Assembly (NCBI GenBank): GCA_044229975.1
Contig: JBGARZ010000002.1
Coordinates: forward strand, 448,001-512,000
DNA: 64,000 nt
From: Polyangiales bacterium
GTDB lineage: Bacteria > Myxococcota_A > Polyangia > Polyangiales > Ga0077539
Direction of reading: 5' to 3'
Shown here: piece after piece, positions 1 through 64,000 of the stretch
How positions within the stretch are numbered: the first letter of the stretch is position 1
How the letters are laid out: every line of letters begins with the position of its first letter
Translations under genes and position numbers: made by a program
Notes under the pieces: model-generated
The model's input: only the letters and a program-made list of their open reading frames with translations
The model's database searches: none
Told to the model about the DNA's origin: nothing

Positions 1-1
1 C

Positions 2-148
2 GTCCCCGACGAGCAGGTGAGCGCGGTCATCGACGCCATCGAGCGCAGCGCGAAGACCGGCCGCATCGGCGACGGGAAGATATTCGTGGTGCCCATCGAA
101 GAGGCCGTGCGCATCCGCACCGGCGAGCGCGGCCACGACGCCATCTGA
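2..148 (+). CDS. glnB: P-II nitrogen regulatory protein, 3' end only (truncated by window edge)
   Basis: Frame 2 reads [48 protein letters not shown], the P-II C-terminal signature, directly upstream of glnA. Not in the ORF track. glnB and glnK cannot be distinguished from this fragment. Confidence 0.93.
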
Positions 149-176
149 CCCGACCTCTCCTCGACGAGGCTCCGCC

Positions 177-1592
<1,416 letters not shown>

Positions 1593-1611
1593 TTCGCGCC
1601 CGCCGAAGCTG

Positions 1612-1641
1612 TTGACCCCGCTTCCCGCCGCATTCTAGGCT
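1612..1641 (+). promoter_or_regulatory. Candidate sigma70-type promoter for psd
   Basis: TTGACC-N18-TAGGCT in the glnA-psd intergenic region. Confidence 0.4.
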
Positions 1642-1679
1642 CCCCCGACGCGTCAACGACGCCACGAGCCTGCACCTTG

Positions 1680-2555
1680 ATGCTCCCCCTTCGTTCGCGC
1701 GCCGCCGCTCAGCTCATGCACCTCCTTCCGCGGGGTCGCATCACGCGGGCCCTCGGTCACTTTACCGAGGCGCGTATTCCGCGGCCGGTGCTCGACCCGG
1801 TGCTCGCGATCTACTCGCGCGCCTACAACGTCGCCCTCGACGAGGCCGTCGTGCCCGACGGCGGGTTTCGCAGCTTCAACGAGTTCTTCACGCGGCAGCT
1901 CCGCGCGGGCATCCACGAGGTCGACACCGACCCCGACGTGGTGGTCTCCCCCGCCGACGGTCGCCTCGACGACAGCGGCCCCATCGATGCCGGTCGGCGC
2001 TTCACCGTGAAGGGCCAGGGGTACGACGCCGCCACGCTGCTCGATGACGCCGTCGCCGCGCGCGCCTACGAGGGCGGGCACTACTTCATCGTCTACCTCT
2101 CGCCGCGCGACTACCACCGCGTGCACAGCCCGGTCGCGGGGCGCGTGACCTCGGTGCGGCACATCCCGGGCGACCTCTTCCCGGTCAACGCGATGGGCGT
2201 GCGCACGGTGCCGGGCCTCTTCGCGCGCAACGAGCGCGTGGTGGTGCACGTCGACACCGACCTCGGCCCGGCGGCGGTGGTCTTCGTCGGCGCGTTTGTC
2301 GTCGGCAAGATCACGCTCACCATCGACGGCCCCGACCGCCCCGACCTCGGAGGCGTCGCGGCGCAGAAGGACTTTGCCGCGGGCGCGGGGCCCGTCATCG
2401 GCAAGGGCGAAGAGCTCGGGGCCTTTCAGCTCGGGTCGACGGTGGTGGTGCTGCTCGGTCCCGCGGCGCGCGGATCATGGGCGACAGCGCGGGGTGCAGA
2501 CCCGGCGCCGGTGCGGGTCGGTGACGCCGTGGCGCGGGCGACGGTTGCGGGATGA
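1680..2555 (+). CDS. psd: Phosphatidylserine decarboxylase proenzyme
   Basis: SFNEFFTR, VSPADG, YLSPRDYHRVHSP, LFARNERV, self-cleavage motif FQLGST; start uncertain (1677/1680/1716). Confidence 0.93.
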   Translation: MLPLRSRAAAQLMHLLPRGRITRALGHFTEARIPRPVLDPVLAIYSRAYNVALDEAVVPDGGFRSFNEFFTRQLRAGIHEVDTDPDVVVSPADGRLDDSGPIDAGRRFTVKGQGYDAATLLDDAVAARAYEGGHYFIVYLSPRDYHRVHSPVAGRVTSVRHIPGDLFPVNAMGVRTVPGLFARNERVVVHVDTDLGPAAVVFVGAFVVGKITLTIDGPDRPDLGGVAAQKDFAAGAGPVIGKGEELGAFQLGSTVVVLLGPAARGSWATARGADPAPVRVGDAVARATVAG

Positions 2556-2564
2556 GGGTTCTTC

Positions 2565-4223
2565 ATGAGTGACCGCAGCGTCGATCCGCCGGGCGCCTCC
2601 GAGGCCGACTCCGCCGACGGCGAACGACGCCTGCGCAAGAGCCGCCGGGGTCTCCGCCTCACCGGCTCGCACAACGTGCCCACGCTCGTGCCCACCGCCG
2701 ACCTCGACCTGCCCGACCTCGACAACGAGTCCTTCACCTCCGAGCCGCCCTCCGACCACGGTGACGTGGAGATCACGGCGAGCGATGAGGTCGAGGTGTC
2801 CTTCTCGGAGTCCGAAGCGCCGCCTGCTCCGCCGCCCGAGCCCGTCGCGCAGCTCGAGTCGAGCATGCGCGTGGTGCGCCGCCGCATTCGCAAGGTGGGC
2901 TCCGACTCGCCGCCCAGCGACGACCCGGTGCTCACCATCGAGGTGGGCCACACCGAGCCGCCCGACGCGCCCGCTGCTGACGTCGTGGTCCCAGCGCGTC
3001 CCAGCCGCCCACCGCCACCGCGCGCGCCCGCCCGCCCCGCGATGATCGGCTCCAACGCGCCGTCGATCTTCACGGCGCCCACCATTCCGCCGATGCCCGA
3101 TCCGGCCCCGGCCTACTTCACATCGAGCGCGCGCGCCGCCGAGGCGCCGCTGACGCCCGAGCCGCTGCCCGAGGTCGAGCTGGTGCTTGCCACGCCCACC
3201 GACATGGACGTGATGGAGATGCGCCCGAGCGACCCCTCGCTCGCCCTGCTCGACGAGCTCGCGGGCCTCCCGGTCGGCGCCGACGCGCGACCGCCGCCGG
3301 TGTCGCCGAGCCGCATCCCGCCGCCGCCGCCAGAGCCTCCGAAGGGCATGCGCTCCGTGGCCCCACCGCCGCCGCCCGCTTCGTCGCGCCCGCTCGCGGT
3401 GACCGTCCCCGACCAGCACCGCCGCCGTCGCCGCCACTGGTGGGAAGAACTCTTCAACGACGACTACCTCCGCACCGTCATCCCCCTCGACGTGCCGCAG
3501 ATCGCCGCCGAGACCGACTGGATCGAGCACGCCCTCGGCGTCGAGGCGGGCGCCGCCGTGCTCGACGTCGCGTGCGGCGTCGGGCGCCACGCCTGCGAGC
3601 TGGCGTTGCGCGGTTACGACGTGACCGGCGTCGACCTGTCGCCCACCATGGTGCAGCACGCGCAGGCGCTCGCGAAGGGGTGCGCGCAGCCGCCGTCGTT
3701 CACGCAGGCCGACATGATGGCCCTCGACTACGACGAGTCCTTCGACGCGGCGTACTGCGTGGGGTCGTCGTTCGGGTTCTTCGACGACCAGCGCAACGCC
3801 GACGTCGCGACCCGCATCCACCGCGCCCTCAAGGACAACGGAACCTTCCTCCTCCAGGTCATCAACCGCGACCACGCCATTCAGTCGCAGCCCGCCATGG
3901 CGTGGTTCGAGGGCGACGGCTGCGTCTGCATGGAGGAGAGCTCGGTCAACTACATCACGTCGCGGCTCAACGTGAAGCGCACCGTGATCTTCGACGACGG
4001 CCGCCAGCGCGAGATCGAGTTCTCGGTGCGGCTGTACTCGCTGCACGAGCTCGGTCAGCTCCTGCACCAGTCGGGCTTTCGCATCCTCGAGGTGAGCGGC
4101 CACGTCCGGACGCCGGGCGCGTTCTTCGGCCCCTCGTCCCGCGAGCTCATCATCCTCGCGCAGAAGCGCGGCGCCGAAGTGGTCGAGCTCTCCGACCACG
4201 ACCATCACCACCACGACGACTGA
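2565..4223 (+). CDS. Class I SAM-dependent methyltransferase with a long acidic/Pro-rich N-terminal extension
   Basis: VLDVACGVGRH motif I, VTGVDLS, QADMM, SFGFF; roughly the first 285 aa are low complexity. Confidence 0.88.
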   Translation: MSDRSVDPPGASEADSADGERRLRKSRRGLRLTGSHNVPTLVPTADLDLPDLDNESFTSEPPSDHGDVEITASDEVEVSFSESEAPPAPPPEPVAQLESSMRVVRRRIRKVGSDSPPSDDPVLTIEVGHTEPPDAPAADVVVPARPSRPPPPRAPARPAMIGSNAPSIFTAPTIPPMPDPAPAYFTSSARAAEAPLTPEPLPEVELVLATPTDMDVMEMRPSDPSLALLDELAGLPVGADARPPPVSPSRIPPPPPEPPKGMRSVAPPPPPASSRPLAVTVPDQHRRRRRHWWEELFNDDYLRTVIPLDVPQIAAETDWIEHALGVEAGAAVLDVACGVGRHACELALRGYDVTGVDLSPTMVQHAQALAKGCAQPPSFTQADMMALDYDESFDAAYCVGSSFGFFDDQRNADVATRIHRALKDNGTFLLQVINRDHAIQSQPAMAWFEGDGCVCMEESSVNYITSRLNVKRTVIFDDGRQREIEFSVRLYSLHELGQLLHQSGFRILEVSGHVRTPGAFFGPSSRELIILAQKRGAEVVELSDHDHHHHDD

Positions 4224-4248
4224 CCCGCAGGGTCGCGGGCGGTCGGGT

Positions 4249-4812
4249 CTACGGGCCCGTGCGCGTGGCTTCCATCTGGTACGAGACGGTGCACGGCAAG
4301 GCGAGGAGCTGCCCCTCGGCCGCGCCCACGATCGGCGTGCAGTCGCCGCTCGACGTGCCGTAGGCGATGGTCTCCGTCGCGCGAAAGCCCGTGATGGAAG
4401 AGCCTGCGTCGGTGCCCTGCGTGATGCCGCCGTCGAGGGTGTTGGCCGTCGCTGAGACCACACCCTCGATCACGTCGTTGCGACGCAGCACGCACCCCGG
4501 ATACTCGATGCGACGGTCGGCGGCGATGGCGGGGATGTCGTTCTCCAGGGAGAGGCGGAAGGTGCGCTGGTAGACGTCGAAGGTGCCCGACGCCGACGTC
4601 GCACCGGTTGGCGTCCATTGCAGCACGCCGCGGTTGACGGAGAGCGCGACGTTGAACTCCGCGCTCGCGAGCTTCGCCCCGCGCTGTGCGCCGCAGCCGT
4701 TCTGGGTGCGCGTCGCCCGGACACTGAAGACACCCAGGCGCTCTCCCTCCGCGCCGTCGTCACACGCGGACAGAAGCAGCGCAAAGACCACGACGATCGA
4801 GGTGCGAAGCAT
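4249..4812 (-). CDS. Hypothetical lipoprotein
   Basis: MLRTSIVVVFALLLSAC lipobox within ORF 4249..5358; paired cysteines; follows the OmpA gene on the same strand. Confidence 0.7.
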   Translation of the reverse strand: MLRTSIVVVFALLLSACDDGAEGERLGVFSVRATRTQNGCGAQRGAKLASAEFNVALSVNRGVLQWTPTGATSASGTFDVYQRTFRLSLENDIPAIAADRRIEYPGCVLRRNDVIEGVVSATANTLDGGITQGTDAGSSITGFRATETIAYGTSSGDCTPIVGAAEGQLLALPCTVSYQMEATRTGP

Positions 4813-4865
4813 CCGAGCGCGGTATCCGAGTCCGCGCCCGGTGGGCAACTTCCTGGCGGGCGGGA

Positions 4866-6761
<1,896 letters not shown>

Positions 6762-6875
6762 GAGCCATCCTCCAGAGTGGGGCTCCGACCCGTCGAGTCG
6801 TCGGTGCGCCGCGCGCGAAGTGTCGCCCGGAGCGCCCGCCCGACTCAAGCGCGAACAACAACCGCGGACGCGGCC

Positions 6876-7727
6876 CTACTCGAGCTCGAAGTTGAGGCGG
6901 AACGTCGTGACGGTGGCAACCGCCCGTCCGTCGCGCGCGCGCGGGGTGCTGGCGCGGCAGCCGTTCATGACGGCGCGCTCGGCGGCCCTCCCCAAGCCGA
7001 AGCCCGGGTCTTCCATGGACTGCGCGCGGGTGATGTGTCCTTCGGCGTCGACGCTCACGCGCACCTGCACGCGCATGCCCGTAAGCCCACGCTCCTGGGC
7101 CTCCTCAGGGAAGAAGTTGCGCAGCGAGTCCTCGTCGCACTCGATGCGCGGCCGCTCGCTCAGGTCGACGTCGCGCACCGTGGTGGGAGGCGCGGGCTGG
7201 GTGCCGGTTCCGCCGGGTGTTCCGTTGGGGTCGGCGTTGCGGACGGGGCCCTGGTTGGCCACGCCGTTGTTGGCGATGTCGCCGCCGCGGAAGTTGGTGT
7301 TGTTGCCCGTCGCGACCGTGTCCGCCGACGGATCGTTGGACTGCTCGTCGGCGACCATCAGCGGCGGCGGCGCCGTGGGCGCTGGCGGCGGTGGAGGCGG
7401 CGGCGGTGTGTCGTTGCGCGGCGGCGGCGCAACCGCTCGCGCGACCGGAGGCGGTGGCGGTTCGGCCGCGGGAGGTGGCGGCGGTGGCTCGGGCGGCGGA
7501 GGAGGCGGCTCGGGTGGAGGCGGCGGAGGCTCTTCGAGCTCGACCTCCGACACGACGACGGCGGGCAGCGCCTCCCGCTTCGCAAAGCGGCTGGAGGCGA
7601 TGAGCAGGACGGCGAGCAGCGCGTGGAGAAACACCGCCCCCACCATCGACGTCACGGGCCGCGACCCCGTGTCGACGACGGAGCGCGGCCGCTCGACCGA
7701 GGCGATGGACGCCTCGCTCAAGCTCAC
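6876..7727 (-). CDS. tonB: TonB/TolA-family energy transducer
   Basis: TM helix with conserved His (VFLHALL), poly-Pro linker, C-terminal FPEEAQERG..VRVSVDAEG domain. Confidence 0.85.
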   Translation of the reverse strand: MSLSEASIASVERPRSVVDTGSRPVTSMVGAVFLHALLAVLLIASSRFAKREALPAVVVSEVELEEPPPPPPEPPPPPPEPPPPPPAAEPPPPPVARAVAPPPRNDTPPPPPPPPAPTAPPPLMVADEQSNDPSADTVATGNNTNFRGGDIANNGVANQGPVRNADPNGTPGGTGTQPAPPTTVRDVDLSERPRIECDEDSLRNFFPEEAQERGLTGMRVQVRVSVDAEGHITRAQSMEDPGFGLGRAAERAVMNGCRASTPRARDGRAVATVTTFRLNFELE

Positions 7728-8152
7728 GGAGAGACCTCGGCGGGGCCCTCGGCCAGGGTCTCGATCGCGAACTTCGAGACGCCCGCGCGCCGCACCACGT
7801 CCATGGCGTGAACCACCCGGCCGTGCGGAACGCGCTGATCGGCGGCGATGACCACGCGCACCTCCGCGTTTTCAGCATGGCGGGCGCGGATATAGCCCGC
7901 GAGCTGCTCTTCGTTGAAGGGCCTCGTGTCGGCGAAGAGCGCCCCGCTCGCGTCGATCGACACCCTCACCACGACGCTCACGGCGTTGCTGGTGCTGGCG
8001 CGAGGAAGGTCCACCGGGATGGCCTGCGGCGTCACGATGTACTTCGCCGTCACCATGAAGATGATGAGCAGCACGAGGGCGATGTCGACGAAGGGCGTCA
8101 CGTTGATGCCCGTGATGGAGCCCTCCTCGTCGGACGATGATCCGCCTGCCAT
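7724..8152 (-). CDS. exbD: ExbD/TolR family protein
   Basis: INVTPFVDIALVLLIIFMVT; IAADQRVPHGRVVHAMD. Confidence 0.92.
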   Translation of the reverse strand: MAGGSSSDEEGSITGINVTPFVDIALVLLIIFMVTAKYIVTPQAIPVDLPRASTSNAVSVVVRVSIDASGALFADTRPFNEEQLAGYIRARHAENAEVRVVIAADQRVPHGRVVHAMDVVRRAGVSKFAIETLAEGPAEVSP

Positions 8153-8162
8153 CGGGTACGCC

Positions 8163-8954
8163 TCAGTCCTTCTTCTCGGCCGCGGTCTCGGCCTTCGCCT
8201 TGGCCGCTTCGGGCTTCGACGTGTCGACCTTCGCGGCCTGGCGGAACGGCGTGCTGCCCGGCGTCGCCGCGAGGCTCGCGTTGACGACGTGCGCGAGGGT
8301 GTCGGCCGACGCCACGAGACCCTTCACCCGACGCTGGAAGTAGTTGTAGGCCGCGACGGCGGGGATCGCGACGAAGAGGCCGATCGCGGTGGCGACGAGG
8401 GCTTCGGCGAGCGTTCCCATGACGGCGCCGGTGTCGAGCGTGGGCGCTGCGGCCCCTCCGGCCTGGACGGCGCGGCGGGCGGCCGCTGCGGCAGCCGACT
8501 CGTTGGCGCGCAGCTTGTCGAACGCCTGGATGATGCCGATGACCGTGCCGAAGAGGCCCACGAAGGGGGCGTTGTTGCCGACGGTGCCGAGGAAGGCGAG
8601 GTAGCGCTCGAGGTTGAGCTTCACCCGCACCGTCGCGCCCATCATCGCCTCTTCGGCGCTCTTCAAGCCGCTGTCGAATTCCGCGAGGCCCGCGATCGCG
8701 ACGACGGCCGCGGGCGAGGCCGACTTCTCCAGCCGCGCACGAGCGCCCGCGACGTCGCCCTTGCGCAGGAGCGCCCGCACCTCGTCGCCCAGCTTCTCCA
8801 GGTCATCGTCGAGGGAGCGGTAGTAGCGGGCGCGCTCGAGCATCACGGCCACCGAGGCCACCGACAGCGCGATGAGGACCCACATCACCCATTCGGCGCC
8901 GAGCATCGCGAAGGAGGTGAAGAGACGGATGAGAGAGAAGCCACCTGAATGCAT
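8163..8954 (-). CDS. exbB: MotA/TolQ/ExbB proton channel protein
   Basis: LGTVGNNAPFVGLFGTVIGI; AEALVATAIGLFVAIPA. Confidence 0.92.
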   Translation of the reverse strand: MHSGGFSLIRLFTSFAMLGAEWVMWVLIALSVASVAVMLERARYYRSLDDDLEKLGDEVRALLRKGDVAGARARLEKSASPAAVVAIAGLAEFDSGLKSAEEAMMGATVRVKLNLERYLAFLGTVGNNAPFVGLFGTVIGIIQAFDKLRANESAAAAAARRAVQAGGAAAPTLDTGAVMGTLAEALVATAIGLFVAIPAVAAYNYFQRRVKGLVASADTLAHVVNASLAATPGSTPFRQAAKVDTSKPEAAKAKAETAAEKKD

Positions 8955-8972
8955 GCGACACCTGTTGTTGAA

Positions 8973-10094
8973 TCAGCTCACGCCGTCGGGCGTGGGTTGG
9001 GCCTGCTCCGTGGGATGCTCCACGGAGGCCGCGGTTTCACGGGAGGGCGCCGCGGTCGACGACACCCCGAACTCGCGCATCACCACCGTGGCGTAGGCGC
9101 CCGACGGGAGGGTGAAGCGAAACACCAGCGCGTCACCGTCGGCCTCGACGATGAGCTCTTCGGCGAACACCCGGGCGGGTCGGCGTGTTCCCTCGGCCAG
9201 CGGCCCGATGCGGTCGAAGAACGCCCGGTCGAGCGAAGCGCCCGACAGCGTGGCCTCTTCGCGCGCCTCGGCCTCGCCGGTGGGGCGCTCCATCGAGCGA
9301 CCGAACATCGGCCCCGTCGGCGACGCCTCACCCGCGGGGTAGAGGAGCGCGGCGTCGGCGGCCGTGATGAGCCACGGGCGACCGTTGGCCCCGCGCGCCG
9401 CGAGGTCTCCATCGACATGAGCATCGAGCAGCCCGTCGGCGACGCGCCGACCGAGCCAGGTGTTGAAGAGCTCTGACTGGAGCGAGCTCACCAGGAAGCG
9501 CCGCGCGTGCGGGTCGCGGGGCCCCGGGTCTTCGCCCGACAGCCACGCCCGCGCGCGCTCGGCGTTGTCGCCGTCGCGGCCGAAGCGCTGCTCGCCGAAG
9601 TAGTTGGGAACGCCCGCGCTCGCGATGACCGCCGCGATGGAGCGCGCGCGGGCGAGCGCCGCGTCGACGCCGTCGGGGAGGTCGCGCACGCGGAGCTCGA
9701 AGCGGTTGCCGCGGAGGTGACCGGTGCGGAGCTTGTTGCGGTGGCGGGAGACGGACAGCACCCGCAAGCCCGGGATGTCGAGGGCGGCGACGCGCGCGGG
9801 GTCGACCCGCGGGATGCTCACGGTCTGCGTGGTGACCGCGTGGCGGTCTTTCATCCCGGCGTACCCGACGTCGCGCGCCTGGATCTTCAGCGACCGCGCG
9901 ATCTGCGTGATGGCGTAGGTCGTCGTCATGTCGCGCTTCTCGAAGCGCAGGTAGGTGTGCTCGCCCTCGCCGCTCGGCTCGTAGGACGGGACCTCGTCGA
10001 CGCGGAAGTCGTCGTCGACCGCTCGCAGCGAGCCACCGACAGGCGGGAGATCGCCGCAGCGTCGGGGCTGAATCGGGCTGGGGGTCGGCTCCAT
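8973..10094 (-). CDS. truD: tRNA pseudouridine(13) synthase
   Basis: DFRVDE, GEGEH, GYAGMKDRHAVTTQ (catalytic Asp), GNRF, PNYFGEQRFG, FTLPSGAYATVV; start uncertain (up to 10133). Confidence 0.95.
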   Translation of the reverse strand: MEPTPSPIQPRRCGDLPPVGGSLRAVDDDFRVDEVPSYEPSGEGEHTYLRFEKRDMTTTYAITQIARSLKIQARDVGYAGMKDRHAVTTQTVSIPRVDPARVAALDIPGLRVLSVSRHRNKLRTGHLRGNRFELRVRDLPDGVDAALARARSIAAVIASAGVPNYFGEQRFGRDGDNAERARAWLSGEDPGPRDPHARRFLVSSLQSELFNTWLGRRVADGLLDAHVDGDLAARGANGRPWLITAADAALLYPAGEASPTGPMFGRSMERPTGEAEAREEATLSGASLDRAFFDRIGPLAEGTRRPARVFAEELIVEADGDALVFRFTLPSGAYATVVMREFGVSSTAAPSRETAASVEHPTEQAQPTPDGVS

Positions 10095-10165
10095 GCGGGC
10101 GCGGAACATACCCGAGACCCGTCGTCGCGCCATCCCCCTCTCACGCCGCGTATGCTCCGCGGACG

Positions 10166-11263
10166 ATGGAGCGCGACGTGACCGGGGAGGCGTTGGATGC
10201 GGCGCTCACACCACTGCTGCGCGAAGCCATCGCCGCGGGCACGACACCCGGCGCGCAGGTCGCGGTGTGCTTCGGCGACCGCGCGCCATGGGACGTCACG
10301 GCTGGTGCGATGGACTACGACGGCGGGTCGTCGGTGGACGCCGACACGCTCTACGACCTCGCGTCGGTGACCAAGCCCTTCACCGCACTGACGGCGCTTC
10401 GCCTTGCCAACGACGGACGCCTCTCGCTCGATGAGCCGCTCGGCGCGCTGTGGCCGGGGCGCTTTCGACCGACCATCGCGTCGCTCACGCTCGACGCGCT
10501 GCTCTCCCATCGCGCGGGTCTTCCGGCGTGGGTCGATGCCCACCGCGCCATCGCGCTCGACGACTGCGGGACGCCGGAGGCGCGGTCGCGGGTGCTCGAC
10601 GTCGTCGACGCGGCGCCCATCGGAGGGGGAGGCGTCGCGCTCTACAGCGACCTTGGATACATCCTCGCGGGAGAGGCGATGGCGCATCGTGAGGGCATCG
10701 CCGTCGACGCGCTGGTGCGACGCGAGGTGATCGAACCGCTCGCGCTCGCGACGGTTCACGCGCGGGGCGTGGGCGAGCGATGGCGCGCTGCCTCGGTGGC
10801 GCCGACGGAGCATTGCCCATGGCGAGGTCGCGTGGTGCGTGGCGAGGTCCACGACGAAAACGCCTATGCCCTGGGCGGCGTCGCGGGACACGCGGGCCTC
10901 TTCGGGACGGCGGTCGACCTCGCGATGGTCGGGCGACGGTGCCTCGCCGCGCTCGACGGTCGCTCGACGTGGATCACCCGGGAGGCGATGGCCGCGATGA
11001 TCGCGCCACGCGACGGGGGCACCCATCGACTCGGATGGGACAGCGTCTCGGCGGGCGCGTCGTCGAGTGGGTCCCACTTCGGACCTCGCTCCTTCGGTCA
11101 CCTCGGCTTCACGGGGACGTCGTTGTGGTGCGACCCCGACCGCGCCGTGACGGTCGCGCTCGTGACCAACCGCGTGCATCCGAGCCGGTCCAACACGGGG
11201 ATTCGCGCGTTGCGTCCCCGCGTGCATGACGCGATCATCCCGCTCCTCCGAGGCATCGAATGA
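10166..11263 (+). CDS. Serine hydrolase, beta-lactamase/AmpC-like family
   Basis: DLASVTK (SxxK), LLSHRAGL, YSDLGY, GEVHDENA, GHAGLFG, FGHLGFTGT, LVTNRVHP. Confidence 0.92.
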   Translation: MERDVTGEALDAALTPLLREAIAAGTTPGAQVAVCFGDRAPWDVTAGAMDYDGGSSVDADTLYDLASVTKPFTALTALRLANDGRLSLDEPLGALWPGRFRPTIASLTLDALLSHRAGLPAWVDAHRAIALDDCGTPEARSRVLDVVDAAPIGGGGVALYSDLGYILAGEAMAHREGIAVDALVRREVIEPLALATVHARGVGERWRAASVAPTEHCPWRGRVVRGEVHDENAYALGGVAGHAGLFGTAVDLAMVGRRCLAALDGRSTWITREAMAAMIAPRDGGTHRLGWDSVSAGASSSGSHFGPRSFGHLGFTGTSLWCDPDRAVTVALVTNRVHPSRSNTGIRALRPRVHDAIIPLLRGIE

Positions 11264-12438
11264 CCCACTCCACCCGCATCGCTCTGACCGTCGCGCTCGC
11301 CCTCGCCTCCTGCCGCCGCAGCGAGGAGACCGCGTCGGGCAACCCCGCGCCCGTGCCGACGCTTGCGCCTCCGCCTGCACCCGCACCGGCGCCTGCGCCG
11401 ACGACGCAGACGGGGCCCTTCGGCATTCCCATCCCGGCGATCCCTGGCCTGCCTACGATTCCGGGCATCCCCAACCTCGGAGGGACGCCCAACACCAACG
11501 GTCAGGCCAACGCCAACAACGGCAGCCCCAACACGGAGACCGCGCCGCTGCCGCCCGGCGCGTTGGAGCCCGACGGGTCGTTCACGCTGCCGTTCATGGA
11601 GCAGGAGGCGCAGTACATCATCGCGACGCTCACGCAGAACCTCGAGCCCGCGCAGCGCACCCGCGTCGCCAACATCCCGCTCAACTTTCTCAACACGCTC
11701 ACGGAGGTCAACGCCGCCGCCGGGTGCACCCGGAGTCGACAGGCCTTCATGGTGGCGACCGCGGCCATCCTGGTGCTGCACGGCGCGACGGCCGAGGCCC
11801 GCGCGGTGGACGAGCTCGCCCACACCTCGCTGCTCGAGGACTACACCGCGCGCACCGTGCAGATGGTCAGCCACGAGCAGATGGTGCGGGGCCTCGCGGA
11901 CGGGGCGGTTCCTCCGGCGATGGCGCTCGACCCGCGCAAGCTGGCGCGGCAGCGGTACCTCTACGACGTGCAGATCGGGTTCATCCTCGGGCACGAGCTC
12001 GCGCACCACTATCGAGGCCACACGGGCTGCGCGTCGGGCGCTCCCTCGTCGCCGCAGCAGGGCGACCTCGAAGACCTCCAGCGCGCGGTGTCCAACCTCG
12101 CTCCGCTCTTCAATCAGCCGCTGGAGATCGAAGCCGACACCTGGGGAACGGTCAGCGTCCTCGACGCCGGCTCGCGCCGCGCCACCGGCCGATGGAACGA
12201 AGAGGGCGCCGTCATGAGCATGAACTTCTTCGAGCGCCTCGAAGGGCTCTCGGGCAACTCGCCGCTGCTCTTCTTCGTGCGCTCGCATCCCCGCGCGTTC
12301 ATCCGTCGGCCCGTCATCCAGCTCTGGGCGTCGCAGTGGCGCAACGGCGTTCGCCCGCCCGCCATCACGGCCCCGACCGGCAACAACGGCGGCTCCCCGC
12401 TGCCCTTCCCGCTCCCCTTCCCCATCCCTGGGCGATGA
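11260..12438 (+). CDS. M48-like zinc metalloprotease lipoprotein
   Basis: Lipobox LASC; VNAAA; GHELAHH (HExxH); EIEAD third ligand; RSHP. Confidence 0.85.
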   Translation: MTHSTRIALTVALALASCRRSEETASGNPAPVPTLAPPPAPAPAPAPTTQTGPFGIPIPAIPGLPTIPGIPNLGGTPNTNGQANANNGSPNTETAPLPPGALEPDGSFTLPFMEQEAQYIIATLTQNLEPAQRTRVANIPLNFLNTLTEVNAAAGCTRSRQAFMVATAAILVLHGATAEARAVDELAHTSLLEDYTARTVQMVSHEQMVRGLADGAVPPAMALDPRKLARQRYLYDVQIGFILGHELAHHYRGHTGCASGAPSSPQQGDLEDLQRAVSNLAPLFNQPLEIEADTWGTVSVLDAGSRRATGRWNEEGAVMSMNFFERLEGLSGNSPLLFFVRSHPRAFIRRPVIQLWASQWRNGVRPPAITAPTGNNGGSPLPFPLPFPIPGR

Positions 12439-13184
12439 GCCTGGCGCTCGCGGTCGTGTGCGCCCAGACCGTCGCCGCGCAGACCTTCATCGACCTTCCG
12501 CCCGCCGCGATCACGCCTCCGCCGCCCGTCTCGGCGCGACGTGAGGACGCTGCGCTACGTTCGATGCGCGCCCGCTGGCGACCGTCCATCGAGCTGGGCG
12601 CGGCGGTGCTCGGTGACGTCGGGCGCACCACCTCGGACGGTGTCGTCCGATGGCCCTCGGCGCTCACCCTCGCCCTCGGCGTCGACGCGCGACGCGCGGT
12701 GGGCGACCTGCTGGAGATCCACGCACGCCTCGAATTCGTCGGACCGCAGCGGGTCACCGTGGTGCCGCAGTCGCTCTCCGATCGGGTCGCTCCGCTGGCC
12801 TGCGCAGGCACGCGAGCCTTTGACCCGCTCACCGGCTGGGGCGTCCAGGGCGGCATCTCCGTCGGCTTGCGCGCCCGGGTGTTTTCGCTGCGCTCGCCCT
12901 TCTACGTGGGGCTCGCGTTGCGCACGACGGTCTGGGTCGGCAGCGTCGACGGAGAGGCCGTCGCGTCGTGCATGTCGGGTGGCGGCAGCGTGCGTGTGCT
13001 CGATCGCGTCGAGGCCTCCCTCGTGTCGAGCATCGCCGAGCTCGGCGGAACCCTTGAGACCGGCTTCCGCTTCGGCGCGCGCGAAGAGATGGCCCTGACC
13101 CTCCGGCTGCTCGCCGGTGGCGTCGGCGTCGGCGACCCTGCGGTCCGCGGCGCGGTGCTGTCCTTCGGCTGGAGCCTCCGATGA
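12435..13184 (+). CDS. Hypothetical exported protein, possibly an outer-membrane beta-barrel
   Basis: ATGA overlap with upstream gene; signal-like N-terminus; alternating beta-strand pattern ending LSFGWSLR. Confidence 0.55.
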   Translation: MSLALAVVCAQTVAAQTFIDLPPAAITPPPPVSARREDAALRSMRARWRPSIELGAAVLGDVGRTTSDGVVRWPSALTLALGVDARRAVGDLLEIHARLEFVGPQRVTVVPQSLSDRVAPLACAGTRAFDPLTGWGVQGGISVGLRARVFSLRSPFYVGLALRTTVWVGSVDGEAVASCMSGGGSVRVLDRVEASLVSSIAELGGTLETGFRFGAREEMALTLRLLAGGVGVGDPAVRGAVLSFGWSLR

Positions 13185-13546
13185 GACGCGCATCGGGTCT
13201 GCTGCTCGCCCTCACCACCGCGAGCTGCATGCAGTGGCGGCAGGTGCCGCTCGATGCGGTGCGCGCGGGGCGCTTCGATCTGCAAGCCGAGCGGGTTCGC
13301 TTCACGGGTGCCGAGGGATCGCGTGACGTCGCCGTCTCGACGCGGGTGGGCCCCTTCGCGCAGGGGCTCGATCGCGAGACGGGGCGGGGCGTCCGGGTCG
13401 ACCTCGACGTCGTGCGCCGCGTCGAGGTGCGCCGCCCCGATCACCTGCTCAACGCCATCATCATCGGTGGGATCTACGTCTCGGTCTTCGCGCTCGGAGC
13501 GCTCACCTTCGCCGACGGGCTCCCCCCGCTATTCGGCGATCGCTGA
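13181..13546 (+). CDS. Hypothetical lipoprotein with C-terminal TM helix
   Basis: ATGA overlap; LLLALTTASC lipobox. Confidence 0.6.
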   Translation: MRRASGLLLALTTASCMQWRQVPLDAVRAGRFDLQAERVRFTGAEGSRDVAVSTRVGPFAQGLDRETGRGVRVDLDVVRRVEVRRPDHLLNAIIIGGIYVSVFALGALTFADGLPPLFGDR

Positions 13547-13547
13547 T

Positions 13548-14285
13548 CTACGGGTGGTGGAGGATGACCGCCGCGAGAAAGCCGACGCCCGCCAGCGTGG
13601 CTGCCGTGAGCACGGCCCGCGTGCGCTGCCTTGCGACCGCGAAGCGCTGCCACGCGGAGGCCCTCGCCTCGGGGTCGATGGCGCGGTCACCCGCCGCGGC
13701 CTGACGAAAGGGGCCCGCGCCGAAGGTGCCGTCGCCTTCGACGAACTGCTGACAGAACTGCCGCACCGAATCGACGATCTCGACGCCGAGGGTGAGGTGA
13801 TCGGAGTCGGGGGTCGCGACCCAGCGGAGGGAGATTTCACCGTCCTTGAGGGTGAGCATCGGGCCCTCGGCGCTGCGCGGCAGGGCGGCGATCTTCTCGC
13901 GCACCGACGCTTGCAGCAGCGACGTCGCGATGGAGCGCGGCGCCGACGCGATGACGAACATCCGGTCGAACTCCGCGTCGCCGACGAGCTGATCGACGGT
14001 CATCCCGAGGAGCTTGTCGAGGCCCTCGCCCACCAGCTCGGGCCGCAGCGTGAGCTCTACCGGGACACCCTCGGCGTGGCACCGCACCTCCGTCGAAGGG
14101 GGCCCGGTGAGCTCGTTGCGCAGGGTGCAGGTGAGCACCCGACCGTTGCGCTCGCCGACCATCACCGCCCGCCGATCGACGAGGTGATCGGGCTCGTCGG
14201 CGAGCGTCAGTCCAGCGACGCGGAGCGCGCGCACGGCGTCGTCGATCCAGAAGCTCCAGCGTTCGGACTTTGAGGTGTCGGCCAT
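13548..14285 (-). CDS. Hypothetical protein with C-terminal membrane anchor
   Basis: High-GC codon pattern; contains VGDAEFDRMFVI; hydrophobic C-terminus. Confidence 0.65.
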   Translation of the reverse strand: MADTSKSERWSFWIDDAVRALRVAGLTLADEPDHLVDRRAVMVGERNGRVLTCTLRNELTGPPSTEVRCHAEGVPVELTLRPELVGEGLDKLLGMTVDQLVGDAEFDRMFVIASAPRSIATSLLQASVREKIAALPRSAEGPMLTLKDGEISLRWVATPDSDHLTLGVEIVDSVRQFCQQFVEGDGTFGAGPFRQAAAGDRAIDPEARASAWQRFAVARQRTRAVLTAATLAGVGFLAAVILHHP

Positions 14286-14311
14286 GGCGGTGCGTGCTCC
14301 CTACGAGGTCA

Positions 14312-15166
14312 TCAACGCCGCGCGGCGTCGGAACCTTGGGAGGGCAGACCACGAGCCGCGCCGAAGGTTCCAGCGTCAACGCGCCGGGAGGGCAAACACG
14401 TCCCGGTCGCCGTGTCGCAGCGCAAATCTCCCGGGCACTGCCCCGCACTGCACGCCGCGATACATGCGCGGTGGGGCGCACCGGCGTCCGAGGCGATGGG
14501 GGCGACGAGGGTGGCGTGCGTCCCCTCGGGGCACGGGCGATCGAAGTGGAGCCACGGGTCCATCGCGGGCTGGCAGATGGACGAGAGCCCCACGCGCACG
14601 CAGTCCCCGCCGCCGGTGCAATCGGCGGTGCTCTCGCAGAAGCGGGTCCATCGCTCGGCGGCAGGGCGCAGCGTGCCGTCATCGGGGACGACGTGCAGCG
14701 TGCGCGCGGCGGGGACGGGAGCGTCGTTGGGGCCGTGCGGGACGGCGTCGACGACGAGCCAGGTGCCGAGGCGCACCAGGGAGAGGGAGACCTGCTCGAC
14801 CACTTCAGTAGAGCCCTCGCAGTGCCCGGCGTCGCGGCGCTGTGCCCTCATGCGCAGGCGAATCTCCCCTTCGCCGCGCTCGCTCACCGTGTAGCGCGGG
14901 ACGAACGCGCACGGCACGCGGGCTCCGACGACGGCGTAGGGCGTGCTGCCGGTGGGGGCAGGGTCGGTGAGCAGGTAGATCCACGAGATGGGGACGTCGA
15001 CCTCGCTGCCGTCGGGCGCGGCGCCCATCGGAGGGACCTCCGCGATGGCCGGAACGCGCTCAGGAGCCGGGCGGGGTGGGCCGGCGTCGGCCACGGACGG
15101 TGTCCGCGATCGATGGCACCCGAAGAGCAGCACGGCGAGGCAACCGCAGACGAGGCGCGCGTTCAT
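14312..15166 (-). CDS. Hypothetical Cys-rich lipoprotein
   Basis: Lipobox LLFGC; C-terminal Cys-rich region (CESTADC..., CIAACSAGQCPGDLRC). Confidence 0.7.
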   Translation of the reverse strand: MNARLVCGCLAVLLFGCHRSRTPSVADAGPPRPAPERVPAIAEVPPMGAAPDGSEVDVPISWIYLLTDPAPTGSTPYAVVGARVPCAFVPRYTVSERGEGEIRLRMRAQRRDAGHCEGSTEVVEQVSLSLVRLGTWLVVDAVPHGPNDAPVPAARTLHVVPDDGTLRPAAERWTRFCESTADCTGGGDCVRVGLSSICQPAMDPWLHFDRPCPEGTHATLVAPIASDAGAPHRACIAACSAGQCPGDLRCDTATGTCLPSRRVDAGTFGAARGLPSQGSDAARR

Positions 15167-15200
15167 GCGACGGGCGACGTAGCACAGCTTTCGGGAGGCT

Positions 15201-15253
15201 TTGACACCATCGCGGAGCGGGTATATCCCGGCTCGCTGAATGGCGGTTCAGCG
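15201..15253 (+). promoter_or_regulatory. Candidate promoter plus palindromic operator upstream of the SCP2 gene
   Basis: TTGACA (15201)-N17-TATCCC, then perfect inverted repeat CGCTGAA-N6-TTCAGCG (15234-15253). Confidence 0.5.
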
Positions 15254-15283
15254 TAGAACCCGCCTGATCACGGAGGCTCTGTC

Positions 15284-15616
15284 ATGACCGTCGACATCAA
15301 GAAGCTGTTCAACGAGGAGATCCCCGGGGCCCTGGCCAAGCGCGGCGACGACGCCCGCAAGATCGGCGGCAAGTACCAGCTCAACATCGCCAACGCGGGG
15401 AGCTGGACGGTCGACCTGATCTCCAATCCTCCGGCGGTCACCGAGGGCACCGCCACCGACGCGGGCGTGACCATCGACGTGGCGGACACGGACTTCCAGA
15501 CGATGATCGCCGACCCCAGCGCGGGCATGAAGCTCTTCTTCGCGGGCAAGCTGAAGGTCAAGGGCAACCAGATGCTCGCCATGAACCTCCAGAAGCTCTT
15601 CGGCCTCCTCAAGTAG
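15284..15616 (+). CDS. SCP2 sterol-carrier domain protein
   Basis: GSWTVDL, MKLFFAGKLKVKGNQMLAMNL; SD GGAGG upstream. Confidence 0.9.
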   Translation: MTVDIKKLFNEEIPGALAKRGDDARKIGGKYQLNIANAGSWTVDLISNPPAVTEGTATDAGVTIDVADTDFQTMIADPSAGMKLFFAGKLKVKGNQMLAMNLQKLFGLLK

Positions 15617-15645
15617 TCTCCCTCCCCGCCTCGCTACTCCACTCT

Positions 15646-15668
15646 GGTCACCGGCACCCCCGGTGACC
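15646..15668 (+). terminator. Intergenic 9-bp perfect hairpin (terminator or mRNA stabiliser)
   Basis: GGTCACCGG-CACCC-CCGGTGACC; no U-tract. Confidence 0.4.
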
Positions 15669-15682
15669 GATGCTCCCGCCCG

Positions 15683-16885
15683 ATGCTCCCTGAATCACTC
15701 CGCCACCGGCGCCCGCTGGAGGGCGTTCGTGTGCTCGACCTCACGCGGCTGCTCCCCGGGCCCTTCGCGTCGCTGGTGCTCGCCGATCTCGGCGCCACCG
15801 TCGACAAGCTCGAAGACCCCTTCCCCGGCGACTACCTCCGCCAGATGCCTCCGTCGAAGGGAGGACAGAGCTCGACGTGGCAGGCGCTCAACCGCGACAA
15901 GCGCAGCCTCGTCGTCGACCTGAAGACACCCGAGGGCGTCGAGACCCTGAAGGCGCTCGTTCCGCACTACGACGTCTTGTTGGAGGGCTTCCGCCCCGGT
16001 GTGCTCGACCGGCTCGGCGTCGGCCACGCCGCGCTGCGCGCGCTGCATCCGGGACTCATCGTGTGCGCCATCACGGGATACGGACAGGATGGTCCTCTCG
16101 CGAAGCGCGCTGGTCACGACCTCAACTACCTCGCGCGAGCAGGTGTGCTGGGTGTGACCGGTCCCGCCGACGGAGCACCGGCTGTGTCCGGCGCGCAGAT
16201 GGCCGACGTCGCGGGCGGCGCGTTGTGGGCGGTGGTGGCGATTCTCGCGGCGCTCCACGAGCGGGCGCGGACGGGCGTCGGGGCGGTGGCCGACATCGCC
16301 ATGTGCGAAGGCGCGCTGCCGTTGGCGACCTTCGCGCTGGGATCGCTCTTCGCGGGCGAGCGACCGAGGGCGCGCGGGGACGGCGTGCTCGACGGCGGCA
16401 TCGCGGCCTACTCGACGTACCTCACGGCGGACGGGCAGGCGGTGGCGCTCGGTGCGTTGGAGCCGAAGTTCTGGACGGCCTTTGCGACCGCGGTGGGCAT
16501 CGAGCCGACGCTCGACGCGCTCGTCCCCGGCGAACACCAGGCGGCGTTGAAGGCGTCGGTGGCAGCCATCTTCGCGAGTCGCACCCGCACCGAGTGGGAG
16601 GACTTCGCCAGGCGCCATGACTGCTGCATCGAGCCCGTCCTCGAAGCGCACGAGCTGCCCGACGACGCGCAGCACAAACACCGCGGGGTCTTCTTCGAGT
16701 CGCCGGGGTTTGGGGGAGATCCGATGCTGGCGTTTCGTACGCCGGTGGGCGCGGGGGCAGACGCGAGTCACTCGCCGCCGCGGGCGGCCGGAGCGGATAC
16801 GCGTGAGGTGTTGCGGGAAGCGGGTCTCGACGACGAGCGCATCGACGCGCTCGCCGCGAGCGGCGCGATCAGATGCGGCGAATGA
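15683..16885 (+). CDS. CaiB/BaiF family CoA-transferase (alpha-methylacyl-CoA racemase-like)
   Basis: PLEGVRVLDLTRLLPGP, LNRDKRS, EGFRPGV, AGHDLNY, QMADVAGG. Confidence 0.93.
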   Translation: MLPESLRHRRPLEGVRVLDLTRLLPGPFASLVLADLGATVDKLEDPFPGDYLRQMPPSKGGQSSTWQALNRDKRSLVVDLKTPEGVETLKALVPHYDVLLEGFRPGVLDRLGVGHAALRALHPGLIVCAITGYGQDGPLAKRAGHDLNYLARAGVLGVTGPADGAPAVSGAQMADVAGGALWAVVAILAALHERARTGVGAVADIAMCEGALPLATFALGSLFAGERPRARGDGVLDGGIAAYSTYLTADGQAVALGALEPKFWTAFATAVGIEPTLDALVPGEHQAALKASVAAIFASRTRTEWEDFARRHDCCIEPVLEAHELPDDAQHKHRGVFFESPGFGGDPMLAFRTPVGAGADASHSPPRAAGADTREVLREAGLDDERIDALAASGAIRCGE

Positions 16886-17282
16886 CGGGAAGGCCCGCGG
16901 CCTCGTAGCGACGGACGACGCCGGAGCGGCGCGTGTCGGAGAGGAAGCGCTCGCAGAGCGGGCCTAGACCGAGCGGCTTCCAGAGGATGGTTCCGAGCGC
17001 GTGGGCGCGGACGAGGAGCTCGCCGCTTGCGCCGCCGGTGACGAAGCAGAGGTCGATCTGCGGCACCTGCTGACGGACGCGCTCGGCCAGCGTGACGCCG
17101 TCGCCGTCGGGGAGCGTGAGCTCGATGAGGGCGCGGCTCCAGGCGGTGGACTCCTTGAGCGCGGCCACCGTCTCCTGCACGTCGGCGCACGCGTCGACCC
17201 CGACGCCGCGCGCTCGCAGCGCCCGCATCAACGGCACGCGCAGCGCTTCATCGGGCTCGACCACCAGCACTCGAATGGACAT
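16869..17282 (-). CDS. Single-domain atypical response regulator (receiver lacking the phospho-Asp)
   Basis: RVLVVEPD, LIELTLPDGDG, FVTG, LWKP. Confidence 0.75.
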   Translation of the reverse strand: MSIRVLVVEPDEALRVPLMRALRARGVGVDACADVQETVAALKESTAWSRALIELTLPDGDGVTLAERVRQQVPQIDLCFVTGGASGELLVRAHALGTILWKPLGLGPLCERFLSDTRRSGVVRRYEAAGLPVIRRI

Positions 17283-17336
17283 CGGAGACCTCCTGTCGGC
17301 GATGGTCGTGAGTTTGCGGGAGTGCCGCGACGGAGA

Positions 17337-18560
17337 TCAAGGGCCGCGGAGCAACGCCGACAGCCCCATGGCCGCGCCCGCGAGCAGCAGCAGCGACACG
17401 CCCGCCGCCAGGACGCCGAGTCGTTCGCGGCGGGCGACTTCGAGCGGGAGCAGCGACGACGGGCCGCGCGCGAGTCCCGCGCCGACGAGCAGCGCCACCT
17501 CCAACGCCACGCTGACCACCAAGCCCGCGGCGCACAACACGCGGGAGCGGTTCATACGTCGTTGGGTAAGATCGCGGGCCTCGGCGGGGCCATCCCAGAG
17601 CACCCGGAGCGGCGGCAGCGGAGGGGGCGACAGGCGACCGCGTGCGAGGCGCTGGCCCAAGGGCGTCGCGAGACAGGGTGCACGCGACGGACGCACCAGC
17701 GGAGACACCGGCTCGGACAGGTCGTGGTCACGAGCGGCGATCACCCAGGCGACACCCGGCGGGAGCGCCACCGTGGCCCTCCCCTCGCCCGCCTCGTCGG
17801 CGAGCGTCGCGGCCGACCACCATGTCGCGCCCGACGCATCGCCCGCGATCACGTGCCCCGTTGCGCCTGCACTCGTGGCTCGCAACACCACGGCGCCGCC
17901 ATCGTCGCGCACGGCGATGCCACCCGGGACCAACGGCAGCCGAAGCTCGTGACGCTCGTCCCCACCGGGCCGTGGGATGACCAGCGAGACCGGCGCCCCG
18001 AGGCCCATGACACGCACGCTGAAGCGCACGAGGCCGCACGCATCCGCGAGCCCGAGCACGGGGTCGACAGAGACCTCTTCGGTCACCGGGACCAGGCGCG
18101 CGGAGACGGCGCCAGGGTCGACCACGACGTCACCGGCGAGCTCGGGCAGGAGGGTTCCTTCGAGGACGTGCAGGCGATCGCGAGCGGGCGTCGCGGGTGC
18201 AAGCGTCGACGAGGGATGCGGCGTGACGCGCAGGCGGTGGGTGCCGGTGGCGTCGGTGAGATCGAGCGCGAGGGTGCGCGCGTCGGAGGCGACCATCACG
18301 CGAAACCAGGCGCCTCGATCGCGAAGGAAACCGATGGGAGCGACGGCGGTCCCGGAGAGTGAAAGCCGTGGTGGAGAGGCCATGCGCTCGCCCGCGATTG
18401 GGCGCGCTCGCAGCAGCCACGGTCGCCCCGGAGACGGCTCCCCGAGCGCCTCCAGTCGGTAACCGGGATCGGCGATGGGGCCCACGGGCGGCGAGATCGC
18501 CAACACCGCGAAGACGGCGGCGCTCACGGCCGGCGGGAGAACCCAGCGATCCCAGCGCAC
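17337..18560 (-). CDS. Hypothetical membrane protein
   Basis: N-terminal hydrophobic segment and two C-terminal TM segments; fills the gap between neighbouring genes. Confidence 0.55.
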   Translation of the reverse strand: MRWDRWVLPPAVSAAVFAVLAISPPVGPIADPGYRLEALGEPSPGRPWLLRARPIAGERMASPPRLSLSGTAVAPIGFLRDRGAWFRVMVASDARTLALDLTDATGTHRLRVTPHPSSTLAPATPARDRLHVLEGTLLPELAGDVVVDPGAVSARLVPVTEEVSVDPVLGLADACGLVRFSVRVMGLGAPVSLVIPRPGGDERHELRLPLVPGGIAVRDDGGAVVLRATSAGATGHVIAGDASGATWWSAATLADEAGEGRATVALPPGVAWVIAARDHDLSEPVSPLVRPSRAPCLATPLGQRLARGRLSPPPLPPLRVLWDGPAEARDLTQRRMNRSRVLCAAGLVVSVALEVALLVGAGLARGPSSLLPLEVARRERLGVLAAGVSLLLLAGAAMGLSALLRGP

Positions 18561-18676
18561 CCGCCGACCATACCCGACGCCCGCACCGACCGGTCACTCC
18601 AGCGACCACCTCACATCCGCCAACCGTGGTTGACGGTCACCTCGCGGCGCCGCCATGTTCGTTGACGGAACCCCTC

Positions 18677-21600
18677 GTGCAAGGACTCCCTCGCGTGGAA
18701 ACCCTCGGGCCCGGCAGCATCCTCGTCGGTCGGTACGAACTCCAGCGGCGCCTCGGGTCGGGCACCGAAGGGTCGGTCTGGAAGGCGCGTGACCTCCATG
18801 GGGACGGAATACCCTGTGCGGTAAAAGTACAGGCCACGGCGCTCGACCCGGCGCTCGCCCGCCTGCTGCTCTCGCTCGACCACCCGCACGTTGCGCGAAC
18901 GCGAGACCTCGGCGCGCTGCCCGGCGGTGGCTCCTTCGTCGTGATGGAGCTGGTCGAAGGCGTCGCCCTCGATGCCGTCGACGACGTCGGGGGCGTCGTC
19001 CGGGCGGGGGCGTCGGTGGCAGGCGCGCTGGAGTTCCTGCACGGCGCGGGGGTTGTCCATGGCGACGTGAAGCCCGCCAACATCGTGGTGCGGGGAGACA
19101 GCGCCGTGCTCGTCGACCTGGGCATCGCGCGCTCGTCCGGCGACGCGCGCGAGGGGTCGTCGGGGAGCCTGGCGTTCATGTCCCCGGAGGCGCTCTTCGG
19201 GGCGGCGACGCCCGCGCGCGACCTCTATGCCCTCGGCGTGTCGCTCGTGGTCGCCCTGGGCAAGGGGCACCCGTGGGTCGAGGACCCGACCGACGCCCGC
19301 GCGGTGCTCGCATCCCTCGTGCGCCCCGCCGGAACCATACGAGCCCGTGTATTCGATCGGGTCCCGGCGCCGCTGCGCACGGTGCTCGCGTCCGCGGTGG
19401 CGCACGACCCGGCGGACCGTCCTTCGTCGGCGGGAGCGTTTCTCCGTCGGTGGCGCCTCGACAGCGCCGAGTGGCTCCCCGCGACGGTCGTCGACGCGGC
19501 GTGGACCACCGACGACGAGACGATCCCCGCGGCTCCCCGGTGGCGCGGCGGCGACGCGGCGGCGCGACACGTCGCCGAGCAGCTCGGCCGCGCGGCGACG
19601 GGGGACAGCGCGGGTGTGGTGATCGTGGGCCCCGAAGGGTCGGGGCGCCGACGGCTGCTCGAAGACGCCGTGCGCCTCGCGCGAACGGACGCAGCCGCCC
19701 GCGGAGAAGTGCTCGCGCGACGGGATGCGACGCCGACGTCGTGTGAGCGGCCGACGGCGTTCGTGATGGTCGACGCGTCGGCGGCGACGCTGCGGTTGGC
19801 GGCGGACGTGGTGGAGCGCTCGCGACGGTACGGCGAGGCGCACCCGATGGTGCTGGTCGCGACGTCCATGGAGGCGGTCGACGACGCCCGACTCGTCGTC
19901 GTCGAGAGGGCGGCGCTGTCGACGGACGCGCTCGCTGCCCTGCTTGGTGACCTGCACCGCGCCCCGGTGGCGGCCGCGGTGGTGCGGCGGTGGGCGGAGG
20001 CGACGGGCGGGTGGTCGGGACGCGTGGTGGGTCTGTCGCGTGAGCTCGGCCCGACGGCGATCACCACGGCAGCGTTGCCGATGCGCGCCTCGACGCCGGG
20101 GGCACCTGCGCCGGTCGGCCTGGGCGACGATGCGCTGCGCCTCCTGCGCCGCCTTGCGTTGGCGCGCGATGCCGTGCCCCGCGAGGCTCTCCACGGTGAC
20201 ACCGCGCTCGCGACGCTCGAGGCGCGCGGACTCGTCGTGTCAGAGCGCGGAGGGGTTCGCGCCACGGCGGCGGCGGGCCGACCGGAGCCGGGAGATGGCC
20301 CCGCGGTGGGTGCGCTCGCGGAGCGACTGTCGGCGCTGGGCGCGCACGGCGCTGCGGCGCGGATGTTTGCCTGGGGAGGTGACCGCGCCCGAGCGAGCGC
20401 CGCGACGAGGCTCGCGCTGAGCGACCCCGAGGGCTCCACCGACGAGCAGATCGGGTTGCTGCGGGAGGCGCACGCCTGGGTCGAGCCCGCGTGGCTGCAC
20501 GCGACCTGGATGGCCGCGGCGCTCTGTCGCGCGGGTCGCCACGCGGAGGCGCGGGCGTGGACGGAGGGCGCGGGGACACCGGCGGCGGTGCTGCTGCATG
20601 GCGAGGTGCTCCTTCGCGCGGGCGATCGCGAGGGGGCGCGGCGCTGGGCGGAGGCGCATCGTTCACTGGCGGGTGACGTCGGCGTCGCGGGTCGCGTGCT
20701 CGAACACCGCGCGGCCCTCGATCGCGGAGAGCCTCCGTCGGCCGATGAGCTCGGCGTGACCTTCGCGGAGGCGACGCGGCCGGGGGGCGACGAGCTGCTC
20801 GCCGCGCGCGTGTTGGAGCTCGCGACGCTGAGCGCGCTCGGTCGCGACGAACGCGATGGGGCCAAGGGGTTCTGTGACGCGTGGGCGCAGCGGTTGGGCG
20901 TGCACGCAGCGCGTGACCCGCGGCTCGCGGGCGTACGGGGGTTGCTGGCGCAGCGGTCGGGCGACCTCGTCGGCGCGGCGGCGGCGTACCGGCGGGCGTG
21001 GGAGTCGGCGAGCCGCGACGGCGACGCGCGGGCAGCGGCGACCTACCTGATGAACCTCGGCGCGGCCTCCCTGGAATCGGGCGCCCTCGGCGAGGCGTAT
21101 CGGGCGATGCGACGCTCGGCCTCGCTCTTCGCGGCGGAGGGCAACGGCGCGTCGCTCGCGCGGGCGCTCGCCAACGTGGCGTCGCTCTCCATCTGGATCG
21201 GCGCCAACGAGGAGTCCGCGTCGCTCATCGCGCGGGCGCGGCGCGCGGCCGAAGAAGCGGGCGATGTGCTGACGGCGCGGTGGGTCGACGCCCTGGAGGC
21301 GGAGGCGTCGGGCGATGCGTCGCGGTCGCCGACGTATGCCGACGCGGTGGCGACGCTGGGCGCGCCCGTCCTCGCGGCTGAGCTGCGGGCGCGGTGGGCG
21401 TTGGGCGCGATCGACGCGGGATCGCTCGACGAAGCCGCTGCCGCGCTCGGCGTGGCGGGTGCTGACGACGGAGCGATGACGTCGCTGGCCCGCTTCGCGC
21501 TCGCGGTGCGCGGTCACCCGAGGTTCGGCGCCCCGGAGGCCGCCGAGGTGCGGGCGCGCCGTGGCGTCGAGGCCGACCCGAGCGTCGAGCACGAGCTGCT

Positions 21601-23374
21601 CCTCCTTGCGTGGTCGGAGGCGGCAGCGGAGCTCACGGGCGATCGGGCCCGCGCCGACTCGATGCGCGCGCGGCGACGTCACCGGGTGGACGCCCTGGCC
21701 GCGACGCTGCCCGATGCGATGGCGGACTGCTTCCGTCGGCGACACGCGCCCTCCGCGCGAGCCGAGGCGGTCGAGCGCGGCGTGAGCGCGACGGACGACG
21801 CGCGCTGGCGCTGGATGCTCTCGGTGGTGCAGCGCATCCACGCCGAGCCGAAGCTCCAGCCGCTGCTCGACCGGGTGATGGACGCGATCATCGAGCTCAC
21901 CGGGGCGTCGCGGGGGTTCTTGTTGTTGCGCGAGGCGGACGGGACGCTGAAGGTGCGCAACGCGCGCAACCTCGGGGCGCGCGACCTCGTGGGCGACGAG
22001 GCCGTGGTGTCACGGTCCATCGCGGAGCGCGTGGCCAACACGGGCGAGGCGCTGGTCACCGTCGACGCCGCGACCGACCACCGCTTCGACGCTACGCAGA
22101 GCGTCGTCGGGTTGCGCCTGCGCTCGGTGCTCGCGGTTCCGCTGCGGGTGCACGGCGAGGTCGTCGGAACCATCTACGTCGACGATCGTCTCCGCGCGGG
22201 TGCCTTCGACGAGCGGGCGCAGTCGCTCGCCGGAGCCTTCGCGGACGCTGCCGCGGTGGCCATCGACAACGCGCGCTCGCGCTCGGAGCTGCGCCGCGCC
22301 CTGCGTCGCTCGGAGCGCCTCGCCGATGAGCTCGAACGCGCCGTCGCGAAGCAGCGCGCCGAGCTGGAGACCGCGCGCAAGGCGGTCGACCCGGCAGCGA
22401 CGCGAGGTCACTACGAGCCTCTGGTGGGGCGCGGTGATGCGATGCGCCGGATGCTCTCGCTGCTCGACCGCGTCGCGCCGACGCCCATGCCGGTGCTTCT
22501 GCAAGGAGAGTCGGGCACCGGGAAGGAGCTCGTCGCGCGGGCGCTCCATGACAACAGCCCGCGGGCGGCGCGGCCCTTCGTGGCCGAGAACTGCGGCGCC
22601 ATCCCCGAGACCCTGCTGGAGAGCACGTTGTTCGGGCACGTTCGCGGGGCGTTTACCGGCGCCGACAGGCCGCGCGCCGGGCTCTTCGAGGCGGCCGACG
22701 GAGGGACGCTCTTCCTCGACGAGATCGGCGAGATGTCGCCCGGGATGCAGTCGCGGCTCCTGCGCGTGTTGCAGGAGGGCGAGGTGCGCGCGGTGGGCAG
22801 CGAGCGTGTGCGCAAGGTCGACGTGCGCTTGATCGCGGCGACGCACCGCGACCTCCAGGAGATGGTCGCGCGCGGCACCTTCCGCGAGGACCTCTACTAT
22901 CGCCTCGCGGTGATCGTGGTGCGGGTGCCGGCGTTGCGTGATCGGCGGGAGGACATCCCCGAGCTCGTGGCGCACTTCCTCCAGCGCTCGGCGCGGCGCG
23001 AGGTGAGCGTCGACCGGGCGGCGCTCGCGGCCCTCTGCGCGGCCCCGTGGCCGGGCAACGTGCGGCAGCTCCAGAACGAGGTGCTGCGCGCGGCCGTGCT
23101 GTCCGAGGACGTGATTCGCGCCGAGCACCTGACCGTCGGCGTGAGCTCGCCGGAGCCGCGCGCTGCCCCGACCGGGCACTCGGGCCTCGACCTGCGCAAC
23201 GCGGTGGAGGACGTCGAGCGCGCCATGGTGCTGCGAGCGCTCGCGTCGCACGGCGGCAACCAGACCCGCGCCGCGAAGACGCTGGGCCTGTCGCGCTTCG
23301 GGTTGCAGAAGAAGTTGAGGCGGTTGGGAATCTCCGCGCGGGATGTCAGCGCGGAGGCGGAGCGGAAGAGCTGA
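18677..23374 (+). CDS. Ser/Thr kinase - degenerate NTPase - TPR-like - GAF - sigma54 activator (AAA+, Fis HTH) fusion
   Basis: GSGTEG, AVK, HGDVKPAN, DLG, MSPE; GAF LRSVLAVPL..GTIYVD; GESGTGKE, GAFTGA, FLDEIGE, FREDLYYRL, WPGNVRQL, GNQTRAAKTLGLSR; start estimated. Confidence 0.9.
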   Translation: MQGLPRVETLGPGSILVGRYELQRRLGSGTEGSVWKARDLHGDGIPCAVKVQATALDPALARLLLSLDHPHVARTRDLGALPGGGSFVVMELVEGVALDAVDDVGGVVRAGASVAGALEFLHGAGVVHGDVKPANIVVRGDSAVLVDLGIARSSGDAREGSSGSLAFMSPEALFGAATPARDLYALGVSLVVALGKGHPWVEDPTDARAVLASLVRPAGTIRARVFDRVPAPLRTVLASAVAHDPADRPSSAGAFLRRWRLDSAEWLPATVVDAAWTTDDETIPAAPRWRGGDAAARHVAEQLGRAATGDSAGVVIVGPEGSGRRRLLEDAVRLARTDAAARGEVLARRDATPTSCERPTAFVMVDASAATLRLAADVVERSRRYGEAHPMVLVATSMEAVDDARLVVVERAALSTDALAALLGDLHRAPVAAAVVRRWAEATGGWSGRVVGLSRELGPTAITTAALPMRASTPGAPAPVGLGDDALRLLRRLALARDAVPREALHGDTALATLEARGLVVSERGGVRATAAAGRPEPGDGPAVGALAERLSALGAHGAAARMFAWGGDRARASAATRLALSDPEGSTDEQIGLLREAHAWVEPAWLHATWMAAALCRAGRHAEARAWTEGAGTPAAVLLHGEVLLRAGDREGARRWAEAHRSLAGDVGVAGRVLEHRAALDRGEPPSADELGVTFAEATRPGGDELLAARVLELATLSALGRDERDGAKGFCDAWAQRLGVHAARDPRLAGVRGLLAQRSGDLVGAAAAYRRAWESASRDGDARAAATYLMNLGAASLESGALGEAYRAMRRSASLFAAEGNGASLARALANVASLSIWIGANEESASLIARARRAAEEAGDVLTARWVDALEAEASGDASRSPTYADAVATLGAPVLAAELRARWALGAIDAGSLDEAAAALGVAGADDGAMTSLARFALAVRGHPRFGAPEAAEVRARRGVEADPSVEHELLLLAWSEAAAELTGDRARADSMRARRRHRVDALAATLPDAMADCFRRRHAPSARAEAVERGVSATDDARWRWMLSVVQRIHAEPKLQPLLDRVMDAIIELTGASRGFLLLREADGTLKVRNARNLGARDLVGDEAVVSRSIAERVANTGEALVTVDAATDHRFDATQSVVGLRLRSVLAVPLRVHGEVVGTIYVDDRLRAGAFDERAQSLAGAFADAAAVAIDNARSRSELRRALRRSERLADELERAVAKQRAELETARKAVDPAATRGHYEPLVGRGDAMRRMLSLLDRVAPTPMPVLLQGESGTGKELVARALHDNSPRAARPFVAENCGAIPETLLESTLFGHVRGAFTGADRPRAGLFEAADGGTLFLDEIGEMSPGMQSRLLRVLQEGEVRAVGSERVRKVDVRLIAATHRDLQEMVARGTFREDLYYRLAVIVVRVPALRDRREDIPELVAHFLQRSARREVSVDRAALAALCAAPWPGNVRQLQNEVLRAAVLSEDVIRAEHLTVGVSSPEPRAAPTGHSGLDLRNAVEDVERAMVLRALASHGGNQTRAAKTLGLSRFGLQKKLRRLGISARDVSAEAERKS

Positions 23375-23977
23375 TCAGACCGCGGCGCCGACCTGCTTGA
23401 AGCGGCCGCCGAGGACGTCCCAGTTGAGGCCGCCGAGGATCGACTCGACGTACTTCGCCTTGCCCGTCTGGTAGTCGAAGAAGTAGGCGTGCTCCCAGGC
23501 GTCGAAGGCCGCCATGACGTGCACGTTGGCGAAGAGGCCCACGTGGTGCTCGCCGTTGACGAGGTTGTTGATGAGCTTCTTCGAGTCGTAGTCGTAGCAG
23601 AGCAGGGTCCAGCCGTGCGCGCTCATGAGGCAGGCCTTGGTGTCGGCGATCCACGCGTCGAAGCTGCCGAAGGAGTTGGCGATGAAGTCCTTGGCGCCCG
23701 CGCTCGGCGCGGTGGAGCCGTCGCCCAGGCCCTCGAAGTACATCTCGTGGAGCACGGTGCCGTTGAAGGCGACGGGCTCGCGGCGGCGCAGCTCGGAGTA
23801 CTCGTTGAAGCTGTAGTTGGGGGTGCTGCGGTCGGCCGCGGCGAGCTTCGTGGTGATCTCGTTGAGCTTGGTGACGTAGCCCTTGTAGAGCGTGAAGTGG
23901 GCCTGGAGCTGGGCGTCGGAGAGGCCCTTGGCCTTGCCGCCGAGGAGGTGATCGAAGTTCTTGGGTTCGCGTGCCAT
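23375..23977 (-). CDS. Fe/Mn superoxide dismutase family protein (ChrC-like subgroup)
   Basis: AHFTLYKGYV, NGTVLHEMYF, FGSFDAW, DAWEHAYFFDY; true start at MAREPKNF inside ORF 23375..25240. Confidence 0.9.
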   Translation of the reverse strand: MAREPKNFDHLLGGKAKGLSDAQLQAHFTLYKGYVTKLNEITTKLAAADRSTPNYSFNEYSELRRREPVAFNGTVLHEMYFEGLGDGSTAPSAGAKDFIANSFGSFDAWIADTKACLMSAHGWTLLCYDYDSKKLINNLVNGEHHVGLFANVHVMAAFDAWEHAYFFDYQTGKAKYVESILGGLNWDVLGGRFKQVGAAV

Positions 23978-24124
23978 GGTACTGGGCTCCTGGAAGGGGA
24001 TTGCGTGACGGCCTGCGCCGACGCCGACGCAAGGCCGAACGTGGTTACCGCCGAGGCCCACGTCGCGCAATAGCTGGAGCCGGACCGCCGCGACGTCGAC
24101 GGGGAAAGCCGCGCTTGCGATAGG

Positions 24125-25459
24125 ATGCCAGCCATCGTGCCCGGCCATCGAACCGCCCTCCTCCTCGCCTCCCTCCTCGCGGCGTGCAGCCGCACCCCCT
24201 CGCCGAGCCCATCGCCCGACGCTGCGACCGATGCGCCCGCCAACTCCGACGCGCCCGCCAGCCCCGACGCCGCGACCGACGCTGGAGCGGACGTTGCGCC
24301 GGTGCCCTACGACGCCGGGCCGCCGCCTGCGTGCGAGGGCGAGTCCGTCGTGCGCTCCATCGCGACGTCGACGGAGGGCCACCAGGACGGCGAAGTGTCG
24401 GGGCTGGTCGCGTACCGCGGCGGCTTCTTGAGCTTGTGGCGCGAGAGCGCGCTTCGCACGGGCGCGACCCCCGACGGAGGCGTCGCCGCGCGCGATCAGA
24501 TCACCCTCCTCGCCGTCGACCCCAACGGCGCGGCGCAGCGCCCTCCGACGGTGGTCCGCAACACCGCGGGCAGCCGCGTCGACCTGTCGAGCCCGACGCT
24601 TACGCCCGCCCTCGCCGGGGCGATGGTGCTCTTCCGCGAGAGCGTCGGCTTCCCGGGCGACGCCGACTTCAGCACGCGCGTGGCGTCGGCCGTCATCGAC
24701 GCGAGCGGCGCCCCGGCGGCCCCGACGGTCATCGCGCCCAACTACAGCGACCCCATCGCGACGGGCATCACCGCGGGCATCACCGTCGCCCTCTCGTCGC
24801 GCGTCGTCGAGGTGCTCGACGGCGGCGTGGTGGTGGCCTCGCCCGGCGTGCTCCGCGTGCGCACCGACGGGCCGCTCGTCGCACCGCCCACGGACATCAC
24901 GCTGTTCATCCCGGCCGTCGCCGAAAACGTCGTGCTGCGCCCGGACGGCGAAGGCGCGGCGGCGATCTTCCGGCTGGGCTCCGACGTGCGCGTGGTGCGC
25001 TTCGAGCGCAACGGACTCGTCGACAGCTCCGGCGCGCGGGTCACCCGCAACCTGCTCATTCCGCGCATCGACGACGGCGCCGTGCTCTCCGACGCGGTCG
25101 TCGTGGCGTGGAGCGAGGAGCTCAACGGCGAGGCGTCCATCTCGACGGCCGTGATCGGCCTCGACGGGACGCTCCGCGCGCGCCGGGTGATCGATCACTT
25201 CCCGGGCGAGCCGCCTCCCGTGACGGTGGTTCCGACCCACGGCGGCGCGACGGCGCTGTGGCTGCGCGCCGACGGAACGCTGCGCGGCGCGACGGTGCAG
25301 CCCGACGGGCTGGCGCGCGCGGCCTTCGACGGGCCGCGGGTCGAGGGCGCCGCGGGGCGCATCGTCGCGCTCGGCAACGGGCGTCGCGTGACAGCCGTCG
25401 TGCAGACCGGGCCGCGCGGTCGGCGGGCGGTCGGGTTTACGAGGTTCTGTATCCCGTGA
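24125..25459 (+). CDS. Hypothetical lipoprotein, beta-rich
   Basis: Lipobox LLAAC; PDAATDA low-complexity linker; repeated beta-strand/Trp units. Confidence 0.7.
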   Translation: MPAIVPGHRTALLLASLLAACSRTPSPSPSPDAATDAPANSDAPASPDAATDAGADVAPVPYDAGPPPACEGESVVRSIATSTEGHQDGEVSGLVAYRGGFLSLWRESALRTGATPDGGVAARDQITLLAVDPNGAAQRPPTVVRNTAGSRVDLSSPTLTPALAGAMVLFRESVGFPGDADFSTRVASAVIDASGAPAAPTVIAPNYSDPIATGITAGITVALSSRVVEVLDGGVVVASPGVLRVRTDGPLVAPPTDITLFIPAVAENVVLRPDGEGAAAIFRLGSDVRVVRFERNGLVDSSGARVTRNLLIPRIDDGAVLSDAVVVAWSEELNGEASISTAVIGLDGTLRARRVIDHFPGEPPPVTVVPTHGGATALWLRADGTLRGATVQPDGLARAAFDGPRVEGAAGRIVALGNGRRVTAVVQTGPRGRRAVGFTRFCIP

Positions 25460-25462
25460 GCG

Positions 25463-27268
25463 TCAGCGGGCGGGGCGCCGCTCGATGACGTAGAGCTGCG
25501 TCCCGACGAGGCCCGCGATGACCGCGCCGTCGTCGGTGATGATGAGGTCGCGGAGCTGCGCGGTGCGCCCTTCGAGGCCCTCAACCGCGCGGAGCTTCCA
25601 CCCGGTGGCGCCGCGCACCCAGACGCCGTTGAGGCCGGGTAGCACCGCCCACGCGCCGTTGACGCTGACGGGCCCGCCCGGGCTGAAGCCAGGGCCCAAC
25701 CGCTGCGAGAGCAGGACCGGCGTCGCCTGCGCGGCGCCCACCCACCAGAGCCTCCCCTCGATGGAGACGAGCGCCCGGTCACGAACGGCGCCCATGACCT
25801 GCGTCGACGGAGGACCGAGCGTTCGCATCGCTTCGGGGTTGGTGGCGCAGGCGGCGGAGAGATCGGCCGAGGGGGCGAGCCGAACGGGCCAACGGGTGAG
25901 TCCAGCGGGTGTGGTGGTGACGCTGCTCGCGAGGGGCTCGCAGGGTTGTGCTGGGTCACACAGGAGGACGTTGACGCCGTCACAGCGAGACGCGACGCCG
26001 ACGAGCGCTCCGCCGCCCGCGACGTTGGCGAGCAGGTCGCGCGTCGTGCCCGCGGTGCCCACGACGAAGGCGAGCGACACGAGGTCGACACGCCCGCCCT
26101 GGAGGCCGCGCACCATCACCGCAGGCGGGCGCAGCGGGAGGTCGAAGGCGAGCGAGCCCACGCGGGCCGGGGCCGTGGCGTCGAGGGACATGCCAACGAA
26201 GGGACCGGGGCGCGCGCGCCAGGTGCGCTCGGTCACCACACCGCCTCGCAGCGCGCTCTCCATCTCGGTCCAACGCGACGCGTGTTCGGGGACCGCAGCG
26301 AGCGTACGGGCCGCCTGCTCCGCCGCGGGAAAGTCACCTAGCGCCATCATCGCGGCGAAGCGGATACGCCCTCGATCAACGACTCCGCCGACCGCGCCGC
26401 ACGACACGCCGCGCGCGCCGTCGATGAGCACCCGCGCGGTGCCCTCTTCCGTGCAGAGTGCGCGACGCAACGTCGCGAGGGTCACCTCCGCCTCCAACGC
26501 CGAGGCAACGGGGGCCGGGCGTCGCCCCGATGGCAACGCTGCGGTCAACGACTCGGTGAGCGACTGCGCGGGCTCGACGACGTCGCGTGCGAGCCGACCG
26601 CCGCGGTCGACGAACACGAGCCGCGCCACCGGTCCGCGCGTGGCGTCCGCGCGACGCAACGCGAGGCGGAGCTCGTCGGCGCCGTCCTGGTCGCGGTCTT
26701 CGGCCGTGACGTCGGCGGAGACATCCGCGACGCCTGCAGCCGTGGGCTCGACGACCACGAGGCTGCGGGCCCTCGGAGCATCACCGCGCGAGACCCAGCG
26801 AGCCTCGACGCGTGCACCGCAACGAGCCGTGACCACCACCGAGTTGGGTGACGTCGCCCGCAGCGAGGCCGACACGCAGCCCGCGATCGTGGGCGCCGTC
26901 CCCGCGATCACCTCGCGGCGCAGCGAGCCGCCCTCGACGACCACGCGCAGGGTGTCGAGCGCCTCGCCGGCCGCGCCGACGCGGTAGATCCAGGTCTCGG
27001 CGATACCGTCTCGCACGGGCAACGCGAGCGATGCGACGAAGCGCTCGGTGGCCTCGGCGTTGAGGGTGAGCGTGCCGATGGTGAGCGTTCGCCCTTCGCC
27101 CGGAACCTGCGCCGACGCCACCACCGCAAACGCCGGGACATCCACCGGAGGAACGTCGACCCGCGGCGGCTCGGGCCGTACACCGCTCTCGAAGTCCACG
27201 CGCGGCGGCGAGCGTTGGCACTTCGACGCGAGCAGCGCCGCGAGCAGCCCGACGACCGGGCCCTTCAC
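25463..27268 (-). CDS. Hypothetical exported protein
   Basis: GTG start overlaps the rnr stop (GTGA); hydrophobic N-terminus with Cys; DRDQDGADEL Ca-binding-like motif. Confidence 0.6.
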   Translation of the reverse strand: MKGPVVGLLAALLASKCQRSPPRVDFESGVRPEPPRVDVPPVDVPAFAVVASAQVPGEGRTLTIGTLTLNAEATERFVASLALPVRDGIAETWIYRVGAAGEALDTLRVVVEGGSLRREVIAGTAPTIAGCVSASLRATSPNSVVVTARCGARVEARWVSRGDAPRARSLVVVEPTAAGVADVSADVTAEDRDQDGADELRLALRRADATRGPVARLVFVDRGGRLARDVVEPAQSLTESLTAALPSGRRPAPVASALEAEVTLATLRRALCTEEGTARVLIDGARGVSCGAVGGVVDRGRIRFAAMMALGDFPAAEQAARTLAAVPEHASRWTEMESALRGGVVTERTWRARPGPFVGMSLDATAPARVGSLAFDLPLRPPAVMVRGLQGGRVDLVSLAFVVGTAGTTRDLLANVAGGGALVGVASRCDGVNVLLCDPAQPCEPLASSVTTTPAGLTRWPVRLAPSADLSAACATNPEAMRTLGPPSTQVMGAVRDRALVSIEGRLWWVGAAQATPVLLSQRLGPGFSPGGPVSVNGAWAVLPGLNGVWVRGATGWKLRAVEGLEGRTAQLRDLIITDDGAVIAGLVGTQLYVIERRPAR

Positions 27269-29493
27269 CGCTTGCGCCCGCGCTTCTGCACCGTCGGCCG
27301 CACCGGCTTGCCCTTGCCCTTGCCCTTGCCCTTCTTCTCGGCGGGCGCGCGACGGATGAGCTCCCTCGCCGCGTCGGCCAGCCGCAAGAACACCGTGCGA
27401 CGAGCGAGCGACACGTCCGCGATCTCGACGGCGAGCTGGTCGCCCACCTGGAAGATCATGCCGGTGCGGCTCGATCGTAGCCGCAGCCCGAGCTCGTCGG
27501 GCTCCCACGCGCCACTCGCGACCGACTCCAGCGGGAGCATCCCCGTGAGAAACGGATCATCGAGGTCGAGGTACACGCCCGTGCTGCCGAATCCGACCAC
27601 CGTCGCGACGTGGATCTCTTGCAGGTGCAGGCGCGCGACCTCGCAGCGGTAGAGGTCGAGCACCTCGCGTTCGACGTCGACGGCGCGGCGTTCGAGGCGC
27701 GAGCAGTCGGCCGCGAGGGCGCTGAGGCCGTCGGTGTTGGTGCGCTTCGAGGGGTCGCGCAGCCAGCGGCGCACCTCGCGGTGCACGAGGAGATCGGGGT
27801 ACCGACGGATGGGCGACGTGAAGTGGAGATACGCGGCCGCGGCGAGGCCGTGGTGGCCGGTGTTGTGTTCGCTGTACCGGGCCTGCGGCATCGCGCGCAG
27901 CAGCAGCATGCCCAGCACCCGCGCCTCGGGCGTGCCCTTCAGCGACCGCAAGAACTCCGACAGCCGACGCGGCGTCACCTCCTCCTCGTCGTCGAGCGGC
28001 CGACCCATGGCCCGCGCCGCCGCGAGAAACCTCAAGAACGCATCGCCCTGCGGCCCACCGTGGACGCGGTATACGGCCGCGAGGCCCTCGCGCACGCAGA
28101 CCTCGGCGACCACCTCGTTGGCGAGGAGCATCAGGTCTTCGATGAGCGCATACGCACGCCGCACACCGGGGTCGCGCTTGCTCTGCACGATGTTGACGGG
28201 CGAGACGCCGTCCTCGCCGAAGCGCACGCGCCCCTCCGGGAGGTCGAAGTCCATCGCCCCGCGGCGCATGCGGCGCGCGCGCAGCGTGGAGGAGCACTCG
28301 TCGGCGGTGAGCACCGTCGCTCGCATCGCGTCGGTGAGCGGCGCGGCGGGCACAGCGTCGGTCCACCCGAGGGCGGCGGCGACGCCTCCGTAGGTGAGCC
28401 GCGCGTGGGAGCGCATCACGGCCTCGACGATGCGCGCTTCGGTGACCGTTCCGTCGCGGGTGAGCGTGGCCTCGACGGCGAGCGCGAGGCGGTCTTCGTT
28501 GGGGAGCAGCGACGCGATGCGACCGGAGATCTCCTGCGGCAGCATCGAGATCGCCCGATCGGGCAGGTACACGCTCGTGCCGCGCTCGGCCGCGTGGCGA
28601 TCGAGCGCGGTGCCGAGCGGAACGTAGTGGGAGACGTCGGCGATGGCGACGGTGACGTCCCAGCCGCCGTCGGGCCTCGCGGCGACGTACACCGCATCGT
28701 CGTGGTCGCGCGCGTCATCGGGGTCGATGGTGACTAGCGGTCGATCGCGCAGGTCGACGCGGCCGACGATCTCGTCGGGCGTCACAGCGTCGGGCAACCG
28801 CGCCACCTCATCGAGCACGTCCTGCTCGATGGGCGCCTCGATGCCCTCGCGCACGGTCACCTTGCGCACCTCGGTGGCCAGCGCGCCGGGCTCGCCGAGC
28901 ACCTCGGTCACACGACCCATCGGCACCTCGCCGACCTGCACGGGCCAGCGTTCGATGGTCGCCACCACCGACTCGCCGTCGCGGCCGAGCGCGTCCCCTT
29001 CGATGACGATGGGGCCGCGGATGCGTGCGTCGTCGGGCTCCAGCCACGATCCCTTGGGGCGCGCGCGCAGCACGCCAGGGATGGTGGCCGAGCGTCGCTT
29101 GAGCACCGCGGTGATGGCGCCTTCGCGCCCGCGGTCGCCCGCTCGGGCCACGGCCTCGACGAGGTCGCCGTGCATGGCGCCGAGCACCCCGTTGGGCGCG
29201 ATGAAGACGTCGCCTGCGCCGTCGTTGGCCTCGACAAAGGCGAAGCCTCGCGGGTTCTGGATGAAGCGCCCCTCGACGCGCGCGCCCTGGTCACGCGGCA
29301 GCCGGTAGCGACCGCCCGGCATCGCGACGACGAGGCTGCGCTCGGCGAGCCGGTCGAGCGCTTCGGTGACCGCGCGCCGCGCCGTGGGCGCTTCTTGAAG
29401 CGCCGACAGCACCTCCATCACATGGAGGGGACGCGTCGACTGCGCCTGAAACACCTGAAGCAACCTGTTGTCGTCGAGAGACTTTCGAGCCAT
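27265..29493 (-). CDS. rnr: Ribonuclease R
   Basis: GFAFV cold-shock domain, TIDPDDARDHDDA, VAIADVSHYV, SVYLPDRAISMLP, YLHFTSPIRRYPDL, S1 domain, basic C-terminal tail. Confidence 0.93.
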   Translation of the reverse strand: MARKSLDDNRLLQVFQAQSTRPLHVMEVLSALQEAPTARRAVTEALDRLAERSLVVAMPGGRYRLPRDQGARVEGRFIQNPRGFAFVEANDGAGDVFIAPNGVLGAMHGDLVEAVARAGDRGREGAITAVLKRRSATIPGVLRARPKGSWLEPDDARIRGPIVIEGDALGRDGESVVATIERWPVQVGEVPMGRVTEVLGEPGALATEVRKVTVREGIEAPIEQDVLDEVARLPDAVTPDEIVGRVDLRDRPLVTIDPDDARDHDDAVYVAARPDGGWDVTVAIADVSHYVPLGTALDRHAAERGTSVYLPDRAISMLPQEISGRIASLLPNEDRLALAVEATLTRDGTVTEARIVEAVMRSHARLTYGGVAAALGWTDAVPAAPLTDAMRATVLTADECSSTLRARRMRRGAMDFDLPEGRVRFGEDGVSPVNIVQSKRDPGVRRAYALIEDLMLLANEVVAEVCVREGLAAVYRVHGGPQGDAFLRFLAAARAMGRPLDDEEEVTPRRLSEFLRSLKGTPEARVLGMLLLRAMPQARYSEHNTGHHGLAAAAYLHFTSPIRRYPDLLVHREVRRWLRDPSKRTNTDGLSALAADCSRLERRAVDVEREVLDLYRCEVARLHLQEIHVATVVGFGSTGVYLDLDDPFLTGMLPLESVASGAWEPDELGLRLRSSRTGMIFQVGDQLAVEIADVSLARRTVFLRLADAARELIRRAPAEKKGKGKGKGKPVRPTVQKRGRKR

Positions 29494-29540
29494 CGCGCGC
29501 ACTGTCTACGCGCGGGGGAGCGCCGGTCAAGGCGAGCGGA

Positions 29541-30698
29541 CTAGGGCGTTCCGGCGATGGCGTGCAGCGCGCTGTCGTCGGCGCCGACCACGAGGAGGCC
29601 GTCGGCGATGATCCGCGGCGAGCTGTCGACATCGGCGCCGAGCGTCACGCGCCACGCCTCCGTGTTGTCGGGCGCGATGGCGTGCACCTGGTCGTCCTCG
29701 CTCCCGACGTAGGCCCAGCCGTCGCGGTCGAAGCACGCGCGCGATCGCACCGGGCCGCTCGTCGCGATGCGGAAGACGACCGTTCCGTCGGCGGGTCGGA
29801 GGCCGTAGATGCGACCGTCCTCGGCGCCCACCACGATGACGCCATCAGCTCGTAGCGCGGGCGTCGCCCGAGCGCCGAGACGACGCGCGGCCCCCTCGGT
29901 CGCGAAGCTCCACCGTGCAGCGCCGTCGGCGTTGAAGCAGCGGATGGTTCCGTCGCTCACGCCCACCACGAACGCTCCGTCGTCGAGGCCCAGCGGCCCG
30001 CCGTACAAGAACCCGCCGACCTCGACGCGACGCACGAGGCGACCGTCCGCGGCGTCGACGACCGCGACGCTGCCGCGCATCTCGGGGACGAGCACCTCGG
30101 TGCCCGTGCCGCGGGCGATGGGGCCGAAGACGTGACCCGCGAGCGCGGTGGTCCAACGGAGCTGACCCGCCCGAGAGAACGCGCGCAGGTCACCCGACGC
30201 CACGAGGGTGTCCCCCTCCGCGGTGGCAAACACCGGCGCGTCCATGTCCTGCGGAAGCTCGGCGCGCCAACGCTCCACTCCGCGGCCGTCGATCGCGACC
30301 ACCTCGCGGGCGTCGCTGCCGATGATCGTGAGATCTCCCACGCTCGCGGGCGACGAGAACACCCGCGCCGCGCGTCGGTGGGCCCATCGCACGACGCCCC
30401 CCTGATCGACGGCCTGCACGCTCCCGTCGAGGGAGCCGAACACCGCGTAGCCCTCGCGGGTCAGCGCGGGCGACGAGAACACCCGGCGCCCCGTGCGAAC
30501 CCTCCAACGAACCACCGGGTCACGGTGCGGTCCCCGCAGCGGGGCTCCATCGACGCCCGCGGCGGGCGCGGCGAAGGTCGAGAGGAAGAGAGGGACGCGT
30601 CGGCGCGCGGGCACGTCACGAGCGGGCAGCGGGCGCACGTTGCCCACCCCCGAGAGGCAGAGGGCTGCGACCAACGCTCCGACGCGCCACCGAGCCAT
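29541..30698 (-). CDS. PQQ-like beta-propeller repeat protein
   Basis: Repeated VFSSPA...GSxDG.V.A...G..RW blades; signal-like N-terminus. Confidence 0.85.
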   Translation of the reverse strand: MARWRVGALVAALCLSGVGNVRPLPARDVPARRRVPLFLSTFAAPAAGVDGAPLRGPHRDPVVRWRVRTGRRVFSSPALTREGYAVFGSLDGSVQAVDQGGVVRWAHRRAARVFSSPASVGDLTIIGSDAREVVAIDGRGVERWRAELPQDMDAPVFATAEGDTLVASGDLRAFSRAGQLRWTTALAGHVFGPIARGTGTEVLVPEMRGSVAVVDAADGRLVRRVEVGGFLYGGPLGLDDGAFVVGVSDGTIRCFNADGAARWSFATEGAARRLGARATPALRADGVIVVGAEDGRIYGLRPADGTVVFRIATSGPVRSRACFDRDGWAYVGSEDDQVHAIAPDNTEAWRVTLGADVDSSPRIIADGLLVVGADDSALHAIAGTP

Positions 30699-33600
30699 TC
30701 ACGGGTCTTGGAAGCCGGTGAGCCGACGCGCTTCGAGGAAGCGCTCGCTCAACGAGACGCGCACGAGACGCGCAGCCGCGGGCACCTCGTCGATGACCCG
30801 CGCCGGGAGCACCCCGGGGGGGGCGAGCGCGGCGACGGCCGCCGGGAGGTCGCCAGTCGCGAGGAGGGCGATGCGGTCGCCGAACTCCAACGCGGCGCCG
30901 TGGATCACCGCCGGGTCGAAGGGGCGGCGCAGCACCGCGCGCGCGGCGGGCATGAGCTCGGCGTGCAGCTCGCGGGGCATCGCGCGGGTGATGGCGCGGG
31001 AGAGCGTGTCGAGCTTCGTCGGGTCGACGCCCTCGGCCTTGAACATCGGCTCGAACTGCCGCAGCAGCGCCGTCATCACCAGCTTGAACTCCGCGAGGTC
31101 CATCCGCAGCGGCAGCGAGAGGCCCTGGGTGATGAGCAGCGCGGCCCGCGCCACGGCGAAGCGCGTGACGATGGAAGCGGGCGCCGAGAAGGCCACGAGC
31201 ACGCGCGCGGGCGAGCGACCGACCGGGAGCGCGATGGCCGGGAGCTGTGTCGTCAGGAAGATCTCGACGTCGCCGAGGTCGAGCATGCGGGCCCACCGTT
31301 CGATCTCGGCGCGGAGACCGTGCGGACGCGCGCCGAGCGGATCGGCCTGCGAGACGGCCGGGTCAAAGGCCGCCAACGGGTCGAGCACCGTGGAGGTCTT
31401 GACCAGGAGCTCCCGAAGGTCGGAAGGGAGCGCGGGGGGCGCGAGCAGGTCGAGCGCGGCGGGCAGCAGGCTCTCGATGCCAGCACCCGCGACGACACCG
31501 TCGGGCGCGAGCGCACGCAGCGCGTCGTTGGCCACCCCGAGGGTGACGGCGGTGGCGGCGACCACGCGCTCACCGTCGCTCGATCCGCTCAGGCGCAGCC
31601 AGGTCGCGAGTCGTTGGAGCGCCTCCACGTCGCGCACGTTGCGGTCGACGCCCGCGCGAACGTCGTCGGCGCACGCCTTCAGCGCCTCTTCCGCGAGGGC
31701 GGAGTCCGCGAGCGGACCGCGGGCCATGGTCGCCAGTCGAAGGCCGTGACCGACGCGCTCGACGGGCGTGCGACCGCGGCGCAGCAGCACCTTGCGAGCC
31801 TCGACCTCGCGGGTGGGTTCGCCCACGCGTTCGTAGTAGCGGGCCAGGCGCTCCCACGGGCGCGGGTCGCTCGCGGCGGCCTGGGCAACGCGACGCCACG
31901 CGGCCTCGGCGCGCTTGGGGTCACCGAGCTTGCTGTCGAACAGGTCACCGAGCTGGATGAGCAGCTCGAGGTTCTCGGCGCCGTCGCCGCTCGACTTGGC
32001 GAGGCGGATGCGGGCGTCCACGGCGGCCGACCAGTCCTCCGCCGCGTCGCTCAGGCGAACGAGCGCGCGCAGCGCGGCGACGTGGTCGGGGTCGAGGGCG
32101 TTGACCGCGCGGAGGAAGGTTCGGGCGCGGTCGATGTCGCCCGCCTGCTCGGCCACGAGCGCCCCGCGAACGTAGATCGTCACCGCATCGGCAGGCGGCA
32201 GCGCGTCGGCGCGGGCGGAGAGGAAGCCCGCGATGAGCTCCAGCTCCAGCTCGGGCTGCGGCGCCGTCGCGAGGAGACCGGAGGCCACGCCGAAGGCTGC
32301 CTCGTGCCCGGGGTCGCGACGCAGTGCTTCGACGGCGACAGCGAGCGCGCGCTGGGGGTTCTTCGCGACGTCACGCCAGAGGGTCGCGGCGTTGGCGAGC
32401 GCGTCCGCGGCGAGGCCCACGTTGTGGAGGCTGAGCGCGGCGGCCTCGGTGAAGGCGACCGACGACTGCGCCTCGCCACGGGCGCTCGCGATGCGCGCTG
32501 CCCCCAGGAGCGTGGCCACGTTGGGGGCCGCCTCGGTCGCGGACGCGTAGGCGTCGGCCGCGCGGGTGAGCTCGCCCGTGGCCTCAGCCGCGAGGGCCAC
32601 GCGAAGCCAGTGGGCCGATCGCTCGGCCGGGTCGGGCGCGTTGGCCGCGAGGGCGCGCGCCACACGCTCGACCGTCGGCCAGGTGCGCTCGGTGCGGACG
32701 TCGGTGTCGAGCGCCAGCAACAGGCGACGGTCGTGCAGCCCGCGGTCGAAGGTCTCCCAGCGCAACAGACCCGCCGCGGCGCGGGCGTCGTCCCCTGCCC
32801 GATCGGCCACCCGACCCGCCGCGTGTACCAGTGGCAGCGCGTCGGAGCCGTCGCGAACGCCGCTCGCAATCTGACGCAACACGAGGAAGAGCTCGTCCCA
32901 GCGCTCACGCTCGGCGTAGTGGCGCTCCAGCGCGCGCAGCCCCTCGGCGTGGGTGGGGTCGACCTCCAAGATCGCCGCGTACGACAGCACCGCCGACGCG
33001 AGGTCGCCGCGCTCGAAGAGGTCGATGCGCGCGAGGCGCTCGAAGACCTCCACCTGCTCGCGCGGTTCGCTCACCGTCTTGAGCTGCTCGAAGGCCCGCT
33101 CGGACACCTCGACGTCGCGACCCGACGCCAGCAGGAGCGCCTGCTCGGCCGCCGCCAGCAGCGGGTCGGCCGGCGCGAGGGCGCGCGTTCGTGCGAGCAC
33201 CTGGAGGGCGTCGCTGCGTCGATCGGAGAACTCCAGCATCTCCGCCGCGAGCTCACCCAGCGCGACGGCCAGCGGGCCCGCGTCGCGCGTCTCGGCCGCG
33301 CGCTCGAACAGCGAACGCACCACCGTCGAGGCGTGCGACCCCTCGTGGCCCGGCGTTCGGAGCACCAGCGTAGCCAGGCACGCGTCACCGCGCGCTACGG
33401 ACCAACGGTCCCAGAGGCTCTGCGCCGCGAGCTCGGGGTCGAGGTCGGACCGGCGAAGCGCGCTGCGGATGGCCGCCGACTGCACGATGGCGGGGTCGCC
33501 CTGCGCCTCGGCGAGCACCGCCGCCACCTCACCCATGGAGGCGAGGCCCCGCAAGCCAAGCTGCGCGGCGAGCTCGGCCACCACGATGTCGCCCGGCAGG

Positions 33601-35822
33601 AGCCGACGGAGCTCGGGCAGGTCGACGTCCTCCGCGTCGGTCGCCGTCGCCGCCGCCAGCAGCAGGAGCGAGGCCGCGCGCCGCGGGTCTTCGGCGCCCA
33701 CCGCCTCGACGTGGAGCGCCGAGGCGAGCGAGGCATGGTCGGCGAGAGAGATCAGGGCGCGCGCCGCGAAGGCCGCCACCGCGCGATCGTCGGAGCCGTG
33801 GAGCAGCGTCGCGAAGGAGGCGCTGGCGTCACCGTGGGTCCGCCGCGCCGACTCGGCGCGCACGAGGCGCGACCACTCGGTCTCGCCCACCGCCATGTCG
33901 TCGAGCGTCACCTCGCCGTCCGAGGAGGCGCGCAACGCCAGCGCCAGCGCACCGCCCGAACCGTCGGTCGAGAAGGCCATCGCCTCGGACGGGTCGACCG
34001 CTCCGCCGCGCGCGAGCAGGCCAGCCTCGACCTCGGAGCGCCGAGAAGAGAAGAGAGCGCCCGCCGCGTAGGCCAGGGGGCCCTCACGCCGCTGCTGCAC
34101 CGCCTTGAGGAGCCGACGCACCGCCGCGCCGTCGTCGACCACGCTGTCGGGCGCGCCGGGCCGCTCGGAGACGGAGCCCGTCGTGGACTCCGGCGCGTCG
34201 ATGCGAGCGAGCTCCCTCGCGTGGGCGATGAGTCGACCGGAGACCCCCGACGCGACGAAGGATGTACTCGCGACGGCCTCGCCCACGAGCGATGCCAGGG
34301 ACTGCGCGAGCGCCGCCGACGACGGCGCGACGTCGCCGCGCTCGGACAGCCGACCGATGCCCGCGAAGGCATCGAGCAACCATCGGGACGATCCGCGCGC
34401 GGTCGCGAGGCGCGCGAGGGTGAGCCAGGCGCCGAGGTCCGTCGGGTCGGCCGCCGTCGCCGCGCGCACCGCCTCCAGCGAGGCGTCGGCGTCGTGGCCC
34501 TCGGACATGCGCGCGCGCGCCACCCGGATGCTGCCTGCGATCGCACCGCCCGCGTGTCTGGCCCACGCGTCGAGGGCTTCTTCGATCGCGCCGGGATCGC
34601 GACGAGCGCCGCCCTGGAGCAGGGCAGCGATCGCCGACTCCAGCGTCCCATCGGGCGACGCGAGCTCACGCCACGCCGTCTTCGCTCCCTCCGCCTCGTC
34701 GGCCTGACCCGTGAACGCGCGCAGCCAGCGAAGCACGTCCCGCTCGTCCGCCGAAGGGGACGACGCGATCTCCTCCGCCGTCAGTCGTGAGGCTTCGGAG
34801 GCCCGGCCCGACGCGAGCATCAACCGCCGCTGCACCCGCAGCGCCAGCGGAACCTCTGGCGCCAGCGCCCTCGCCCTCTCGGCGACCTGCTCCGCGCGGG
34901 CCGCCTCGCCGAGCGCACCGTCGAGGAGGTCGGCCGCGTGGGCGTACCACTCGGCCGCGTCGACGAAGCTCTCGGCCACCGCCGCCTCACCAATCAGCAG
35001 TTCGACCCGCGCACGAACCTCGGCCGCGGGCTCGACCGCGAACCCGGCGTCGAGGTCGACCTCATCGCGTCGCCGACTCGTCACGGCGGCCGCGAGCGCC
35101 GCCCCGCGGTCGAGGGCAACGGGAGCCGGAGCGTCGACCTCGACGTAGTCGTCATCGCCACCGAGGATGACGTCGGCTTCGTCAGCGTCGTCGTCCCCGC
35201 CCTCCAACACAACCTCGTCGTCGTCGTCGTCGCTGGCGGAAGGCGCCTCGACCTCGATCGCCAGATCGGGTTCGGGTTCGACCTCGACGGACAGCTCGGG
35301 CTCGACCGCGGGTTGGGGCGTCGGCTCGGGCAGAGGAGGCGGCGCGACGAACTCGAAATCACCGACGGCGGGCTCTGCCTCCAGCGCCGGCGCGGCCTCG
35401 CCGGGAGGCGCTTCGTCGAGCGCACCAAAGAGGCCGTCGATCTCGTCGTCGCCCAAGGCCAGGTCGCCGAAGAGCGAGTGGCGATCGCCCGTGGCGGGTG
35501 ACGCGAAGAGGTCCAAGGGCGCGGCGGAGGACGAGGAGGGGTCGGCGAAGGGATCGACGAAGGGCGCAGGCGCTTCTTGCGCGACGGTGCGCTCCTCGAC
35601 GAACACGGGCGCCTCGGCGGGCGACGCCGCAGGCGGGGGTGGATCGCTCAGCGAAAGATCGAAGGTGTCGCCCAGCGAGAAGGTCGCGTCGTCGACCTCG
35701 ATGGCCGGCTCGACGGGGGCTACTGGCAGGGGTGTCGGCGTCCGCGCTCCCCCGGCCCTCGGAACCGCTCCCGCCCGCGGTACGCGCGGCCCCTTCACGC
35801 TGCTCTCGTCGCGGTCAGACAT
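30699..35822 (-). CDS. Giant TPR-repeat protein with acidic disordered N-terminus
   Basis: About 1707 aa; TPR-like units (LEVDPTHAEGLRALERHY, LDPDHVAALRAL); stop abuts the next gene. Confidence 0.8.
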   Translation of the reverse strand: MSDRDESSVKGPRVPRAGAVPRAGGARTPTPLPVAPVEPAIEVDDATFSLGDTFDLSLSDPPPPAASPAEAPVFVEERTVAQEAPAPFVDPFADPSSSSAAPLDLFASPATGDRHSLFGDLALGDDEIDGLFGALDEAPPGEAAPALEAEPAVGDFEFVAPPPLPEPTPQPAVEPELSVEVEPEPDLAIEVEAPSASDDDDDEVVLEGGDDDADEADVILGGDDDYVEVDAPAPVALDRGAALAAAVTSRRRDEVDLDAGFAVEPAAEVRARVELLIGEAAVAESFVDAAEWYAHAADLLDGALGEAARAEQVAERARALAPEVPLALRVQRRLMLASGRASEASRLTAEEIASSPSADERDVLRWLRAFTGQADEAEGAKTAWRELASPDGTLESAIAALLQGGARRDPGAIEEALDAWARHAGGAIAGSIRVARARMSEGHDADASLEAVRAATAADPTDLGAWLTLARLATARGSSRWLLDAFAGIGRLSERGDVAPSSAALAQSLASLVGEAVASTSFVASGVSGRLIAHARELARIDAPESTTGSVSERPGAPDSVVDDGAAVRRLLKAVQQRREGPLAYAAGALFSSRRSEVEAGLLARGGAVDPSEAMAFSTDGSGGALALALRASSDGEVTLDDMAVGETEWSRLVRAESARRTHGDASASFATLLHGSDDRAVAAFAARALISLADHASLASALHVEAVGAEDPRRAASLLLLAAATATDAEDVDLPELRRLLPGDIVVAELAAQLGLRGLASMGEVAAVLAEAQGDPAIVQSAAIRSALRRSDLDPELAAQSLWDRWSVARGDACLATLVLRTPGHEGSHASTVVRSLFERAAETRDAGPLAVALGELAAEMLEFSDRRSDALQVLARTRALAPADPLLAAAEQALLLASGRDVEVSERAFEQLKTVSEPREQVEVFERLARIDLFERGDLASAVLSYAAILEVDPTHAEGLRALERHYAERERWDELFLVLRQIASGVRDGSDALPLVHAAGRVADRAGDDARAAAGLLRWETFDRGLHDRRLLLALDTDVRTERTWPTVERVARALAANAPDPAERSAHWLRVALAAEATGELTRAADAYASATEAAPNVATLLGAARIASARGEAQSSVAFTEAAALSLHNVGLAADALANAATLWRDVAKNPQRALAVAVEALRRDPGHEAAFGVASGLLATAPQPELELELIAGFLSARADALPPADAVTIYVRGALVAEQAGDIDRARTFLRAVNALDPDHVAALRALVRLSDAAEDWSAAVDARIRLAKSSGDGAENLELLIQLGDLFDSKLGDPKRAEAAWRRVAQAAASDPRPWERLARYYERVGEPTREVEARKVLLRRGRTPVERVGHGLRLATMARGPLADSALAEEALKACADDVRAGVDRNVRDVEALQRLATWLRLSGSSDGERVVAATAVTLGVANDALRALAPDGVVAGAGIESLLPAALDLLAPPALPSDLRELLVKTSTVLDPLAAFDPAVSQADPLGARPHGLRAEIERWARMLDLGDVEIFLTTQLPAIALPVGRSPARVLVAFSAPASIVTRFAVARAALLITQGLSLPLRMDLAEFKLVMTALLRQFEPMFKAEGVDPTKLDTLSRAITRAMPRELHAELMPAARAVLRRPFDPAVIHGAALEFGDRIALLATGDLPAAVAALAPPGVLPARVIDEVPAAARLVRVSLSERFLEARRLTGFQDP

Positions 35823-38800
35823 GGTCCGTCCCAAGGTCGATGGCCAGCGCCGCGGCTGCGTCGCTCACCGAAAACGCGATCAGGTCCATCACGGCGGGGC
35901 CACGCGCGGCGCCCGCGTCCTCGCGACGCGCATCGGTCATCGCGGCCGCCACCGCCCCGCTCACGGCGAGCGCGCCGCGCCGCGCCGTCGCCCGGATGCC
36001 CGCGCAGGCGCCGCGCAGGTCACGCAGCAGCTCCACCGACGGAAGGCTCTTGCCGTACTCCGCGACGGCCTTGCGAACCTTCCGCGACTGGAGCTTGCCC
36101 ACCGCCTTCACCATGGCGGCGTCTGCGGCCTCGGGCAGCTCCACGCCCGCCGCCATCAGCGACGCGATGAGGCGCAGCTCGCACTGCCGAACGTCGTCCG
36201 CGCTCCAGCCGCCGAGCGACCTCGTGGCGAGCAGCACCTCCTGCACGAGGCGATAGCGAGCCGTGAGGTCACTGGCGAGGTCGACCCGCGGGCCCACCAC
36301 GATCGTCATCGTGTCGGCCGGGAGCGCCAACACCCGATCGTCGCCACCGCCGACGTAGAGCTCGAACTCCGTCACCCCGCACGCCGCTGCGAAGGGCGCG
36401 ACCGCGGCGTAGGCGGGCGTCCCGGCGCGGGCGCGCTCGTTGCGACCGAGGCGTAGTGCGTCGAGGGTCAAGCCTCGCAGCGGGAGGAGCTCGGGCTCGA
36501 CCATCTCCACGATCTCCACCGCGCGACCGCGGTCGGCGGCGCTTCGCACCCGGAGCTGCTTGGCCGGCTCACGCAGGCTGCCCTTCGTCGGAACCGATGG
36601 TGCCGCAGCCGCGATCGAAGCCCCGGCCCACGACGCGAGTCGGTCGGCCGAGCGGGAGAGCGCGCCGTCCCCAACCAGAAGCGCCGCCGCCGAGAGGTCG
36701 ACCGCCACGGCGGCGAGATCCGTCGCGCCCGCGAGGCCGCCGCGGAGCGCCTCGATGGTCGCGCGTCCCAGCGGCGTCACCTGACCGGGCGCGCCGTACG
36801 CCGCCGCCGCACGGAGCACGTCCACCGACCCGACGTAGCGTTCGTGGGCGAGCGAGGCGGCCTTCCACGCCGCGACGCGATCACGCGCGCCCTCACCATG
36901 GATCGCGACCACGCGCAGGTGCGCCTCGATGCGCTCCGCGTCGGTCGTGGCGAGCCGAAGCGAGGCGTCCGCGAAGCGCAGCGACGCGGGGAAATCGCCA
37001 GCGCCGCGCGCGGTGTCGACCCCCCGCAGTGCGAGGGCCGCGTCGAGCCAGCCGAACTCGTCCATCTTCGTCAGGATGGCGAGCGCTCCGGCCGCATCAC
37101 CCAGCCGCGTGTGCACGATTTCCAGCGCGCCCAGCAGCGCCGCGCGACGCTGGCCCTCCGGCGCCGAGGGCGCCGACCCGAGGGCTACCAACGCTTCGGC
37201 CGCCGCGCTCAAGCGACCCGAGGTCGCGTGGATCTCCGCCATCAGCGCGAGCGCCGCGACGTGGTGCGGTTCGATCGCCACCACCGCCCCGGCGCTCTCC
37301 AGGGCGCCCTCCCTCTGGCCCAGCGCTCGGCGCAGACGGGCCTGCTCCCACAGCAGCGCCGCTCGCGTCGACGGGTCGGACTCGGCCGGGAGGCGTCGCG
37401 ACACGAGCGACTCCAGACCCGACACGTCCTTGCGCGCCTCCAACTGCCGCCGAAGGAGCTGATACGACGCCGAGCGCCCAGGCGATCGCTGGAGCGCCTC
37501 GCGCAACGCCCGCTCGCCCCGGGGCGCCTGCTGGAGCCGTTCGAGCGCGACCACGCCCGCCTCTTCCCAGAAGCGGGCCGCGCGCTCGACGTCACGCACC
37601 ACGCGACCGAGCACCTCACACGCCTCGACGACGCCCTCCCAGCGACCAAGCCGCCGCGACGCCACGCGCTGCACGTCGCGGGCGAGCACGTCGTTGGGCC
37701 GCGCCGCCAGCACCGCTTCAGCCTCCGCCAGCGCCGACGATGGATCGCCGCCCACCGAGTGCCAGTTCGCCGCCGCCGCCCGCCACGCCCGCTGCGCGTC
37801 ACCGCCCGCGAGCCGCGCCCGCTCGGACAGCGCCCGCGCGAACACCCCCGCGCCCTCGACCCCGCCCGGCGGCAGCTCGCTTCGCACCAGCGCGGAGGCC
37901 ACCTGCCCCGGGATGACGTCGGCCAGCGCCCTCGCCTCCCGCGCCCGACCGCGGGCCCACAAGCCCACCAGCGCGAGCGATCGCAGGCGCTCCCGCGCGT
38001 CGCCCTCTTCGAGGTCGGCGATGCGGAGGAGCGCCGAGGGGACGAGCTCGAAGGTTCCTCGCTGGACGGCGTCGAGCAGGCTGAGCAGGCGGGTCGAACC
38101 TGCCGCCGGACCATCGGTCTCGATGAGCTCACGCGCCGCCGCGGCCTCGTCGAGCGTCGCGGCCGAACCGCCCAGCACCCGGGCGAGTTCGAGCTCCAGA
38201 CCGGAGCGCAGCGGGTCGTCGGTGCCCACGATGGCCAGCATCGCGCGCAGCGCCTCGGCCGACGCCGCGCTGTCGGGACCCGACGCCGCGCCGCGCACCA
38301 CCAGCTCGACGAGCGTCGCCGCCACCGAGTCACGCCCGCCGCGCGCCGCGAGCCGGTCGACGGACGCGTCGGCCGAGAGCGGGTCGCGGTCGACGAAGAG
38401 GCGCAGCAGCACCTCCTCCACCCGCAGCGCCACCAGGTCGTCGTCGCCCTCGGTGGGCAGCTCGTCGCGCTCGAGGATCGCCTGCCGCAGCTCCGGGTCG
38501 TCGAGCCAGGTCGAGGACCCGAACACCACCGCCTGCACCGCCCGATCAGCCGGCGCCCGCTCGGCCGCCGCAGAGAGTGCCCGACGAGCGAGGTCGCGCG
38601 CACCGAGGCTCCGCAGCCACGCCGCGGCCAGCACCAGCCAGCGCACGCCGTCGACTTCATCGGCGTCGGCCGCGCGCTCGGCAGCCTCCAGCAGCAGAGC
38701 GCCCTCGCGCGACGAGGCGGTGAGGCGCAGCACGAGGGCCGTGAGGTACCGATCAGACGGATCGTTGCGGTGGGCCGCCAGCGCGAGCTCGCGAGCCCTC

Positions 38801-40623
38801 GACTCGTCGCCCGCCGCCCAGGCCCAGCGCGCCGCGAGCGACGCCCATGGTCCGCCGTTGCCATCCGCCAGCGACTCGGCCCAGCGCGAGGCGAAGCCCA
38901 TGGAGCCGACGGACGACCACAGCAGCGCCGCGACCTCCTTCGTCCACGGCGCGTCGCCCGTCGCCTCGACGAGCTGCTCGGCGGTGATGGCCGCGGCCTT
39001 GGCGTCCTGCAGGTCGACGAGCTCGTCGAAGAGGCGCTCCATCAACAGCGCCGCGCGCTCGTCGGCGTCGGTCACGTGAGGCAGCAGGGAGTCTACCGCG
39101 GCGACCCGCTCGCGCGTCAGGTCTCGCGCGTCGGCGAACCCCACCGCCAGGTCTCGACGGCGCAGCAAGAACAACTGCACCCGCCGACCGACCACGTCGC
39201 CCGGCAGGATCTCCAGCGCCTCCCGGATGCGCCGCAGCGCCTCGCGCCCGTCGCGTCGCAGGAGCAACACCACGAGCGCGCCCGCCCGCCACATCGCCGC
39301 GCGGTCGGCCGGATCTGCGGCCTGCGCCCCGAGGCGGTCGAGCTGCGAGAGCAGCGTCTCCAGGTCACCGGACACCGACGACTGCTCGATGAGCGCCGCG
39401 CGCACCGCACCGCTCGCCGGATCGCCGCGCAGCGCCGCCCGCAGCGCCTCGCCCGCGTCGGCTCCGCGGCCCTCCATCGCCGCGCGTTCGGCGCAGCGGA
39501 AGTGCAGCGACGCCCGCATGGAGTCGTCGCCGTAGCCCTGCGCCAGCAGCCACTCGGCGTGGCGCGCCGACTCTTCGATGTCGCCCGCGAGGTCCGCCAG
39601 GATCATCGAACCGAGCCGCGATCGGAGGTCGTCGCCGAGCGCGATGACCTGCTCGATGCGACGCGGCACCGACGCAAGCTCCGGGGCGAAGGAGAGGTGG
39701 ACCCGCGCCGCCGAGAGGTGCAGCCCGACCGCGAGTCGGCGCGCGAGCTCGGGGTCGCCCAGCTCCTGCGACGAGGCGCCGACCTGGGCGCTGGCGATGC
39801 GCCCGATGGACACCGCGGCGGCGATGGAAGCGCGCGCATCCATCGCGGCGGAGGCCGTGTCGAGGCGACCGAGGCGCAGCGCCATGCGCTCCACGCCGAT
39901 GAGCGCCCGCCATCGCACCGAGGCGATGGTCGAGGCCTCCTGGAGGCACCGCATCGCGTCGATGAGCGCCTCCGGGGTGGCCTTGGAGGTGTGCAGCTCG
40001 ACGAGCTCGAAGAGCAGCGCCGCGCGACGGGACGGGTCGTTGGTGAGCCGGGCGAGGTGCGTCAGCGCCGTTGTGCGCAGGACGGCGTCGCCGCGCACGA
40101 GGGCCACGCGATCGAGGTTGGCCCACCCGAGCGCGTGCGTGGGGTCGGCGGCGACGGCGGACTGGTACGACGCGACGGCGGCGTCCCGATCGCCGAGGGC
40201 GTCTTCGGAGAGCTCGCCGCGGAGGATGAGCGCGTCGGCCCGGTCGCGCGCCAGCACCGCCGAGCGCGCCTGCGCATCGAGGAGCTTGCCGAGGTTGGCG
40301 AAGCTGGAGCGGCGACGGTAGAGCCGGATGAGCGCGTCGAGCGGCGGCCGCAGGGCCGCGCGGGCGTTGTAGGCCGCGAGGTAGCTGCGCGCCGCGGCGG
40401 GCTGATCGCCCAGCATCGACTCTTCGAACTCGGCCACGGCGTGGAGGAGCGCGGCGCGGTCATCGCGCTCGGGCGTCGCCTCGGCCTCGGCGCGCAGCAC
40501 GCGCAGCACCTCGGCCCACGCGGTCGCCGTCGCAGGCTCCACCGGGAACGGCAACCGCTCCGGCGGTGGCTGCGAACGCGTCGCCGTACTCTCCACACCC
40601 TCGGCCTTCAGATCAGACGACAT
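35815..40623 (-). CDS. Giant TPR-repeat protein
   Basis: 1602 aa; Ala-rich helical repeats (AVAADPTHALGW, IEPHHVAALAL); overlaps the next start. Confidence 0.8.
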   Translation of the reverse strand: MSSDLKAEGVESTATRSQPPPERLPFPVEPATATAWAEVLRVLRAEAEATPERDDRAALLHAVAEFEESMLGDQPAAARSYLAAYNARAALRPPLDALIRLYRRRSSFANLGKLLDAQARSAVLARDRADALILRGELSEDALGDRDAAVASYQSAVAADPTHALGWANLDRVALVRGDAVLRTTALTHLARLTNDPSRRAALLFELVELHTSKATPEALIDAMRCLQEASTIASVRWRALIGVERMALRLGRLDTASAAMDARASIAAAVSIGRIASAQVGASSQELGDPELARRLAVGLHLSAARVHLSFAPELASVPRRIEQVIALGDDLRSRLGSMILADLAGDIEESARHAEWLLAQGYGDDSMRASLHFRCAERAAMEGRGADAGEALRAALRGDPASGAVRAALIEQSSVSGDLETLLSQLDRLGAQAADPADRAAMWRAGALVVLLLRRDGREALRRIREALEILPGDVVGRRVQLFLLRRRDLAVGFADARDLTRERVAAVDSLLPHVTDADERAALLMERLFDELVDLQDAKAAAITAEQLVEATGDAPWTKEVAALLWSSVGSMGFASRWAESLADGNGGPWASLAARWAWAAGDESRARELALAAHRNDPSDRYLTALVLRLTASSREGALLLEAAERAADADEVDGVRWLVLAAAWLRSLGARDLARRALSAAAERAPADRAVQAVVFGSSTWLDDPELRQAILERDELPTEGDDDLVALRVEEVLLRLFVDRDPLSADASVDRLAARGGRDSVAATLVELVVRGAASGPDSAASAEALRAMLAIVGTDDPLRSGLELELARVLGGSAATLDEAAAARELIETDGPAAGSTRLLSLLDAVQRGTFELVPSALLRIADLEEGDARERLRSLALVGLWARGRAREARALADVIPGQVASALVRSELPPGGVEGAGVFARALSERARLAGGDAQRAWRAAAANWHSVGGDPSSALAEAEAVLAARPNDVLARDVQRVASRRLGRWEGVVEACEVLGRVVRDVERAARFWEEAGVVALERLQQAPRGERALREALQRSPGRSASYQLLRRQLEARKDVSGLESLVSRRLPAESDPSTRAALLWEQARLRRALGQREGALESAGAVVAIEPHHVAALALMAEIHATSGRLSAAAEALVALGSAPSAPEGQRRAALLGALEIVHTRLGDAAGALAILTKMDEFGWLDAALALRGVDTARGAGDFPASLRFADASLRLATTDAERIEAHLRVVAIHGEGARDRVAAWKAASLAHERYVGSVDVLRAAAAYGAPGQVTPLGRATIEALRGGLAGATDLAAVAVDLSAAALLVGDGALSRSADRLASWAGASIAAAAPSVPTKGSLREPAKQLRVRSAADRGRAVEIVEMVEPELLPLRGLTLDALRLGRNERARAGTPAYAAVAPFAAACGVTEFELYVGGGDDRVLALPADTMTIVVGPRVDLASDLTARYRLVQEVLLATRSLGGWSADDVRQCELRLIASLMAAGVELPEAADAAMVKAVGKLQSRKVRKAVAEYGKSLPSVELLRDLRGACAGIRATARRGALAVSGAVAAAMTDARREDAGAARGPAVMDLIAFSVSDAAAALAIDLGTDHV

Positions 40624-40685
40624 CCGCGGTGGGCCGGGATACTAGTCCCACGCCCTCCGCGACGGCTACAAACCTGTCACGACCG

Positions 40686-42083
40686 TCACGAGTTCGCGGA
40701 CATCGGGGGGATCACCGAGATCGCCCTCGCGCGCAGCAGCCCGACGAGCACGCGCCCCACCACCATCGGGCTCAGCTCCAGCTCGCGGGCGATTTCGCGC
40801 ACGCTCCGCTCGCCGTCCACCGCCGCGAGCACCCGCCGCGCGTCCACGTCGTGGGCCACCGCCACGCCCGACTCCCGCAGCACCACGGCGTGCTCCATCG
40901 GAACCATCGACTCGATGGTCTCCCACTCCGCCGCGCGGCGAGCGGCGTCCGCGAGACACTCGTCGAGGGCGACGCCGAGCGCCGCGTCGCCGACCGAGAG
41001 CGACTCGCCCGGCGCGAAGCGAAACCTTCCCCCGGTCCACCGTGACGCCTCGCCGAACAGTTCCAGCGTCTGCGCCCGGAGGGCCGCGCGCACCTGGTCG
41101 TCGGACACCCGGCGCGCGCTCACGAGGGCCCGCCCGAGCGGCACCCCTCGCGCCACACCCGACGCGATGAAGGCATCGAGCACCGTGCGCGGCAGCGCCC
41201 CTGCCCCGACGAGGTGACGCCCGAGGCGGTGCTCGACCCCCACGCCTGACCCCACCACCTGATCGACGAACCCGGGGCGCAGCGACATCTCCACCGAGGC
41301 GGCGCCGACGCGCGCCGAGAACTCCACGCGCAGCACCCCGCGCAGCCCCGCCGCCTCCACGAGCTGAACGATCTGCGCCAGCGACACCACCCCGAGCACG
41401 CCCTCGAAGCCAGCCGATCCGCGCAGGGACGGGTCGAGCGAGCGCGCCTCGCGGGCGATTTCCACCGCCGCGGCGAGGCTCACGTGATGGCGAAACGCCT
41501 GCGACAGCAGGTCGTCGTGGGCGTCGACCCCGGCCTCGACGATCTCTCGCACGACGGGCCCGACGTGCCGCACGAGCAGGTCGAGGAGCCGGTCGCGCGC
41601 GGCCTCCGGGCCTGTCACCCAGTGCGCCAGCTTCGTCGCCCGAACGCCCGCCGTCGAACCCGCGCCCGGGCGGTCGGTGCGTCCATGCGACGCCGCGGCG
41701 TTGAACTCCGCCGCCGCGCGATCGAGCGTCTCGCGCACGATGTCGAGCAGTCGCGCCGGGGTGAAGGGCTTGGCCAGCGTGGCGAGCGCGCCCGTCTGTT
41801 GACCGAAGCGCGTCCCGATGGCCTCGGCCCGCGCCGACATCAACACCAGCGGGAGGCTTTGACCACCGGGCGTTCCGCGCAGCGCCTGCGCGAACTGGTA
41901 GCCGTTGAGGCGCGGCATCACGAAGTCCACGAGGGCGAGGTCGAAGGCGCCGCGGTGGATGCGCTCCAGCCCATCGACACCATCGACGGCCGTCTCCACC
42001 GAGTAGCCGGCGCCGCGCAACACCGCCTCGACGAGGTGTCGCACCGTGGCGCTGTCTTCGACCACTAGGATCCGGGCGGTCAT
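40686..42083 (-). CDS. Response regulator with DUF4388 domain, MshEN-like motifs and C-terminal wHTH-like region
   Basis: ILVVEDS, LVDFVMPRLNG, LAKPF; FEGVLGVVSLAQIVQL..GVLRV; RLGRHLVGAG; VDGERSVREIA. Confidence 0.85.
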   Translation of the reverse strand: MTARILVVEDSATVRHLVEAVLRGAGYSVETAVDGVDGLERIHRGAFDLALVDFVMPRLNGYQFAQALRGTPGGQSLPLVLMSARAEAIGTRFGQQTGALATLAKPFTPARLLDIVRETLDRAAAEFNAAASHGRTDRPGAGSTAGVRATKLAHWVTGPEAARDRLLDLLVRHVGPVVREIVEAGVDAHDDLLSQAFRHHVSLAAAVEIAREARSLDPSLRGSAGFEGVLGVVSLAQIVQLVEAAGLRGVLRVEFSARVGAASVEMSLRPGFVDQVVGSGVGVEHRLGRHLVGAGALPRTVLDAFIASGVARGVPLGRALVSARRVSDDQVRAALRAQTLELFGEASRWTGGRFRFAPGESLSVGDAALGVALDECLADAARRAAEWETIESMVPMEHAVVLRESGVAVAHDVDARRVLAAVDGERSVREIARELELSPMVVGRVLVGLLRARAISVIPPMSANS

Positions 42084-42212
42084 TCGGCGGCTCTGTTCGG
42101 GGCGGCGGAGGGATGGATGAGGGGGACGGCGAGCGATAACAACCGATGCGGCCGCCGCGGGTCAAGACAAGCCGTTGCCGCGCCGCGCGGAGGGCGACTA
42201 TCGTCTCGCGCC

Positions 42213-42794
42213 ATGACCACCACACCGACCCAACCGACCCGCGTCGTGATGGACGCACCCGCGATCGGGGAGGCGCTGGAGCGCATGGCGGGTGACATCG
42301 CCGCGCGCCACCCGGACAACGCTCCCGTAGCCCTCGTCGGGGTGCGCCGCGGAGGCATCCCCCTCGCGATCAGGTTGCAGGCGCTGCTCAAGGCGCGCGG
42401 TCGGGCGGCGGTGCAGGTCGGCACCGTGGACATCACCCTCTACCGCGACGACGCCGCGACGGCGCTGCCCAACCCGCAGATCGGGCGCAGCGAGATTCCC
42501 TTCGAGATCGAAGGGCTCGTGGTGATCCTCGTCGACGACGTGCTGTACACGGGGCGCACCACCCGCGCGGCCATCGACGCGGTGATGGACTACGGCCGTC
42601 CCCGCGCCATCGAGCTCGCCGTGCTCGTTGACCGTGGCCACCGCGAGCTGCCCATCCAGGCGGAGTACGTCGGGCTGCGGGTCGAGACCGCGCGCTCGCA
42701 GCGCGTGGAGGTGCGCGTCGACCCCTCGGACAGCCTCGCCGCAGTCGTCGAGGTGCTCGGCCCCGCCGAAAACACCCCCGGCGCGACGGGTTGA
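42213..42794 (+). CDS. pyrR: Bifunctional pyr regulator / uracil phosphoribosyltransferase
   Basis: [30 protein letters not shown]. Confidence 0.95.
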
Positions 42795-42813
42795 GCATAT
42801 CCTCCGCGCCGCG

Positions 42814-43752
<939 letters not shown>

Positions 43753-43844
43753 CGCGCCACCGCCCCTACGCGGGCGCGTACCCCGCGCACCACATCGGGC
43801 CTCGCTTGCTGGACCCCATACGCCCTGTGTAGATACGCGTCGCC

Positions 43845-44876
43845 GTGACCACCGCGAACGCCTCCAACACCGACCTCGTCCCCGCCCCGGAGCCGCGCAC
43901 CGCGCTCGACAAGCGCCTCGCGGCGATGATCCTCGACCCGCGCGACCTGCCCTTCCTCTACCTTATGGCGCAGTGCCTCGTGCTCGCGGCCTTCGGCGTC
44001 GGCCTCTTCTTCGCGGGACCGTGGGTCTGGTACCTCGCGCCTGTCTACTGGCTCGCGGTGTTTGTCGGCCTCGAAGACCGCTTCATCCTGATGCTGCACT
44101 GCACGTCGCACCGGCAGCTCTTCCGCCCCGAGCACCGGCGTCTCAACTTCGTCATCCCGTGGGTCATCGGGCCCTTCTACGGCGAGACCCCGGAGACCTA
44201 TTTCGTCCACCACATGGGGATGCACCACCCGGAGAACAACCTCCCGGACGACCTCTCCACGACCATGCGCTACCGCCGTGATCGGCTGTCGCACTGGCTC
44301 CACTACCTCTTCAGCTTCCTCTCGGTGGGCCCCGCCCTGCTCGCGCTCTATCACCACCGCAAGAACAACAAGAAGATGCTCCAGCGGATGCTCACCGGGG
44401 AGCTCAGCTTCTACGCGCTGATGGTGCTGCTCGCGGCGCTCAACTGGCGCGCGACCCTGGTGGTGTTCGTCATCCCGGTGCTTCTCGTCCGCACGCTGAT
44501 GATGGCGGGCAACTGGGCGCAGCACGCGTTCATCGACGCGAGCGACCCGGCCAACCCCTACAAGAACAGCATCACCTGCATCAACACCCGCTACAACCGC
44601 CGGTGCTTCAACGACGGCTATCACATCCATCACCACGTGAAGCCGCGCTGCCACTGGAGCGAGTACCCCGACGAGTTCGAGCGCAACAAGGACGAGTACG
44701 CCCGCCAGGACGCCATCGTCTTCGACGGAGTCGACTTCTTCCAGGTGTGGGCGATGCTCATGACCCGCCAGTGGAAGTCGCTCGCGAAGCGCTTCGTGCA
44801 ACTGCCCGGCGCGCCGGTGCGCGACGAGGCCGCGGTGATCGCGTTCCTCCAGTCGCGGGTGCAGGCGATCAGGTAG
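43845..44876 (+). CDS. Membrane fatty acid desaturase family protein
   Basis: His boxes HCTSH, HHMGMHH, NDGYHIHHH; TM segments. Confidence 0.88.
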   Translation: MTTANASNTDLVPAPEPRTALDKRLAAMILDPRDLPFLYLMAQCLVLAAFGVGLFFAGPWVWYLAPVYWLAVFVGLEDRFILMLHCTSHRQLFRPEHRRLNFVIPWVIGPFYGETPETYFVHHMGMHHPENNLPDDLSTTMRYRRDRLSHWLHYLFSFLSVGPALLALYHHRKNNKKMLQRMLTGELSFYALMVLLAALNWRATLVVFVIPVLLVRTLMMAGNWAQHAFIDASDPANPYKNSITCINTRYNRRCFNDGYHIHHHVKPRCHWSEYPDEFERNKDEYARQDAIVFDGVDFFQVWAMLMTRQWKSLAKRFVQLPGAPVRDEAAVIAFLQSRVQAIR

Positions 44877-44897
44877 CGCGGGGCCTGCGGCCGGCCG

Positions 44898-45458
44898 TCA
44901 GCCGTCGCCCAGTAGGCGGTCGAGGATGATCGCGACGGCGCAGCGCACCGGCAGGTGGTTGTAGCCGTTGGGCCGCACCGGAGCGAGGTGCACGTCGGCC
45001 TTCTCCAGCACGCGATCGGCGAGCCCGTAGCCCGTCCCGAACATCAACAGGTACGGCCCCTCCGCCGTCGCCATCTCGTCGCGGAGCGCGTCGAAGCTCG
45101 TCGCCATCGCGCGCGCCTTGGCGGCCGTCGTGACGACCCTCGGCGCGACGCCCTCCTTCGCGGTGATGGCTGCGATGGCCTCTTCGATGGACCCGATGTC
45201 CTGCACGATGGAGAGCGCCTCGGTGCGCTCCGGAACGCGGTCGCCGCCCTTCCCCTCGCGCCAGTAGCCGAGGATGTGGTGGATGAGCTCGCGCTGCGCC
45301 GTGATGGGCGTCACCACATAGTACCCGGCCGCGCCGTAGGTGCGGGCCGTGCGCGCGATGTCATGCACATCGAGGTTGGTCACCGACGTGGTGATCTCGT
45401 CGCCGCCGCGGCCGCGCACCGGGTGGTGCACCAGGGCCAGATACACGTTGCCCTTCAT
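44898..45458 (-). CDS. SPOUT RNA methyltransferase (DUF2168-like, trmD-associated)
   Basis: [50 protein letters not shown] overlap with trmD. Confidence 0.88.
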
Positions 45459-46198
45459 GGCTCCTCCCCGTCGATGATCTTCTGGTCGGCGCGGTCGAGG
45501 GTCATCCGCGCGAAGAGGTCGGGCCGACGCTCCCTCGTGCGCCGCAGCGAGTGCCACCGCCGCCACTTCGCGATGCGCGCGTGGTCGCCGCAGCGCAGCA
45601 CCTCAGGCACCGAAACACCACGGAACTCCAGCGGTCGCGTGTACTGCGGGTACTCGAGCGTTCCGTCGTCGCCGTGAGACTCCGTGGTCGCGCTCTCGGC
45701 GTTGCCCAACGCACCTGGCAGCAGCCTCACCACCGCGTCGATGATGGCGAGCGCCGCGGGTTCACCACCCGTCAACACGAAGTCACCGAGGGAGATCTCG
45801 TCGTCGACGTACGCGCGCACCCGCTCGTCGATGCCCTCGTAGCGACCACACACAAACGCCAGCGCGGGCAGCTTGCTCAGCTCGCGCGCTACGGCCTGCG
45901 TGAAGGGCCGACCCGTCGGGCTCATCAAGATGCGGTGCGGCGGCCCGCCCGTCGCCTCCACCGGCGGAACCGACTCGATGGCTCCCACCACCGCGGGCGC
46001 CATCATCACCATGCCGTTGCCGCCGCCGTACGGCGCGTCGTCGACGGTGTGGTGCTTGTTGGTGGAGAAATCCCTGATCTGCACGCCGTGGAAGCGCACC
46101 AGCCCCTGCGTGACGGCGCGACCCACGATGCTCGACCGCGTGAACCCGTCGAGCACCTCGGGGAAGAGCGCCACCAGGTAGACGTCGAGCGCGGCCAT
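45455..46198 (-). CDS. trmD: tRNA (guanine37-N1)-methyltransferase
   Basis: [40 protein letters not shown]. Confidence 0.97.
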
Positions 46199-46726
46199 TC
46201 AGCCCTCTTCGTCGAGGGCGCCCTCGGCGAGCACCACGACACCCGCCTCGGCGTCGATGGACTCGACGTGGCCGTCGGCGATGGGCACCTCGCGGTCGCC
46301 CTTGGGGCCACGCACCAGCAGCGCGTCGACGGAGGGGTACGCGATGACCTCGACCACCTCACCGACGACGGCGCCCGAGGCGTCGTGCACGGCGCTGCCC
46401 GGGAGGTCGCAGTGGTAGAACTCCCCCTCGCCCAGCGGCGCGAGCTCGCCCCGGCGCACGGACAGCTCAGCGAGCACCAGCGCCTCGGCCGCGTCGCGGT
46501 TGAGCGCGCCGACGAAGGACACGCTCATGCCCTTGCCGGCCTCGTGAATGGCCGCGATGGTGAGCGTCTTCTCGCCGAGTCCGTCGCGCTTGACGCGTAC
46601 GGTGAGGCCCACGCGGAGCGCGGCGATGTCGTCGTTGAAGGGCCGGAGCCAGAGCATGCCCTGGAGCCCCTTGGGGCGGCCGATGACGCCGACCGGGATC
46701 CAGCGCGCGGGATCGATGCGCGACAT
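46199..46726 (-). CDS. rimM: 16S rRNA processing protein RimM
   Basis: VGVIGRPKGLQG, RDAAEAL, GEFYHCDL; position between the KH gene and trmD. Confidence 0.9.
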   Translation of the reverse strand: MSRIDPARWIPVGVIGRPKGLQGMLWLRPFNDDIAALRVGLTVRVKRDGLGEKTLTIAAIHEAGKGMSVSFVGALNRDAAEALVLAELSVRRGELAPLGEGEFYHCDLPGSAVHDASGAVVGEVVEVIAYPSVDALLVRGPKGDREVPIADGHVESIDAEAGVVVLAEGALDEEG

Positions 46727-46756
46727 CGCTGGGCCTCGCAGGGTCTTAGGAGAGAG

Positions 46757-46999
46757 TCAGTTTTCGACGATGTTGAGGAGCACGCGCTGGCCGGAGGCGG
46801 CGGTCGCGGCGGAGAGCACGGTGCGCAGGGCGCGGGCGGTCTGCCCCCGGCGGCCGATGATCTTCCCCAGGTCGTCGGGGGCGACGCGCAGCTCGATGAC
46901 CACGGCGCCGTCGCGGGACGACTCGGACACCACCACCGACTCGGGCCGATCGACCAGCGAGCGGGCGAGGTGACGAACGATCAGGAAAGGGTCGACCAT
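46757..46999 (-). CDS. khpA: KH-domain RNA-binding protein
   Basis: LVDRPE, DLGKIIGRRGQTARALR; rpsP operon synteny. Confidence 0.92.
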   Translation of the reverse strand: MVDPFLIVRHLARSLVDRPESVVVSESSRDGAVVIELRVAPDDLGKIIGRRGQTARALRTVLSAATAASGQRVLLNIVEN

Positions 47000-47024
47000 C
47001 GTAGGTTGTCGGGGGAGCGGGCGA

Positions 47025-47285
47025 TCAGGCCGCGGGAGCGGCGACGGCCGGGTTGCGCTTCACGAGGTTGGTGATCTCCTCGGAGAGAAGCGCACCGACG
47101 CTCTGCCAGTAGGCGAGGCGGGCGTGGTCGATCGAGAAGGCCTTGCCCGCGTCCTTGGCGCGCGGATCGTAGAGCCCGATGAGCTCGATGTGCTTGCCGT
47201 CCCGGGGGGAGCGCGAATCCGTCACCGCCACGCGGTAGATCGGGGTCTTCTTGGTACCAACGCGCGCCAGACGAATCTTCACCAT
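47025..47285 (-). CDS. rpsP: 30S ribosomal protein S16
   Basis: MVKIRLAR.G.KK.P.YRV..TDSRSPRDG. Confidence 0.97.
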   Translation of the reverse strand: MVKIRLARVGTKKTPIYRVAVTDSRSPRDGKHIELIGLYDPRAKDAGKAFSIDHARLAYWQSVGALLSEEITNLVKRNPAVAAPAA

Positions 47286-47359
47286 GATGACGAAACCTTC
47301 CTCAACACTCGACACTGCCAACCAGCAAACGCCCACTCAGGGGCGTGTCAGGGGCGCGG

Positions 47360-47389
47360 AAACTACCGTCGCATCTTTGCCTTCGTCAA
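47360..47389 (-). promoter_or_regulatory. Candidate sigma70 promoter of the rpsP operon
   Basis: Minus strand TTGACG-N18-TAGTTT about 75 nt upstream of rpsP. Confidence 0.55.
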
Positions 47390-47472
47390 GCGCCTCCCCC
47401 GTATCCACACGAAGGTCGCCACCGGATGCACGCTTGACTCGCTCGCCGCGTCGGCATCAATCCCACCCCGCG

Positions 47473-49143
47473 ATGCTCCTGTCCACGCTCCGCTCGTCCC
47501 GCGTGTACGCGCTGCTGGTGCTGTCCCTCAGCGCGTCGTTTGGCCTCGGCGCCTCGTGCCGTCGACCGCCTCCCCCAGCGCGCCCGACGCCCGCCGCGCG
47601 GCCTCCCATCCGCCTCTATTTCCTCTCCGACCTCGACGGCTACCTCGAACCCTGCGGCTGCCAGTCGCGCCCCCTCGGCGGCATCGACCGCGTCGCGGCG
47701 CTCATCGGTCAGGAGCGCGCGGCCCACCCCCACAGCCTCCTCGTCGCCACCGGCAACCTCTTCTTCGAGCACCCCACCCTCGAAGCGCAGATGGTCTTCC
47801 AGGAGCGCGCCAAGGCCGAGTCGCTCGGGCCCATCCTCGACGGGCTCGGACTCGCCGCCTACGCGCCGGGCCCGTCGGACTACGCCCTCGGCGCCGACGT
47901 ATTGCAAGCACTCGCGCGCACCACCCGCGCCGTCCCGCTGGTGGCCAACCGCGCAGGCGCCGAGTCGACCCTGGTGCGCGAGGTGGCGGGCGTTCGCATT
48001 GGCCTCGTTGGCGTGAGCGATTTCGCCACCGCGGAGGGTTCGCGCCCGGCAGGAGCTCCCGAGACGAGCGACGCGGTCGAGGCGGCGCGTCGGGCCGTGG
48101 CGTCGCTGCGCGGGAGGGCCGACGTGGTGGTGGTGCTCGCGTCGGTTCCGCGGAGGGTGGCGCGCACCATCGCGGGCGAGGTCGCGGGCGTGGACTTCGT
48201 CATCGCCGCGCGGGAGTCGTCGGCCACTCCGCCGCCGCCCGAGCGCATCGGCCAGGCGCACCTCCTCACGGCCGTCGACCAGGGCAAGGGCCTCGGCGCC
48301 GTCGACCTCTACCTCCGCGGCGACGGAGCTTTTCAAGACACCTCCAACGCCAGCGCCACGGCCGAGCGCGCGCGCCTCGACGAACGCATCCACAACCTCG
48401 CGGGTCGCCTCGCCGCCTGGGAGCAGGACCCGGCCACCGACCGCGCCGCCATCGCCGCGCAGCGCACCCGCCTCGCCGAGATGAACGCCCAGCGCGCTGC
48501 GCTCGACCACCGTCCCGCCCCCACCACGGGTCGCTCCTTCGAGGCGCGTTCGTTCGAGATCGCGCCCGACGTGCCGCGCGCGCCCGCCGTGCAGGCGCAG
48601 ATCGCGACCTACTTCCGCGCCATCAACGACCGCAACCACACCGAGTACGCCTCGCTGCGCGCACCCGCGGCGCCGCCCGGGACGCCCCACTACGTCGGCA
48701 TCGAGGCGTGCCGCGACTGCCACGAGGAGGCCTACAACGTCTGGGCGCGAACGCCTCACAGCCACGCCTACCGCACGCTGGAAGACATCTCGAAGAACTA
48801 CAACCTCGCGTGCGTCGGCTGCCACGTCACCGGCTATCGCCAGCCCGGCGGCAGCGAGGTCGTGCAGAACGACGGCCTGCGTGACGTGCAGTGCGAGACC
48901 TGCCACGGCCCGGGCAGCGCCCACGTCGACGCGCGCAACGACGTGGCCCGCCGCGCGACCATCCGCCGCGACGCGCCCGCCGATCTCTGCGCGGGGCAAT
49001 GCCACACGGCCGAGCACTCCGACCACTTCAACTACGCCACGTACCGACCGCGCATCCTCGGCCCCGGCCACGGGCTGCCCATGACCGCGGGCGACGCGGG
49101 TGCCTCCGCGCCGGTCGACGGCTCTTCTCCAGCAGGCCACTGA
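47473..49143 (+). CDS. Exported UshA-like (5'-nucleotidase-fold) domain fused to a multiheme c-type cytochrome
   Basis: Signal with LGASC; SDLDGYLEPCGC..LGGIDR, LVATGNLF; heme motifs CRDCH, CVGCH, CETCH, CAGQCH. Confidence 0.85.
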   Translation: MLLSTLRSSRVYALLVLSLSASFGLGASCRRPPPPARPTPAARPPIRLYFLSDLDGYLEPCGCQSRPLGGIDRVAALIGQERAAHPHSLLVATGNLFFEHPTLEAQMVFQERAKAESLGPILDGLGLAAYAPGPSDYALGADVLQALARTTRAVPLVANRAGAESTLVREVAGVRIGLVGVSDFATAEGSRPAGAPETSDAVEAARRAVASLRGRADVVVVLASVPRRVARTIAGEVAGVDFVIAARESSATPPPPERIGQAHLLTAVDQGKGLGAVDLYLRGDGAFQDTSNASATAERARLDERIHNLAGRLAAWEQDPATDRAAIAAQRTRLAEMNAQRAALDHRPAPTTGRSFEARSFEIAPDVPRAPAVQAQIATYFRAINDRNHTEYASLRAPAAPPGTPHYVGIEACRDCHEEAYNVWARTPHSHAYRTLEDISKNYNLACVGCHVTGYRQPGGSEVVQNDGLRDVQCETCHGPGSAHVDARNDVARRATIRRDAPADLCAGQCHTAEHSDHFNYATYRPRILGPGHGLPMTAGDAGASAPVDGSSPAGH

Positions 49144-50469
49144 ATGCTGAGCCCCTCGATCTGGCTGCTGGCCGCGAGCACCTGCGTGCTCCCCTTCGTC
49201 GCGGGGCGCCGGCTCGGCGGCTTCGTGCACGCCCGCCCCTGGAGCCCGTGGCGCCGCGCGCTCGGCATCGTCGTCCCCGCGTCGCTCGCCCTGGCGTCGC
49301 TCGCCCTGCCGGCCCCGCGTGTCTGGTTCAGCGTCTACGACCACGCGCTCATGGCTGCGCTCTTCGCCCTCGGGCTGCTGCTCGCCGAGCGCCCCGGACG
49401 ACCCCGCCTCATCGGCCGCCAGGCCATCCTCCCGACCCTGGTGGTGCTCGTGATCGGCGGCTCCCTCGTCGAGTGGCAGGCGCGACGCATGCCCGGCGCG
49501 CCGCAGGACCCGGGCGACCCCGCGGAGATGCACCTCGTCTTTCGCCGCGAAGGCAGGGACATCCGCTGCCGCGCCATCTTCCCCGGCGCCTACGACTACG
49601 ACCTCCTGCAAGATCGCTGGCGCAACCTCGGGCCGACGCCGGGTCGGCGACGCGTGCTGCACGTCGGCGACTCGATGCTCACCAGCTTCCGGGGTGACCC
49701 CTTCACCGCGGTGCTCGACGGACTACGCCCCGGCGAGGTGCACATGAACCTCGGCATGGGCGGCGCGGCCCCCGACGCCTACCGGCTGATGCTCCGCCAC
49801 TGGCTCGACCGGACGCACCCCGACGAGGTGGTCGTGCACATCTTCCTGGGCAACGACCTCAACGAGTACCCCGAGTACCAATGCTGCGAGGGCGGCCCAC
49901 TCGTCGCTTTCACGCCCGCCGGGACGATGACGCCCCGATGCGACTCCCCCCGTTGGAACGTCGACTCCGAATCCCGCTGGCGCCTCGGCCCTTCGCCCTA
50001 TGCGTTGCGGTTGCTCGGCCACTACTCCAACGCCGCGGCCCGCGTGGTGGAGCGCATGGAACGCTCGATGCGCGCGGGCGTCGCGCCTACGACGGTCTCG
50101 GGCTCCTTCGGCTGGGGCCCGATGCGCACGCGCCTGCGCACCGAGCTGTTCTTCCGGGCGATCCGTGACGAGGTCGCCGCGCGCCGTGTGCCGCTCACCC
50201 TCTCCCTGCTCCCCGCGCGGTGGACGCTGGAGTCCGACGACGCCAACGACCCGGTGAACCTCATGCACGCCGAGGCCCTCGAGGCCGCGCACGCGCTCGA
50301 CATTCGCATCGTGGACCCGTGGGACGTCTTCCTTCCCGCGGCCCGAAACCCGGCCCCGGACCTGTGGTTTTCCCCTGAGAACCACCGCGATCCCCACCTC
50401 GGCAACGCCGGCCATCGGCTCTACGCGCGATGGCTCAACGAGCACGCCTTCACGCCCCGCGCTCCGTGA
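49144..50469 (+). CDS. Membrane-anchored SGNH/GDSL-type hydrolase/acyltransferase
   Basis: N-terminal TM segments; VGDSM block I, NLGMGG, GND, DPH..NAGH block V. Confidence 0.78.
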   Translation: MLSPSIWLLAASTCVLPFVAGRRLGGFVHARPWSPWRRALGIVVPASLALASLALPAPRVWFSVYDHALMAALFALGLLLAERPGRPRLIGRQAILPTLVVLVIGGSLVEWQARRMPGAPQDPGDPAEMHLVFRREGRDIRCRAIFPGAYDYDLLQDRWRNLGPTPGRRRVLHVGDSMLTSFRGDPFTAVLDGLRPGEVHMNLGMGGAAPDAYRLMLRHWLDRTHPDEVVVHIFLGNDLNEYPEYQCCEGGPLVAFTPAGTMTPRCDSPRWNVDSESRWRLGPSPYALRLLGHYSNAAARVVERMERSMRAGVAPTTVSGSFGWGPMRTRLRTELFFRAIRDEVAARRVPLTLSLLPARWTLESDDANDPVNLMHAEALEAAHALDIRIVDPWDVFLPAARNPAPDLWFSPENHRDPHLGNAGHRLYARWLNEHAFTPRAP

Positions 50470-50515
50470 TCGGGGCGGTGGTTCTTCTATTCACCGTGAG
50501 CCGCCGCCAGGGCGT

Positions 50516-51091
50516 ATGGTCGCGGTCGTCATGACGCCCAGGCTCCCCTCTGCGCGAACGTTCGTGGCGGTCCTGGTGGCCGCGCTGGCTCCTTCGGTGG
50601 TCGCGACCCTCGCGGCGAGGCAGACGCTGCCCGAGCGACGCGTGACCGAAGAGCACGAGCGGCGAGCGCTCCGCTGGCTGGCCGACCGCTCCCGGCTCTC
50701 GCAGGAGCTCAGGGCGTCCGTGGCGGTGGCGCGGTTGGCCGCCGTGGCGGAGCTCACCGACGACACGGCGACCGCGGCGGCGGCCGGCGCGGGCGTGCGG
50801 CGCATCGAGCTCATCAGCGACAGCGGTCGGGTGCTGGCGCGCGGAGTGCCGGCGTCGCAACGCGAGCCCCAGTGCCCGCCGGTGATGCTCTCCCAGCCGG
50901 TGCGCGAGGGCGTGCGGGCGACGATCACCGTGGACAGCGACTGCGTGACGTTGGCGAACCTCGCAGCACCGCGGGCGCGGCCGACCATCAAGGGAGCCAT
51001 CGTCGCGACGAGTGTCGCGGCGCTCGTCGCCATGCTGGTGGCGTTGTTCATCTTGCGCCCGGCAGCGTCGAGCTCTCCGTCGGAGGAGTAG
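50516..51091 (+). CDS. Hypothetical protein with two TM helices around a small periplasmic domain
   Basis: Two hydrophobic segments; ends at TAG abutting a ferredoxin fragment. Confidence 0.55.
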   Translation: MVAVVMTPRLPSARTFVAVLVAALAPSVVATLAARQTLPERRVTEEHERRALRWLADRSRLSQELRASVAVARLAAVAELTDDTATAAAAGAGVRRIELISDSGRVLARGVPASQREPQCPPVMLSQPVREGVRATITVDSDCVTLANLAAPRARPTIKGAIVATSVAALVAMLVALFILRPAASSSPSEE

Positions 51092-51092
51092 C

Positions 51093-51218
51093 TGCGGCGC
51101 CTGCGAACCCGAGTGCCCGGTGAGCGCCATCTTCGACGAGGACATGGTTCCGTCGTGGGACCCCGACGCGCTCGCCCGCAACATTGCCTTCTCCGTCGCC
51201 CGGCGCGCGAAGCCCTGA
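51093..51218 (+). pseudogene. 3' fragment of a 7Fe/8Fe (FdxA-type) ferredoxin gene
   Basis: Reads CGACEPECPVSAIFDEDMVPSWDPDALARN...*; no ferredoxin N-terminal half upstream. Confidence 0.75.
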
Positions 51219-51260
51219 AACTTCCCCTCCCCTCGCCTTTCGCGTGACCCTCCATCGGTC

Positions 51261-51668
<408 letters not shown>

Positions 51669-53071
51669 ACCGCAGCACCGCGACGCCCAGCAGCGCGCTC
51701 ACCGTCGACCCCACCAGCACGCCCACCTTCGCGCCGTCGGCGAGCGAGCGCTGCCCCGCAAACGCCAGCTCCCCGATGAAGAGCGACATCGTGAACCCGA
51801 TGCCCGCGAGCAACGACACGCCGAACACCTGACCCCACGACGCGTCCGTCGGGCGCGGGGCGAGCCCGGCGCGCACGGCGATCCAGGTGACGCCGAAGAC
51901 CCCCAGCGGCTTGCCCAGCACGAGGCCCAGCGCGGCACCGACCGCCGCGGGCGAGGCCATCGCGCCGCCGCCCGCGCCAACCACCCGCACCCCCGCGTTG
52001 ACCAGCGCAAACAGCGGAACGATCGCAAACGCCACCACGCCGTGGAGCACGACCAGCACCCGGTCGAGCGGCGACTGCATCTCCTCCAGGTGCCGCTCGA
52101 TGGAGGCCAGCACCCCGGAGTCGGGCGCGTCGGCGTCCTGGTGTTCGCGCAGCGAGTCGAGCGCCTCGTCGAGCTCGGCCAGCACTTCACCGACCGGCCG
52201 CGGCGCGCGCGCGGGAATCGCCAGCCCCAGCACCACGCCCGCCAGCGTCGAGTGCAGACCCGAGCGCAGCATCGCCACCCAGAGCGCGAAGCCCAGCGCG
52301 GCGTACGGCCACACCGTCCGAACGCCCGCGCGCCCGAGCCCGACGAGCGCGAGGGTGACCAGCACCGCGGCGCCGAGCCACGCCCACGCGATGCCGTGCC
52401 CGTAGAAGAGCCCGATCACCACGATGGCGCCGAGGTCGTCGAAGATCGCGAGCGACATCACGAAGACGAAGAGCGACGACGGTACCCGCGCGCGCATCAG
52501 CGACAGGCACCCCAGCGCGAAGGCGATGTCCGTCGCCATGGGGACGCCCCACCCGGCGCGGGCGGGCGTGCCCTCGGCCACGCCGACGTACGCGAGCGCG
52601 GGCACCACCATGCCCCCGAAGGCCGCGGCGAGCGGGAGCAGCGCGCGGCCCAGGGTGCGCAGCTCACCGCGCAGGAGCTCTCGCTTGATCTCCAGGCCCA
52701 CGACGAGGAAGAAGAGGGTCATCAGGCCCTCGTTGACCCAGTGCTGCACCGACCAGCGGAGCACGAAGCGGCCGACGCCGAGCGTCACCGGCGCGTGCAC
52801 CAGGTGGTCGAGCCCGGCGCTCCAGCGGGTGTTGGCCCACGCTACGGCCGTCACCGCCGCGGCGAGCAGCAGGAGCCCGCTCGCGGCCTCCAGTCGGAAG
52901 AAGGCCTGCAGTGGCCGCACGAGCGCAAACAGCACCCGCGGAACCGCCCTGCTCCCCTTCGTCGTGATCGCCGTCGCCATGGTCCGCCACAGTCCCTACC
53001 GCACGGCCGCGCGGTGTTCACCCCAGATCGGCCGCAGCGGGACGGCGGCGATGCTGATAGCTTCCGCCGCG

Positions 53072-53635
53072 ATGAGCGGCGTCGACGATCGCGCGATGGT
53101 GAAGGGCTTCGCGCTGCTCTCCTACCTCGACGCGCTGCGGGCGAGGCCCACGCTCGCAGGCCGCGTGATGCGCGAGCTCGAGGCGCGCCGCCCCGCGAGC
53201 CACCGCTTCTTCGCGGGCGAGGTCTACGCCAACCAGTGGTACCCGCGCTCGGAGATGCACGCGCTCTTCGACGCCCTCGCCGCGGTGGCGGGCGACGGCG
53301 ACGAGGAGTTTCGCGGCCTCGGCGCGCGGGCCGCGGAGTTTCAGATCGGCCGCATCTACCGGGTGTTTCTGGCCTTCGCGACGCCCGCGCTGGTCTTCCA
53401 GCGGGCCGAGTCCATCTGGGACAAGCAGAGCACAGGCGGGCGCTTTCGCGTGGTGCACGCCGCGGACGACCACCTCATCGGCGAGCTCGACGACCCGACG
53501 GCCCCCGTGAAGCTCCCCGTCGTGATGGCCGGCTGGAGCGATCGCGTCGTGATGATGCTACGCAGGCGCCCGACCCCGACGGAGGTCACCGCGCTCGGCG
53601 CCGGCCGCCACCGCTTCCGCGTCGCCTGGACGTAG
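53072..53635 (+). CDS. Hypothetical protein, myxobacterial DUF2378/V4R-like family
   Basis: VKG...WYP...G..AA...GW...F.V.W pattern. Confidence 0.65.
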   Translation: MSGVDDRAMVKGFALLSYLDALRARPTLAGRVMRELEARRPASHRFFAGEVYANQWYPRSEMHALFDALAAVAGDGDEEFRGLGARAAEFQIGRIYRVFLAFATPALVFQRAESIWDKQSTGGRFRVVHAADDHLIGELDDPTAPVKLPVVMAGWSDRVVMMLRRRPTPTEVTALGAGRHRFRVAWT

Positions 53636-53662
53636 ACCCTCCCTCCCCGATCACACCCTCCC

Positions 53663-54850
53663 ATGGCTGTCCCCGAATCCTTCTCCCCTCGCGCCGCGTG
53701 CGCGCGCTGCCTGCGACCGATCGCGCTGTGCTGGTGCGCCCACCTCACGCGCCTCGACACCCGCACCCGCGTGGTGCTGCTCCAGCACCCGCGCGAGCGC
53801 ACCGTCGCCATCGGCACCGCTCGCATGGCGAGCCTGTGCCTCCCCAACTCCGAGCTCCACGTCGGCGTCGAGTGGGACCAGTCCGCCGCCCTCGCCCGCG
53901 CGCTCTCCGACCCCGCCCGCCCCGCGGCACTACTGTACCCCGGCGAGGGTGCCGTCGACGTCGTCGCGCACCCGCCGTCGGGTCCCATCACGCTCGTCGT
54001 CGTCGATGGGACGTGGAGCCACACGCGCAAGCTCGTGCGCCTCAACCCCGCGCTCGCGGCGTTGCCGAGGTACTCGTTTACGCCGCCCGCGCCGAGCGAG
54101 TACCGCATCCGCCGCGAGCCGAAGGAGACCTTCGTGTCGACGCTCGAAGCGCTGGTGCATGTGCTCGGCGCCATCGAGGGGGAGCCCGAACGGTTCCGCG
54201 CGATGCTCGCCCCCTTCCGCGCGATGATCGACGCGCAGATCGCCTGCGAGGCCGAGCGACAGCACCACCGGGGGCGTGGTCCGCGACCGCCGAAGCCGCC
54301 GCGACCGCGGTTGCCGTCACCGCTCGCGGGGCGCGCGGCCGACGTGGTGTGCGTCATCGGCGAGGCCAACGCGTGGCCCCGCGGCGCCGACCGATCGCCC
54401 GCCCCCTTCGCGCAGGAGCTCGTGCAGTGGATCGCACACCGACCGGCGACGGGCGAGACCTTCGAGGCGATCGTCAGGCCGCAGCGCCCGGTGTCGCCCG
54501 CCATCGAGTCGCAGACGGGCCTTCGCGCCGACGAGGTGATGTCGGGCGAGAGCGTCGCGGAGGCGATGGCGCGTTGGCGCGAGTTCATCCGCGAGACCGA
54601 CCTCGTGTGCGCGTGGGGTGACTACGGGACGCAGCTCTTCGACGCCGTCGGCGGCTACATCCCCGGCGCGCTCATCGACCTGCGACGGCACGCGCGCATC
54701 GAGGCCAACGACAAGGTAGGCGGGCCGCTCGAATACCTCGCGAGCCTCGGTGGAGCGGAGGACGAGACGACGCCCGTCGGACGAGCGCGATCGGGAGTGC
54801 GACTGGGTCAGATCGTGGCGGTGGCACGCAGGCTCGCCGCGACGGGGTGA
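53663..54850 (+). CDS. tapT: DTW-domain tRNA-uridine aminocarboxypropyltransferase with a C-terminal exonuclease-like domain
   Basis: CARC..P..LCWC, LQHPRE, GTAR, LLYP, VVDGTW, YRIRREP, STLEA. Confidence 0.85.
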   Translation: MAVPESFSPRAACARCLRPIALCWCAHLTRLDTRTRVVLLQHPRERTVAIGTARMASLCLPNSELHVGVEWDQSAALARALSDPARPAALLYPGEGAVDVVAHPPSGPITLVVVDGTWSHTRKLVRLNPALAALPRYSFTPPAPSEYRIRREPKETFVSTLEALVHVLGAIEGEPERFRAMLAPFRAMIDAQIACEAERQHHRGRGPRPPKPPRPRLPSPLAGRAADVVCVIGEANAWPRGADRSPAPFAQELVQWIAHRPATGETFEAIVRPQRPVSPAIESQTGLRADEVMSGESVAEAMARWREFIRETDLVCAWGDYGTQLFDAVGGYIPGALIDLRRHARIEANDKVGGPLEYLASLGGAEDETTPVGRARSGVRLGQIVAVARRLAATG

Positions 54851-54858
54851 TGGCGGGT

Positions 54859-54892
54859 CCGCCCGAAGGAGAGAGGTCCCTCCTCCGGGCGG
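54859..54892 (-). terminator. Long hairpin between the convergent tuf paralogue and tapT
   Basis: Minus-strand CCGCCCGGAGGAG-GGACCTCT-CTCCTTCGGGCGG, 13-bp stem with one G-U pair, 14 nt after the tuf stop. Confidence 0.65.
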
Positions 54893-54905
54893 TTCCCTGG
54901 TGGGG

Positions 54906-56081
<1,176 letters not shown>

Positions 56082-56140
56082 TGGATATTACCTCCTGTGC
56101 ATCGGACCAAATAGGCGTTGGTCCGAAGGTGTGATGCGCC

Positions 56141-56183
56141 AGAACGCGAAAACCCCCTCCTGCGGTGTCGCGGGAGGGGGTTT
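56141..56183 (-). terminator. Intrinsic terminator (attenuator) in the tuf leader
   Basis: Minus strand AAACCCCCTCC-C-GCG-ACAC-CGC-A-GGAGGGGG-TTTTCGCGTTCT. Confidence 0.8.
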
Positions 56184-56212
56184 CGATGGAAGCGTCGGTA
56201 GCGGTTGTCGGC

Positions 56213-56317
56213 TTACCTGTGTGACGCTCGTTCGTGGCCCTCTCGCGCGCAGCGATCCGCTGACAGCGCTGAAGCGCTGGCTGAGCGGACTGATGCGTTG
56301 AGGGCTGAGAGGCGCAT
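56213..56317 (-). CDS. Putative 34-aa leader peptide (uORF) MRLSALNASVRSASASALSADRCAREGHERASHR
   Basis: ATG 10 nt after the -10 box; ends TAA about 30 nt before the terminator; overlaps the antiterminator arm. Not in the ORF track. Confidence 0.7.
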   Translation of the reverse strand: MRLSALNASVRSASASALSADRCAREGHERASHR

Positions 56318-56327
56318 TGCGGGTGCG

Positions 56328-56356
56328 ACCATGAACCCATGCCGAGAGAGTGTCAA
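56328..56356 (-). promoter_or_regulatory. Sigma70-type promoter of the tuf paralogue leader
   Basis: Perfect TTGACA, 17-nt spacer, CATGGT; the -35 overlaps the stop codon of the upstream oxidoreductase. Confidence 0.65.
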
Positions 56357-57942
56357 GAACCCTCTGCAACAAGCGTCGTCGCCGCCGTCACCCCCGCTCG
56401 GACGGCCGCCTCGGTGCTCGGCGTCGGTTGCGACGACTTCACCCAGTCACCGGCGAAGAGGAGGTTGTCGTATCCCGATACACGCGCGCCCAACCGATAC
56501 TTCCAGTGCCCTGGCTCGGCGAGCAGGTATCGCATGTGGTGCGCCGTGTTGCGGCGAAACTCCCAGCGGTGTCCGTCCTCGCGCGCGAAGACCTTGGCGG
56601 CGTCGAAGCGCGTGCCATCAACGAACGGAAGACCGCCAAGGTTCTTCAACATCCGCCGCACGAGCTCGTTGTCGGTGAGCTCGCCGTCGAGGCCCTCCTG
56701 GCCGAGCATCTCCACCACGCTGCCTCGCCCCGGTCGCAGCGCGGCGACCCGGTTGGCGTAGTCGATCACCGTCGCCGCGGGCTGCGGCGTGCCCAGCACC
56801 ACCGTGTCGTAGTCCGACGGAAACACCCGCTCCGACAGCCACGCGCGCAGGCTGATGGACGCCACCGTCCGCAGCTTCCACAGCCCGCGCAGCTCGCGGT
56901 GGTCGAGCACCGACGCGTCGAAGTCCGGCGTCGTCCGCAGGAGCGCGCGCAGGCTGTCCACGGGCAGCGCGGAGATGACCACGTCGAAGTCCTCGCCGAC
57001 CTTCAGCACGCGCTCGACGCTGCCCGCGGGCGGCGCCGGGTCGCCCTTCGGATACGGCGCCTCGGCCAGCGGGTCGCCACCCTCGAAGGGCTCGACGCGC
57101 ACGTGCTCGAAGACGCCGCTGATGGGGACGGCGTTCGCCATGGAGCGCAGCACCACCTCGCGGACCCGCTGCCCCTTCGGGTCGAGCGTGAGGCGCGTCG
57201 CCTTCGTACAGAACTCGATGGTGCCGCCCGACTCACGGAAGGCGCGGGCGATGGGTTCGATGAGCACCTCGCCCACCGGACCATTGAAGTAGAGAACGGT
57301 CGGCTTCTTGAAACCGGCCATGTCGCGAAAGCCCTTCACGCCGACGTACGCTGACCCCTCGCTGGGATAGTTGTAGGTCAGGTCGAACAGGTACCTGAAC
57401 CACGGGAGTCGGGTGAGGTCAGCGTCGAGCCCGTGCGCCACACACCAGGGCGTGAAGCCGTCCTCGTCCATCGACGGCGGTGGATCGCCCTTCCAGAACT
57501 CCACCGCCATCCGCGCGAAGAAGAGCCCGAGCCGAAGTTTCTGCGAGGGGTTCATCCCGCGGTAGGTGAAGAAGTCGGACTCCAGCAGCGCACGCACGTC
57601 GAGCGGCCCCGACGGTAGGCGCAGCGTGTTGACCGCGTTGGCGCCCGAGTCGTAGATGCGATGAACGCCACCGTTGTCGGTAAACCACCGTTCATCGGAC
57701 ACCGAGCGGCCGCAGCGCGCGAGGAGCTTCGGCACCGCCGTGTAATATCCGAAGAGGGAGTGAAACCCCGTCTCCATGTAGCGCCCGTCGGGCAGGCGCC
57801 AGCTCGCGGCCTTGCCTCCGAGTCGGCCCTCCATGCAGACCAGCGTCACGTCGTAGCGCTCGCGCGCCTGGTCGAGAATCTCCAGACCCGCCGCGAGGCC
57901 CGCGAGGCCCCCGCCCAGGATCAACACCCGCTTCTTGGTCAC
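56353..57942 (-). CDS. FAD-dependent oxidoreductase, phytoene/zeta-carotene desaturase (amine oxidase) superfamily
   Basis: VLILGGGLAGL, LGGKAASW, ETGFHSLFGYY, NLLFAGDWV, EAAVRAG. Confidence 0.85.
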   Translation of the reverse strand: MTKKRVLILGGGLAGLAAGLEILDQARERYDVTLVCMEGRLGGKAASWRLPDGRYMETGFHSLFGYYTAVPKLLARCGRSVSDERWFTDNGGVHRIYDSGANAVNTLRLPSGPLDVRALLESDFFTYRGMNPSQKLRLGLFFARMAVEFWKGDPPPSMDEDGFTPWCVAHGLDADLTRLPWFRYLFDLTYNYPSEGSAYVGVKGFRDMAGFKKPTVLYFNGPVGEVLIEPIARAFRESGGTIEFCTKATRLTLDPKGQRVREVVLRSMANAVPISGVFEHVRVEPFEGGDPLAEAPYPKGDPAPPAGSVERVLKVGEDFDVVISALPVDSLRALLRTTPDFDASVLDHRELRGLWKLRTVASISLRAWLSERVFPSDYDTVVLGTPQPAATVIDYANRVAALRPGRGSVVEMLGQEGLDGELTDNELVRRMLKNLGGLPFVDGTRFDAAKVFAREDGHRWEFRRNTAHHMRYLLAEPGHWKYRLGARVSGYDNLLFAGDWVKSSQPTPSTEAAVRAGVTAATTLVAEGS

Positions 57943-57952
57943 GCCGTCACCC

Positions 57953-59380
57953 TCAGATCTTCTTGAGCACCACGTCGCGCCGCGCCTCGCCACGGAGCGT
58001 TCCGTCGACGCTGGTCGCGATCACCCGCGCCCGCAGCCGCTCGCCCCGGGGCATCGCCCCTTCGTCCACCACCATCACGCTCACGTCGAGCCCGTCGCGG
58101 CGCATCAGCACCTCGCCCGACTGCCGCTCCAACAGAAACCGGTACCGCAGCGGCACCTGCGGATCTCGCCGCTTCACCCTCCACGAAAACACCGCCAGCC
58201 CCACGTCGTTTCGGCTCACGTCCATGGTGAGCTTCGGGTCGTCGTATCGCTTGATGAGCTCGGCGAAGGCCACTCCCTTCACGGCCTTCCCCCGACACAA
58301 TCCGCTCACCCGACACGAGCCCTCCCAGAACGACCCCGCGCGATTGACCACTCCCCCGGTGAGCGCCGCCGCCAACGCGACCCACGGTCGGCCGTCGTCG
58401 TCGACGATGGGTGTGAGCTGGTCGTGGTGGCGCGGCGTGATCTCCAGGTCGGTGTCCCACTCCGCGGCCCGAAAGCGCCAGCCCGCCGAGTACACGGCGC
58501 CCTGTTTGGGCGAGCGCCAGAAGCGCGTGCGGGTGAAGTCGTGGTTGCCGATGATGCGCTTGAACTCACCATCGGCCGTGATGAGCCCGGCGCCCCCGAA
58601 GGCTTCCACGGAGGGGGAGGTCTCATCGGGGTTCCAGACCGTGGTGAGCATGATCTCGTCCCGCGAGTCGAGCTGGATGCTCATCCACTCGTACTCTTCC
58701 AACATGCGATTGCGGAACGGGGTGACGAAGAAATCTCCCCATTGGTGATCGAACCAACCGATACCCGCCACGGAGACCGTCTCGGCGCCGAGGCGCAGCG
58801 TACCCTTTGCCGCCAGGCGGGTCAGTGAGTAGTAGGAGAACCACCCGCTATCGGCGAAGGGCAGATATCCGATACCGCCTGCCTCGTAGGGGACCTTTTC
58901 GTTCTTGAGGTTGAGCTCGACCGCGAACTTCCCTGCGTCGTCGATGGCGCTCAGCTTCGACGAGAAGTCGGTGTCCACCGAGACCCAGCGGTCTTCCCCG
59001 CCGGGGTGCTTGAAGAGCGTGTCGAGGCGCCCCGACGCGGCGCGCAGCGTCCCCAGCGTGGTGCCCGTCCAGGCGCCCAGGTAGCGGTCTTCGCTGTCCC
59101 AGGCCCGCACCACGAGGAAGCGCAGGTGCTGGGTGAAGTACGCGGCGAAGACCACAAAGGTCCTCCCCTGGCCGCCCTTCTCCTCCTCAACATGGGCGTT
59201 GAGGTAGATCCACTCCATGTGACAAGGGCCGGGCGACGTGATCGATCGCTCTGCGGACCCTGAAATCCCCAACCGGTGATGCCAGCCCTCGTCGAGGGGA
59301 AAGGTCAGCGCGCTGCTCTTGCGGTGATACGGCTTGTTCCGCCAGGGCGCGTCGGGCACCACGGGTCCGTCGCCGGGCAT
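57953..59380 (-). CDS. CrtC/AttH-like tandem lipocalin-fold protein
   Basis: HMEWIYLNAH, YYSLTRL, GWFDHQWG, EWMSIQL, FWEG, GVAFAEL; TGATG coupling to xdh. Confidence 0.8.
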   Translation of the reverse strand: MPGDGPVVPDAPWRNKPYHRKSSALTFPLDEGWHHRLGISGSAERSITSPGPCHMEWIYLNAHVEEEKGGQGRTFVVFAAYFTQHLRFLVVRAWDSEDRYLGAWTGTTLGTLRAASGRLDTLFKHPGGEDRWVSVDTDFSSKLSAIDDAGKFAVELNLKNEKVPYEAGGIGYLPFADSGWFSYYSLTRLAAKGTLRLGAETVSVAGIGWFDHQWGDFFVTPFRNRMLEEYEWMSIQLDSRDEIMLTTVWNPDETSPSVEAFGGAGLITADGEFKRIIGNHDFTRTRFWRSPKQGAVYSAGWRFRAAEWDTDLEITPRHHDQLTPIVDDDGRPWVALAAALTGGVVNRAGSFWEGSCRVSGLCRGKAVKGVAFAELIKRYDDPKLTMDVSRNDVGLAVFSWRVKRRDPQVPLRYRFLLERQSGEVLMRRDGLDVSVMVVDEGAMPRGERLRARVIATSVDGTLRGEARRDVVLKKI

Positions 59381-62300
59381 CAGACCGACGCCGCGCGAAT
59401 CGCCGTCAGGATGGCCTCGTGCGTCGCGGGAGACGCGAGCGGCACCACGCCGGGCTTCGTCGCGAAGGCCGCCACCGCCTCGCGAATCGCCTCGCGCGCG
59501 CTGATCGCCAGCATCAAGGGCGGCTCGCCCACGGCCTTGCTGCCGTGCACCGTGTTGGACTGCGCCGCGTCGGGCAGCAGGGCGACCCGGAAGTCCCTCG
59601 GCGCGTCGCTGAACGCGGGGATCTGATAGGTGCTCGCCGAGTGCGTGAGGAGGCGCCCCTTGGCGTCCCAGAGGAGTTCTTCGCCGGTGAGCCAGCCGAC
59701 ACCCTGGACGTAGCCGCCTTCCACCTGTCCGCGGTCGACGCCGGGGTTCAGCGAGTCGCCGACATCGTGGAGGATGTCCGTCCGCAGGATGCGCTTCATC
59801 CCGGTATAACCGTCGACCTCGACCTCGGTGACGGCCGCGCCGAAGGCGAAGTAGTGGAAGGGCTTTCCCCGACCCGCGGCCTTGTCGTAATGGACGCCGG
59901 GCGTTCGGTAGAAGCCCGTCGCCGACATCGGGGTCTGCTTGAGGTACGCGCACTCGGTCAGCTTGTGGTCAATGGCCTGCGATCGCCCATTGGCCACAAA
60001 CGCCTGGCCGTCCCATTGCACATCGTCGAGCGGCGCTTCGAGGAGGTACGCCGCGATGGGTCGCAGCCGGTCGCGCAGCGTCAGGCACGCGTCGCGCACC
60101 GCCGCGCCGTTGAGGTCTGCGCCCGCGCTCGCCGCCGTCGCCGACGTGTTGGGAACCTTGTCCGTCGCGGTCTTCATCACGCGGACGTGGTCGCGGTCGA
60201 GACCCAGCTCGCGCATCGCGATACCAAGGATCTTGGTGTTGAGCCCCTGGCCCATCTCGGTTCCGCCGTGGTTCACCTGGAGCGAGCCGTCACGGTAGAG
60301 GTGCAGGAGCGCGCCCGCCTGGTTGAGGAACGTCGCCGTAAACGAGATGCCGAACTTCACCGGGGTGATGGCGATGCCCCGCTTGATGCGGGCGCTCTGT
60401 CCGTTGAAGCGAGCGACCTCCGCGCGGCGGGCGACGAAGTCCGATGACGCCATGACGCCCGACCAGATGCGGTCGAGGCGATTGTCTTCAATCAACTCGC
60501 CGTAGTGGGTGGTGTTGGACTCGCCCTCACCGCGGTAGAGGTTGCGCTCGCGCACCGCGTGCGCTTCGAGTCCGAGCGTGCGCGCGACGCGGTCGACGAT
60601 GTCCTCCATCACCACCATGCCCTGCGGGCCGCCGAAGCCGCGGAAGGCCGTGTGCGAGCAGACGTTGGTCTTCGCCACGCGGCCGAAGAAGTCGACCGCG
60701 GGGATGTAGTAGGCGTTGTCGAGGTGGAAGAGCGCGCGGTCGCAGATGGACTCCGACAGGTCCAACGCCCAGCCGCCGTCGGCGGTGAGGTCGACCTTCG
60801 CGGCGAGGAGCGTTCCGTCGTCGTCGAAGCCGACTTCCCAGGTCGCGAAGAAGGGGTGCCGCTTGCCTGTGAGCGCGAGGTCGAGGTCGCGCTCAACCTG
60901 CACCCTGACGGCGCGACCCGTCTTCATCGCCGCGAGCGCGACGAGCGCCGCCCAGGTGTTGCCCTGGGTCTCCTTGCCACCGAATCCGCCGCCCATGCGC
61001 GGGGCCTGCACGACGACCTTGTTTCGCGGGAGGTGCAGCACGTGCGAGACGACCGCCTGCACCTCGGACGGGTGCTGCGTCGACGAGCGAACCACCACGT
61101 CGCCGTCGTCGCCGGGCTCGGCCGACGCGGCGTGCGTCTCCAGATAGAAGTGCTCCTGACCGCCGATGTGCATGGTTCCGCGGAGGCGGTGCGGGGCACG
61201 GGAGAGGGCGTCGGTGACGTCGCCGCGCGCGATGCGATGACCGTTGGTGTGGAAGCTGTCGGCCGCGATGGCGGCCTCGGCGCCGAGGACGATGGGCAGC
61301 GGCTCGTACTCGACGACGACCGCGGCGGCGGCGCGGCGGGCGAGGGTCTCGTCGTCGGCGATGACAACCGCGACGAGGTGCCCGTGGAAGCAGACCTCGG
61401 TGGCCGCGAGCAGGGTCTCGTCCTGGCGCACGGCGCCGACGTCGTTGGCGCCGGGGATGTCCTCGGCGAGCAGCACCGCCACGACCCCGGGCATGGCGCG
61501 GGCGGCCGTCGCGTCGCGGCGAAGGATGCGGGCGTGGGCGTGCGGCGACGTGACGGGCCAGAGCGTGAGCATGTCCTGGCGCTGGGCGTCGTCGTCGACG
61601 TAGCGGGCGACGCCGGTAGCGTGACCGAGGCCGCTCTCGTGGCGCAGCGCGCGGGAGGCGTCGTCGGTCTCGTCGGCGGGCGTGGGGACGTAGTCGAGGG
61701 GAAGGTCCTGCGAGAGCGATCGATCGCCGGAGACGAACTTCTCGAAGAGATTGGGGATGAGCTGACGACGGTAGTCGGCGCCGCCGCGCGCGTCGGTGAT
61801 GGGCGTGAACTCGTCGGCCAGCATCGGGAGCAGGTCGCGAATACCATCGACGGTAAACGGCCGACCGATGAGCGCTGCCTCGGTGCGCTTCGCGCGGACC
61901 GGCGTGGCCGCGACACCGCCGAAGGCGAGGCGGGCGTGGGTGATGATGTTGCTGGCGTCGACGTCGACGACGAAGGCACCTGCGACGATGGAGATGTCCA
62001 TCTCGCGGCGCTTACTGACCTTGAAGCTGTCGGTGTGGCGGTACGGCAGCTCGGGGATCGGATCGAGCGGGACCGCCACCGAGACCATCACCTCGTCGCG
62101 CTCCATCGCGGTCTTGCGGTAGCCAAGGAAGAAGTCTGCGAGCGGCACGGCGCGCCGTCCGCGCACGGAGGCGAGCTCCACGGTCGCGTCGTGGGCCATC
62201 AACACCGGCGCGAGATCGCCGATGGGCGACGCCGTCACAAGGTTGCCCGCCAGGGTCGCGCGGTTGCGGATCTGCCGCGACGCGAACACCGCCAGCATCT

Positions 62301-63129
62301 TGCCGAGAGCCGGGATCGGCCCGCCCAGCTTCTCCTCGATCTCCGTCAACGTCGCCGCACCTCCGATGCGACTCGCCGCGTCGCCGACTTCGATCGCGTG
62401 CAACTCGCGCACGGCCTCCGTCGAGATGAGGTGCGGAAACGCCCGCGGCTTCTTGTTGAGCTCGACGCCCACCTCGGTCGCGCCCGCGACGAGTACGGCG
62501 TCGGGAAACTCCACCCGCAGCGCGAGAAGCTCGGCGAGGCTCTCCGGTCGGTCGAAGCGCTCGCCCTTGTGGCCGTCGACGCGCAGCGAAGATCGCTCAG
62601 GCACCGGCTGGTGCAACCGCAGGTGGAAGCGGTCGCTCGTGTCGCGGTGCTTGAGCGCGTCGCCCATCGCGTCGCGGATGGGACGGTATCCCGTGCAGCG
62701 GCAGAGGTTGCCGTGGAGCTGGTCGGCGACGCGGTGAGCCTCGTCGTGGTCGTCGCGATGGAAGCCCTCGAACATCGACATCACGAAGCCCGGCGTGCAG
62801 TAGCCGCACTGTGATCCGTAGCGGTCGGCCATCGCGCACTGCACCGGGTGGGGACCGCCCTCGGCGAGGCCCTCGACGGAGAGCAGCTCGCGCCCGTCGA
62901 TCATCGGCAACAGCGTGATGCAGCTACAAAACGCCCGCCACGAGGCGCCGCCAGAGGCGTCGCGATCGAGCATCGCGAGCGAGCAGGCGCCGCAGTCGCC
63001 CTCGGCACAGCCCTCCTTGGGGCCGGTGGTTCCGTTGGCGCGGAGCCAGTCGAGGAGCGTGGTTTGAGTGGACTCGCCGGTCACCGTCACCGATCGACCG
63101 TTGAGCGAGAAGCGGATCGCGTCACCCAT
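59380..63129 (-). CDS. xdhB: Xanthine dehydrogenase, single-chain fusion of 2Fe-2S, FAD and molybdopterin domains (XdhA+XdhB)
   Basis: KEGCAEGDCGAC, QCGYCTPG, NLCRCTGY, IRNRATLAGN, QEHFYLE, GGGFGGKE, AFRGFGGPQ, GTEMGQG, SKAVGEPP. Confidence 0.95.
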   Translation of the reverse strand: MGDAIRFSLNGRSVTVTGESTQTTLLDWLRANGTTGPKEGCAEGDCGACSLAMLDRDASGGASWRAFCSCITLLPMIDGRELLSVEGLAEGGPHPVQCAMADRYGSQCGYCTPGFVMSMFEGFHRDDHDEAHRVADQLHGNLCRCTGYRPIRDAMGDALKHRDTSDRFHLRLHQPVPERSSLRVDGHKGERFDRPESLAELLALRVEFPDAVLVAGATEVGVELNKKPRAFPHLISTEAVRELHAIEVGDAASRIGGAATLTEIEEKLGGPIPALGKMLAVFASRQIRNRATLAGNLVTASPIGDLAPVLMAHDATVELASVRGRRAVPLADFFLGYRKTAMERDEVMVSVAVPLDPIPELPYRHTDSFKVSKRREMDISIVAGAFVVDVDASNIITHARLAFGGVAATPVRAKRTEAALIGRPFTVDGIRDLLPMLADEFTPITDARGGADYRRQLIPNLFEKFVSGDRSLSQDLPLDYVPTPADETDDASRALRHESGLGHATGVARYVDDDAQRQDMLTLWPVTSPHAHARILRRDATAARAMPGVVAVLLAEDIPGANDVGAVRQDETLLAATEVCFHGHLVAVVIADDETLARRAAAAVVVEYEPLPIVLGAEAAIAADSFHTNGHRIARGDVTDALSRAPHRLRGTMHIGGQEHFYLETHAASAEPGDDGDVVVRSSTQHPSEVQAVVSHVLHLPRNKVVVQAPRMGGGFGGKETQGNTWAALVALAAMKTGRAVRVQVERDLDLALTGKRHPFFATWEVGFDDDGTLLAAKVDLTADGGWALDLSESICDRALFHLDNAYYIPAVDFFGRVAKTNVCSHTAFRGFGGPQGMVVMEDIVDRVARTLGLEAHAVRERNLYRGEGESNTTHYGELIEDNRLDRIWSGVMASSDFVARRAEVARFNGQSARIKRGIAITPVKFGISFTATFLNQAGALLHLYRDGSLQVNHGGTEMGQGLNTKILGIAMRELGLDRDHVRVMKTATDKVPNTSATAASAGADLNGAAVRDACLTLRDRLRPIAAYLLEAPLDDVQWDGQAFVANGRSQAIDHKLTECAYLKQTPMSATGFYRTPGVHYDKAAGRGKPFHYFAFGAAVTEVEVDGYTGMKRILRTDILHDVGDSLNPGVDRGQVEGGYVQGVGWLTGEELLWDAKGRLLTHSASTYQIPAFSDAPRDFRVALLPDAAQSNTVHGSKAVGEPPLMLAISAREAIREAVAAFATKPGVVPLASPATHEAILTAIRAASV

Positions 63130-63161
63130 GGGAGATGCCGCGGAGACTACACCAGCGCCCC

Positions 63162-63680
63162 TTACCGGGGGACGCAGCGAGAGAGCGCGAGGTCGCAGCG
63201 CGAGGCCACCGCCTCCCGCATGCACTCGCGATCGTTGAGGCAGGGGGTCCCGGGGCGCTCCTCCATGGGCCCGGCGTCGATGCCCTTCGCCGCGTCGGCC
63301 GGGGCGATGTCGATGCCCACGAGCGCAGCCTCGGCCCGCGGGATGTCGAGCGGCCGCGCCTCGGAGTCATCGGTCATGCGGGCGTCCATCGCCGGAACAC
63401 CCGCGTCTCCGTCGACGACGACATCGACCGTGGGCAGCACATCGGGCACCGGACGCACGTCGGGCGCAGCACCGACGTCCGTCGGAGTGAACACATCGGT
63501 CGGAGTGAAGACCTCCTCGACCGCGGCGGCGTCATCGCTCGCATCGCGGTTGATACCCACCAGCGCGGTCAACGAACACCCGCCCGCAGCCCAGACGCTC
63601 AACGCCACCGCGACCCATCGTGCTCGTGGTCTTGTGCTGCGTGCTCCGCCCACGACGGAGGCCGTAGCCCGGCCCGACAT
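63162..63680 (-). CDS. Hypothetical lipoprotein-like protein (Asp/Val/Pro-rich linker, C-terminal Cys cluster)
   Basis: WAAGGC lipobox-like; VFTPTD tandem duplication; C..DREC......RC......C. Confidence 0.55.
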   Translation of the reverse strand: MSGRATASVVGGARSTRPRARWVAVALSVWAAGGCSLTALVGINRDASDDAAAVEEVFTPTDVFTPTDVGAAPDVRPVPDVLPTVDVVVDGDAGVPAMDARMTDDSEARPLDIPRAEAALVGIDIAPADAAKGIDAGPMEERPGTPCLNDRECMREAVASRCDLALSRCVPR

Positions 63681-63699
63681 CGATGTCCACCGACACGCG

Positions 63700-64000
63700 T
63701 CAGGGCCCGCGCAGCGCCGCCTCGACCGAGTCTCGCAGGGACGAGCCGGGGTACCGACGAAGGAAGCGCTCGGCCGTGCGCCGCGCCTCGTCTTCGCGGT
63801 GCAGCGCCATCAGGCAGCGCACCTTCAACGCCTCGCGCTCGGGCACGAGCTGACCGTGCGGGTGACGGCGCGCATGGCGGTGCAGGGCCTCCAATGCAGC
63901 CTCGGGCTGACCCGCGCGGAGTGAGCTGCGAGCGAGCTCCAGGGTCGCCTGCTCGGACGCCAGGTCGTCCTCGTCGGGCTCCTCGGCGCGCTCTCGCGGC
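63700..64000 (-). CDS. C-terminal TPR-like domain of a protein truncated by the window edge
   Basis: LASEQATLELARSSLRAG...HARRHPHGQLVPEREAL...FLRRYPGS; pattern common in Polyangiales proteins next to ECF sigma factors. Confidence 0.7.
   Translation of the reverse strand, partial: PRERAEEPDEDDLASEQATLELARSSLRAGQPEAALEALHRHARRHPHGQLVPEREALKVRCLMALHREDEARRTAERFLRRYPGSSLRDSVEAALRGP

Follow-up and report, generated by a model that had tools for sequence, protein, structure and literature searches.

What could place the gene for a second, divergent elongation factor Tu (EF-Tu) under the control of the ribosome is the question raised by a locus on the minus strand of a 64,000 nt stretch of a Polyangiales bacterium genome (GCA_044229975.1, contig JBGARZ010000002.1, positions 448,001-512,000 of the forward strand). 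This whole stretch is referred to here as the window, and coordinates are given within it. A preliminary description had proposed that a terminator and antiterminator controlled by a short upstream open reading frame (uORF) precede a spare EF-Tu gene at this locus, and the combined evidence of conservation, covariation and ribosome-masked folding supports a putative switch of this kind. Judged by comparative sequence analysis, the leader is a real, conserved regulatory element.

The leader opens with a -35 box TTGACA (56351..56356) and, after a spacer of 17 nt, a -10 box CATGGT (56328..56333) that matches TATAAT at three of six positions. Transcription would start near 56321, leaving about 4-5 nt of leader ahead of a uORF of 34 codons and a TAA stop (56213..56317), which has no Shine-Dalgarno (SD) sequence of its own and encodes a peptide with no Pfam match. 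Within the uORF, a predicted 1:2 stem (56237..56305; -36.0 kcal/mol folded alone) closes GCCCUC on GAGGGC around two inner helices, and codons 24-27 supply the antiterminator strand, or segment 2 (56238..56247), whose partner is 56178-56169 (shuffle p 0.01). A predicted hairpin across the uORF stop codon (56186..56231; -14.0 kcal/mol) falls inside this antiterminator helix. It is followed by a hairpin resembling an intrinsic terminator (56148..56183; predicted at -25.8 kcal/mol) with a UUUU tail, in which the arms CCCCCTCC (from 56180) and GGAGGGGG (from 56160) precede TTTT, and then by the tuf SD AGGAGG (56091..56096) and the gene itself (54906..56081). Promoter, uORF, GC hairpin with U-tract, SD and tuf thus all lie where the preliminary description had put them. 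The pairing of 56247-56238 with 56178-56169 that it had drawn by hand holds at 9 of 10 positions, the mismatch opposing A56243 to C56173, and its 1:2 helices and stop-codon hairpin both appear in the minimum-energy fold of the leader (-108.6 kcal/mol, z -6.69; 0 of 200 shuffles equally stable).

A consensus scan of 54000-58000 recognized no promoter and no terminator, on account of the weak -10 box and the four-U tail. Both assignments rest instead on conservation: the terminator covaries, as detailed below, and 15 of 25 leaders carry a -35 box of the TTG(A/C)(C/A) type 35-42 nt ahead of the uORF start, a distance that points to a very short 5' leader. Between the terminator and the SD lies a further small, stable hairpin (56101..56128), predicted to leave the SD mostly free; similar hairpins can be recognized by eye in three related leaders (L002-L004). 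The TGA stop codon of the upstream gene, a member of the flavin amine-oxidoreductase family (57993-56353, minus strand), falls within the -35 box, and transcripts of that gene could accordingly enter the leader as well.

The product of the downstream gene (391 aa) is recognizably an EF-Tu by sequence, by its match to TIGR00485 (523.8 bits against a cut-off of 522.4) and by its residues, the G-domain motifs, His84 and the tRNA-binding residues all being in place. It is 51% identical to the housekeeping protein, the sole other EF-Tu that turned up in the genome (93% complete), which is encoded on contig C28 after the end of an EF-G-like gene. Relatives with a name, 70-83% identical to it, come from myxobacteria (Pendulispora, Polyangiaceae, Labilithrix, Archangium), cultured carriers of the clade including Archangium violaceum and Pendulispora brunnea. 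A tree of the EF-Tu proteins from the loci gathered places it in a long-branched clade of 28 members with support 1.0. GTP-binding and switch residues are invariant in all 28 (D138 in 27), and the clade has lost the first N-terminal residues and shows characteristic changes (E. coli numbering): R333G in 28/28, E259Q in 24, R262H in 20 and Y160H in 17. The window paralogue carries all four of these changes, keeps the GTPase residues intact and is missing the canonical N-terminal residues. We take positions 160, 333 and 259-262 to be contacts for kirromycin, pulvomycin, GE2270A or the acceptor end of the tRNA. A protein scan of the genome collection returned nearly exclusively canonical EF-Tu, with one of 80 loci within the clade. 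Apart from these, four genomes of one genus (G010-G013; e.g. G013:C25:25684-26838) have a much more divergent EF-Tu-like match at 36-40% identity.

Six of the 30 further genomes examined from the family have an orthologue of the paralogue gene, and each of the six has an orthologous uORF of 33-39 codons followed by a hairpin, embedded in unrelated upstream DNA. Across the clade, 25 of 28 loci have a uORF of 25-40 codons, and 22 of those 25 also have a U-tailed hairpin; with one weak case (L044) dropped, the leader layout is counted in 21 of 28 clade members. The uORF leader is absent from L034, L035 and L051. A strict automatic filter passed 13 of the 28 clade leaders, as against 4 of 105 regions upstream of canonical tuf genes, and 10 of 25 loci held out from all earlier work, one of them (L207) doubtful. 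Among the 15 held-out loci that fail, L197 and L209 show a hairpin by eye, L202 and L205 have another type of leader, and in about six the paralogue comes after tRNA-like genes. The leader is common in the clade and not universal.

Departures from the layout fall into recognizable forms. L036 and L037, both clade members, have a conserved uORF of 27-28 codons and no clear U-tailed terminator, and L038, L044, L202 and L205 likewise show no clear U-tailed terminator after a uORF of 37-40 codons in which S(K/M)QD(A/V) and LRWP-like motifs occur (those of L202 and L205 recognized by eye). These six leaders are possibly translational attenuators or of a peptide-dependent type. In L035, L195, L200, L208, L216, L217 and L218, genes that look tRNA-like by eye stand in place of the leader, which suggests that these copies of the paralogue sit in mobile elements or tRNA arrays. 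In L195 there are, in addition, three direct repeats of about 62 nt immediately before the paralogue gene.

The preliminary description had named uORF conservation and covariation as the tests of its proposal; the first is borne out by the counts above, and the second by both helices of the presumptive switch. Over the ten pairs of the terminator, an alignment of 21 leaders has 88.1% of its 210 cells paired and 18 cells changed on both sides, with 0 of 500 shuffles as good and every slid control lower. With a ribosome placed at codon 8, pairing between the terminator arm and the uORF reaches P>=0.6 in 19 of 20 leaders (L128 excluded), against 80 of 500 uORF shuffles, and among the held-out leaders it recurs in 8 of 10, with 42 of 120 shuffles reaching it. 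The captor strand changes along with the arm: the fit of an arm to the uORF of its own leader is better than to those of other leaders (22 leaders; permutation p 0.002, though pooled p-values overstate the significance because the loci are related), and arm changes are matched by changes in the uORF strand, as in L003/L004, L006/L007 and L039. Taken one leader at a time, duplex shuffle tests give p>0.2 in 9 of 22, and a uORF-based antiterminator is not seen in L049 and L128.

How the two helices would compete was predicted by folding nascent RNA that ended before the terminator 3' arm is free, with the ribosome footprint masked at a given codon. In the window, codons 24-27 pair with the terminator 5' arm (2:3 pairing) at a predicted P of 0.7-0.9 while the ribosome occupies codons 1-19, in agreement with the earlier proposal that a ribosome lagging in the first part of the uORF frees segment 2. 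A ribosome at codons 22-29 abolishes this pairing (P 0), and one at the stop codon leaves P 0.34-0.71; across 21 leaders, pairing of arm and uORF remains above 0.6 in six with the ribosome at the stop. The companion idea, that a ribosome finishing the uORF melts segment 2, thus stands as a full block over codons 22-29 and is only partial at the stop itself. In the window RNA without any ribosome the 2:3 helix is still preferred (P 0.73-0.88). At 0.73 the window compares with 10 of 21 leaders in which no-ribosome 2:3 pairing is <=0.12, two of these being leaders that lack 2:3 anyway. The proposed 1:2 helix folds in the minimum-energy structure as drawn yet is weak in the window, where the 2:3 helix outcompetes it when unmasked, so that it is no strong default there.

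Folding of the complete leader at equilibrium under ribosome masks was also considered and discarded as a model of the switch, since it gives a terminator P of 1.0 whatever the ribosome position and only folds of nascent length change state. Once complete, the terminator fold beats the antiterminated fold by 10-12 kcal/mol, so any switch must be kinetic.

What the uORF might measure is suggested by its codons. The serine codon TCA is rare, at 1.57 per 1000 codons in the predicted genes of the window's genome, which served as codon-usage reference for all loci, and the paralogue genes use it only 3 times in 9760 codons. The window uORF uses it at codons 4, 9, 12, 16, 19 and 32, five of the six falling in codons 4-19. 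Over 25 uORFs TCA occurs 45 times in frame as against 11 and 3 times in the other frames, and the bias persists in a thinned set of 17 uORFs (23 vs 10 and 3) and in the held-out uORFs (15 vs 2 and 2). Of the 106 TCN codons in the uORFs 45 are TCA, compared with 42 of 297 TCN triplets (14%) in non-coding leader DNA (p 6e-9) and 4% in the coding sequences of the genome. A general preference for codons ending in A was examined and rejected: ACA and GCA are commoner than in the codon usage of the genome, yet measured against non-coding DNA they show no excess (p 0.20 and 0.65, respectively), and TCA alone stands out from that background. Placement of TCA and ACA in the range before the captor strand is marginal (42 vs 14 in 19 leaders, p 0.04), and the uORFs of L039, L040, L043, L046-L049 and L128 have no TCA at all. 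Predicted genes for tRNA-Ser(UGA) are present in the genome. On this codon evidence, in-frame rare TCA codons, which the preliminary description had missed, are likely the sensing element.

The reading that we favour, at a probability of roughly three in four, is that the leader acts as a ribosome-sensing transcription attenuator of the whiB7 kind, allowing read-through into the spare EF-Tu gene when ribosomes slow at rare serine codons. According to this model, during normal decoding the ribosome would pass over codons 22-31, mask the captor strand and let transcription end near 56148. While the ribosome was still in codons 1-19, codons 24-27 would be free to capture the emerging 5' arm of the terminator, the hairpin would not form in time and tuf would be transcribed. 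The slow points would be the five TCA codons within codons 4-19, and the EF-Tu-GTP-Ser-tRNA(UGA) complex would presumably become limiting first if housekeeping EF-Tu runs short or is inhibited, or if charging of Ser-tRNA drops; the paralogue may then sustain elongation. RNA sequencing runs neither help nor harm this reading, with 5-8% of words matched, on conserved parts of tuf from other organisms, and the leader uncovered.

The same RNA mechanism would serve if only the signal were different and the leader sensed starvation for serine, or for threonine or alanine in some lineages, as trpL and thrL do for their amino acids, with the paralogue serving starvation. This is a plausible reading, to which we give somewhat less than even odds. 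Serine makes up 15% of uORF codons, 2.8 times its share of the proteome, and occurs in runs in L032, L047 and L048; the available part of a preprint on the whiB7 leader likewise has its uORF sense alanine limitation (bioRxiv 10.1101/2023.06.02.543512). The selection falls, however, on the rare codon TCA and not on serine alone. The window uORF has no tandem run of a single amino acid, and the controlled gene is not one for serine supply, so that in place of a cognate run before the supply genes of that amino acid we find dispersed codons before an EF-Tu gene.

Stalling could also be brought about by the nascent peptide rather than by codon rarity, in a drug- or sequence-dependent manner such as that of ermC or vmlR. 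Peptides rich in Ala, Ser and Thr favour arrest of the chloramphenicol type, and the uORFs show a recurrent MR(L/T/F) start, a C-(A/V)-R motif near codons 23-26 and about threefold enrichment in Cys. An arrest peptide is nonetheless unlikely: the peptide sequence is not well kept among clade members, the synonymous bias toward TCA points to codons, and the GAGG of the captor strand is read in different frames (GAG, GGA, CGG-AGG) from leader to leader, which indicates a constraint on the RNA and not on the peptide. Least probable of all, and in our judgement very doubtful, is a hairpin that acts simply as an insulating terminator or a processing site, with an incidental uORF and leaky read-through into tuf. 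The hairpin does always win at equilibrium, and the upstream gene does end inside the -35 box in a region where the consensus scan called no terminator. Such a role would not account for a start codon, an ORF length, an in-frame TCA bias and an arm-uORF complementarity that are all kept among divergent leaders despite different upstream genes.

Mechanistically an element of this type is textbook. In classical leader-peptide attenuators (trpL, hisL, thrL, leuL, ilv) the position of the ribosome is read out through 1:2, 2:3 and 3:4 helices, and the window leader resembles them in having such alternative helices, predicted to be set by ribosome position. It differs in that their targets are amino-acid or synthetase operons and their signal a run of cognate codons, whereas here the target is a translation factor and the rare TCA codons are dispersed. 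Antitermination controlled by a uORF is also the logic described, in the available part of the account, for the whiB7 leader (bioRxiv 10.1101/2023.06.02.543512). That leader and its wblC counterpart (see also PMC7157823, consulted in part) share with ours a uORF, an intrinsic terminator and an antiterminator, a predicted read-through on slow uORF translation and a service to translation stress, the likeness being one of described features. The whiB7 leader controls a transcription factor and has an Ala-rich uORF, while the window leader would control the EF-Tu paralogue directly, through a uORF biased to Ser(TCA). Premature termination is known for an EF-Tu gene in Salmonella, whose tufB is autoregulated in this way (Brandis 2016, as cited in a passage of PMC6735719), there through Rho and on a near-identical housekeeping copy, here putatively through a uORF and an intrinsic hairpin on a divergent paralogue.

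What would be new is such a leader on an EF-Tu gene. The preliminary description had known of no such arrangement for tuf in myxobacteria, and the literature searched, which included few subscription journals, contained no uORF attenuator on an EF-Tu gene, although one could be listed in the supplementary files that accompany PMC2965389, PMC4342817 and the whiB7 preprint on bioRxiv. In the parts of these sources available, PMC8079986 lists eight Streptomyces leader peptides in a main text without the word 'tuf', and PMC2965389 mentions tuf only by way of the rpsL leader. Rfam gave no match at gathering score, only two chance matches (E<=5) appearing in the window leader and none in 20 related loci.

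The closest known counterpart of the paralogue lies in Streptomyces. In the tree, L145, which is the second EF-Tu encoded by the Streptomyces virginiae genome, branches as sister to the clade (FastTree 0.97, on long branches, with one tuf3 sequence and few diagnostic residues in common). The window paralogue is 54.5% identical to it, less than to E. coli EF-Tu (57.7%). L145 is presumably tuf3; its promoter region looks like the tuf3 ChIP primer and like the WblC box (GAAAWY) given in the available part of PMC7157823, where tuf3 is reported to be activated by WblC. In the supplements of PMC4895711 we found no row with a tuf3 start site. EF-Tu3 has been described as inhibitor-resistant and expressed under stress (PMC6804068, PMC12309360, in the parts available), and a 2015 survey names, in the text accessible, the actinomycete EF-Tu (actEF-Tu) alone as a distinct subfamily (PMC4342817). 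The two proteins are alike in being divergent second EF-Tus tied to stress and in sharing H160; tuf3 differs in keeping R333, E259 and the N-terminus, at each of which the window paralogue is changed. Activation by WblC finds no counterpart here for the paralogue, as the WhiB family (PF02467) has no match in this 93%-complete genome.

Leaders with a uORF are found there too. Among the best 30 tuf3-like loci from 61 genomes of the order around Streptomyces virginiae (about 16 further matches are tuf3-like), all 30 have a uORF of 32-60 codons ending in G(A/V)RS immediately ahead of a conserved GC hairpin. These uORFs are Ala-rich (381 of 1012 codons, ~38%, in the 29 counted). The leaders (L145 and L164-L193) lie about 190-280 nt upstream of the gene, behind a promoter resembling a WblC box, and we found no description of them in the literature searched. 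They have no U-tail, and our leader model R1, taken up again below, matches 0 of 10 loci. A terminating helix guessed for them held in only 5 of 30 and was rejected, so only the uORF and the hairpin are claimed for the tuf3-like leaders.

Taken together with the clade, these leaders invite a wider and more speculative reading, which we hold tentatively and think rather less likely than not to be correct in full. A widespread clade of remodelled EF-Tus would stand under a gauge of ternary-complex supply, in which rare Ser-UCA codons time the uORF and confine synthesis of the spare factor to conditions where housekeeping EF-Tu is drugged, modified or scarce. An independent, Ala-rich version would serve Streptomyces tuf3 and, in addition to WblC, give a cis-acting account of the long-known induction of that gene by stress. 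The changes in the acceptor-end pocket (E259Q, M260A/S, R262H) and the invariant R333G would make the paralogue insensitive to inhibitors or biased to particular aminoacyl-tRNAs. If the attenuator reading is true, the translation machine would gauge its own decoding speed and recruit a different elongation factor in a feedback loop; the leader would offer a short, portable reporter for EF-Tu-directed stress, and how and why spare EF-Tus of the tuf3 type are induced would become directly testable in Streptomyces.

No further copy of the leader came up in the genome by blastn, by motif scans or with model R1, whose next match has E 0.18; none of 14 weak matches inspected has the layout, and a genome-wide regulon of such leaders is thus unsupported. 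The sensitivity of R1 is low: of the held-out loci it matches 3 of 25, and it matches none of 7 atypical clade loci and none of 20 canonical ones, besides none of the 10 tuf3-like loci. A generic scan passed a Ser-rich ORF of 42 codons followed by a GC hairpin on contig C32 (plus strand, near 448591), with no downstream gene in the crude gene set. At the other end of the locus, a DTW-domain gene (PF03942; 53663-54850, plus strand) converges on the tuf paralogue, and a GC hairpin lies between the two near 54890-54857.
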